Part shown: piece after piece, positions 1 to 64,000 of the stretch
How the letters are laid out: every line of letters begins with the position of its first letter
Numbering within the stretch: the stretch's first letter is position 1
DNA from: Octopus vulgaris
Taxonomy: Eukaryota
Assembly: GCA_951406725.2 (NCBI GenBank)
Contig: OX597826.1
Span: forward strand, 31,682,001 to 31,746,000
Reading direction: 5' to 3'
DNA: 64,000 nt
The notes under the pieces: model-generated
What the model was told of the DNA's origin: nothing
What the model saw: only the letters and a program-made list of their open reading frames with translations
The model's database searches: none
Made by a program: the position numbers and the translations under genes

Positions 1-203
1 CGCAATAATCTAATTTTTTTTGCATTGAATGACACAATTTTTTTAAAGTTTTGTTGCTACGTAGCATTTCATATCGCTTGCCAAGATATATATATAGATA
101 TATATATATATATATATATATATAGATATATATGTGTGTATGTATGTATATGTATATATATATATATGTATATATGTATGTATGTGTATGTATGTATGTA
201 TGT

Positions 204-251
<48 letters not shown>

Positions 252-255
<4 letters not shown>

Positions 256-465
256 AATGTGACCGCGTGTGTACCGTTGGCGATTTTTTTTCCTCTGTCT
301 TCCCTTCTCTGGATCTTTCCTTCTCCTATGTTTCCGACAAAGAGCTCCGCTCGAAACGTTAAACCCTCCTTCTTTCCTTCTTTCCTGAGCGTCCAATAAT
401 ACTATATTTGTTCCACGTCCTCGCATTGATGTGATTTTTTTGTGGTTTCTTGTTTGGATTAACTA
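252..465 (+). mobile_element. Penelope-like pseudo-LTR fragment between (TA)n tracts
   Basis: Contains GAGC-TCC-GCTC-GAAACGTT, resembling a degenerate minimal hammerhead of the PLE type; flanked by (TA)n; same layout as the fragments at 9080-9240 and 28800-29065. Confidence 0.4.
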
Positions 466-744
466 TATATATATACATAATTACACAAACACACACACGC
501 GCGCACACACACTCACACACACACATAGCAATAGTATCGTTTTCTTTGCTGCAGTATATGGTGGTACAGCTGGCGTTCAGTGGAATAAATAAATATGGCT
601 ACATAATGAGAAACCCACTGAAGTCGTAACTGAGCAAATTTTGTTTGTGTATTTCAGACAGTTTGACTCGATTGGAATTTATATTTAGGGTAGTGTAAAC
701 ATATGTGACTAAGAGACAATTAAACACCACACTTCAAACATGTA

Positions 745-925
745 GTTTAGCAGTATTTCGTCTGGTATTTCAAATTCCGCCGAGGTCGACTTTGCCTTTC
801 ATCCTTTCAGGGTCGATTAGATAAGTACCATTTACGCACTGGGGTCGATGTAATCGACTCAATCCCATTGTCTGTCCTTGTTTGTCTCCTCTATGTTTAG
901 CCCCTTGTGAGCAATAAAGAAATAT
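745..925 (+). mobile_element. tRNA-derived SINE, 5'-truncated
   Basis: Core TTCAAATTCCGCCGAGGTCGACTTTGCCTTTCATCCTTTC...GGGGTCGATGTAATCGAC recurs many times in the window. Confidence 0.8.
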
Positions 926-981
926 ATAAGCAGGTAGAGCTGTTAGTAGACTGTTATGTAGACATTTATATATATATATAT

Positions 982-1022
<41 letters not shown>

Positions 1023-1206
1023 TATATAAGTAGGTAAATGAATATGTAAGTAAACAGATAGATAGGTACATAAGTAATACGTACAGACAAGCACACACAC
1101 ACTTACATACACAAATGAAGACTGAAACATATGACCATACACACACACATACACAATGCACATAATTATACATAATTACACTCAAACATGCACAATTCTG
1201 ATGATT

Positions 1207-1580
1207 TATTTTTCAACGTAGTCTATTTTGATGGCTGAACACTTTCTCCAGCGGTGCTGAAGTGCCATTATACCGGCATAGAGGAACTCTTTTGTTTGAG
1301 ATTCTAAGAAACTCCCTACAGTGTCTATGATGTCATTGTCAGTGAGAAAATGGCCACCAGCCAGGGCTTTTTCATTTTTGGGAATAGATGAAAGTCAGAG
1401 GGGGCTAAGTCTGGCGAATAAGGCAGATGGGGAACAAGTACGTCTCCACACTCACGAATTGTTGCCATGACAACCACTGAGGTGTGGGCTGGAGCATTGT
1501 CGTGATGAAAAAGGATTCATCTGGTGAGCATCCCTGGTCTTTTTTCTTTGATTGCATCCTGGAGGCAATACAGTAGCTGA
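1207..1580 (-). mobile_element. mariner transposase C-terminal relic
   Basis: Minus-strand translation gives FHHDNAPAHTS...VPHLPYSPDLAPSDFHLFPKMKK, a frameshift, then ALAGGHF...LQHRWRKC...DYVEK*. YSPDLAPSD is the mariner catalytic-domain motif. Confidence 0.9.
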
Positions 1581-2544
1581 ATCATGAAAATGAGCAAGAA
1601 TGCTCCTAAAAGACTGTACTTACCAGAAAAAAATTGTTTTAGCTACCTAGCAGCCCCGTTTCTAGGTTCTCACGTACACCAGCTGTCTCCCCATGTAACT
1701 GTTCTATCAAATGAAACTCTTACTAACTCGAGTAACTTACAAAATTCGATCTGAGGTTCACTAACCATGAACTGAACTTGTTAAACTTTTCTTTGGTTCA
1801 TGGACCCTATAAACTCCTCTTCAATAGAGTTATTGGTACATTTTGATTATTTCTCCCTCATTAAAACTTGCCATTAAAAAAATTGGGTTATCTCCCCACT
1901 AAAAAATTAAGTTTATGTGGATTAAAAGAGTTAGAGCCTTTTGATTGGATACTTCAAACATATTGTTGATGTTTGGCCTCTTCAATAGGAACGGTAGGAT
2001 TTGTTATAAAAATGTTATTAGATTCAATAAGAGGTTTAATCTTTTCAGTTTCCATGTTTAATAATTTTTTCAGTTTTGTTTTTGTGTTATTGAGGTTTAA
2101 AAATTTTTTAGTTGGGGGAGATAACCAAAAGTACCGATATTTTTCATAAAACGGGGTGAGACAACCCACTATTTTAATGGGGGTGCGATAACCAAAAAGT
2201 ATCAAATCACTGTATTGTGTCCTACCCAATAACAGTATCCTTTCAATACCCGAATGAATCGCTGACCACGGAAATAGTCTAAAACCGAGTGCTTTTACAT
2301 TACACTGCGTTTCTGAACTCGCTCTACATTTGAATTGTATGTTCACCGCCCGTAATTTCTATAAATATTTAAGTGGGCTATCATTAGTAAAGTGTAGCTG
2401 ATACATTTGGCTATAATATTCTATTCATGTTTTGGGATCCGAACAAGACATTAAAATTAGCATTAAAAATTTGATTTTGTTTCCGAAATTATTTATTGTA
2501 AAATACCAGAGCTGATCAATTTTAAAACTGAAATTACCCAGTAG

Positions 2545-2760
2545 AATCCTTTCTACTCTAGGCACGAGGTTCGAAATTTTAGGGGAGTGTGTTAGTCGAT
2601 TACATTGACCCTAGTGTTCAACTGGTACTTATTTCATCGACCCTGAAAAATGAAAGGTAAAGTCAATCTCGGTGGAATTTGAACTCGGAACGTAAAGATG
2701 GAAGAAATACCGCTAAACGTTTTGTCCGGCATGCTAACGATTCTGTCAGGTTGCTGCCTT
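2545..2760 (-). mobile_element. tRNA-derived SINE
   Basis: Reverse complement of the SINE core (GAAAGGTAAAGTCAATCTCGGTGGAATTTGAACTC). Confidence 0.8.
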
Positions 2761-2834
2761 ATACTCCAATATAATCAGTGGAATAAAATATTTCACTTTT
2801 TGTCAGTGAAACTGCTTCCTGTTTTACCACAATA

Positions 2835-3604
2835 TCAGGTTTTCCAGTTGTCCAAATCTTCAAATATTTCAGGTAAGTCTCTATGCATTGTTTCTGGTAA
2901 TAACAACAAGAATAATCCAGCTATCACAGACAAAAGACTGAGGATGCTTAAATAAGATGCGAGTTGAAGTAAAGGGTGCACTTATGACACTGATGCGGGA
3001 AGACAATGAAGTTATACCTAACAAGTTTGCTTTGAAAACAAGAATAATATAGATTAGTATGCGGGTATTTCTGTTTGGATTCGATTATTCAATTGACACA
3101 TTACAAAATAATTGACGGCATATTATTCACGTATATATGTGCACAAAAGCACATACATACACCGGCACACACAGGCACAGTAGGTACGGTAAGAACGTAC
3201 ATACGCAGGTACACACATACACAGGCACAGTAAGTAAGTATGGAGAAAGAAGTTTGTAATGTTTGTTTTATTAGAATGTGATGCTGGCTGTGATACTAAG
3301 GAATGTGATACTAAGGAATACTATTCGATTCTCCCGAATGCAGTTTAGATTTGGTTAATATAAAGGTCATCTAAACAATTCTATAGCACCACCATAACAT
3401 CAACATGCAATGAGTCATAAAATATTATGAAAGAAATATTTACCAAAAGGAGTGGCTGTGTGGTAAGTAGCTTGCTTACGAACCACATGGTTCCGGGTTC
3501 AGTCCCGCTGCATGGCACCTTGGGTAAGTGTCTTCTACTATAGCCTGGGCTGACCAAAACCTTATGAGTGGATTTAGTAGACGGAAACTGAAAGAAGCCC
3601 GTCG

Positions 3605-3644
<40 letters not shown>

Positions 3645-4110
3645 CATATGTTTGTGTGTCTGTGTTTGTCCCCCCAACACCGCTTAACAACCGATGGTGG
3701 TGTGTTTACGTCCCTGTAACTTAGCGGTTCGGTAAAAAGACCGATAGAATAAGTACCAGGCTTACAAAGAATAAGCCCTGGGGTCGATTTGCTCGACTAA
3801 AGGCGGTGCTCCAGCATGACCACATTCAAATGACTGAAACAAGTAAGAGTGTAAAAGAGTAATTAAAACAAATAATAGATGTGTCTGATGCAATCCGACA
3901 TATTTTAAATTGATCAATAAAAGTTTCTTTTGTTTGGTTAAAACTTGTTCCTTCCGGATATTTTCTTGGAAGTTCTTCTTGAATGAAGTCTTCTTCCTAT
4001 TACATGAGAAAACTGATTATTTTTCTTTATCCCTTTCTGAAGAAGTGCTTTGGCTTCTAAAAAGCATTTTTTTTTTACCAATAAGCCATCTGGGAGATTC
4101 GGGGAGAAAG
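2835..4110 (-). pseudogene. Decayed SLC22-like transporter copy (remnants of the PESPRW exon and the last exon)
   Basis: 4110-3862 reads [13 protein letters not shown] then frameshifts in an A10 run; a SINE interrupts it just before the TG|GTAAAT donor at 3444. 3031-2835 reads ANLLGITSLSSRISVISAPF, frameshift/deletion, LSILSLLSVIAGLFLLLLPETMHRDLPEIFEDLDNWKT*, with the acceptor AG changed to AA. The two intervening exons are absent. Confidence 0.9.
3447..3861 (+). mobile_element. tRNA-derived SINE with internal (TA)n, inserted in the pseudogene exon
   Basis: Head GGAGTGGCTGTGTGGTAAG (A box) and GGTTCAGTCCC (B box); tail GCTCCAGCATGACC...TGACTGAAACAAGTAAGAG. Confidence 0.85.
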
Positions 4111-4293
4111 CTGAAAGCTTTCGATTTAAAGAAATCTTAGAAAGAACTGCGTATAATGAGAAACTACATGATTTGAACATATAAATATGTCTGCCTTTAT
4201 GTAGATGTACAAGTAGGTAAATACATTTTTGTCCATGTCATCCATCCATCCATCCATCCATCCATCCGTCCGTCCGTCCGTCCGTCCGTCCAT

Positions 4294-4329
<36 letters not shown>

Positions 4330-4380
4330 CCATCTATCGATCCATTCGTCCATCCATCCATCCATCCATCAATCCATCCA

Positions 4381-4447
<67 letters not shown>

Positions 4448-5572
4448 CACAGTACTTATTCCAAACGTCCTTTATGACACAAACGCACGCGCGCGCGTGC
4501 ACACATATTTTATTCATATATATGAAATGAGGGAGAAATTGGTGGGGCGAGAGAGGGAAAAATAAATTGTGTATAGCTTAATATGTCATTCAGTATTCCA
4601 ACGCAACCGAAATATTGACATTTATACACAGTTAACTCCATTTTATGCTGTAACAATCTTGAGGAAAATAACCTCGACATCATATCAATAAAAAGCGATT
4701 ATTGCTGCAACCGATGGCTTTATTTAGCGGTTTGCCATTAAATCCGAAGACTGTTACAACTAATGAATGTCGCAACTATACAGGGTCTGTAGACTCGACG
4801 AAAGACTGACAGTAAAGAGGAATAAACTTTCATGAAGCTAAAACTGAAATATATAAATATTTTAAATAATTATGTCATTGAAAAAAAAATTGTAACATCG
4901 GTTGGAATTTTCCATCAAGGAACCTTCTCACATTTTCTCCACTTCGAGTCTCTGAGCAAGGATTGACATATTTACTTTTGCTACTATAAAATATCTTCAT
5001 TGCACGAGTTATGGGTCATAACAATGAGCCATGAGTTATTTCCCTTTCTGATACGCACCTGTTTATATCGCTGTTTGGTGTTTTCGATTCCTTGCTTTAC
5101 CTGAAATAGATATTTCTGGACGGTTTATAATATTTCCATTTCTTGAAAAGAATTCGTATCTAGTTTTTCAGCTATCCTTCATATTTTCAAGTTCGACATT
5201 ACGGAATAATTATTTTTGTAAGGGATTGAGTGATATCTATTGAAGTTTAAATATTCATGCGGATCGTTGTCTGTAAAAGAAATGACAATAAACACCCAAC
5301 AGCGACATCTAACGTGAGCACGCGGAATGTGTTTATTGATAAACATAAGACTAACTAAATTAAAACTGATACAAGTGTTCCGTACAAATTCGGTAGGAAG
5401 AATAATTTTCAATATGGCAACGGTAAAACAAAATTTAAAAAATGGCAACTGTAAGACAAATTAATGAAGCTGAAACAGCTGTAATTTATGAGATGCGTCA
5501 TTTTTTTTTGTATAAAATATTTAAATTGAATTCATAATTGTTCAATTTATTGTTTTGTTTTTCCATTAATGA

Positions 5573-5612
<40 letters not shown>

Positions 5613-5741
5613 TAAACTCTATCTTTATTTTATTCACCTATTGCTATTGAAGTAACATTATTATTGATGTAGGTAATATAAACTAGTAAATTATTCGTAT
5701 ATTCAATATCCTTTAAGTGTATTTTACAACCAGCTAAACTG

Positions 5742-5774
<33 letters not shown>

Positions 5775-5992
5775 CAATATAGGGTGGCAAAAAATTTTGT
5801 AGAATTTTTTTGCCACCAGCGGCCTAGTGGGAAAAAATTAAATAGTCATAGACCATTTATAAGTTCAACATCACAATCAAGGAACGGCCATAATAGGCCA
5901 TTCACCCACTAGAAATAACAGCCAAAGCTTCAACCGCAAAATAACATTAATTCCGCAAACCAGGAGAAAATTAAAAAAACATTTACCCTGTA

Positions 5993-6099
5993 ATTTCTTA
6001 TACGATGCACCGTTTCATCTAATGTTTAATGGTAAACTAACCTGATTAAATTAAATCAAGCCAATCTTCCATAGGCCCTTAGATTCGTCAGTAAGAAAT
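5993..6099 (-). ncRNA. Type I hammerhead ribozyme
   Basis: Minus strand reads ATTTCTTA-CTGACGA-ATCTA[long hairpin]TAGAT-GAAAC-GGTGCATC-GTA^TAAGAAAT. Stems I, II and III pair and the core is canonical. Confidence 0.85.
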
Positions 6100-6828
6100 A
6101 GCCAGATCGGAACAGATATTTTCACGAGGCACTTCTGTCCCTGCCTCGGCAATATCTGACCTAAAATTTTCAAATCATCGCACTCGCGCCAAATTTATCG
6201 GCAGCAAATAAATATAAGCCGCCGATTCCATTACGGAATTAACCAGAAAATTCATAATTAATCAATATAGGGTGGCAAAAAATTTTGTAGAATTTTTTTG
6301 CCACCAGCGGCCTAGTGGGAAAAAATTAAATAGTCATAGACCATTTATAAGTTCAACATCACAATCAAGGAACGGCCATAATAGGCCATTCACCCACTAG
6401 AAATAACAGCCAAAGCTTCAACCGCAAAATAACATTAATTCCGCAAACCAGGAGAAAATTAAAAAGACATTTACCCTGTAATTGCGGAATTAATGTTATT
6501 TTGCGGTTGAAGCTTTGGCTGTTATTTCTAGTGGGTGAATGGCCTATTATGGCCGTTCCTTGATTGTGATGTTGAACTTATAAATGGTCTATGACTATTT
6601 AATTTTTTCCCACTAGGTTGCTGGTGGCAAAAAAATTCTACAAAATTTTTTGCCACCCTATATTGATTAATTATGAATTTTCTGGTTAATTCCGTAATGG
6701 AATCGGCGGCTTATATTTATTTGCTGCCGATAAATTTGGCGCGAGTGCGATGATTTGAAAATTTTAGGTCAGATATTGCCGAGGCAGGGACAGAAGTGCC
6801 TCGTGAAAATATCTGTTCCGATCTGGCT

Positions 6829-6935
6829 ATTTCTTACTGACGAATCTAAGGGCCTATGGAAGATTGGCTTGATTTAATTTAATCAGGTTAGTTTACCATT
6901 AAACAATAGATGAAACGGTGCATCGTATAAGAAAT
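6829..6935 (+). ncRNA. Type I hammerhead ribozyme
   Basis: Stem I ATTTCTTA 6829-6836 pairs TAAGAAAT 6928-6935; CTGACGA 6837-6843; stem II base ATCTA 6844-6848 pairs TAGAT 6907-6911; GAAA at 6912; stem III ACGG-TGCA-TCGT; GUA triplet 6925-6927. Confidence 0.85.
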
Positions 6936-7053
6936 TACAGGGTAAATGTTTTTTTAATTTTCTCCTGGTTTGCGGAATTAATGTTATTTTGCGGTTGAAG
7001 CTTTGGCTGTTATTTCTAGTGGGTGAATGGCCTATTATGGCCGTTCCTTGATT

Positions 7054-7105
<52 letters not shown>

Positions 7106-7108
<3 letters not shown>

Positions 7109-7496
7109 TTATATATAAAAAAGAGGTTGTGTGTCTGTCTCCTACGATTTAGATTCCTAACTACTCCCACATTTTGCGGTGCAGTATAACCAAAACCGGG
7201 TATCTTATAGTCGTGATTCATATCGAGCCCTTCTGAGTATTAACGCGCGTCTACGATGAGTCTACGATTTAAAAAAAAAATTACTATAATTTTTTCCATT
7301 TTAATGCATTTTTTCGCTATTATATAAGTAACTCTCTAAAAATGTCTACGATGAGTCAACGATTTAAAAAAATTTACCATCATTTTTTTTTCCATTTTTA
7401 ATGCATTCTTTTGCTAATTTTTGGCTATAACTCTCTGAAAATGCTTATATAGTTATTTCCCTTACAAGTCCGAGCAACGCCGGGCGATACTGCTAG
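7106..7496 (+). mobile_element. Non-autonomous Helitron
   Basis: A|TC 5' end, subterminal hairpin GTCCGAGCAACGCCGGGC (7468-7485), CTAG|T 3' end, internal direct repeat. Confidence 0.8.
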
Positions 7497-8454
7497 TATA
7501 TATATATAGTAACTACGTGTGCATGTTTATGTGTGAATATTTATCCAAAATAAGTAACTATACTTTCCAACTGCTGTACTTTACCGTACAAAATTTTCAT
7601 CAAGGCAATAGGATAGTGAATCTATATATTTTTTGCTGTACATCTCTCACAAGTACCTGTTTGTATTTAAGTGAATTAAATGACACAAATATACACGTAT
7701 TGCAGTTTACATAATAGGTATTCATAAGACTGTTGAGTAAACGTTAATTAAGAATGCATTGTCTAATAATTCTATGCATTAGCATTAATTGAAATTCATT
7801 GAAGCGGAAACGAATAAGATATTTGAATGTAAAGCTGACATATATTTATTTTGCTTTAATTCACAAACTTGAGATGTAGCGACGAAAAGACTAATCTAGG
7901 AAAATTTTTATGTTATCCTAAGATTTTCATCAAGCATGGGAGAAAACGTGTGTGATGTTTCGAGCTTATTATGACCCTTTCAGTTATGTATAGTTTTTGA
8001 TAGAGAAAAATATGTAGGTTTAATCACTTTTATACATGTATTAGCATCACAAAAGCAGTGAACCGGATTCGAAAGGGGAGCGAAAAAGGGTCTCAAACAC
8101 AGCTTCAGATGCCTTTACATTTTGCTTTATGATTTTGGTTACTTTGAGTAAAAATTAAATTTCTTGATTTTGAAATATACAATACCGGTGAAGAGATTGA
8201 AACCATTGTGATTTTACACGTTACAGAAATTCTTGAACCTGATATACACCATAGCACAACATAGCACATCAAGTCTGCAGTATATTGTATATAGGTGAAG
8301 TGGCTCATTTGTTTGGAAACAGTTTCAGATGTAACAATAATACTAAAACGCAGATCATGGTCGTCCATCTTCTGTTACTTAATTTCTATTTTATAGTAAT
8401 CACTGCATTTCACATATAACTTAAGTTTTATGATACTTATAATATTGGTAACAA

Positions 8455-8625
8455 ATTTTGGCACCAGGTCAGTAATTTCAATAGAGGGGGTAAGTCAATT
8501 ACTTATTTTATCGACCCCGAAAGGATGAAAGGTAAAGTTGGCATCAGCAGCATTTGAACGCAGACGGATGAAATGTGGTTAAGCCTTTTTCCCGGCGTGC
8601 TAACTAGTCTGCTAGCTCACCTGCC
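8455..8625 (-). mobile_element. tRNA-derived SINE, degenerate
   Basis: TCGACCCCGAAAGGATGAAAGGTAAAG core in reverse orientation. Confidence 0.7.
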
Positions 8626-9079
8626 TTCTATCATACTTATAATAGTGATTTCGTGTAATTGTTTCTCTGCATTGGTCCAAATTCCAATATTTCAACCCAT
8701 CCTACATCAATACATGCTGAAATGCATGATGAACAAGTAAAACTGATCATCCTTTAGATAGCGATGTTCGGAACCATCTTGACGACAGCAACAACTTTCA
8801 GCAGATTTCTAAACGATGGCCTGATATTTCAACTCGTCAGTCAATTCCATGTCGCAGCTTGCGGTTTATGGCGATTTTTTATTCAATAGAATGTGTCATT
8901 AGTAAAGGTTGGCCACGCTTAGTTTCGGAACCAACAGTTTTATTTTCTAACACATTTTCCCTAATTCTTTTCCATCTCGTTTTCAGCAGGAATTTTCTCG
9001 TGATCAATTTTATATTTGTCGAGTTTTGAACTATCATGCCAGTTTATGTTTATATTGCTTTATTTCATATATATATATA

Positions 9080-9240
9080 TAAAGGGAGAATTCACGAAGA
9101 CAGGTGGTGTAGAAAACAAACAGATGTATTAGTATAACGCTCGGGAATTGAAAAAGTCTTTTACGTTTCGAGCCTACGCTCTTCCACAGAAAGGAACACA
9201 GAAAGAAACAAGGAGAGAAGAAAAATATACACACATGTGT
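9080..9240 (-). mobile_element. Penelope-like pseudo-LTR fragment
   Basis: Minus strand TGGAAGAGCGTAGGCTCGAAACGTAAAAGAC ending at (TA)n; same family at 28800-29065 and 49460-49722. Confidence 0.5.
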
Positions 9241-9471
9241 GAGTATCACTAGCTTATATCTCGAAGGTACCAGCGAATGAGGTTTTGGTGTGGTACCTTG
9301 GAAATGTAAACTATCTGTCAATAATATAAGTTAGGTCGTGTAGAAAAACAGAAATGTAAAAAAGAAAACAAAAGATACATTTTGTAAAAAAAGAAAACAA
9401 AAAAAAGGCATTTTTTAGTTGACGAATAATTTAAGAAAAGTAACTTCCGCGCATGGCTGGGTTACACTACA

Positions 9472-26243
<16,772 letters not shown>

Positions 26244-27476
26244 GGTAAAAACACAATTGTTTTAGAGTTTCTCTTTAAATTTGCAATGTTTTACCTAGAA
26301 CAAAATTTGAACAAACAAAACATCAAATAAGTGAGTAAAATTACTTAAATTTTCTCAGTCTATAAATGTTAGTGTAGAAATTTTCCTTCACTTTCGGAGG
26401 TAACACTCCTGTAAGTTTTGTAAAAATTGCAAATTTACTACAAATATGTAAGCAAGACAATTCTTTTCGAAGTCCTAACAGTTCTACTCATCCAGCAATC
26501 TTTATTGGTTCAATGAGTCATATCTCAAAATTTGTGCTTTGTACGCATAAATAGAACGTTTTATTTTACATGCACAAGATCAATGAACCGCCATAAATAA
26601 TTACGTAAATAAAATAATGAAAAGCAGATGTTAACAACGACTGTAGACTATGTAATGAGTACAAAGAAATATATGATCTCAACACTCTGGTTGTTGAGTC
26701 CTTCTAGAGCTTGATTATATTTATGGTACTGAGGGAGTTAGTAGCCATGTTAAGGGAGCAATGTGCCCTAACGTGAAGGCGTAAACCGGGCAAGAAGTAG
26801 TAGTAATGTGTATGAAAGTGTGACACGTTCTAGCATGGCCATTTTGGAGTCGCTACATTTTCTACCTCTCCTCCTGTTTCTCTCTGTCTTTCATCCTCTG
26901 TGTGGGCATATTTACCTTTATGTTTATGAGGAGAGAGAAAGTCTTTATGTCAATAATGTTCAGTTATTAAATTGCAATATCTCTCTCCCACTCACACACT
27001 TTCTGTCTAGCAGCACCAAATGTACTGTCGCTAAAACAGGTTAAATCTCCAATGAGCCGTGCCAAATTGTCAACGTCCAAACAGCTGCGCTCATTCGTTT
27101 CATACTGCGTACCAAATCTGTTACAAGAAACGAGCTGACCACAGTTAACTGGAATATCGCTTTCCCGACTGACAAGGAGATCCAGTCAAAACTTCCAGAA
27201 GCAATTGTGAAGGATTGGCATGAATATACATAACTTCTCGATTCCTTTTAAACAACTCAACACCCAAAATTGAATCAAACAAAACGGGAAGCATCAAAGC
27301 GGAAACAGTTTTAAAAAATTGCGCAACAAGATACGATGAATATAAGAGCAAAATCTATACAAAGGCAGTCGACATTACACGCTGTTTATCCATAAACTAC
27401 ATTGAAAACAAAAAATTTTAATTCAATAATCACTTTGCAATAACCTTTGTACACACCATAATCTTACATGATTTTT

Positions 27477-27595
27477 ATAATAGAATGATATCACTTTGAA
27501 TGCACCGGTTCTGGTTCGATTAATGAAGTTAAGCAACACCCAGTCTAGTGAGTACTTAGACGGGTGACCGATTGGGAAATCTAGGTGCTGTAAGC
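27477..27595 (+). pseudogene. 5S rRNA pseudogene
   Basis: CACTTTGAATGCACCGGTTCTGGTTCGAT...GAAGTTAAGCA...GTACTTAGACGGGTGACCGATTGGGAAATCTAGGTGCTGTAAGC aligns by eye with eukaryotic 5S (A box, C box, 3' end) with many substitutions. Confidence 0.8.
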
Positions 27596-27789
27596 ACCTC
27601 ACACTTTCTATAGGTTCAGGCGTGACTGTGTGGTAAGGAGCTCGTGACTGTGTGGTTAGGAGTCTCACTGCGTGGCAGCTAGAGTAAGTGACTTTTACTA
27701 TAGCCTCGGGCCGACCAAAGCCTTGTGAGTGGATTTCGTAAACGAACAATGAAAGAAGACCGTGGTATGTATATATATATATAATACAC

Positions 27790-27998
27790 ATAAAGGGTGA
27801 AATATAATTAATTTAATAAAATTAATAAATTTCACCTAGTAGTTTTTTTCGGTATGGAAATGACCATATTTGGTAAGGATTATATTAATTATAATAAAGA
27901 GTTAATTGCAACAAGTTGCTCAAAACCGCATACCGAAAATATTAGAAATATTTTCTAATATTTTCGGTATGCGGTTTTGAGCAACTTGTTGCAATTAT
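27790..27998. repeat. Fold-back element in (TA)n
   Basis: Palindrome TAATTGCAACAAGTTGCTCAAAACCGCATACCGAAAATATTAGAAA and its complement (about 27903-27997); paralogous copy at 47298-47502. Confidence 0.8.
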
Positions 27999-28019
27999 AT
28001 ATATATATATATATATATA

Positions 28020-28345
<326 letters not shown>

Positions 28346-28799
28346 TGTATGTATGTATGTATGTGTGTGTGTGTGTGTGTGTACGTGTACATATATATAT
28401 ATATATACGGCAAATAAGAAAACGGAGAGGATATAAAATCGACAGACATCAGCCAATAAGCATTCAAGTATGTCTATTTATTCTGTTGTATTGGAAGAAT
28501 ACACACACATGTATGAGTGATGCAGATTAACCAGTAGAAAAAGCTGGTAACTACATACACAAGGGTGTGGATACGTACAAGTATACAGAACCAAATAAGC
28601 AAAAGTATAAATGGGTGTGCACCCATATATTGAATAAATAGACATTTTATATCCTCTTTGTTTTCTTATTTGCCGTATAAATCATGCGAAAATCACTTTT
28701 TTACTCCCGCCCATATATAATACACACACACACACACACACGTATATATATATATGCATGTATATATATATATCTGTATGTATATGTATGTATATATAG

Positions 28800-29065
28800 A
28801 GACAATTTACAAAAAAAAAAAACAAACAAAAAAACAAAACAAATGATGAAGACCGGTGTATAAACAACAAACGGATGTATTAGCTTAACGCTCTGGAAGT
28901 GACAAAGTCTTTTACGTTTCGAGCCTACGCGCTTCGACAGAAACGAACACAGAAATAAACAGGGACAGAAAATAAAAAAGGTTTAGTGGCTAACGCTCTG
29001 TCATGGTGAATGATGGACAGAGGGGTCACACAGGAGACCTAGGAAGAAAGGGAGATAATAAGGAA
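28800..29065 (-). mobile_element. Penelope-like pseudo-LTR fragment
   Basis: Minus strand TCGAAGCGCGTAGGCTCGAAACGTAAAAGAC; (TA)n flanks; duplicate at 49460-49722. Confidence 0.5.
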
Positions 29066-29066
29066 G

Positions 29067-29098
<32 letters not shown>

Positions 29099-29099
29099 T

Positions 29100-30572
29100 A
29101 CTTTTGTGTGTTTGTATGTCTTTCTGTCTGTGTTCCACACCATCGCTTGACAACCGATGTTGGTATGTTTACGTCCCCATAACTTAGTGGTTCGGTAAAA
29201 GACACCATAGAATAAGTACTAAGCTTACAAAATATAAGTCTTGGGGTCGATTTATTCGACATAAAAGCCCTTGAACGCGGTGCTCCAGCATGACCGCAGT
29301 CAAGACTGAAACAAGTAAAAGAATAAAAATGAATAATTAATATTCAATTATATAACACTACCAAACCACATAACTCAGTAGGCACTACTGAGATAGTCAT
29401 GGTCTGGGTCAATGATGGACGAACCCTGTCTACATATTTGCCACCTATAAAACCACGCAACACATAGTTTATAAAAAAAAAGAAACATTCTGGGCACACG
29501 GTGATATACTTGGCGGTACAGCAAAAACTTCTGTTCTACTGCAGGTACAATGCCCGAAATTTTTGGGGAGGGGCCAGTCGATTAGATTGACCCCTGTACG
29601 CAATTGGTACTTAATTTATCGACCCTGAAAGGATGAAAGCTAAGGTCGACATCGGCCAAATTTGAACTCAGAACACAAAGACTGACGAAATACCTGTTTC
29701 TTTACTACACACAGAGAGGACAAACAAGGACAGACAAACGGATTAAGTCGATTATATCGACCTCAGTGCGTAACTTGTACTTATTTAATCGACCCCGAAA
29801 GGATGAAAGGCAAAGTCGACCTCGGCGGAATTTGAACTGAGAACGTAACGCCAGATGAAATACGGCTACGCATTTCGCCCGGCGTGCTAACGTTTCTGCC
29901 AGCTCGCCGCTTCAAAACTAGCAGAAAATTATTGAAAACATCATATCTGAAAAATATCCAAAGGAGTGAATATTTAGTGCAGATGTAACATCAAAATATA
30001 TCTTTGTTACTTGTTTCAGTCATTGGATTGCAGCCATGCTGGGGCACCACTTTGGAAGGCACAGTTGAACAAATTTACGCCAATACATATTTTTTTAAAG
30101 TCTGGTATTATATCTGCCACTTTTGCAAAAAGAAGGTTAAAGAGAAGTAAACAAACCAATATCGGTTGTCAAACGCAAGAACACACACACAGGCTATACA
30201 CAGTTTCCGTTTACCAAATTTGCTCACAAGTCATTGGTTAGATCGGGGCTACAGTAAAAACGAAAACACTAGCGCAACATGCCACACTGCGTGATTCAAT
30301 CCCATTTGGGTGCATAGCGAGCGTCTTGGCGACACACCCATGTCGACAAAAGTTTTCCACATTTTGTAAATCAGTAGAGTTTCAATAAATAACTGACGTG
30401 CTTAATATTCGTTTTGAAATTTGGCACTAGGCTAATAATTTTAGGGGAGGGTTAAGTCGATTGCATCGACCCCAGTGTTCAACTGGTACTTATCTTATCG
30501 ACCCCGAAGTGATGAAAGGCACAGTTAACCTCAGCGGAATTTGAACTCAGTATGTAAACACGGACGAAATGC
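29100..30572. mobile_element. Cluster of tRNA-SINE fragments in both orientations
   Basis: SINE cores at about 29100-29330 (+), 29530-29910 (-), 30005-30345 (-) and 30415-30572 (-); duplicated at about 49740-51215. Confidence 0.8.
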
Positions 30573-30670
30573 TCCCTTAACTAGTGTTCATAATATTGTT
30601 AAAGCAACATACCTTAGTGATCATAACATTGACAACATGAACAATAATTTCATATAAGCTGTAAACTTAC

Positions 30671-30780
30671 CTGTATTAACGGCAATCCTTTCTAAAGCCA
30701 CAAATTATTTTTTGTGTGCTTATATACGTGAACGCGTTTGTGTGCGTTTGTATGTGCATGTAAGTGAGAGAAGAAGAAGG
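30671..30780 (-). other. Putative non-coding first exon of copy A
   Basis: Strong donor CAG|GTAAGT at 30671/30670, and the ATG exon has an acceptor TTCTAG| at 26294. The paralogous donor is CAG|GTAGGT at 51316. The upstream boundary is a guess. Confidence 0.4.
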
Positions 30781-31299
30781 AGAAAGAGAGAAGGAAAGGG
30801 CGAAAGAGAGAGAGAGAGAGAATGTATGAAGAATGAAATGTATTTGTGAAAATGCGTTTGTAGGGACAGTTCTCAAAGAAAACCGTAAATATTTGTTTTC
30901 ATATCAAAATAAAACAAAGAAGCACAAGGCTATCCAAGACAAAGTAATGATATTTGTTAATCCTGCCTCGCTCGGCTTTGCTCCACTACTTAACAAATTC
31001 GCGCATATATTAAAGTATAGTGGGCCAGTAAATGTTTACCACTCTTCTTTTTACCATTTGACCTCATTGTTTTGTATTAAATGTCGCAATTTTAAGTTAT
31101 TTATATTTATAACATTTGACAGTGTAGACATGTAAAGGAGTAAAGTATTCCATATCTAGTTTTAGCAAGAAAGCGTATAACTTGTCATTTCATATATTCA
31201 TTTAACAAATTATCAATGTTATAGACTTCTAAAGGTTAAATAGAAATTCAGTGAAGCTAAAATTAAGCAAACAATTATATATATATATATATATCTGAC

Positions 31300-33700
31300 C
31301 CAATATTCCTGATTAATTGATTGTTCAGGTAACTCCTCCATAGATTCCTCTCAGAATTAAACGTCAATACACTTTCTGGTTGGGTTCCTAAGTTTGATCA
31401 AATGTGGATGTGGATATTATGTACAACCTTCTCATTCTTGGTCGACCAATAAGTCTCCTGCTTGTTTTGTCGTCTTGAGGAATCAGTTTCGCAATTCTTT
31501 TCTGAAGCGTTCTAATCACATGTCCAAAGTATCGTAGTTCTCAATAAGAGAACATAGCGACTTAAAACGCAGAGAATTCCTGATTTCTGAGTTACATGTC
31601 TTGTCAAGTAACGTTACATCAATGATTCTTCGGCGAACCCCCATTTTGATGTGGGTCCCGCATCTCTATCTCTTTTGTGCTTCAGGTACTTGGTTGATAT
31701 TTCCTGTTCCTGTATTGCAAACGCGTACCCTTCAAAGTGGGAGGTAGTAATCTGGCTATTGGTCCATGATAAACTGCTTTGATGATCGATGTTACTATCA
31801 GCACGGAGCTTTCAACTAACATATCCATGCATAGTCTTCTGTTCATATAGGCTCATCCTTTCATCTGATGATACGTTGCGGTAGAGTTGTGCAACTTGTT
31901 TGGGAATGTATTCTAGTTTATCAGACAGAGTGTTGCTCAAAGAGCTGCATTTCAAGTCTTATGATGTTATCAGCCTCATGTATACAAACTTGGTCAAGAG
32001 ATGCACTTGGTGGTTAAAAGATGTTGCCGGAAGGATATGATGCGACATTCAAAGGCATTTTGGATTGATGTTAAGCCTCTGCCGCCTTGTTTACGTTTTT
32101 GGTAAACGCGGTCTACATCACTGTTTATGTAGAAATTATGTGTGCTTGTTAGTATTTTTCAGGTTTTCACATCAATGGCTCGTATCTCATCAAGCGTCCA
32201 ATCAAGCAGCCCAAATGTTGGTATGAGTACGAGCACTACATTGTGGGTCACTGTTTTATTGTATCCTGAGACCTTTGAGGTCCAAAGTTTCTTTATTCGG
32301 TTGTAATATTCTTTAGAGACACGTGTTTTGCTACAGGTGTCATTGTATGATATATTTTCATCCACCCCTAGATAGCTGTAACATTCCTCGTCAGATACAG
32401 AGGAAACAGTCAAATCATTGATGGAGATGTTACTTGTCTGGTTTATAATCTTCCCCCTTTCAACAACCACATAACAACATTTATCCTGACCAAACTCCAA
32501 CATCATTTAAGATTGTTGTAACTAGGTGAAGGCTCTTTTTAATCTCCTGCATATTCTTTGCATAAAGTTTTACGTCATCCACAAAAAATAGTGTGTAATT
32601 TGGTATCCAAGTGAACCAGTGAGATATCCTTCAAGTTCCTTAATATGAATGACAAGGGGTTTACAGAAAGTATAAACAACATCACAAAGAGGCTGTCCCC
32701 TTGGACTATGCCTTTGCGATATTGTATCCTGTTGGTGATAACACAATCGTTACTCTTTGTGTTTAATTTCAAGATGATGGCCCACGATGAAGTCAGGTCA
32801 GCTATGGCTTTGACTATTCTCACTGGAACTTTAGTAAGTTGAAGGGCTTCTAGCACCCATGAGTGGGGAACATAGCCAAAGGCTTTCTTGTAATCTAACC
32901 ACATTGAAACTTGGTTCTTCTTATGCTCCCGCACCTCTAACATCACAGTTTTGTTGATTAGCAATTGCTCGGCACATCCCCAGACTCCCTTTTCTCCAGC
33001 TGCATGTTCTGCTGTGATAATATTATTGGTTTCACAATGGTCTTGGAGGAAGGGGTTTAAACATGATATGTATATCTTATACATTAAGTTCTGGTATGCA
33101 ATTGTCTAGTAGTTTGTTTGTCATGTGCGTGATTCTGTATTTGAGGATCAATTTTGTCTCTACCAGAGCTAACCAGTGTGGTATGCTACGGTTCCCAATG
33201 AAAGCTTAGTGATACAGATTGATAAGATATGATCGGTAGAATGTTAGCTTCTTGTACCAATATCCAACAATCAAGTCTCTCCAGGTGCTTTTCCATCCTG
33301 GAGTTTCTGGATCACAGTTGCAAGAGCTTCACCATCAATGTTGTATGTCTTGGATGTAACGCACAGCAATAACTCTTCCGAATTCTTTGAAGTCACAGAG
33401 CATCTTGGTTAAATTCCTTCACTTCCCTCTAGATTTTCCCCAGAAGGAGTCTATGTCTTCTCGTGAAGGAGCTTCCATGATATTTATTGCTCCTCCTCTC
33501 ATGTCTCTGTATACTTATGCCTGGTTGCGGTTAATTTTTTTTGTTTATTTTTCTTCCCTCGGTTATTCTCTTCAGATATCGGAGTTTTTCACTGACAGCT
33601 TTTAGCTCCTGCTTTAGGGTAATCAGTTTGCAAGTGAGTGTCCCCGTTTTGCTGTCACCAAACATCATTTCTATCTCCTTCTTTACTTTCTGTTGGTGGG
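31300..33700 (-). mobile_element. Degenerate R4/Dong-like non-LTR retrotransposon RT
   Basis: GCAEQLLIN...MWLDYKKAFGYVPHSWV...GIVQGDSL...FGQDKC...YSYLGV with frameshifts and stops; abuts an (AAT)n tract. Confidence 0.8.
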
Positions 33701-33719
33701 ACGTATAATAATAATGATG

Positions 33720-33826
<107 letters not shown>

Positions 33827-33848
33827 AATAATCATAATAATAATAATA

Positions 33849-33891
<43 letters not shown>

Positions 33892-33892
33892 T

Positions 33893-34320
33893 AATATTCC
33901 TTTCTTTATTAGCCACACGAGCCGTCAAAAATCAGATTGGACGCTACAAAGCATGACGGACAAAATAGGGTTACATAAAGTGTCATGTAAAATGTGAAGA
34001 ACAATGAAAAGTATAACAAAGAAAATGCCTAAAAGCGGCAAGCAACGTTCACCACATTCTCTCACCTTTTAACAAAATTGCTGGAAGTCAGCACTTCTCT
34101 CTCAACCCCCACTTTCCTAAAAGTTGATGAGGGATAGGCCAAAGAGAAAAAGTATTTCTCTTCAGTTCTTTCAGTCTAGACCACCACACAACCTCTTTCG
34201 CTACAGCCACGAGGCAGATGGAAATTGTTTTCCCTTTCCGGCTTAAGGAAGGCAGAGGAGAAATCTACATAATAGAATCAGCCGACAGGCGGCCATGTTT
34301 TACACCTGACAGCAGGTATT
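33893..34320 (-). mobile_element. Tx1-like 3' fragment ending in (ATT)n
   Basis: Translation ICLVAVAKEVVWWSRLK...LINF resembles the 10668 element; 3' end GTGGCTAATAAAGAAAGGAATATTATT; duplicate at 54497-54920. Confidence 0.7.
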
Positions 34321-34467
34321 GTATGTTTTACTGGTTGATTAAATAGCAAAAGATTCATCCTTACAAGTATATATACAATATATATACATACAGGAAAAAA
34401 GAATATAAAGAATAAAAAAATAAAGAATAAAAATTTTATATATATATATGTTAAGAATGCAAAACCA

Positions 34468-34926
34468 CGTGTGAAGAAGGAGAAGAAGAAGAAGAAGAAG
34501 CAGAAAAAGAAGAAGAAAAGAAGAAGAAGAAGAAGAAGGAGGAGGAGGAGAACAAGAAGAAGAAGAAAAAGAAGAAGAAGAAGAAGAAAAAGAAGAAGAA
34601 GAAGAATAATAAGAAGAAGCAGCAGCAGCAGCAGCAACAACAACAGCAAAACAAGAAAGAGGGCGAAGAAATGGAAGGAGTAGAACAGAAAAAAGAAAAA
34701 GTAAATGAAATAAAGAGAAAATATAAATATCTGAAATGTAAAATAAAAAAAGTAAAAAATAAGATTAATAGTAATTGGGAACAGTGGGGAGAAGATTTGA
34801 GTTTATCAAAAATATCCAAATGGAAGATTCAGGAATGGTCACTATTCTTGTGTTCTTCTCAAAAGTTGACCTGGGTTACGAGGTCACCTCTTCAGTTCTC
34901 ACAGGTAGGATGGTATATATACACAT

Positions 34927-34986
<60 letters not shown>

Positions 34987-35119
34987 GCACACACATATAT
35001 ATATATATATATATACATATGCACATATACAAATACACATATACATATATCACTATGCATATATAGTGATATATAAAAAAATATAGCGGCGTACGTACAC
35101 TTTGGTCTCTTATATGTAA

Positions 35120-35150
<31 letters not shown>

Positions 35151-35394
35151 ATAAAGGGTAAAATTAATTAATTAATTAGTAATTAATAATGCTTCCAAGT
35201 TGTGTTCAGCATGTTAAAAGGACCATTTTCGGTAAACTTAAACATTACTTTTTATAATTATGAGTATAATTATAATTAGGGTTCAGCAAAAAGAATTTGC
35301 TTTGCCACATACCGAACTTTTAGAAATAGCAGCCAAATAACTTAGCTGAACCCTAATTGTAATTATAATTATACTCATAATTATAAAAATTAAT

Positions 35395-35441
<47 letters not shown>

Positions 35442-35931
35442 TGTATTTGTGTATGTATGTGTATATATGGATATGTATATGTGTATGTGCATATATGCAT
35501 ATTTGTATATATGTATGTATGAGAGTGTGTATGTGTATGTATATGTGTGTGTGAATACGTGTATGTATGCATATGTGTGTGTATATGCACATATAGGTAT
35601 ATATATATATGTGTGTATGTGTATATGCGTATGTATATATACACCATCCTACCTGTGAGAACTGAAGAGGTGACCTCGTAACCCAGGTCAACTTTTGACA
35701 AGAACACAAGAATAGTGACCATTCCTGAATTTTCCATTTGGTTATTCTTGATAAACTCAAATCTTCTCCCCACTGTTCCCAATTACTATTAATCTTATTT
35801 TTTATTTTTATTTCTTATTTAATATATTTATATTTTCGCTTGATTTAATTACTTTCTTCTCTACTTTTTTCTTTTTTCTCTTCTTCTCCTTCCCCTTCTT
35901 CGCCTTCTTTCTTCCTTCATTTTGCAGCTGC

Positions 35932-35968
<37 letters not shown>

Positions 35969-36038
35969 CTTCTTCTTCTTCTTCTTCTTCTTCTTCTTCT
36001 TCTTCTATCCTTCTTCTTCTTCTTCTTCTTCACACATG
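34468..36038. repeat. Long imperfect inverted repeat just downstream of the copy B stop codon
   Basis: About 34468-35060 is the reverse complement of about 35437-36038, including the unique segment GGGAACAGTGGGGAGAAGATTTGAG...CAGGTAGGATGG. Confidence 0.85.
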
Positions 36039-36069
36039 CTACTACTGTACATGGCTGGGTTACACTACA

Positions 36070-38022
36070 TCAAGTCTTCAATTTGTTCAAATCTTCAAAG
36101 GTTTGAGGTAAGCCTTTATCTTTTGTTTCTGGCAGTAAGAGCAACGACATGCCGGATATAACAGAAAGGGCGCCATAGATACTTAGAGGAAGCCATTTGA
36201 CATAGGATGAGAGCAGAAGTATAAAGGGTGCGCATATTCCACCGATCCGGGCACACACTGACGCAACACCTAAACCGTTTGTTCTGAAAGCAAAAATAAT
36301 GTAGGTTAGTATGTACATATTTCCAGTGGGTTTCAATAATCTTTTATTTGCTTTAATAATTAGATTATACAAATAGAAATGCAGTTAAACATGAAGTTTT
36401 GATGAGTTTAAGCCTGTAGCATTGAGATATTATTGAAAATATATATTGTCTATCTTCTCTTTTGCAAAGAATTAAAGTTTTATTATTCAGTTACACTTAA
36501 GTACATAGGTATATACGTGATATAGTGAAATTAGGAATTAATGGTGAGAAGAACAAATCATAGCCATATAGTTTGTGTAACAAAACAAACAGCGACATGA
36601 TATGTTGTCCAAATTACGCGATGATATGATTTAGTCTATTAATTTAATTCAAAATGTCGTGAAGTGATGTGTTTTGGTAAATTCATGGTGAGATAAGCAA
36701 AAAATATAAAGTAACTTTTTAAAATGGCGAATTCATGGTGAGATAAGCAAAAAATATGAAGTAACTTTTTAAAATGGCGAATTCATGGTGAGAGGATGAA
36801 CCAATAACAGTTAATGCATCTGGTAGAGACACTGAACACAGTTGGATCATATGTAGCTAAGAGATCGCTATGAAACTTACCTAACAATTGTTGGAAATAT
36901 TTCTGCCGATAAAAGATAAATTGCGGCAAACGCTGCAGAGATGCACAACTTTCCCAGAACAACCAGAATCAGAGGAAACCAGAATGAACCTATAATACAA
37001 TAACAAACCTTAGATAATACAACATATCCCTCATAACATTAAATTCCATTCAACATCTATCATTCCGTTTTTGATACAGAGTCCCACTGTTTAGTTATAT
37101 TTATTATTATAAATATACATCTTAAGGCACATAAATATAGTGTGTAAGGCAAATATGATTTTCTTTATAAACAAAAAATTTAAAAACATTGATGTCTTAC
37201 GTATCATGAACTGCAATATTAACTTTTGGATTCTCTCTATTAAATCTAGAATTCTCTAGATTAAACGAAGTGCTGGATCATAAGTTATTAAAGTGAAAGT
37301 TATTTTGAGCCATTCATTATCCAGGATTTACCGCACAAATTATACAGAACTCAAAGTTTGGATAGTTTCAATAAATATTTACTAAATATTTCATGTCAAT
37401 AAATATTTACTAAAAGTAGTTTATTAAAACTAACAGAGATATAATTGTTGAGCAAATGAATTCACCAAAGATAAAACAGACAAAATATCGAATCTAAATA
37501 ATGTAACTTGAGAAAGTAATTCTATCATGGATTTATTGATTGTACAATAAACTGAGCGTACAATCTCATGGTATATTAAAATCCAGAAAGAATATGGTGA
37601 GTACGTTCTGTTATTGGGTACGGAACGTTCGTATCTGTGATATACTTTACCTTCGGTTACAAAATTTGATACAATGTAATTTAATCCACTTAATATCATA
37701 AGGAGACAAATAGGCTTGCGATGGTCAAAACGTTTAAACAAATAATAAGAAAGTAAGAAGCTGGGGAATTCCACAATTTGCATCAAAAGGACGTTTATGT
37801 AGCGGTTTCCAGCCATATCAACGGAATTAAGGAGTACACCGTAGTATAACATACTGCAGACCATCCTGTGAATGAATAAGTTAACATCATATGACTAAAT
37901 GTGTTGTTTTTATTAGTATTACAAATGAAAGGTTTATATTAAAAATATGATATAATGTATCAAACATTTCTGTCAAACACAAATACGTCATACAATACGC
38001 GTACTCTCTCTCTTTCTCTCTC

Positions 38023-38053
<31 letters not shown>

Positions 38054-38993
38054 ACATACACACACACAGAGACACACACACACACACAGTAAATTATAAC
38101 TATAACAGATGTTCACCGAATCTTAATCTCAACAAAATACTACAATGGTTTATCGATATCAAAATGAACACCGAATAATAAGAATGATTTGTAGGGAACA
38201 TGTTTGTACATTACTTAAATACATTATGCTCCTGTCGATAATCCACGAACCGTCAATTATTGCTGATTGTATGTCTTACAGGATTTTTAACACGTCAAAT
38301 GTAGGTTGCATCTACCCGACTGGTGGTGAGGTGAGTAAGTATTCCTTCATTCATATTGCATTATGCCCGTCTCAATAACACTTATCCCTTAGTGATAGAT
38401 CCCGTTTACCAGTACATAATTACTTTGAAACGCCTTAATCACTGAATGTCCAATACATTTAATATCTGCATTCTTAGAATAAGGTACAGTGTATATAATA
38501 ACATTTATTTCTACAATGCTATTCTTCTAACAAAAGACTTTCGATCCGAGATAATCCTAAGTTCATCAATTATATTTATTGAAAAAAGAAAGTGATAAAA
38601 AAGATTTTGAAAGAAATATTTACCAGCAGAAGCAAATATTAAGTGTGATTAATGCAATCCGCCGTGTTTTAAATAGATCAATAAAAGTATAATTCTTTAC
38701 TTCGAGTAAATCTTTTCCTTCGGATATATTTTCTTGGAAACTATTCTTGAATAAAGTCTCCTCTTCGTTATTTGTAAAAATATCTAACATCTCCAGGTGT
38801 TCTTTTTTATTTTTCTTCATTATCTTTCGAAAAAGTGCTTTTACTTCTGTAAACCGTTTTCTGCCAATCAGCCATCGTGGAGATTCATGGAGAAACCTGA
38901 AGGTGTTCGATAAAAAGAGGCATGAAAAAAAATATTAGCAGTTAGGTATCGATGTAGGTGATTTTGTAAACAGGAATAATTTGAACACACACA

Positions 38994-39047
<54 letters not shown>

Positions 39048-41929
39048 GTTACGTGCAGGAAAAACATGATCTCATGGTTTTATTAACTGAGACTATGTGA
39101 ATTACACACTGAGGGCGATATTTCACAACGAAACATATTTTTCCTTAAAAGAAGAAACCTATTAAATTTGCTTGCAAATGTCACGCTTATTAATAAAAAC
39201 TAGTTCAGTTTTCTATGTCATGTTTGTCTTTTACGAGCTTCTTTGTAAGGACAGGACATCAATTCGGGTGTGTACTATGACCAACGGGACAAATTTAACG
39301 CAGCGATCGATCAGAAATGCCCAGCATCTGCTAATCATCTTTCTTTACGATAATGCCAGATTGTCGATTTCTCTGCAAATGCGGCAGAAGTTACTGTGAC
39401 TTAACTGGATAGTTTCACCGCACCCCTGTATCTACCCGACCTTGCACTTTCAGATTTCTACCTTTTTTTTGATCTCTTCAAAATTCATTGAATGAACAGA
39501 ACTTCAAGTCTGAAGTATCCACTATTGTTGATAAAATACATTTATTGTAAACATAGACATGCATATCGAACAAATAAAAGGAGGAACATGAAATAAAAAA
39601 ATATATTAAAATATAGGAAATAGTTTATGTAGAAATGAAACGAAAACGGATCCCAGTTTTATTCTTAATATTTGGTTTTTATTCTAGCAGGCAGATGTAA
39701 GTTGATGGAAAATAACGAAAACATCTTTGCATAAAATTAGAACTATGGACAATAAAAATTTTCTAAACAAAAATATACTTTACTCACATCCAAATGAAAA
39801 AATTGGTTATGGGCAGGAGGCAAATTATCAATTCTAAATAATGCCAGTCGGATATAACATAGGCAAACACTGTTACAAATATTATTCCTGACGAATATAG
39901 AGACGCGTACCAAAAACTAATAAGGGTACGTAGTTTTGAAGGCGCAGATTCCACAGCTGAAAAGTTAAGGAAATACATAAATATAGTTTGAATAATGTTT
40001 TAACAGTAAATTTAAAATATGTATTAATATATATGATAAAACAATGACTGCATGGAGACGTTCAAATGTTCACGTACTGTAACAGTACATTGACATGAAA
40101 ACTGAATGTAGTGTAATGAGAGTAAGTTATTCTGATAAAACCTGTAGCTTTCTAAATGAGCAAATATGGGAATAAGGCAAGTCAGTTCAGTACTATATTA
40201 ATTAAACTGTGGTTTCATTTAGGACAAAATATAGCTGGGGATTTCCAGAATACCGACGTCCTGAAGAGGGAGGATTAGGTATGTGCACAATATGGCAGTG
40301 AAAGAAGAGAAATTGGTGAGTTGGTACTGTTTGACTGTAAGGGGTACGACACAGACCATTTGTGATAAGACGAATCCATTGAAGGGGCAGTAAATAATGC
40401 AGGAAATGAAAACAGTTATCTTTGTCTAGACTTATTGACATAGACTTCAGGTCAGACATTTGGATGGCCGTTTTTGGATGCAGTTTAGGATGTTTGTATG
40501 TCTTGTAGTAGCATCATCCCAGACATACACCATTATGAGTTCGTGGAAGGATCGTTGTTGTTGGAACTTAAAATATTCCAAGCGCTGAAGAGTAAGGTCA
40601 GTCTTTGTGCTGCTCCTCAGTTGAGAGTGTTCGTTCTTCCACAGTAATCCTCAGTGATGTGTAATACATATAGATTTCTACGTCTGCCTATATGTGTGAT
40701 ACATATAGAATTTAAGGAGATTCAGAAATATCATTATTTTAAGTGGATGAATTGACTGATGCAAACAGATGGAGCTTACTGCACCATTGGACTGCGATGA
40801 CCACTGTATTACAGAAGACTATAGGATTTGTAAAGTGTGCGCAATATGGGTACCTTGGCAGCTGAAACTCAATTTGGAAGTAAAGAAAGGTGGAAGTCAG
40901 CTCTGATCTGCTTTAAGCGCTTGAAACCAACGAAGACAATTCGTATGTGGGGACAAGGAAAGAATCGTGAGCGTATCTTTATAATCTGGAAACGATTGTG
41001 CTATAACGTAAGGCGAACAATGATATTGTGCTCAGCTAATAACTTTATAAACGAACGAAGAAAACATTCTAAAGTGAATTGCAAAATGGCAAACTGTAAA
41101 TTGGGTTTTCCACGATGCAAAATGAACCGTGTGTACCATAGTAAGCGTGCAAAGGTGAAAAAGAATAAATCCACAACAATGAGTTGATGTATATCTAATG
41201 CCACTTGATAAAGTCCTTAAAGTGTCCCCTCAGACGAATTGACGTAAGCTTAAATAATAAACGATGTGGGAGTGAAAAACATCACATGAGAAAATCGTGT
41301 GCGCTGATTGGATGACACTTGATAAACAATGTTATGTGTCGAGACGACTGGAGTTGCTCAGAAAGCTCAGTCCACGAAATGGTGTCACATCTGTTCTCCA
41401 AGCCACAAGAGGTTTAAGAGTCAACAGCCTGCACAGAAGGTTAAGGTGTCTATATTTTAGGATGATATAAGGCGGCGAGCTGGTAGAAACGTTAGCACGC
41501 CGGGCGAAATTCGTAGCCGTATTTCGTCTGTCGTTACGTTCCGAGTTCAAATCCCGCCGAGGTCGACTTTGCCTTTCATCCTTTCGGGGTCGATAAGTTA
41601 AGTACCAGTTACGCACTGGGGTCGATGTAGTCGACTTAATCCCTTTGTCTGTCCTTGTTTGTCCCCTCTGTGTTTAGCCCCTTGTGGGTAGTAAAGAAAT
41701 ATATATTTTAGGATGATATTGACGTGGTTGAACCCAAATTTCGAATCCCACTTAAAAAGATGCAGATGTATACAACTGTAGTCGTTCTTCACAGCCACTT
41801 TCACCAAGTCTTTGTCATTGTAAGAACTCAGTCCGCTCCACCTTCAGTATCCGCCAAGATTGACAATAAATAGGGATATACTTGTACATGCATAGTCATA
41901 TACATACATACATACATACATACATACAT

Positions 41930-41961
<32 letters not shown>

Positions 41962-41970
41962 GCACACACA

Positions 41971-42006
<36 letters not shown>

Positions 42007-42041
42007 TGTATGTATGTATCTATCTATCTATCTATCAATCA

Positions 42042-42094
<53 letters not shown>

Positions 42095-43863
42095 AATAAA
42101 TAAATAAACACGCTCTCAACTTGGATGGTACTGCTTCTTTTAGCAGAAACAGTTGTAAGCAAAAGAAGTTGATTACATTATTCCTGTCTCATTAATATAT
42201 TAATACATGGATATACAGACACAAACACATGCGTGCGCGCACACACATACACACACACACACACACGCGCGCGCAAACACACATGTGTAGATACAAAGTT
42301 CAAACTATACAAGTTGTAAAGAAAAAACTAATACAAGTTGAGGAATAGTACTCTACCTGGACTTTCAATATTTTAGGTTTAGGACCACTTCTTCAGGAAA
42401 TTTTCGGTGTAAAGTTATTGATAGCTGATATCTATTATATGGTTTGTGTGTATAATACTAACCATTGACCCATTTTGTTAATATTTTATAACTTGTATTG
42501 TTTGGTTACATAAAAATTACTTAGCTCACACATATCAGACAATGCTTCATGTAAAGTATAGAACTCATATATATATATAAACCTTACTCAATGCAAAAGC
42601 GACAAGTAGAAAGGCGACGTGTCCAGCAGCTTGAATCCAAAGGAGAATGAGAAAAATAATCAAAGATGGTACGAAGATTTTGATAACTCCACTGACGACT
42701 AGGCATATGTTTGCCAATAATAAAATGGGTCTCCGACCAAATCTGTATATATAAAAATCCAGAAATATAATAAGTGTTATTTGTTTAGGAAATTCGTGTC
42801 ACATTCCATTTAGCGAGACAATAGTCATATTACATGAAAGAGGAAGCAGAAAGTTTCATTAAACATTAAAATTTCGTTGCCTGAAATGTTGGGCTTTCAT
42901 ATTAAAACAGAAAAATTCAACTACATACGTCATGTACAAAAATGGTAAAATCTCTTCCTTCGATGATGAATTTTACTATAATGTGGAAATTATTGAAACC
43001 TGCAAAAAGGTAAGGATTCTGGTGGAATGTACAAAACTTTAAACACAACGCGCTGGATTTATGTTAAGATAAAGAAAAGGTAAATTTCTCACCTGTCTGA
43101 TAAGGCCCCAAATACAATTGAACCAACAAGATAACCAGCAAAATAAACTGACTGCAAAGTGGATTTTAACCATTTTCTCTCACATACCAAATCAAACTGT
43201 AAGTAGATTAGTAACAATAGAACCGATTAAAACTCAAGAATTTTACGTAACTTTAAAAGAATATTGAAGCGTACAGTTTTAGCTTTCTCTTCTTAATTAA
43301 AAACTGAGAACGGAAATTACTCTTTATTTTGATGTGTATTTCCAGTTCTTTCAAGGATTCTGCTCCAGAAACCAATTTGTCATTCTAAATGGCAATATCA
43401 TTTGTCATATCAATTAACCATAATGAATCTTTAAAACTTAATTGGAAAGAATTTCATGATGTTTTATAGATATTAAAATTTATTAAATTTTTCATAGAAC
43501 ACACGTCGAAGAATATAAAGGTATATGTGTGGAATACAGATATACACGATGAAAACTGTTGATATCCTCTCGTAACGAAACAGATTTTAAGCAGTTGTCC
43601 CTCTCAAAAAGTCAACGCTTAGAAAATCATCTGGCGAGTTCTTGATACAGAAAACATCCCAGAAAAATTCTTCCATGTCAGCATACTACAAAAACCATTT
43701 CTAAATTCTCTCGTACTTCAAAACAGATAATTATTCACACTTACATCAAATCTATGCTTGCTATCATTATCGCATGAATATTTCAAAATTCCCTCTATCC
43801 ATCTTTATCTGTGTTTCTGCCGCTCTGTCTATCTCTCTGTCTGTTTCTGTCTGTCTGTCTGTC

Positions 43864-43947
<84 letters not shown>

Positions 43948-45741
43948 ACTCAGTCTTTTTCTTTTTCTGCAGATACGTACACTCACATGTACTCTATTTG
44001 ACAGTAATTAGTTGACTTGTTCACTAACCTCGCTTACAACCGAAGAAAACTTTTCCGTCAGAAATTTCCGTCCATAAGAACACTCTAGTTTTGATGAATT
44101 ACTTGGTGGTGTTGTATATGTCTCAATAAAACTATTGTTATATACAGAGCAATGATCGTCGCCGTTTGGTTGAAGCATTTGTAAATATTCATTCTCTGTA
44201 AGGTTTACGGGAATTAACGAAGCATTAAAGTTCGGAGGATAGCATAAAAAAGGAACGTTTGTGCTGAGAAATGTCAAGTTCAGGCTCTGCATTGCTGCCA
44301 ACATACATATTATAAAAATGTTGGCGTAGAACCAGCGCTGATAAGGTCCAAAAGAACCACATTTTTCTAAGATTTCTGAAACATTTTCATCTGATATATC
44401 TGAAATGAGGAAATAAATTGTATTAGGCATGAATTTGAATAATGTAATAGTAAATATGTTTTAAACTGAATACTAATAATAAAGATGAAAATGGAAATGA
44501 TCCATATTAGATATTTCTTGATCAATAAAATTACGTTATTGATAAAAAATATTGGAATAAACCCGGTTATTTTGGGAGAAAGGAGTAAGTCGATTACATC
44601 GACCCCGAAAAGGATAGAGGTTAAAGTCGGCCTCGGCGGAATTTGAACTCAGGACATAAAGACGGGCGAAATGTCGCTAAGCACCTTGCCAAGTGCGGTA
44701 ACGATTCTGCCACTTCGCTGCATTTTGCCGCCTTTTTATTTGTTAAGTTAGATGAGACTTACGAAGAAGGGAGCTGAAAAACTACTCTATCAACTTTAGT
44801 CCATTATTCTAATTATGGTATTACACCGTGTATGTGGAACATTCCTTGCAAACAATGTTGTACTATATTCTCCAAACCTATATAAATCTCATGTAGGAAT
44901 ACAATTTACAATGGGAAGTAGCAAGAGATAATATATATTTAAATCCCAACTAGAGGAATTGTTATATTAAGAAGAAAATTCTACATAGTAAGTCTGTGCT
45001 CCAGCATGGCCGCAGTCAAATGACTGAAACAAATGAAAGGGTAAAAGAACAAAAGGAAGTTTCTCTAACTTGGTAATTCATTGCAACGTATCTATGTTAC
45101 CATTGATTTATTCATAGAATGAATAACCATTTTGACACATGGATCTTCGCTGATTTGTTTTGTACTAAGAATGAAGATTCAGTGAATAAAATCTACACGT
45201 TCAATCATCTGTTTGCAGATTATCTTTATTTCTATAGCCGTAATTGTTGGCGTTATCTTTATTGCCAAATGTGCAAGCATCAGGTATAACACACCATGGT
45301 AAATATAGCAAAGATTTACTGATTGATTGCTTTCAACTCCAGCCTGGTATTTCTTATTTATCAATATCAATGTAGAGAAGGATGTTAAGAATTATACGTA
45401 ATAATTATTGCGTATATCTAGAAAGAGATAAAATCCATACTTGTCTTTTGAAATTTAATTTTTGAATAAGGTGTCAACATATGATAGGATATTAAATTTT
45501 TCATTATAATTTATTCTCTCTCTAAATAAGGGAAACAATCCTAAAAATTGCACATATAGATTGATGAGAACTAAACAAATAAAACGTACTTCAGATAAAT
45601 ATCAAGAATTTCCGAAGAAATAAATAAACCATGGAAATAATTTATAGGTAAAAATATTTTATGAAGTCCACGTTTGAATAATTACTAACCGGTAGTCATT
45701 TGTTTTTCTGATTTCAGTTGAAATTCTTCATTTTCAGCCAT
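36070..45741 (-). CDS. SLC22/organic cation transporter-like MFS protein, copy B (9 coding exons, 553 aa)
   Basis: Exons 45741-45690, 44399-44029, 43196-43093, 42742-42588, 39956-39788, 38896-38624 (FLHESPRWL), 37865-37651, 36989-36881, 36283-36070 ([10 protein letters not shown]...*). All introns GT-AG, phases consistent, total 1662 nt, same structure as copy A. Confidence 0.93.
41470..41702 (+). mobile_element. tRNA-derived SINE, full length, with target-site duplication
   Basis: GGCGGCGAGCTGGTAGAAACGTTAG...GGGTAGTAAAGAAAT flanked by TATATTTTAGGATGATAT and TATATTTTTAGGATGATAT. Confidence 0.85.
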
Positions 45742-46974
45742 GGTAAAAACACAATTGTTTTAGAAATTCTCTTTAAATTTGCAATGTTTTATCTAGAACA
45801 AAATTTGAACAAGCAAAACATCAATTAAATGAGTAAAATTACTTAAATTTTCTCAGTCTATAAATGTTAGTGTAGAAATTTTCCTTCACTTTCGGAGGTA
45901 ACACTCCTGTAAGTTTTGTAAAAATTGCAAATTTACTACAAATATGTAAGCAAGACAATTCTTTTCGAAGTCCTAACAGTTCTACTCATCCAGCAATCTT
46001 TATTGGTTCAATGAGTCATATCTCAAAATTTGTGCTTATACGCATAAATAGAACGTTTTATTTTACATGCACAAGATCAATGAACCGCCATAAATAATTA
46101 CGTAAATAAAATAATGAAAAGCAGATGTTAACAACGACTGTAGACTATGTAATGAGTACAAAGAAATATATGATCTCAACACTCTGGTTGTTGAGTCCTT
46201 CTAGAGCTTGATTATATTTATGGTACTGAGGGAGTTAGTAGCCATGTTAAGGGAGCAATGTGCCCTAACGTGAAGGCGTAAACCGGGCAAGAAGTAGTAG
46301 TAATGTGTATGAAAGTGTGACACGTTCTAGCATGGCCATTTTGGAGTCGCTACATTTTCTACCTCTCCTCCTGTTTCTCTCTGTCTTTCATCCTCTGTGT
46401 GAGCATATTTACCTTTATGTTTATGAGGAGAGAGAAAGTCTTTATGTCAATAATGTTCAGTTATTAAATTGCAATATCTCTCTCCCACCCACACACTTTC
46501 TGTCTGGCAGCACCAAAATGTACTGTCGCTAAAACAGGTTAAATCTCCAATGAGCCGTGCCAAATTGTCAACGTCCAAACAGCTGCGCTCATTCGTTTCA
46601 TACTGCGTACCAAATCTGTTACAAGAAACGAGCTGACCACAGTTAACTGGAATATCGCTTTCCCGACTGACAAGAAGATCCAGTCAAAGCTTCCAGAAGC
46701 AATTGTGATGGACTGGCATGAATATACATAACTTCTCGATTCCTTTTAAACAACTCAACACCCAAAATTGAATCAAACAAAACGAGAAGCATCAAAGCGG
46801 AAACAGTTTTAAAAAATTGCGCAACAAGATACGATGAATATAAGAGCAAAGTCTATACAAAGGCAGTCGACATTACACGCTGTTTATCCATAAACTACAT
46901 TGAAAACAAAAAAATTTAATTCAATAATTACTTTGCAATAACCTTTGTACACACCATAATCTTACATGATTTTT

Positions 46975-47093
46975 ATAATAGAATGATATCACTTTGAATG
47001 CACCGGTTCTGGTTCGATTAATGAAGTTAAGCAACACCCATTCTAGTGAGTACTTAGACGGGTGACCGATTGGGAAATCTAGGTGCTGTAAGC
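46975..47093 (+). pseudogene. 5S rRNA pseudogene (duplicate of 27477-27595)
   Basis: Near-identical to the 27477 copy. Confidence 0.8.
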
Positions 47094-47715
47094 ACCTCAC
47101 ACTTTCTATAGGTTCAGGCGTGACTGTGTGGTAAGGAGCTCGTGACTGTGTGGTTAGGAGTCTCACTGCGTGGCAGCTTGAGTAAGTGACTTTTACTATA
47201 GCCTCGGGCCGACCAAAGCCTTGTGAGTGGATTTCGTAAACGAACAATGAAAGAAGACCGTGGTATGTATATATATATATATATATATAATACACATAGA
47301 GGGTGAAATATAATTAATTTAATAAAATTAATAAATTTCACCTAGTAGTTTTTTCGGTATGGAAATGACCATATTTGGTAAGGATTATATTAATTATAAT
47401 AAAGGGTTAATTGCAACAAGTTGCTCAAAACCACATACCGAAAATATTAGAAAATATTTCTAATATTTTCGGTATGCTGTTTTGAGCAACTTGTTGCAAT
47501 TATATATATATATGTATGTATGTATGTATGTGTGTGTGTGTGTACGTGTACATATATATATATATATACGGCAAATAAGAAAACGGAGAGGATATAAAAT
47601 CGACAGACATCAGCCAATAAGCATTCAAGTATGTCTATTTATTCTGTTTTCTTATTTGCCGTATAAATCATGCGTAAATCACTTTTTTACTCCCGCCCAT
47701 ATATAATACACACAT

Positions 47716-47756
<41 letters not shown>

Positions 47757-47757
<1 letters not shown>

Positions 47758-49387
47758 TCCTGAAGGAATGTAGATATCAACTTGCAGTCCCTCTGACCAA
47801 CCTCTGGAGAAACTCGTTAGACGCAGGTTATATACCGAAAAAGTTTCTATCCCAGTCGGTCATCCCGGTTTTCATTCAGGGAAGCAGATCCCTCGCAGTC
47901 AACTATCGCCCAATCTCACTCACCTCCCACATCATTAAAGTGTTTGAAAGAGTGTTAAGATCAAGGATAGCTGACTTCCTGGAGACCCACAAACTCCTAA
48001 ATTCAAATCAGCATGGCTTTCGCTGTGGCAGGGACTGTCTAACACAGCTCTTACACCACATTGAAGATGTACTCAAAGCCTTGGGAACAGGTTCGAACTC
48101 TGACGTCATATACCTTGACTTCAGTAAAGCGTTCGACAGGGTAGACCATAACATCCTACTCTCAAAATTGGCAAATGTTGGAATCCGTGGAAAAGTTCTA
48201 CACTGGATTCAGTATTTCCTAGCGAATAGAACACAACATGTTGTAGTTGATGGAATCCACTCAAACCCAGCAAAAGTCACCAGCGGTGTTCCCCAGGGAA
48301 CTGTTTTGGGTCCGCTACTCTTCATAATTTATGTAAACGACCTTTCCAGTGTCGTACATCACTGCAAAGTGAAAATATTCGCTGATGACACTAAGCTCCA
48401 GCAAATCGTCAATGAAGAAGCAGACCGAACTCAACTCCAGTCTGACCTATATGCTGTGAGTCAATGGGCAGACAGAAACAAAATGCAACTGAATGAGGGA
48501 AAATTTGAGCTGATGCATTTTGGAAGAAATTCCTCTCTAAAACAACCATACTCTCTTCCTTCAGGGGAACCGCTCACAGCCTCTAACAATATCAGAGACC
48601 TGGGTGTAATTGTTGATGACGATCTCAGTTGGAGTGCACACATCAACAAGAAGGTCGATACAGCTCGTAGGATGAGTTCCTGGATCTTAAGAACTTTCCG
48701 GTCCAGAGAACAAGGTATCATCATACCACTTTTTTCATCCTTTGTACGGCCACACCTTGAATACTGCTGCCCACTGTGGTCTCCTCACACAAGACAAAAC
48801 ATCTCCAGAATTGAGTCACCCCAGAGGGCTCTCACTAAACAAATTGAAGGCATGGCTGCTCTCGACTATTGGGATCGCCTTAAAGCCTTGAAACTTTACT
48901 CCCTCCAGCGTCGCCGTGAGCGGTACATCATTTGTACGATGTGGAAAATATACCGCCAACTTTGCCCAAACGACTTAAACATTAGCTTCAAGGTTCATCC
49001 GAGACTTGGACCACGGGCTATACGTCCCCTGCCAAATTCAAGATCACAACATACATGTACACTGCAACATAATTTCTTTTCCTCAACAGGCCCTGCCCTA
49101 TTTAACATTGTCCCGAGGGAGATCAAAGAGGAAAAGGATCCCATCAACTTCAAACAGAGTCTGGATAGATTCCTTCAAAGAATACCAGATAAGCCACCCA
49201 TAATTGGATACAACTCACCCAACAAAAACTCACTACTTGAACAAAACAGGATACAACTCACCCAACAAGAACTCACTACTTGAACAAAACTTGACTTAAA
49301 CAGGATTCGAATAATCCTATCAGGTGGTGCTATTAAGTTAGACATGGCCTGGACCAATCTCTGGTCGAAACATATCTAAGTTTTCTA

Positions 49388-49392
<5 letters not shown>
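47757..49392 (+). mobile_element. 5'-truncated CR1/L2-group LINE with an open RT frame
   Basis: NYRPISLTS...QHGFR...YLDFSKAFDRVDH...SGVPQGTVLGPLLF...FADD...RDLGV...VRPHLEYC; stop at 49283; 3' stem-loop GACCA-ATCTC-TGGTC and CTAAGTTT repeats; flanked by (TA)n. Confidence 0.92.
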
Positions 49393-49438
<46 letters not shown>

Positions 49439-51929
49439 GTATGTATATGTATGTATATATAGTGACAATTTACAAAAAAAACAAAAAAAAAAAAAACAAA
49501 TGATGAAGACCGGTGTGTAAACAACAAACGGATGTATTAGTTTACGCTCTGGAAGTGACAAAGTCTTTTACGTTTCGAGCCTATGCGCTTCGACAGAAAC
49601 GAACACAGAAATAAACAGGGACAGAAAATAAAAAAGGTTTAGTGGCTAACGCTCTGTCATGGTGAATGATGGACAGAGGGGTCACACAGGAGATCTAGGA
49701 AGAAGGGGAGATAATAAGGAAGTATATATATATATTAATACTTTTGTGTGTTTGTATGTCTTTCTGTCTGTGTTCCACACCATCGCTTGACAACCGATGC
49801 TGGTATGTTTACGTCCCCATAACTTAGTGGTTCGGTAAAAGACACCATAGAATAAGTACTAAGCTTACAAAATATAAGTCTTGGGGTCGATTTATTCGAC
49901 ATAAAAGCCCTTGAACGCGGTGCTCCAGCATGACCGCAGTCAAGACTGAAACAAGTAAAAGAATAAAAATGAATAATTAATATTCAATTATATAACACTA
50001 CCAAACCACATAACTCAGTAGGCTCTACTGAGACAGTCATGGTCTTGGTCAATGATGGATGAACCCTGTCTACATATTTGCCACCTATAAAACCACGCAA
50101 CACATAATTTATTAAAAAAAAGAAACATTCTGGGCACACGGTGATATACTTGGCGGTACAGCAAAAACTTCTGTTCTACTGCAGGTACAATGCCCGAAAT
50201 TTTTGGGGAGGGGCCAGTCGATTAGATTGACCCCTGTACGCAATTGGTACTTAATTTATCGACCCTGAAAGGATGAAAGCTAAGGTCGACATCGGCCAAA
50301 TTTGAACTCAGAACACAAAGACTGACGAAATACCTGTTTCTTTACTACACACAGAGAGGACAAACAAGGACAGACAAACGGATTAAGTCGATTATATCGA
50401 CCTCAGTGCGTAACTTGTACTTATTTAATCGACCCCGAAAGGATGAAAGGCAAAGTCGACCTCGGCGGAATTTGAACTGAGAACGTAACGCCAGATGAAA
50501 TACGGCTACGCATTTCGCCCGGCGTGCTAACGTCTCTGCCAGCTCGCCGCTTCAAAACTAGCAGAAAATTATTGAAAACATCATATCTGAAAAATATCCA
50601 AAGGAGTGAATATTTAGTGCAGATGTAACATCAAAATATATCTTTGTTACTTGTTTCAGTCATTGGATTGCAGCCATGCTGGGGCACCACTTTGGAAGGC
50701 ACAGTTGAACAAATTTACGCCAATACATATTTTTTTAAAGTCTGGTATTTATTATATCTGCCACTTTTGCCAAAAGAAGGTTAAAGAGAAGTAAACAAAC
50801 CAATATCGGTTGTCAAACGCAAGAACACACACACAGGCTATACACAGTTTCCGTTTACCAAATTTGCTCACAAGTCATTGGTTTGATCGGGGCTACAGTA
50901 AAAACAAAAACACTTGCGCAAGATGCCACACTGCGTGATTCAATCCCATTTGGGTGCATAGCGAGCGTCTTGGCGACACACCCATGTCGACAAAAATTTT
51001 CCACATTTTGTAAATCAGTAGAGTTTCAATAAGTTACTGATGTGCTTAATATTCGTTTTGAAATTTGGCACTAGGCTAATAATTTTAGGGGAGGGTTAAG
51101 TCGATTGCATCGAACCCCAGTATTCAACCGGTACTTATTTTATCGATCCAGAAGGGATGAAAGGCACAGTTAACCTCAGCGGAATTTGAACTCAGTACGT
51201 AAACACGGACAAAATACTCCCTTAACTAGTGTTCATAATATTGTTAAAGCAACATACCTTAGTGATCATAACATTGACAACATGAACCATAATTTCATAT
51301 AAGCTGTAAACCTACCTGTATTTACGGCAATCTTTTCTCAAACCACAAATTATTTTTTTGTGTGCTTATATACGTGAACGCGTTTGTGTGCGTTTGTATG
51401 TGCATGTAAGTGAGAGAAGAAGAAGGAGAAAGAGAGAGGGAAAGGGCGAAAGAGAGAGAGAGAATGTATGAAGAAAGAGATGTATTTGTGAAAATGCGTT
51501 TGTAGGGACAGTTCTCAAAGAAAACCGTAAATATTTGTTTTCATATCAAAATAAAACAAAGAAGCACAAGACTATCCAAGACAAAGTAATGATATTTGTT
51601 AATCCTGCCTCGCTCGGCTTTGCTCCACTACTTAACAAATTCGCGCATATATTAAAGTATAGTGGGCCAGTAAATGTTTACCTCTCTTCTTTTTACCATT
51701 TGACTTCATTGTTTCGTATTAAATGTCAAATTTGACAGTGTAGAAATGTAAAGGAGTAAAGTATTCCATATCTAGTTGTAGCAAGAAAGCGTATAACTTG
51801 TCATTTGATATATTCATTTAACAAACTTATCAATGTTATAGTCTTCTAAAGGTTAAATAGAAATTCAGTGAAGCTGAAATTAAGCAAACAGTTATATATA
51901 TATATATATATATATCTGACAGACATATT

Positions 51930-54322
51930 CTCGACCCAATATTCCTGATTAATTGATTGATCAGGTAACTCCTCCATAGATTCCTCTCAGAATTAAACGT
52001 CAATACACTTTCTGGTTGGGTTCCTAAGTTTGATCAAATGTGGATGTGGATATTATGTACAACCTTCTCATTCTTGGTCGACCAATAAGTCTCCTGCTTG
52101 TTTTGTCGTCTTGAGGAATCAGTTTCGCAATTCTTTTCTGAGGCGTGCTAATCACATGTCCAGAGTATCGTAGTTCTCAATAAGAGAACATAGCGACTTA
52201 AAACGCAGAGAATTCCTGATTTCTGAGTTACATGTCTTGTCAAGTAACGTTACATCAATGATTCTTCGGCGAACCCCCATTTTGATGTGGGTCCCGCATA
52301 TCTATCTCTTTTGTGCTTCAGGTACTGGGTTGATATTTCCTGTTCCTGTATTGCAAACGCGTACCCTTCAAAGTGGGAGTTAGTAATTTGGCTATTGGTC
52401 CATGATAAACTGCTTTGATGATCGATGTTACTATCAGCACGGAGCTTTCAACTAACATATCCATGCATAGTCTTCTGTTCATATAGGCCCATCCTTTCAT
52501 GGGATGATACGTTGCGGTAGAGTTGTGCAACTTCTTTGGGCATGTGGTCTAGTTTATCAGATAAAGAATGTTGCTCAAGGGGCTGCCTTTTAAGTCTTAT
52601 GATGTTATCAGCCTCATGTATGCAAACTTGGTCAAGAGATGCACTTGGTGGTTAAAATATGTTGCCGGAGGGATATGATGCGACATTCAAAGGCATTTTG
52701 GATCGATGTTAAGCCTCTGCCGCCTTGTTTACGTTTTTGGTAAACGCGGTCTACATCACTGTTTATGTAGAAATTATGTGTGCTTGTTAGTATTTTTCAG
52801 GTTTTCACATCAATGGCTCGTATCTCATCAAGCGTCCAATCAAGCAGCCCAAATGTTGGTATGAGTACGAGCACTACATTGTGGGTCACTGTTTTATTGA
52901 ATCCTGAGAGCTTTGAGGTTCAAAGTTTCTTTATTCGGTTGTAATATTCTTTAGAGACACGTGTTTTGCTACAGGTGTCATTGTATGATATATTTTCATC
53001 CACCCCTAGATAGCTGTAACATTCCTCGTCAGATACAGAGGAAACAGTCAAATCATTGATGGAGATGTTACTTGTCTGGTTTATAATCTTCCCCCTTTCA
53101 ACAACCACATAACAACATTTATCCTGACCAAACTCCAACATCATTTAAGATTGTTGTAACTAGGTGAAGGCTCTTTTTAATCTCCTGCATATTCTTTGCA
53201 TAAAGTTTTACGTCATCCACAAAAAATAGTGTGTAATTTGGTATCCAAGTGAACCAGTGAGATATCCTTCAAGTTCCTTAATATGAATGACAAGGGGTTT
53301 ACAGAAAGTATAAACAACATCACAAAGAGGCTGTCCCCTTGGACTATGCCTTTGCGATATTGTATCCTGTTGGTGATAACACAATCGTTACTCTTTGTGT
53401 TTAATTTCAAGATGATGGCCCACGATGAAGTCAGGTCAGCTATGGCTTTGACTATTCTCACTGGAACTTTAGTAAGTTGAAGGGCTTCTAGCACCCATGA
53501 GTGGGGAACATAGCCAAAGGCTTTCTTGTAATCTAACCACATTGAAACTTGGTTCTTCTTATGCTCCCGCACCTCTAACATCACAGTTAGTTTTGTTGAT
53601 TAGCAATTGCTCGGCACATCCCCAGACTCCCTTTTCTCCAGCTGCATGTTCTGCTGTGATAATATTATTGGTTTCACAATGGTCTTGGAGGAAGGGGTTT
53701 AAACATGATATGTATATCTTATACATTAAGTTCTGGTATGCAATTGTCTAGTAGTTTGTTTGTCATGTGCGTGATTCTGTATTTGAGGATCAATTTTGTC
53801 TCTACCAGAGCTAACCAGTGTGGTATGCTACGGTTCCCAATGAAAGCTTAGTGATACAGATTGATAAGATATGATCGGTAGAATGTTAGCTTCTTGTACC
53901 AATATCCAACAATCAAGTCTCTCCAGGTGCTTTTCCATCCTGGAGTTTCTGGATCACAGTTGCAAGAGCTTCACCATCAATGTTGTATGTCTTGGATGTA
54001 ACGCACAGCAATAACTCTTCCGAATTCTTTGAAGTCACAGAGCATCTTGGTTAAATTCCTTCACTTCCCTCTAGATTTTCCCCAGAAGGAGCTTCCATGA
54101 TATTTATTGCTCCTCCTCTCATGTCTCTGTATACTTATGCCTGGTTGCGGTTAATTTTTTTGTTTATTTTTCTTCCCTCGGTTATTCTCTTCAGATATCG
54201 GAGTTTTTCACTGACAGCTTTTAGCTCCTGCTTTAGGGTAATCAGTTTGCAAGTGAGTGTCCCCTTTTTGCTGTCACCAAACATCATTTCTATCTCCTTC
54301 TTTACTTTCTGTTGGTGGGACG
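51930..54322 (-). mobile_element. Degenerate R4/Dong-like RT (duplicate of 31300-33700)
   Basis: Same motifs with additional indels. Confidence 0.8.
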
Positions 54323-54335
54323 TATAATAATAATG

Positions 54336-54439
<104 letters not shown>

Positions 54440-54446
54440 AATAATC

Positions 54447-54495
<49 letters not shown>

Positions 54496-55143
54496 TAATA
54501 TTCCTTTCTTTATTAGCCACACGAGCCGTCAAAAATCAGATTGGACGCTACAAAGCATGACGGACAAAATAGGGTTACATAAAGTGTCATGTAAAATGTG
54601 AAGAACAATAAAAAGTATAACAAAGAAAATGCCTAAAAGCGGCAAGCAACGTTCACCACATTCTCTCACCTTTTAACAAAATTGCTGGAAGTCAGCACTT
54701 CTCTCTCAACCCCCACTTTCCTAAAAGTTGATGAGGGATAGGCCAAAGAGAAAAAGTATTTCTCTTCAGTTCTTTCAGTCTAGACCACCACACAACCTCT
54801 TTCGCTACAGCCACGAGACAGATGGAAATTGTTTTCCCTTTCCGGCTTAAGGAAGGCGGAGGAGAAATCTACATAATAGAATCAGCCGACAGGCGGCCAT
54901 GTTTTACACCTGACAGCAGGTATTGTATGTTTTACTGGTTGATTAAATAGCAAAAGATTCATCCTTACACGTATATATTTACAATATATATACATACAGG
55001 AAAAGAGAATATAAAGAATATAAAAATAAAGAATAAAAATATTATATATATATATGTTAAGAATGCAAAACCATGTGTGAAGAAGAAGAAGAAGAAGAAG
55101 AAGAAGAAGAAGAAGAAGAAGAAGAAGGAGAAGAAGAAGAAGA

Positions 55144-55175
<32 letters not shown>

Positions 55176-55457
55176 CAAAACAAGAAAGAGGGCCAAGAAA
55201 TGGAAGGAGTAGAACAGAAAAAAGAAAAAGTAAATGAAATCAAGAGAAAATATAAATATCTGAAATGAAAAATAAAATAGTAAAAAATAAGATTAATAGT
55301 AATTGGGAACAGTGGGGAGAAGATTTGAGTTTATCAAGAATAGCCAAATGGAAAATTCAGGAATGGTCACTATTCTTGTGTCCTTCTCAAAAGTTGACCT
55401 GTATGGCGAGGTCACCTCTTCAGTTCTCACAGGTAGGATGGTATATATACACATACG

Positions 55458-55532
<75 letters not shown>

Positions 55533-55883
55533 GCACATATATAAATACACATATACATATATCACTATGCATATATAGTGATATATAAAAAAATATAGCG
55601 GCGTACGTACACTTTGGTCTCTTATATGTAAATATATATATATATATATATATATATTTAATCAATATAGGGTGCCAAAAAAAAATTTTGTAGAATTCTT
55701 TTGCCACCAGCGGCCTAGTGGGAAAAAATTAAATAGTCATAAACCATTTTTAAGTTCAACATCACAATCAAGGAACGGCCATAATAGGCCATTCACCCAC
55801 TAGAAATAACAGCCAAAAGCTTCAACCGCAAAATAACATTAATTCCGTAAACCAGGAGAAAATTAAAAAACATTTACCCTGTA

Positions 55884-55990
55884 ATTTCTTATACGATGCA
55901 CCGTTTCGTCTACTGTTTAATGGTAAACTAACCTGATTAAATTAAATCAAGCCAATCTACCATAGTCCCTTAGATTCATCAGTAAGAAAT
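55884..55990 (-). ncRNA. Type I hammerhead ribozyme
   Basis: ATTTCTTA-CTGATGA-ATCTA...TAGAC-GAAAC-GGTGCATC-GTA^TAAGAAAT, with an A.C mismatch at the base of stem II. Confidence 0.8.
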
Positions 55991-56853
55991 AGCCAAGTCG
56001 GAACAGATATTTTTCACGAGGCATTCCCGTCCCTGCCTCGGCAATATCTGACCTAAAATTTTCAAATCGTCGCACTCGCGCCAAATTTATCGGCAGCAAA
56101 TAAATATAAGCCGCCGATTCCATTACGGAATTAACCAGAAAATTCATAATTAATCAATATAGGGTGGCAAAAAAATTTTGTAGAATTCTTTTGCCACCAG
56201 CGGCCTAGTGGGAAAAAATTAAATAGTCATAAACCATTTTTTAAGTTCAACATCACAATCAAGGAACGGCCATAATAGGCCATTCACCCATTAGAAATAA
56301 CAGCCAAAAGCTTCAACCGCAAAATAACATTAATTCCGTAAACCAGGAGAAAATTAAAAAACATTTACCCTGTAATTTCTTATACGATGCACCGTTTCGT
56401 CTACTGTTTAATGGTAAACTAACCTGATTAAATTAAATCAAGCCAATCTACCATACAATCGTATAAGAAATTACAGGGTAAATGTTTTTTAATTTTCTCC
56501 TGGTTTACGGAATTAATGTTATTTTGCGGTTGAAGCTTTTGGCTGTTATTTCTAGTGGGTGAATGGCCTATTATGGCCGTTCCTTGATTGTGATGTTGAA
56601 TTTAAAAATGGTTTATGACTATTTAATTTTTTCCCACTAGGCCGCTGGTGGCAAAAGAATTCTACAAAATTTTTTTGCCACCCTATATTGATTAATTATG
56701 AATTTTCTGGTTAATTCCGTAATGGAATCGGCGGCTTATATTTATTTGCTGCCGATAAATTTGGCGCGAGTGCGACGATTTGAAAATTTTAGGTCAGATA
56801 TTGCCGAGGCAGGGACGGAATGCCTCGTGAAAAATATCTGTTCCGACTTGGCT

Positions 56854-56958
56854 ATTTCTTAGATGAATCTAAGGGCCTATGGTAGATTGGCTTGATTTAA
56901 TTTAATCAGGTTAGTTTACCATTAAACAGTAGACGAAACGGTGCATCGTATAAGAAAT
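56854..56958 (+). ncRNA. Hammerhead copy with a core deletion, predicted inactive
   Basis: Reads ATTTCTTA-GATGA: C3 and U4 of CUGAUGA are missing; the rest is intact. Confidence 0.7.
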
Positions 56959-57342
56959 TACAGGGTAAATGTTTCTTAATTTTCTCCTGGTTTACGGAAT
57001 TAATGTTATTTTGCGGTTGAAGCTTTTGGCTGTTATTTCTAGTGGGTGAATGGCCTATTATGGCCGTTCCTTGATTGTGATGTTGAATTTAAAAATGGTT
57101 TATGACTATTTAATTTTTTCCCACTAGGCCGCTGGTGGCAAAAGAATTCTACAAAATTTTTTTTGCCACCCTATATTGATTAATTATGAATTTTCTGGTT
57201 AATTCCGTAATGGAATCGGCGGCTTATATTTATTTGCTGCCGATAAATTTGGCGCGAGTGCGATGATTTGAAAATTTTAGGTCAGATATTGCCGAGGCAG
57301 GGACAGGAATGCCTCGTGAAAAATATCTGTTCCGACTTGGCT

Positions 57343-57449
57343 ATTTCTTACTGATGAATCTAAGGGCCTATGGTAGATTGGCTTGATTTAATTTAATCAG
57401 GTTAGTTTACCATTAAACAGTAGACGAAACGGTGCATCGTATAAGAAAT
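57343..57449 (+). ncRNA. Type I hammerhead ribozyme
   Basis: ATTTCTTA 57343-57350, CTGATGA 57351-57357, GAAAC 57426-57430, GTA 57439-57441, TAAGAAAT 57442-57449. Confidence 0.8.
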
Positions 57450-57566
57450 TACAGGGTAAATGTTTTTAATTTTCTCCTGGTTTACGGAATTAATGTTATT
57501 TTGCGGTTGAAGCTTTTGGCTGTTATTTCTAGTGGGTGAATGACCTATTATGGCCGTTCCTTGATT

Positions 57567-57612
<46 letters not shown>

Positions 57613-57616
<4 letters not shown>

Positions 57617-58305
57617 AATTAAGGACTGAACACGAAAAGTGGACAGTCAACATGCTAGATATAGACGTCAAATCGCCATTCACCACAAAAGATTATGTTC
57701 TCAGATCAAACTCAACACAAAACCATAGCAATAAACAAGTGAAAAATATACGAAATAAAATAATTACCCATGTAGGAAAACTGCAGCCATCATCAGCATG
57801 GTCCGTTATAAATGTAATTTGCTGGACTAGATGCAAACACGATACCGAAATATCGCGTGCATGGATTTCAGCCTATTACATTTGAATATATCTTTCAAAT
57901 GCCTTTACTTTGCGCGTTGAAACCCGAGAAAACTAGCCTGCTGCTAATAATTAGCAGCAGTCAATTAATCGGTTAGAGAACATATTTATTTATATAAAAT
58001 TAATTAAGGGTAGAAATTGATATTTATCAATTAAGACCAGTGGTCTAGCATATTAAAAAAGAATCCGAAGATTAAAATATTTATATATACCAATTAAGGA
58101 CTGAACACGAAAAGTGGACAGTCAACATGCTAGATATAGACGTCAAATCGCCATTCACCACAAAAGATTATGTTCTCAGATCAAACTCAACACAAAACCA
58201 TAGCAATAAACAAGTGAAAAATATACGAAATAAAATAATTACCCATGTACTAAATAACAGCTGAAACTAATTTAGTACATGGGTAATTATTTTATTTCGT
58301 ATATT
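57613..58305. mobile_element. Second tandem/fold-back family (475-nt unit) with split hammerhead halves
   Basis: TACCAATTAAGGACTGAAC at 57613 and 58088; minus-strand CCATG-CTGATGA-TGGCTG at 57801-57784; plus-strand CAGCT-GAAAC-TAATTTA-GTA-CATGG at 58258-58282. Confidence 0.7.
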
Positions 58306-59177
58306 TAATTAATTAATTAGTAATTAATAATGCTACCAAGTTGTGTTCAGCATGTTAAAAGGACCATTTTCGGTAAACTTAAACATTACTTTTTATAATT
58401 ATGAGTATAATTATAATTAGGGTTCAGCAAAAAGAATTTGCTTTGCCACATACCGAACTTTTAGAAATAGCAGCCGAAGAACTTAGCTGAACCCTAATTA
58501 TAATTATAATTATACTCATAATTATAAAAATTAATGTTTATATATATATATTTATATATGCATGTATTTTTGTATGTATGTGTATATATGGATATGTATA
58601 CGTGTATGTGCATATATGCATATTTGTATATATGTATGTATGAGAGTGTGTATATGTATGTATATGTGTGTGTGAATAAGTGTATGTATGCATATGTGTG
58701 TGTATATGCACATATAGGCATATATATGTATGTGTGTATGTGTATTTGCGTATGTATATATACACCATCCTACCTGTGAGAACTGAAGAGGTGACCTCGT
58801 AACCCAGGTCAACTTTTGACAAGAACACATGAAAAGTGACCATTCCTGAATTTTCCATTTGGTTATTCTTGATAAACTCAAATCTTCTCCCCACTGTTCC
58901 CAATTACTATTAATCTTATTTAATATATTTATATTTTCGCTTGATTTAATTACTTTCTTCATTACTTTTTTCTTTTTTCTCTTCTTCTCCTTCCCCTTCT
59001 TCGCCCTCTTTCTTCTTTCATTTTGCTGTTGTTGTTATTGTTGTTGTTGTTGTTGTTTTTGTTGTTGTTGTTGTTGTTGTTGTTCTTCTTCTTCTTCTTC
59101 TTCTTCTTCTTCTTCTTCTTCTTCTTCTTCTTCTTCTTCACACATGCTACTACTGTACATGGCTGGGTTACACTACA

Positions 59178-62060
59178 TCAAGTCTTCAATTTGTTCAAAT
59201 CTTCAAAGGTTTGAGGTAAGCCTTTATCTTTTGTTTCTGGCAGTAAGAGCAAAGACATGCCGGATATAACAGAAAGGGCGCCATAGATACTCAGAGGAAG
59301 CCATTTGACATAGGATGAGAGCAGAAGTATAAAGGGTGCGCATATTCCACCGATCCGGGCACACACTGACGCAACACCTAAACCGTTTGTTCTGAAAGCA
59401 AAAATAATGTAGATTAGTATGTACATATTTCCAGTGGGTTTCAATAATCTTTTATTTGCTTTAATAATTAGATTATACAAATAGAAATGCAGTTAAACAT
59501 GAAGTTTTGATGAGTTTAAGCCTGTAGCATTGAGATATTATTGAAAATATATATTGTCTATCGTCTCTTTGGTAAAGAATTAAAGTTTTATTATTCAGTT
59601 ACACTTAAGTACATAGGTATATACGTGATATAGTGAAATTAGGAATTAATGGTGAGAAGAGCAAATCATAGTCATATAGTTTGTGTAACAAAATAAACAG
59701 CGACATGATATGTTGTCCAAATTACGCGATGATATGATTTAGTCTATTAATTTAATTCAAAATGTCGTGAAGTGATGTGTTTTGGTAAATTCATGGTGAG
59801 ATAAGCAAAAAATATGAAGTAACTTTTTAAAATGGCGAATTCGTGGTGAGAGGATGAACCAATAACAGTTAATGCATCTGGTAGAGACACTGAACTCAAT
59901 TGGATCATATGTAGCTAAGAGATCGCTATGAAACTTACCTAACAATTGTTGGAAATATTTCTGCCGATAAAAGATAAATTGCGGCAAACGCTGCAGAGAT
60001 GCACCACTTTCCCAGAACAACCAGAATAAGAGGAAACCAGAATGAACCTATAATACAATAACAAACCTTAGATAATACAACATATTCCTCATAACATTAA
60101 ATTCCATTCAACATCTATCATTCCGTTTTTGATACAGAGTCCCACTGTTTAGTTATATTTATTATTATAAATATACATCTTAAGGCACATAAATATAGTG
60201 TGTAAGGCAAATATGATTTTCTTTATAAACAAAAAATTTAAAAACATTGATATATTACGTATCATGAACTGCAATATTAACTTTTGGATTCTCTCTATTA
60301 AATCTAGAATTCTCTAGATTAAACGAAGTGCTGGATCATAAGTTATTAAAGTGAAAGTTATTTTGAGCCATTCACTATCCAGGATTTACCGCACAAATTA
60401 TACAGAACTCAAAGTTTGGATAGTTTCAATAAATATTTCTAAATATTTCATGTCAATAAATATTTACTAAAAGTAGTTTATTAAAACTAACAGAGATATA
60501 ATTGTTGAGCAAATGAATTCACCAAAGATAAAACAGACAAAATATCGAATCTAAATAATGTAACTTGAGAAAGTAATTCTATCATGGATTTATTGATTGT
60601 ACAATAAACTGAGCGTACAATCTCATGGTATATTAAAATCCAGAAAGAATATGGTGAGTACGTTCTGTTATTGGGTACGGAACGTTCGTATCTGTGATAT
60701 ACTTTACCTTTAGTTACAAAATTTGATACAATGTAATTTAATCCACTTAATATCATAAGGAGACAAATAGGCTTGCGATGGTCAAAACGTTTAAACAAAT
60801 AATAAGCAAGTAAGAAGCTGGGGAATTCCACAATTTGCATCAAAAGGACGTTAATGTAGCGGTTCCCAGCCATATCAACGGAATTAAGGAGTACACCGTA
60901 GTATAACATACTGCAGACCATCCTGTGAATGAATAAGTTAACATCATATGAATAAATGTGTTGTTTATATTAAACATATGACTAAATGCGTTGTTTATAT
61001 TAGTATTACAAATGACAGGTTTATATTAAAAATATGATATAATATTTCAAACATTTCTGTCAAACACAAATATGTCATACAATACACGTACTCTCTCTCT
61101 CTTTCTCTCTCAACACACACACAATAAATTGCAACTATAACAGATGTTCACCGAATCTTAATCTCAACAAAATACTACAATGGTTTATCGATATCAAAAT
61201 GAACACCAAATAATAAGAATGATTTGTAGGGAACATGTTTGTACATTACTTAAATACATTACGCTCCTGTCGATAATCCACGAACCGTCAATTATTGCTG
61301 ATTGTATGTCTTACAGGATTTTTAACACGTCAAATGTAGGTTGCATCTACCCGACTGATGGTGAGGTTAGTAAGTATTCCTTCATTGATATTGCATTATG
61401 CCCGTCTCAATAACACTTATCCCTTAGTGATAGATCCCGTTTACCAGTACATAATTACTTTGAAACGCCTTAATCACTGAATGTCCAATACATTTAATAT
61501 CTGCATTCTTAGAGTAAAGTACAGCGTATATAATAACATTTATTTCTATAATGCTATTCTTCTAACAAAAGACTTTCGATCCGAGATAATCCTCAGTTCA
61601 TCAATTATATTTATTGAAAAAAAGAAAGTGATAAAAAAGATTTTTAAAGAAATATTTACCAGCAGAAGCAAATATTAAGTGTGATTAATGCAATCCGCCA
61701 TGTTTTAAATAGATCAATAAAAGTATAATTCTTTACTTCGGGTAAATCTTTTCCTTCGGATATATTTTCTTGGAAACTATTCTTGAATAAAGTCTCCTCT
61801 TCGTTATTTGTAAAAATATCTAACATCTCCAGGTGTTCTTTTTTATTTTTCTTCATTATTTTTCGAAAAAGTGCTTTTACTTCTGTAAATCGTTTTCTGC
61901 CAATTAGCCATCGTGGAGATTCATGGAGAAACCTGAAGGTGTTCGATAAAAAGAGGCATGAAAAAAAATATTGGCAGTTAGGTATCGATGTAGGTGATTT
62001 TGTAAACAGGAATAATTTGAACACACGCACGTACACACACACACACACACATACACACAC

Positions 62061-62121
<61 letters not shown>

Positions 62122-62897
62122 CACGCACACACACAAGTACGTGCAGGAAAAACATGATCTCATCTTTGTCTTTTACGAGCTTTTTTGTAAGGACAGGACA
62201 TCAATTCGGGTGTGTACTATGACCAACGGGACAAATTTAACGCAGCGATCGATCAGAAATGCCCAGCATCTGCTAATCCTCTTTCTTTACGATAATGCCA
62301 GATCGTCGATTTCTCTGCAAATGCGGCAGAAGTTACTGTGACTTAACTGGATAGTTTCACCGCACCCCTGTATCTACCTGACCTTGCACTTTCAGATTTC
62401 TACCTTTTTTTGATCTCTTCAAAATTCATTGAATGAACAGAACTTCAAGTCTGAAGTATCCACTATTGTTGATAAAATACATTTATTGTAAACATAGACA
62501 TGCATATCGAACAAATGAAAGGAGGAACATGAAATAAAAAAATATATTAAAATATAGGAAATAGTTTATGTAGAAATGAAACGAAAACGGATCCCAGTTT
62601 TATTCTTAATATTTGGTTTTTATTCTAGCAGGCAGATGTGAGTTGATGGAAAATGACGAAAACATCTTGGCATAAAATTGAAACTATGGACAATAAAAAT
62701 TTTCTAAACAAAAATATACTTTACTCACATCCAAATGAAAAAATTGGTTATAGGCAGGAGGCAAATTATCAATTCTAAATAATGCCAGTCGGATATAACA
62801 TAGGCAAACACTGTTACAAATATTATTCCTGACGAATATAGAGACGCGTACCAAAAACTAATAAGGGTACGTAGTTTTGAAGGCGCAGATTCCACAG
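59178..62897 (-). CDS. SLC22/organic cation transporter-like MFS protein, copy C (last five exons; 5' part beyond window)
   Basis: Exons 62897-62729, 61932-61660, 60922-60708, 60047-59939 and 59391-59178; GT-AG, open frame, nearly identical to copy B. Confidence 0.9.
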
Positions 62898-64000
62898 CTG
62901 AAAAGTTAAGGAAATACATAAATATAGTTTGAATAATGTTTTAACAGTAAATTTAAAATATGTATTAATATATATGATAAAACAATGACTGCATGGAGAC
63001 GGTCAAATGTTCACGTACTGTAACAGTACATTGACATGAAAACTGAATGTAGTGTAATGAGAGTAAGTTATTCTGATAAAACCTGTAGCTTTCTAAATGA
63101 GCAAATATGGGAATAAGGCAAGTCAGTTCAGTACTATATTAATTAAACTGTGGTTTCGTTTAGGACAAAATATAGCTGAGGATTTCCAGAATACCGACGT
63201 CCTGAAGAGGGAGGATTAGGTATGTGCACAATATGGCAGTGAAAGAAGAGAAATTGGTGAGTTGGTACTGTTTGAATGTAAGGGTTACGACACAGACCAT
63301 TTGTGATAAGAAGAATCCATTGAAGGGGCAGTAAATAATGCAGGAAATGAAAACAGTTATCTTTGTCTAGACTTATTGACATAGACTTCAGGTCAGACAT
63401 TTGGATGGCCGTTTTTGGATGCAGTCTAGGATGTTTTTATGTCTTGTAGTAGCATCATCCCAGACATACACCATTATGAGTTCGTGGAAGGATCGTTGTT
63501 GTTGGAACTTAAAATATTCCAAGCGCTGAAGAGTAAGGTCAGTCTTTGTGCTGCTCCTCAGTTGAGAGTGTTCGTTCTTCCACAGTAATCCTCAGTGATG
63601 TGTAATACATATAGAATTCTACGTGTGCCTATATGTGTGATACATATAGAATTTAAGGAGATTCAGAAATATCATTATTTTAAGTGGATGAATTGACTGA
63701 TGCAAACAGATGGAGCTTACTGCACCATTGGACTGCGATGACCACTGTATTACAGAAGACTATAGGATTTGTAAAGTGTGCGCAATATGGGTACCTTGGC
63801 AGCTGAAACTCAATTTGGAAGTAAAGAAAGGTGGAAGTCAGCTCTGATCTGCTTTAAGCGCTTGAAACCAACGAAGACAATTCGCATGTGGGGACAAGGG
63901 AAGAATCGTGAGCGTATCTTTATAATCTGGAAACGAATGTGCTATAACGTAAGGCGAACAATGATATTGTGCTCAGCTAATAACTTTATAAACGAACGAA

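What the first reader, a model, noticed from the sequence alone, without database searches (positions are those of the whole stretch)
5771..7057. Palindromic array of a ~490-nt non-coding unit carrying a complete hammerhead ribozyme (retrozyme-like element)
Seen: a 488-nt unit with no credible ORF, repeated head-to-tail and then inverted, between (TA)n tracts. Each full unit has a canonical type I hammerhead: 8-bp stem I, CUGACGA, GAAA, a 4-bp stem III with a self-complementary UGCA loop, and a GUA triplet. There is one on each strand (5993-6099 minus, 6829-6935 plus). Established: tandem hammerhead repeats define non-LTR retrozymes, which release monomeric and circular RNAs, and Penelope-like elements carry hammerheads and often form inverted structures. 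Inference: this is a recently mobile, non-autonomous ribozyme retroelement producing ~490-nt linear or circular RNA. I do not recognise it as a described family.
Basis: partly seen in the sequence, partly recalled or inferred. Interest (0 to 1): 0.88.

Follow-up and report, generated by a model that had tools for sequence, protein, structure and literature searches.

The report
Penelope-mobilised two-armed hammerhead retrozyme
A 488-base non-coding repeat carrying a conserved hammerhead RNA motif, predicted to self-cut, sits at over a thousand TA microsatellites of an animal genome, mostly as two back-to-back arms with two fixed, different ends, which likely records how Penelope-like retrotransposons copy such parasitic RNAs into DNA.

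Summary
In detail: a 488-nt non-coding unit, tandem then inverted, between (TA)n tracts, with a type I hammerhead at 6829-6935 (+) and 5993-6099 (-). It is one insertion of a dispersed family, probably over 1,100 insertions, with a second copy at 55654-57571.

The ribozyme is under selection: the core is invariant and stems I and III show compensatory changes across subfamilies of 64-100% identity.

New here is the anatomy. Of 90 two-armed insertions examined, 83 end at site A (unit position ~89) on one arm and site B (~190-193) on the other; none was AA or BB. The ~100-nt offset resembles the Penelope-like 'tail', normally 30-40 bp. Two young intact Neptune-type elements in this genome show the same rule in (TA)n, with ~37 and ~42-nt tails. 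Arm 5' ends pile up just 3' of the predicted cut (28 of 100, 10% expected), a likely fossil of in vivo cleavage.

Not shown: cleavage, transcription, circular RNA, and which Penelope-like family is the partner (no shared sequence found). Verdict: a non-LTR retrozyme, a known kind, in a new variant that makes Penelope-type integration testable.

The parts
5743..5772 (.). Left (TA)n target tract
   Evidence: 69 of 70 A/B arm ends in sample 1 are followed by (TA)4 within 30 nt
5771..6483 (-). Left arm, about 1.5 units; 3' end at site B (unit position 188-193), 5' end at unit position 452, 5 nt past the predicted ribozyme cut
5993..6099 (-). Type I hammerhead of the left arm; predicted cut between 6001 and 6000
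6482..6483 (.). 5'-to-5' junction of the two arms, 2-nt overlap (microhomology)
   Evidence: junction overlaps of 1-5 nt in 37 of 69 two-arm loci
6482..7058 (+). Right arm, one unit (6482-6969) plus 89 nt; 3' end at site A (unit position 89)
6571..6674 (+). 'Tail' interval between site A and site B (about 100-104 nt), internal copy
   Evidence: end positions
6623..6657 (+). Conserved hairpin ending about 17 nt before site B; candidate recognition element (inferred)
   Evidence: helix 7, 97.8% of cells paired
6829..6935 (+). Type I hammerhead of the right arm; predicted cut after 6927 (unit position 446/447)
7057..7106 (.). Right (AT)n target tract
55654..57571 (.). Second insertion of the family: minus arm ending at B, plus arm ending at A, about 95% identical to the first; absent from the paralogous (TA)n at 35111-35150

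Best explanation
This is one of many dispersed insertions of a 488-nt non-coding hammerhead repeat (a non-LTR retrozyme) that is likely copied into (TA)n microsatellites by the enzyme of a Neptune-type Penelope-like retrotransposon. Shown: dispersal, (TA)n targets, two opposed arms with fixed and different 3' ends (A at ~89, B at ~190-193), variable 5' ends joined by short microhomology, the same haplotype in both arms, and selection on the ribozyme. Inferred steps: (1) tandem arrays are transcribed and the hammerhead, probably helped by dimer pairing of the palindromic stem III, cuts part of the RNA; (2) a Penelope-like protein, probably a dimer, nicks both strands of a (TA)n tract and primes reverse transcription inside the RNA, at site A on one strand and site B on the other, on one RNA or sister RNAs from one source; (3) each cDNA runs until it falls off, often at the ribozyme-cut 5' end, or runs on through up to about 10 units on an uncut multimer or a circle; (4) repair joins the two cDNA ends, giving the palindrome. 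Whether circles exist, and which family supplies the enzyme, is open.
For: End rule: 29 of 31 two-arm loci are A+B in the top-score sample; 42 of 46 in a position-ordered C1 sample where one end was preselected; 12 of 13 in a 76-86% identical subfamily picked by its ribozyme (read off the output). AA or BB: 0 of 90. A 64-70% identical subfamily shows the same two ends by eye. Two young Neptune-type families (781-aa and 846-aa frames; RT and GIY-YIG by Pfam for the first, RT for the second) end in (TA)n at two sites about 37 and 42 nt apart, one per arm in 4 of 4 two-arm loci where both ends were seen. Tail, inverted 5'-truncated copy and microsatellite bias are Penelope-like hallmarks (PMC8557442, passages). 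Two internal RT start sites define the tail, both strands are nicked and extended, and a dimer is predicted (PMC11167929, parts 1-2 of 4). 5' ends: 28 of 100 arms end in the 42 nt 3' of the cut, 10% expected, p 3.5e-7; 12 of 70 in the long-arm sample, p 0.03; local inverted microhomology is not higher there. Divergence 0.66% within an arm, 0.67% between arms, 3.8% between loci. Shared variants: 0 of 11 core and 0 of 18 stem I/III positions against 58 of 421 elsewhere, p 0.04; N7 takes all four bases and the cut base only A or C among shared types. Compensatory changes in stems I and III across subfamilies, 97.6% of cells paired.
Against: No autonomous element shares sequence with the unit: none in 50 GIY-YIG-selected loci apart from one 53-nt retrozyme fragment, none in 20 loci of the second family apart from neighbouring retrozyme insertions, and no Penelope-like ORF beside the divergent hammerhead hits. 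The ~100-nt tail is 2-3 times that of both Neptune families seen. Rfam finds no hammerhead, and the monomer MFE is not the active fold. In the preprint 8 of 9 predicted Xenopus retrozymes did not cleave in vitro. For the Anolis element cleavage was not needed for insertion in vitro, and RT start sites did not differ between strands. 57 of 82 arms read through the cut site. A hairpin at unit 456-485 could add to stalling there. The covariation rests on few independent events between related subfamilies. The samples cover 123 of probably more than 1,100 insertions.
Confidence: 0.8

Rival explanations
1. Same Penelope-type mobilisation, but the template is always a linear transcript (uncut or partly cut multimer from a tandem array) and no circular RNA takes part. 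This differs from the best reading only in excluding circles.
For: In L156 two linked variants sit in the same pass of both arms only; L038 and L049 show unit variants recurring within an array, as a multimeric template would give. Second-pass stops at the cut zone are 10 of 71, above a 7% background (p 0.03). Unprocessed RNA was the main substrate for the Anolis element.
Against: Most arrays show no variant shared by only some passes: 52 of 59 loci with 4 or more passes, including arrays of 8-12 passes, and 20 locus-private variants are in every pass, as rolling on one circle predicts. A homogeneous source array gives the same pattern. Circles were shown for coral, mussel and axolotl retrozymes (PMC7229834, passages).
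Confidence: 0.3
2. A satellite-like repeat spread at DNA level (unequal crossover, template switching, fold-back), with the palindrome made by a strand snapping back on itself.
For: Near-symmetric junctions are in some excess away from the cut zone (9 of 58, p 0.01), so fold-back may make a minority of junctions. A few arrays show mosaic unit variants.
Against: In 23 of 69 two-arm loci neither arm can be contained in the other. It does not explain two fixed ends at (TA)n, dispersal over nearly all chromosomes, the empty paralogous site or selection on the ribozyme.
Confidence: 0.04
3. A SINE-like passenger of an ordinary LINE, inverted by L1-type twin priming.
For: LINE-type RT frames occur in the window; twin priming gives two opposed arms (recalled).
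Against: No poly(A) or other 3' tail; both 3' ends lie inside a tandem unit; the second site is fixed rather than placed where the first cDNA stopped; the arms overlap in template and either may be the longer (26 A, 43 B of 69).
Confidence: 0.05
4. A non-autonomous Helitron-like DNA element moving by rolling circle, the hammerhead being incidental.
For: Tandem arrays, AT-rich targets and a hairpin near one end also mark Helitron relatives (recalled); a Helitron-like element sits directly beside it at 7107-7498.
Against: No 5' TC or 3' CTAG ends; variable 5' truncation on both arms; ribozyme conserved with covariation; 5' ends tied to the RNA cut site.
Confidence: 0.03

Closest known systems
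Metazoan non-LTR retrozymes (Cervera and de la Pena 2020, PMC7229834; passages seen)
   Same: Non-coding low-GC tandem unit with one type I hammerhead per unit, dispersed dimers to multimers, coexisting with Penelope-like elements, which the authors name as candidate mobilisers.
   Different: Unit 488 nt against 150-450 bp there. The paper's main text has no match for 'inverted' or 'microsatellite'. Here most insertions are two-armed palindromes in (TA)n with two fixed ends. Cleavage and circles were shown there and are untested here.
[quoted passage not shown]
   Same: Same conclusion about the link to Penelope-like elements; unit size within their 51-972 bp range.
   Different: Their evidence is co-occurrence and pLTR homology, mainly in vertebrates, and their discussion leans on local tandem amplification. 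They do not analyse insertion ends ('tail' 0, 'initiation' 0 matches). Here the evidence is insertion anatomy, and no pLTR homology was found.
Endonuclease-bearing Penelope-like elements, Neptune/Nematis type (Craig et al. 2021, PMC8557442, passages; Frangieh et al. 2024, PMC11167929, parts 1-2 of 4)
   Same: Partial tandems, inverted 5'-truncated copy, tail at one end only, (TA)n bias, hammerhead in the repeat, internal start of reverse transcription at two sites.
   Different: No ORF; tail about 100 nt instead of 30-40 bp; strict one-site-per-arm pairing in vivo, whereas the Anolis protein showed no strand difference in vitro; a full hammerhead with 4-bp stem III instead of the minimal form (PMC4209133, passages).

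Membership tests
Type I hammerhead ribozyme | CUGANGA, GAAA and NUH core around three helices, stem I open | tested here: met
   core invariant among shared variants
Type I hammerhead ribozyme | Helices supported by covariation | tested here: met
   stems I and III with two-sided changes, 0 of 500 shuffles as high; few independent events; stem II weaker (91% paired, no two-sided change in the 3 pairs counted)
Type I hammerhead ribozyme | Match to an Rfam hammerhead model | tested here: not met
   the ~58-nt stem II extension is a likely cause (inference)
Type I hammerhead ribozyme | Self-cleavage | not testable with these tools
   indirect only: excess of 5' ends just 3' of the predicted cut
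Non-LTR retrozyme | Tandem units of a few hundred bases, each with a type I hammerhead | tested here: met
   arrays up to 10 units; this insertion has one complete ribozyme per arm
Non-LTR retrozyme | Non-coding, GC below 45-50%, no LTR architecture | tested here: met
   GC 36%; ORFs at most 26 aa; arm maps; PBS and PPT not searched
Non-LTR retrozyme | Dispersed by transposition | tested here: met
   empty paralogous site
Non-LTR retrozyme | Expressed as linear and circular monomer RNA | tested here: inconclusive
   no RNA holder on record; only contigs of guessed-RNA runs
Penelope-like element (autonomous) | ORF with RT and GIY-YIG endonuclease | tested here: not met
   the element is non-autonomous
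Penelope-like insertion pattern | Partial tandem with an inverted 5'-truncated copy | tested here: met
Penelope-like insertion pattern | Tail extension at one end only | tested here: met
   83 of 90 two-arm insertions A+B, none AA or BB; length about 100 nt, not 30-40 bp
Penelope-like insertion pattern | Microsatellite target | tested here: met
   69 of 70 ends
pLTR-derived retrozyme (Li et al. 2026) | Sequence homology to the pLTR of an autonomous Penelope-like element | tested here: inconclusive
   none found in the loci sampled, but only 150 of 6136 GIY-YIG candidates were scored
Non-autonomous Helitron | 5' TC and 3' CTAG ends, no variable two-armed 5' truncation | tested here: not met
   end sequences

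The most novel reading that the evidence does not exclude
The family is a natural record of the Penelope-like integration reaction. An asymmetric enzyme dimer primes one target strand at site A and the other at site B of the same ribozyme-processed RNA. Self-cleavage in the germ line sets where many cDNAs stop, and long homogeneous arms come from rolling on a 488-nt circle. The lineage has persisted for a long time without a sequence-related parent, using a 100-nt structural signal to borrow Neptune enzymes.
Probability: 0.4. Interest if true: 0.8.

Novelty: new variant of a known kind. Interest (0 to 1): 0.6.

Why it matters
How Penelope-like elements make their inverted repeats and tails, what their hammerheads do, and what mobilises animal retrozymes are open questions in the papers read. 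This family offers over a thousand natural integration products of one short RNA, with an apparently strict one-end-of-each rule and a cut-site signature in the 5' ends, beside two intact young Neptune-type enzymes. That gives a defined RNA, target and candidate proteins for an in vitro test. Internal, two-strand priming on a non-coding RNA at a microsatellite may also interest those who build retroelement-based insertion tools.

Tried and rejected
Rfam, whole window and local E-value search: no hammerhead; only sub-threshold hairpin matches caused by the palindrome.

Expression: no RNA holder listed. Contigs of guessed-RNA runs cover all 29 bins of the unit and not the unique flank, but a simple repeat in the same stretch is covered relatively more than in the DNA run. 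Contigs cannot show starts, ends or circles, so this is no evidence either way. The summed DNA depth (about 1 million against 60 on unique flank) is not a copy number.

Search for a parent element: GIY-YIG family search, two families examined in full, two hammerhead pattern searches; these found older retrozyme subfamilies, not a parent. A recalled Pfam accession was not in the library.

Fold-back as the general cause of the palindrome: rejected. Both-polarity viroid-like ribozymes: rejected, the second hammerhead is the inverted arm. Circle versus multimer template: variant patterns did not decide it. Target-site duplication cannot be read inside (TA)n. The reverse-strand count of the B-end pattern (2043) is inflated by the variable gap and was not used. 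Earlier scan findings by sequence: none.

Full report
Observation. A 488-nt unit (6482-6969, GC 36%) forms a minus arm at 5771-6483 and a plus arm at 6482-7058, between (TA)n tracts. A motif scan finds type I hammerheads at 6829-6935 (+) and 5993-6099 (-), with 0 such hits in 60 shuffled windows. The unit folds far better than shuffles (z -5.3) and has no ATG frame over 26 aa. Rfam has no hammerhead match. For the isolated motif the hammerhead fold is 2.1 kcal/mol above the MFE, while stem III can pair with a second copy as a 12-bp duplex of -17.5 kcal/mol; this suggests dimer-assisted cleavage (inference; dimer logic from PMC4209133, passages). A second copy lies at 55654-57571, and the paralogous (TA)n at 35111-35150 in a duplicated block lacks it.

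Family. The genome is 2.8 Gb in 227 contigs; the host looks like an octopus from size, chromosome count and repeats (my inference, not a tool result). The unit search gave 227 matches from 40 scored of 1162 candidates, many at 97-100% identity on many chromosomes. Exact end-plus-TA patterns gave 404 matches for end A and 593 on the forward strand alone for end B, so probably more than 1,100 insertions.

Insertion anatomy. Unit positions count from window 6482. I mapped three samples. Sample 1 is 39 top-scoring loci plus the 2 window copies, biased to young and long copies: 31 two-armed, of which 29 end at A (86-94) on one arm and B (188-197) on the other, 2 have one odd end, and 10 are one-armed. 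Sample 2 is 60 stretches taken in order along C1 by an end pattern, so one end was preselected: 46 two-armed insertions (one stretch holds two), 42 A+B, 4 with an odd end, 15 with one arm mapped. Sample 3 is 22 non-overlapping loci of the 30 fetched for a 76-86% identical subfamily: 13 two-armed, 12 A+B, 9 one-armed (counted from the output). No insertion had AA or BB. A 64-70% identical subfamily with a shorter stem II shows the same two ends by eye. The 3' ends face outward into (TA)n (69 of 70). The 5' ends vary and meet in the middle, often with 1-5 nt overlap (37 of 69). Either arm can be the longer, and in 23 of 69 loci neither arm fits inside the other, which rules out simple fold-back there; a minority of near-symmetric junctions (9 of 58 outside the cut zone) may be fold-backs.

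Template. Units differ by 0.66% within an arm, 0.67% between arms and 3.8% between loci; common variants covered by both arms are carried by both in 373 of 415 cases. Both arms therefore come from one source, likely one RNA or sister RNAs. In sample 2, 28 of 100 arms have their 5' end in positions 447-488, directly 3' of the predicted cut, against 10% expected from exposure (p 3.5e-7); in sample 1, 12 of 70 (p 0.03). Inverted microhomology is not richer there than elsewhere, though a hairpin at 456-485 could contribute. Of 82 arms reaching the zone, 25 stop and 57 read through; on the second pass 2 of 25 stop in sample 2 and 8 of 46 in sample 1. I read this as a mixture of cut linear RNA and uncut or circular RNA. 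Variant patterns do not separate circle from multimer: 52 of 59 loci with 4 or more passes have no variant shared by only some passes, but L156, L038 and L049 point to multimeric templates or later rearrangement.

Selection on the ribozyme. Among variants shared by 4 or more loci, none falls in 11 core or 18 stem I/III positions against 58 of 421 elsewhere (p 0.04). Shared changes occur at the free N7 position (all four bases), at the cut base (A or C), as a compensated stem II pair and as UGCA to UAUA, which keeps the loop palindromic. In 15 aligned copies, stems I and III show two-sided changes and 97.6% of cells pair, with 0 of 500 shuffles as high; these are few independent events. Helices flanking sites A and B are also kept, mostly through one-sided changes.

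Candidate enzyme. A GIY-YIG search scored 150 of 6136 candidates. One family has many intact 781-aa frames with RT and GIY-YIG and the CX4CxxC linker described for Neptune/Nematis. A second family, 57% identical, has dozens of copies at 99-100% protein identity. Both end in (TA)n at two sites about 37 and 42 nt apart (by eye), one per arm in the 4 two-arm loci where both ends were seen. Neither shares sequence with the unit, and two hammerhead pattern searches found no parent. The partner is therefore inferred from the shared anatomy and is not identified.

Expression. No run on record as RNA holds the unit, and the contig data are uninformative.

Comparison. Tandem type I hammerhead repeats are non-LTR retrozymes (PMC7229834, passages), proposed to derive from Penelope-like elements (preprint 10.64898/2026.07.22.740005, parts 1-3 of 5; its supplements were closed and could hold families or end data I did not see). 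Tails at one end, inverted copies and microsatellite bias are known for autonomous Penelope-like elements, and tails are explained by two internal RT starts. In the searches I found no description of this family, of a ~100-nt tail, of the one-site-per-arm rule in a retrozyme, or of 5' truncation at the ribozyme cut. The library lacks most subscription papers, and Dfam and Repbase were not searched. An earlier unverified note of this scan describes a similar pattern for a tRNA-bearing repeat in another genome.

Verdict. Real, and correctly read by the first stage. It works like a non-autonomous Penelope-like element and meets the structural tests for a non-LTR retrozyme; activity, RNA forms and partner are untested. 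New variant of a known kind; confidence in the mechanism 0.8; interest 0.6.

Noticed in passing
window 7107-7498: Helitron-like non-autonomous element (starts TC, ends hairpin plus CTAG, in an AT site) in the same TA tract; 79-91% identical copies in L127, L210, L211.
   Followed up: partly
L225, L100 (repeat ends of the two Neptune-type families): Both seem to carry minimal hammerheads with a UUGANAA core, a U3-A8 swap of the usual C3-G8 pair, 50-70 nt before end A; standard motif scans would miss them (read by eye).
   Followed up: partly
L214 (G000:C5:63758500-63768000) and matches: Very young Neptune-type family with dozens of intact copies at 99-100% protein identity, a separate upstream ORF-like region and a 3' region rich in microsatellites; probably still active.
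   Followed up: partly
L234, L238-L241, L243-L246, L248, L249, L252, L254, L260, L261: A second, old hammerhead repeat family (period about 335 nt, UGCA loop, about 70% identity between units) with no similarity to the 488-nt unit.
   Followed up: no
window 27478-27596 and 46976-47092: Two degenerate 5S rRNA-like sequences above the Rfam gathering score, in duplicated blocks.
   Followed up: no
window about 9400-64000: Tandem gene duplication of about 20 kb blocks, 80-98% identical; exon translations recall SLC22-type transporters (from memory; Pfam gave no hit for the two frames tested).
   Followed up: partly
window 34549-36029 and 55072-59146: Long inverted duplications (75-78% identity) flank the TA tract that holds different inserts in the two paralogues.
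   Followed up: no
L061:4825-5370: A retrozyme arm ends at unit position 23 and runs straight into another TA-ended repeat; possible template switch between elements.
   Followed up: no
window 47667-49283 and 10551-11654: LINE-type fragments: a 538-aa RT frame and a zf-RVT frame.
   Followed up: no

Follow-up and report, generated by a model that had tools for sequence, protein, structure and literature searches.

The window analysed here is a 64,000-nucleotide stretch of the Octopus vulgaris genome (contig OX597826.1, positions 31,682,001 to 31,746,000) and contains two inverted arrays with a 488-nt period and one type I hammerhead motif per intact unit. The motif, located with a pattern-and-stem script, comprises stem I (ATTTCTTA/TAAGAAAT), CTGANGA, a long stem II, GAAAC, a short stem III and GT(A/C); an Rfam search of the window returned no hammerhead family among 118 matches (E up to 1). 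Units are numbered so that +1 is the first base after the predicted cut, which follows GUH. Array 1 is a 1.3-kb inverted repeat (5771-7057) with a (TA)n run on either side (5743-5772 and 7057-7117). Its long-tailed B arm (5771-6483, minus strand, 713 nt) runs from unit +6 past one cut site to about +230 in (TA)n, and its shorter A arm (6482-7057, plus strand, 576 nt) from +43 to +130, likewise in (TA)n; the arms meet at an inversion junction (6482-6483) with a 2-nt overlap (TT). The B arm carries a hammerhead motif at 5993-6099 (minus strand, predicted cut after 6001) and the A arm one at 6829-6935 (plus strand, predicted cut after 6927) with an 8-bp stem I, CUGACGA, a long stem II, GAAAC and a short stem III. 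Array 2 has a B arm of 801 nt (55655-56455, minus strand) that starts at unit -73, within stem II, and ends at B in (TA)n, with an intact motif at 55884-55990; a junction with a 2-nt filler (56456-56457); and an A arm of 1113 nt, or 2.3 units (56458-57570, plus strand), that runs from -6 to A. This arm has an intact motif at 57343-57449 and a copy with the cut after 56950 that is missing 2 nt on the 5' side of the core. Both arrays thus share their outer ends, with one arm ending at +130 (A) and its partner at about +232 (B), but differ at the centre, where the arms of array 1 start at +6 and +43 and those of array 2 at -73 and -6.

The arms consist of the 488-nt unit only, and hold no open reading frame for a reverse transcriptase plus GIY-YIG endonuclease. 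The catalytic core and stem I are 98-100% fixed across copies and variable at N7 and at H17 (A or C), although this conservation discriminates weakly, only 6% of unit positions varying as much as N7 and H17. The triplet before the predicted cut (unit position 488, window 6927) is GUA in some subfamilies and GUC in others (58% A), and both count as cleavable hammerhead triplets. The tail between A and B contains a 12-bp hairpin (unit 184-216, window 6622-6654) that gathers stops of short B arms and several junctions and is a candidate protein-binding or initiation signal.

Genomic copies and sampling

The A end followed by TATATA has 429 exact matches in the 2.8-Gb genome, with arms mostly 91-100% like the window unit, and the family appears from these copies to be dispersed and recently mobile. 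Copies were sampled by the outer A end, independently of junction position. The discovery set was the first 100 of the 429 matches (99 arrays analysed), and the replication set comprised 73 further copies on contigs C4-C30, or 72 after removal of one duplicate. Left out were L122 (replaced by L263), L218 (a tandem duplicate of L217), the upstream of two L040 matches, and the window's own two arrays. L217 and L218 (G000:C9:101318254 and 101320469) represent a single insertion that has been duplicated in tandem at a spacing of 2.2 kb and has the same junction in both copies. Counts of B arms and of furthest reach omit seven arrays whose second arm does not end at B, and A-arm counts omit two arrays with an internal direct joint. 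Search patterns that covered the cut or recurred within the unit were excluded from the statistics, as was a first DNA search (40 of 1162 candidates scored) that was biased to long arms of one phase.

A long inverted second arm is present in 141 of the 171 arrays and a very short one in 6; another 22 lack a second arm, and 2 have an internal direct joint. The sequence-only reading of the window had the arms pointing outward from the centre in ribozyme sense, and this holds for the 147 of 171 copies that are head to head. The long second arm ends at B in 134 cases and at A in 2, the A end of the first arm being the sampling criterion. B flanks are TA repeats in nearly all rows listed; the TA flank at A was imposed by the search pattern. 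An arm is longer than one unit in 82 of 171 arrays. Copies with an A arm only (L039, L043, L045 and 19 more) mostly start straight at the microsatellite and are likely events in which the B cDNA failed.

Junction position relative to the predicted cut

Because arms shorten from fixed ends, a uniform null was dropped and stops were counted per nucleotide at risk; the two arms of an array are non-independent data. Plotted along the unit in 171 copies, as the sequence-only reading had proposed, junctions are spread over the entire unit length, most lying anywhere along it, and 113 of the 140 copies that reach the cut (to +30) read through it. A pile-up downstream of the cut is superimposed on this spread: the furthest-reaching arm (one value per array, n=162) starts at +1 to +30 in 27 arrays against 6.0 expected, with 19 at +1 to +15 and 8 at +16 to +30, against 2 at -15 to -1. 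The excess over expectation, about 21 of 140, corresponds to ~15%, or about one insertion in seven. It sits 5-25 nt downstream of the cut rather than at it, and only one of the 27 ends is at exactly +1. Within 6 nt of the cut there is no enrichment of arm starts (12 vs 8.7 expected). An arm starts at +1 to +30 in 38 of 171 copies, and within 6 nt in only 11, so that the earlier proposal that centres adjoin the cut as a rule does not hold.

When both sets are pooled, the interval +1 to +30 holds the starts of 33 A arms (of 169) and 22 B arms (of 134). The best 30-nt window of all 488 begins at -4 for A arms, +3 for B arms and +1 for both together (scan p=0.0002 and 0.0008 per arm). The excess is limited to the first pass: A arms show 4.5-fold on the first pass and 0.98-fold on later ones, and the furthest-reach count for later passes is 6 vs 4.9 expected. 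In 17 short copies both arms start at +1 to +40, with 15 different start pairs and the A arm nearer the cut in 14. Runs of U were rejected as a cause of stops, giving only 1.10-fold elsewhere (p=0.34), as was AT content, which stops do not track.

In the discovery set, the rate at +1 to +30 was 4.4 times that at -30 to -1 for A arms (20 of 97; p=0.002) and 3.7 times for B arms (12 of 78; p=0.024). Four contrasts fixed beforehand for the replication set gave one clear pass, two borderline results and one failure. For A arms, +1 to +30 vs -30 to -1 failed (10 vs 7, 1.29-fold, p=0.39), and the contrast with the rest of the unit was 1.9-fold (p=0.051); for B arms the ratios were 3.0-fold (p=0.066) and 3.3-fold (p=0.002), respectively. 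Under an adjusted rule chosen after looking, in which the duplicate was dropped and the junction placed at the overlap midpoint, the A-arm contrasts became 12 vs 4 (p=0.057) and 2.4-fold vs the rest (p=0.008). The junction signal is accordingly modest and partly replicated. Assembled contigs of public DNA runs also contain many left-to-right joints, so inversions of this kind are not confined to the present assembly. The best 15 of 163 joints by depth, a non-random choice that does not include the window's own junction, comprised 14 inversions, 8 of which have an arm at +1 to +30, 7 of these at +1 to +10.

The window's own examples had suggested a tighter relation. The left arm of array 1, read in ribozyme sense, does start 5 nt past the cut (6483, unit +6), with its partner at +43. 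The right arm of array 2 begins 6 nt before the cut at 56458 as described, its partner lying at -73 in stem II beyond the 2-nt filler. Centres in unrelated families had been placed on GAAAC..GTA at 28200-28211 and 58263-58277. These are true type I hammerhead 3' strands, relatives carrying CTGATGA and a matching stem I, but the arm starts (-14/-22 and -26/-8) lie upstream of the cut, where no family shows an excess. Both arms cross the cut in three of these four examples, which therefore cannot derive from RNA ending there; given the lack of enrichment within 6 nt, those three are background.

Other hammerhead families and alternative sources of the pile-up

One alternative is that the folded ribozyme, through stem I, stalls reverse transcription on uncut or circular RNA, later laps being spared because the RNA is already paired with cDNA. 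Such stalling predicts the observed restriction of the excess to the first pass; stem I spans +1 to +8 and most stops lie at +4 to +19, and another hairpin (184-216) gathers stops too. However, seven of the furthest-reach ends lie at +1 to +7, within stem I itself, the core and stem III (-15 to -1) are at background (2 stops), and the 14-bp stem II shows no excess. Predicted pairing of +1 to +10 (0.34-0.59) is also not above the unit mean of 0.60. We therefore consider stalling at stem I unlikely, while granting it some weight.

The other families in the window bear on a second alternative. The family 3 insertion (505-nt unit; 57615-58306, starts -8 and -26, hammerhead 3' strand 58263-58277) has a left arm that ends at the family's A site and a right arm that stops at +29. 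Its inner unit lacks the GAAAC..GT strand (about 32 nt, at 57760-57820), so that this ribozyme copy is broken. Among 61 of 412 family 3 matches examined (A at +158; 19 repeat loci dropped), 39 stops lie downstream and 2 upstream of the cut, the best step is at +7 (range -9 to +11), and the comparison directly across the cut is 5 vs 0 (p=0.044). The family 3 peak is at +31 to +60 rather than at the cut, which corresponds to an arm length of 98-128 nt, against 100-130 nt in family 1. This agreement raised the possibility that stops pile up at a fixed 100-130 nt upstream of the A start, through a protein footprint, processivity or a protected RNA fragment, the cut being coincidental in family 1. 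In line with this, the RNA required by the anole protein begins about 90-100 nt upstream of the start site (shortest active 5' end +20, start +111-118; PMC11167929).

The fixed-distance explanation was tested on family 5 (583-nt unit, A at +193; 48 of 476 matches, 12 repeat loci dropped), which has no peak at the length-matched +61 to +90 (1.03-fold). Instead, four A arms stop at +5 to +10 (length about 190), three with partners at +8 to +16; 0.89 such stops are expected in the +1 to +10 window, which was chosen afterwards (p=0.012). The broader contrast of +1 to +60 vs upstream, fixed beforehand, is 2.1-fold and not significant (p=0.097). Family 3 stops, moreover, continue to length 152 and do not drop until the cut is reached (5 in 726 nt, then 2 in 3632). 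A fixed distance is thus an improbable source of the pile-up, to be ranked close to stalling at stem I; a hybrid, in which cleavage opens the RNA and its end is then trimmed back to the footprint, is possible.

Family 2 gives no such step. Its two-armed insertion in the window (28020-28243) has a B arm to 28197 (minus strand) and an A arm from 28198 (plus strand), with starts at -22 and -14, the hammerhead 3' strand at 28200-28211, and ends at +38 (A) and about +152 (B). With only 38 nt between the A end and the cut, the centre of any short copy falls close to the cut. The family is not tandem, and in 30 of 87 B-end matches sampled (A at +38) there was no step at the cut (4 vs 3). Its long arms include a 140-codon reverse-transcriptase-like fragment (L148:649-1071, minus strand) whose atlas matches are eukaryotic protein clusters, one with RVT_1 in 19% of members; no Pfam family matched this fragment. 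Family 2 may be a deleted autonomous element rather than a tandem retrozyme. Two other families, then, lean the way of family 1, and a third does not. Over three independent sets combined, 20 of 29 stops lie downstream vs 15.4 expected by raw counts (p=0.063), and 22 of 28 vs 14.9 under the adjusted rule (p=0.005). Two fixed 3' ends, with a tail on one arm, occur in families 2, 3 and 5 as well.

A third alternative, that a promoter near +1 makes the 5' end a capped transcript start and not a ribozyme product, would also produce first-pass-only stops, and Penelope pLTRs are described in passages of PMC3846280 as containing promoter motifs. However, the same offset to the cut recurs in three families of different sequence, and a start at +1 would need the upstream tandem sequence to serve as promoter each time. 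We regard it as very improbable.

Many more type I hammerhead repeat families are present in the genome, with units of 451, 531-533 and 583 nt among them (loci L084:3350-3933, L103, L190, L135, L215, L236, L306, L337 and L361). Their distance from cut to the nearer TA-flanked end ranges from 34 to 193 nt, a natural series that could separate cut from distance. In the window, short palindromes at 10500-10582, 35239-35399 and 58380-58540 are related to the family 5 group, and more short inverted repeats stand beside microsatellites at 27880-28022, 47408-47502 and 19089-19304; a genome search with the palindrome family at 27880-28022 gave only the window's copy. SINE-like elements at 27478-27596 and 46976-47092 have 5S rRNA-like heads (above the Rfam cut-off) followed by one common short repeat, and sit in a region that resembles an old duplication spanning about 20 kb (approximately 29-36 kb and 50-59 kb).

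Joining of the two arms

The arms of one array agree at 1535 of 1550 diagnostic sites (94 arrays), whereas shuffled pairs agree at 54%; for units of the same arm the figure is 2681 of 2701 sites. Variants private to a single array are present in both arms in 30 cases (21 of 134 arrays) and in one arm only in 118. Shared haplotypes and private variants fit an origin of both arms from one RNA molecule, although the haplotype identity could also arise from a single active master locus or from subsequent conversion between arms.

At the junctions, an overlap of at least 2 nt occurs in 63 of 134 arrays (a raw count, not set against chance), 20 junctions are blunt, and 24 have filler of at least 5 nt; of 15 fillers of at least 9 nt, 12 match nearby sequence. 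Microhomology together with templated inserts is the signature of polymerase-theta end-joining, and we infer joining of that type from the overlaps and templated fillers. Junctions are symmetric within 12 nt in 38 of 134 arrays, against 8.3 expected (maximum 21 in 10,000 permutations), and asymmetric in 96. Several symmetric junctions fall on short palindromes or hairpins, stem III included; pairing between two cDNA ends of equal polarity is possible only at palindromic or hairpin sites.

Symmetry of this kind is also what snap-back would leave, in which a single cDNA primes on itself to make the inversion and the shorter arm is then cut at A. Snap-back predicts identical arms, and the B arm equals the A arm plus about 102 nt in 29 of the 38 symmetric junctions, several of them on short palindromes. 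It had been offered in the sequence-only reading as the alternative to two cDNAs. In its simple form it is excluded for the 40 of 134 arrays, array 2 included, in which neither arm is contained in the other. The 96 asymmetric junctions also count against it, as does the extension of both target strands in vitro (PMC11167929). Snap-back may make part of the symmetric class; as the general source of the inversions we give it little credence. The joining of two cDNAs primed from opposite target strands, the other route that had been suggested, is the likely one. Chance or an assembly artefact is a still more remote explanation of the excess: one replication contrast failed and the window's own junctions are unconfirmed in reads, but the scan p is ≤0.0008 per arm with all windows allowed for, and fixed A and B ends in (TA)n, inversion joints in public-run contigs and templated fillers all argue against it.

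A proposed mechanism and its relation to known elements

Taken together, the arrays are probably back-to-back insertions of a hammerhead retrozyme with two fixed ends, likely made by a Penelope-type enzyme from two cDNAs of one RNA and likely closed by microhomology-mediated end-joining, the predicted cut likely setting the junction only in the ~15% copied from a cleaved linear monomer. Nicks would be made in both strands of a (TA)n target, and each nick would prime reverse transcription on one RNA, one at unit +130 (A) and the other at about +232 (B). On a circular template, both cDNAs would cross the ligated site, for as many as several laps, and end at scattered positions; with a linear monomer as template, each would run off the 5' end that the ribozyme had made. 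Having the same polarity, the two free 3' ends would then anneal where short stretches are complementary or palindromic. About 4-25 nt would be lost, filler copied from nearby sequence would sometimes be added, and each end would act as primer for a second strand templated by the other. Multi-unit arms with one haplotype point to circles: likely ~85% of templates let the enzyme past the cut, often several times, as expected of circles, and ~15% (21 excess of 140) end at it, as expected of self-cleaved linear monomers.

The broader reading, which falls a little short of an even chance in our judgement, is that the genome records both retrozyme RNA forms, linear RNA giving short two-armed copies walled by the cut and circles giving multi-lap arrays, each made by a Penelope dimer as two end-joined cDNAs of one RNA. 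The idea that the ribozyme ends reverse transcription survives for the cut-bounded class (27 vs 6.0 at +1 to +30), and not for the 113 of 140 copies that read through. A ribozyme-defined insertion mechanism, as first envisaged, is not supported, in view of this read-through, the 82 of 171 arrays with arms over one unit, the later passes (6 vs 4.9), and outer ends that are set by two Penelope-type start sites.

L1 twin priming likewise turns two target-primed cDNAs into an inversion, with microhomology and templated inserts at the junctions; L1 arms cover different parts of the RNA, whereas the arms described here overlap and each has a fixed start. Neither retrozymes, nor their link to Penelope-like elements, nor the layout of an inverted copy with a tail is new. 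Metazoan non-LTR retrozymes, as described in passages of Cervera and de la Pena 2020 (PMC7229834), PMC7761336 and Li, Clavereau and Pollet 2026 (bioRxiv 10.64898/2026.07.22.740005), share with the present family a non-coding tandem unit with one type I hammerhead. The same passages propose linear and circular monomers, multimeric cDNA from circles and Penelope-like elements as the likely mobiliser. The 488-nt unit lies outside the range of about 150-450 nt in those descriptions. Passages on mussel retrozyme RNA report coexisting linear and circular monomers, the linear form at under 5% to 25% (PMC7229834), and word searches of PMC7229834 and bioRxiv 10.64898/2026.07.22.740005 gave no treatment of inverted insertions.

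Endonuclease-bearing Penelope-like elements resemble these arrays, according to passages of Craig et al. 2021 (PMC8557442), in their inverted 5'-truncated copy, tail on one arm and, as far as the flanks listed go, (TA)n targets. Head-to-head junctions that are often palindromic are a further likeness in passages of Arkhipova et al. 2013 (PMC3846280), where they are ascribed to self-priming, as proposed for rotifer Penelope. Frangieh et al. 2024 (PMC11167929) placed two reverse transcription starts downstream of the hammerhead, as here, and both strands were extended in their in vitro reconstitution; the anole element did not need cleavage in vitro, and none of its RNA-seq reads begin or end at the cut. 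Unlike the Penelope-like elements in the portions of these sources covered, the octopus family has no open reading frame, a tail of about 100 nt rather than 30-40, and arms of several units. The closest parallel for a cut that sets the template 5' end is the 5' HDV-like ribozyme of R2, in passages of Eickbush, Burke and Eickbush 2013 (PMC3774820), and where the R2 cut is at the element end, junctions vary, which was ascribed to chance microhomology. R2, as described there, joins cDNA to target DNA, whereas here two cDNAs join and a minority of templates end at the cut; an R2-like pattern, with most complete insertions ending at the cut, is not what the 113 of 140 read-through copies show. The portions covered of the literature (including PMC8557442, PMC3846280, PMC4209133, PMC7229834, PMC7761336 and the 2026 preprint, supplements aside) contain nothing that links the junctions of retrozymes or Penelope elements to where the hammerhead cuts. 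What hammerheads do in vivo in Penelope-like elements is 'still a mystery' according to a passage of PMC7761336, and the formation of their inverted ends is listed as an open question in one of PMC8557442.

If the two-template reading holds, insertion does not require cleavage, yet cleavage leaves a wall that can be counted; circles serve as the principal template, and the inversion joins one cDNA to another. Young non-coding families supply hundreds of independent junctions each, and each step of the mechanism predicts outcomes for the existing in vitro Penelope assay. The junction histogram would, if this is true, be germline evidence of Penelope-type hammerhead cutting in vivo and would measure the linear-to-circular template ratio of each family.
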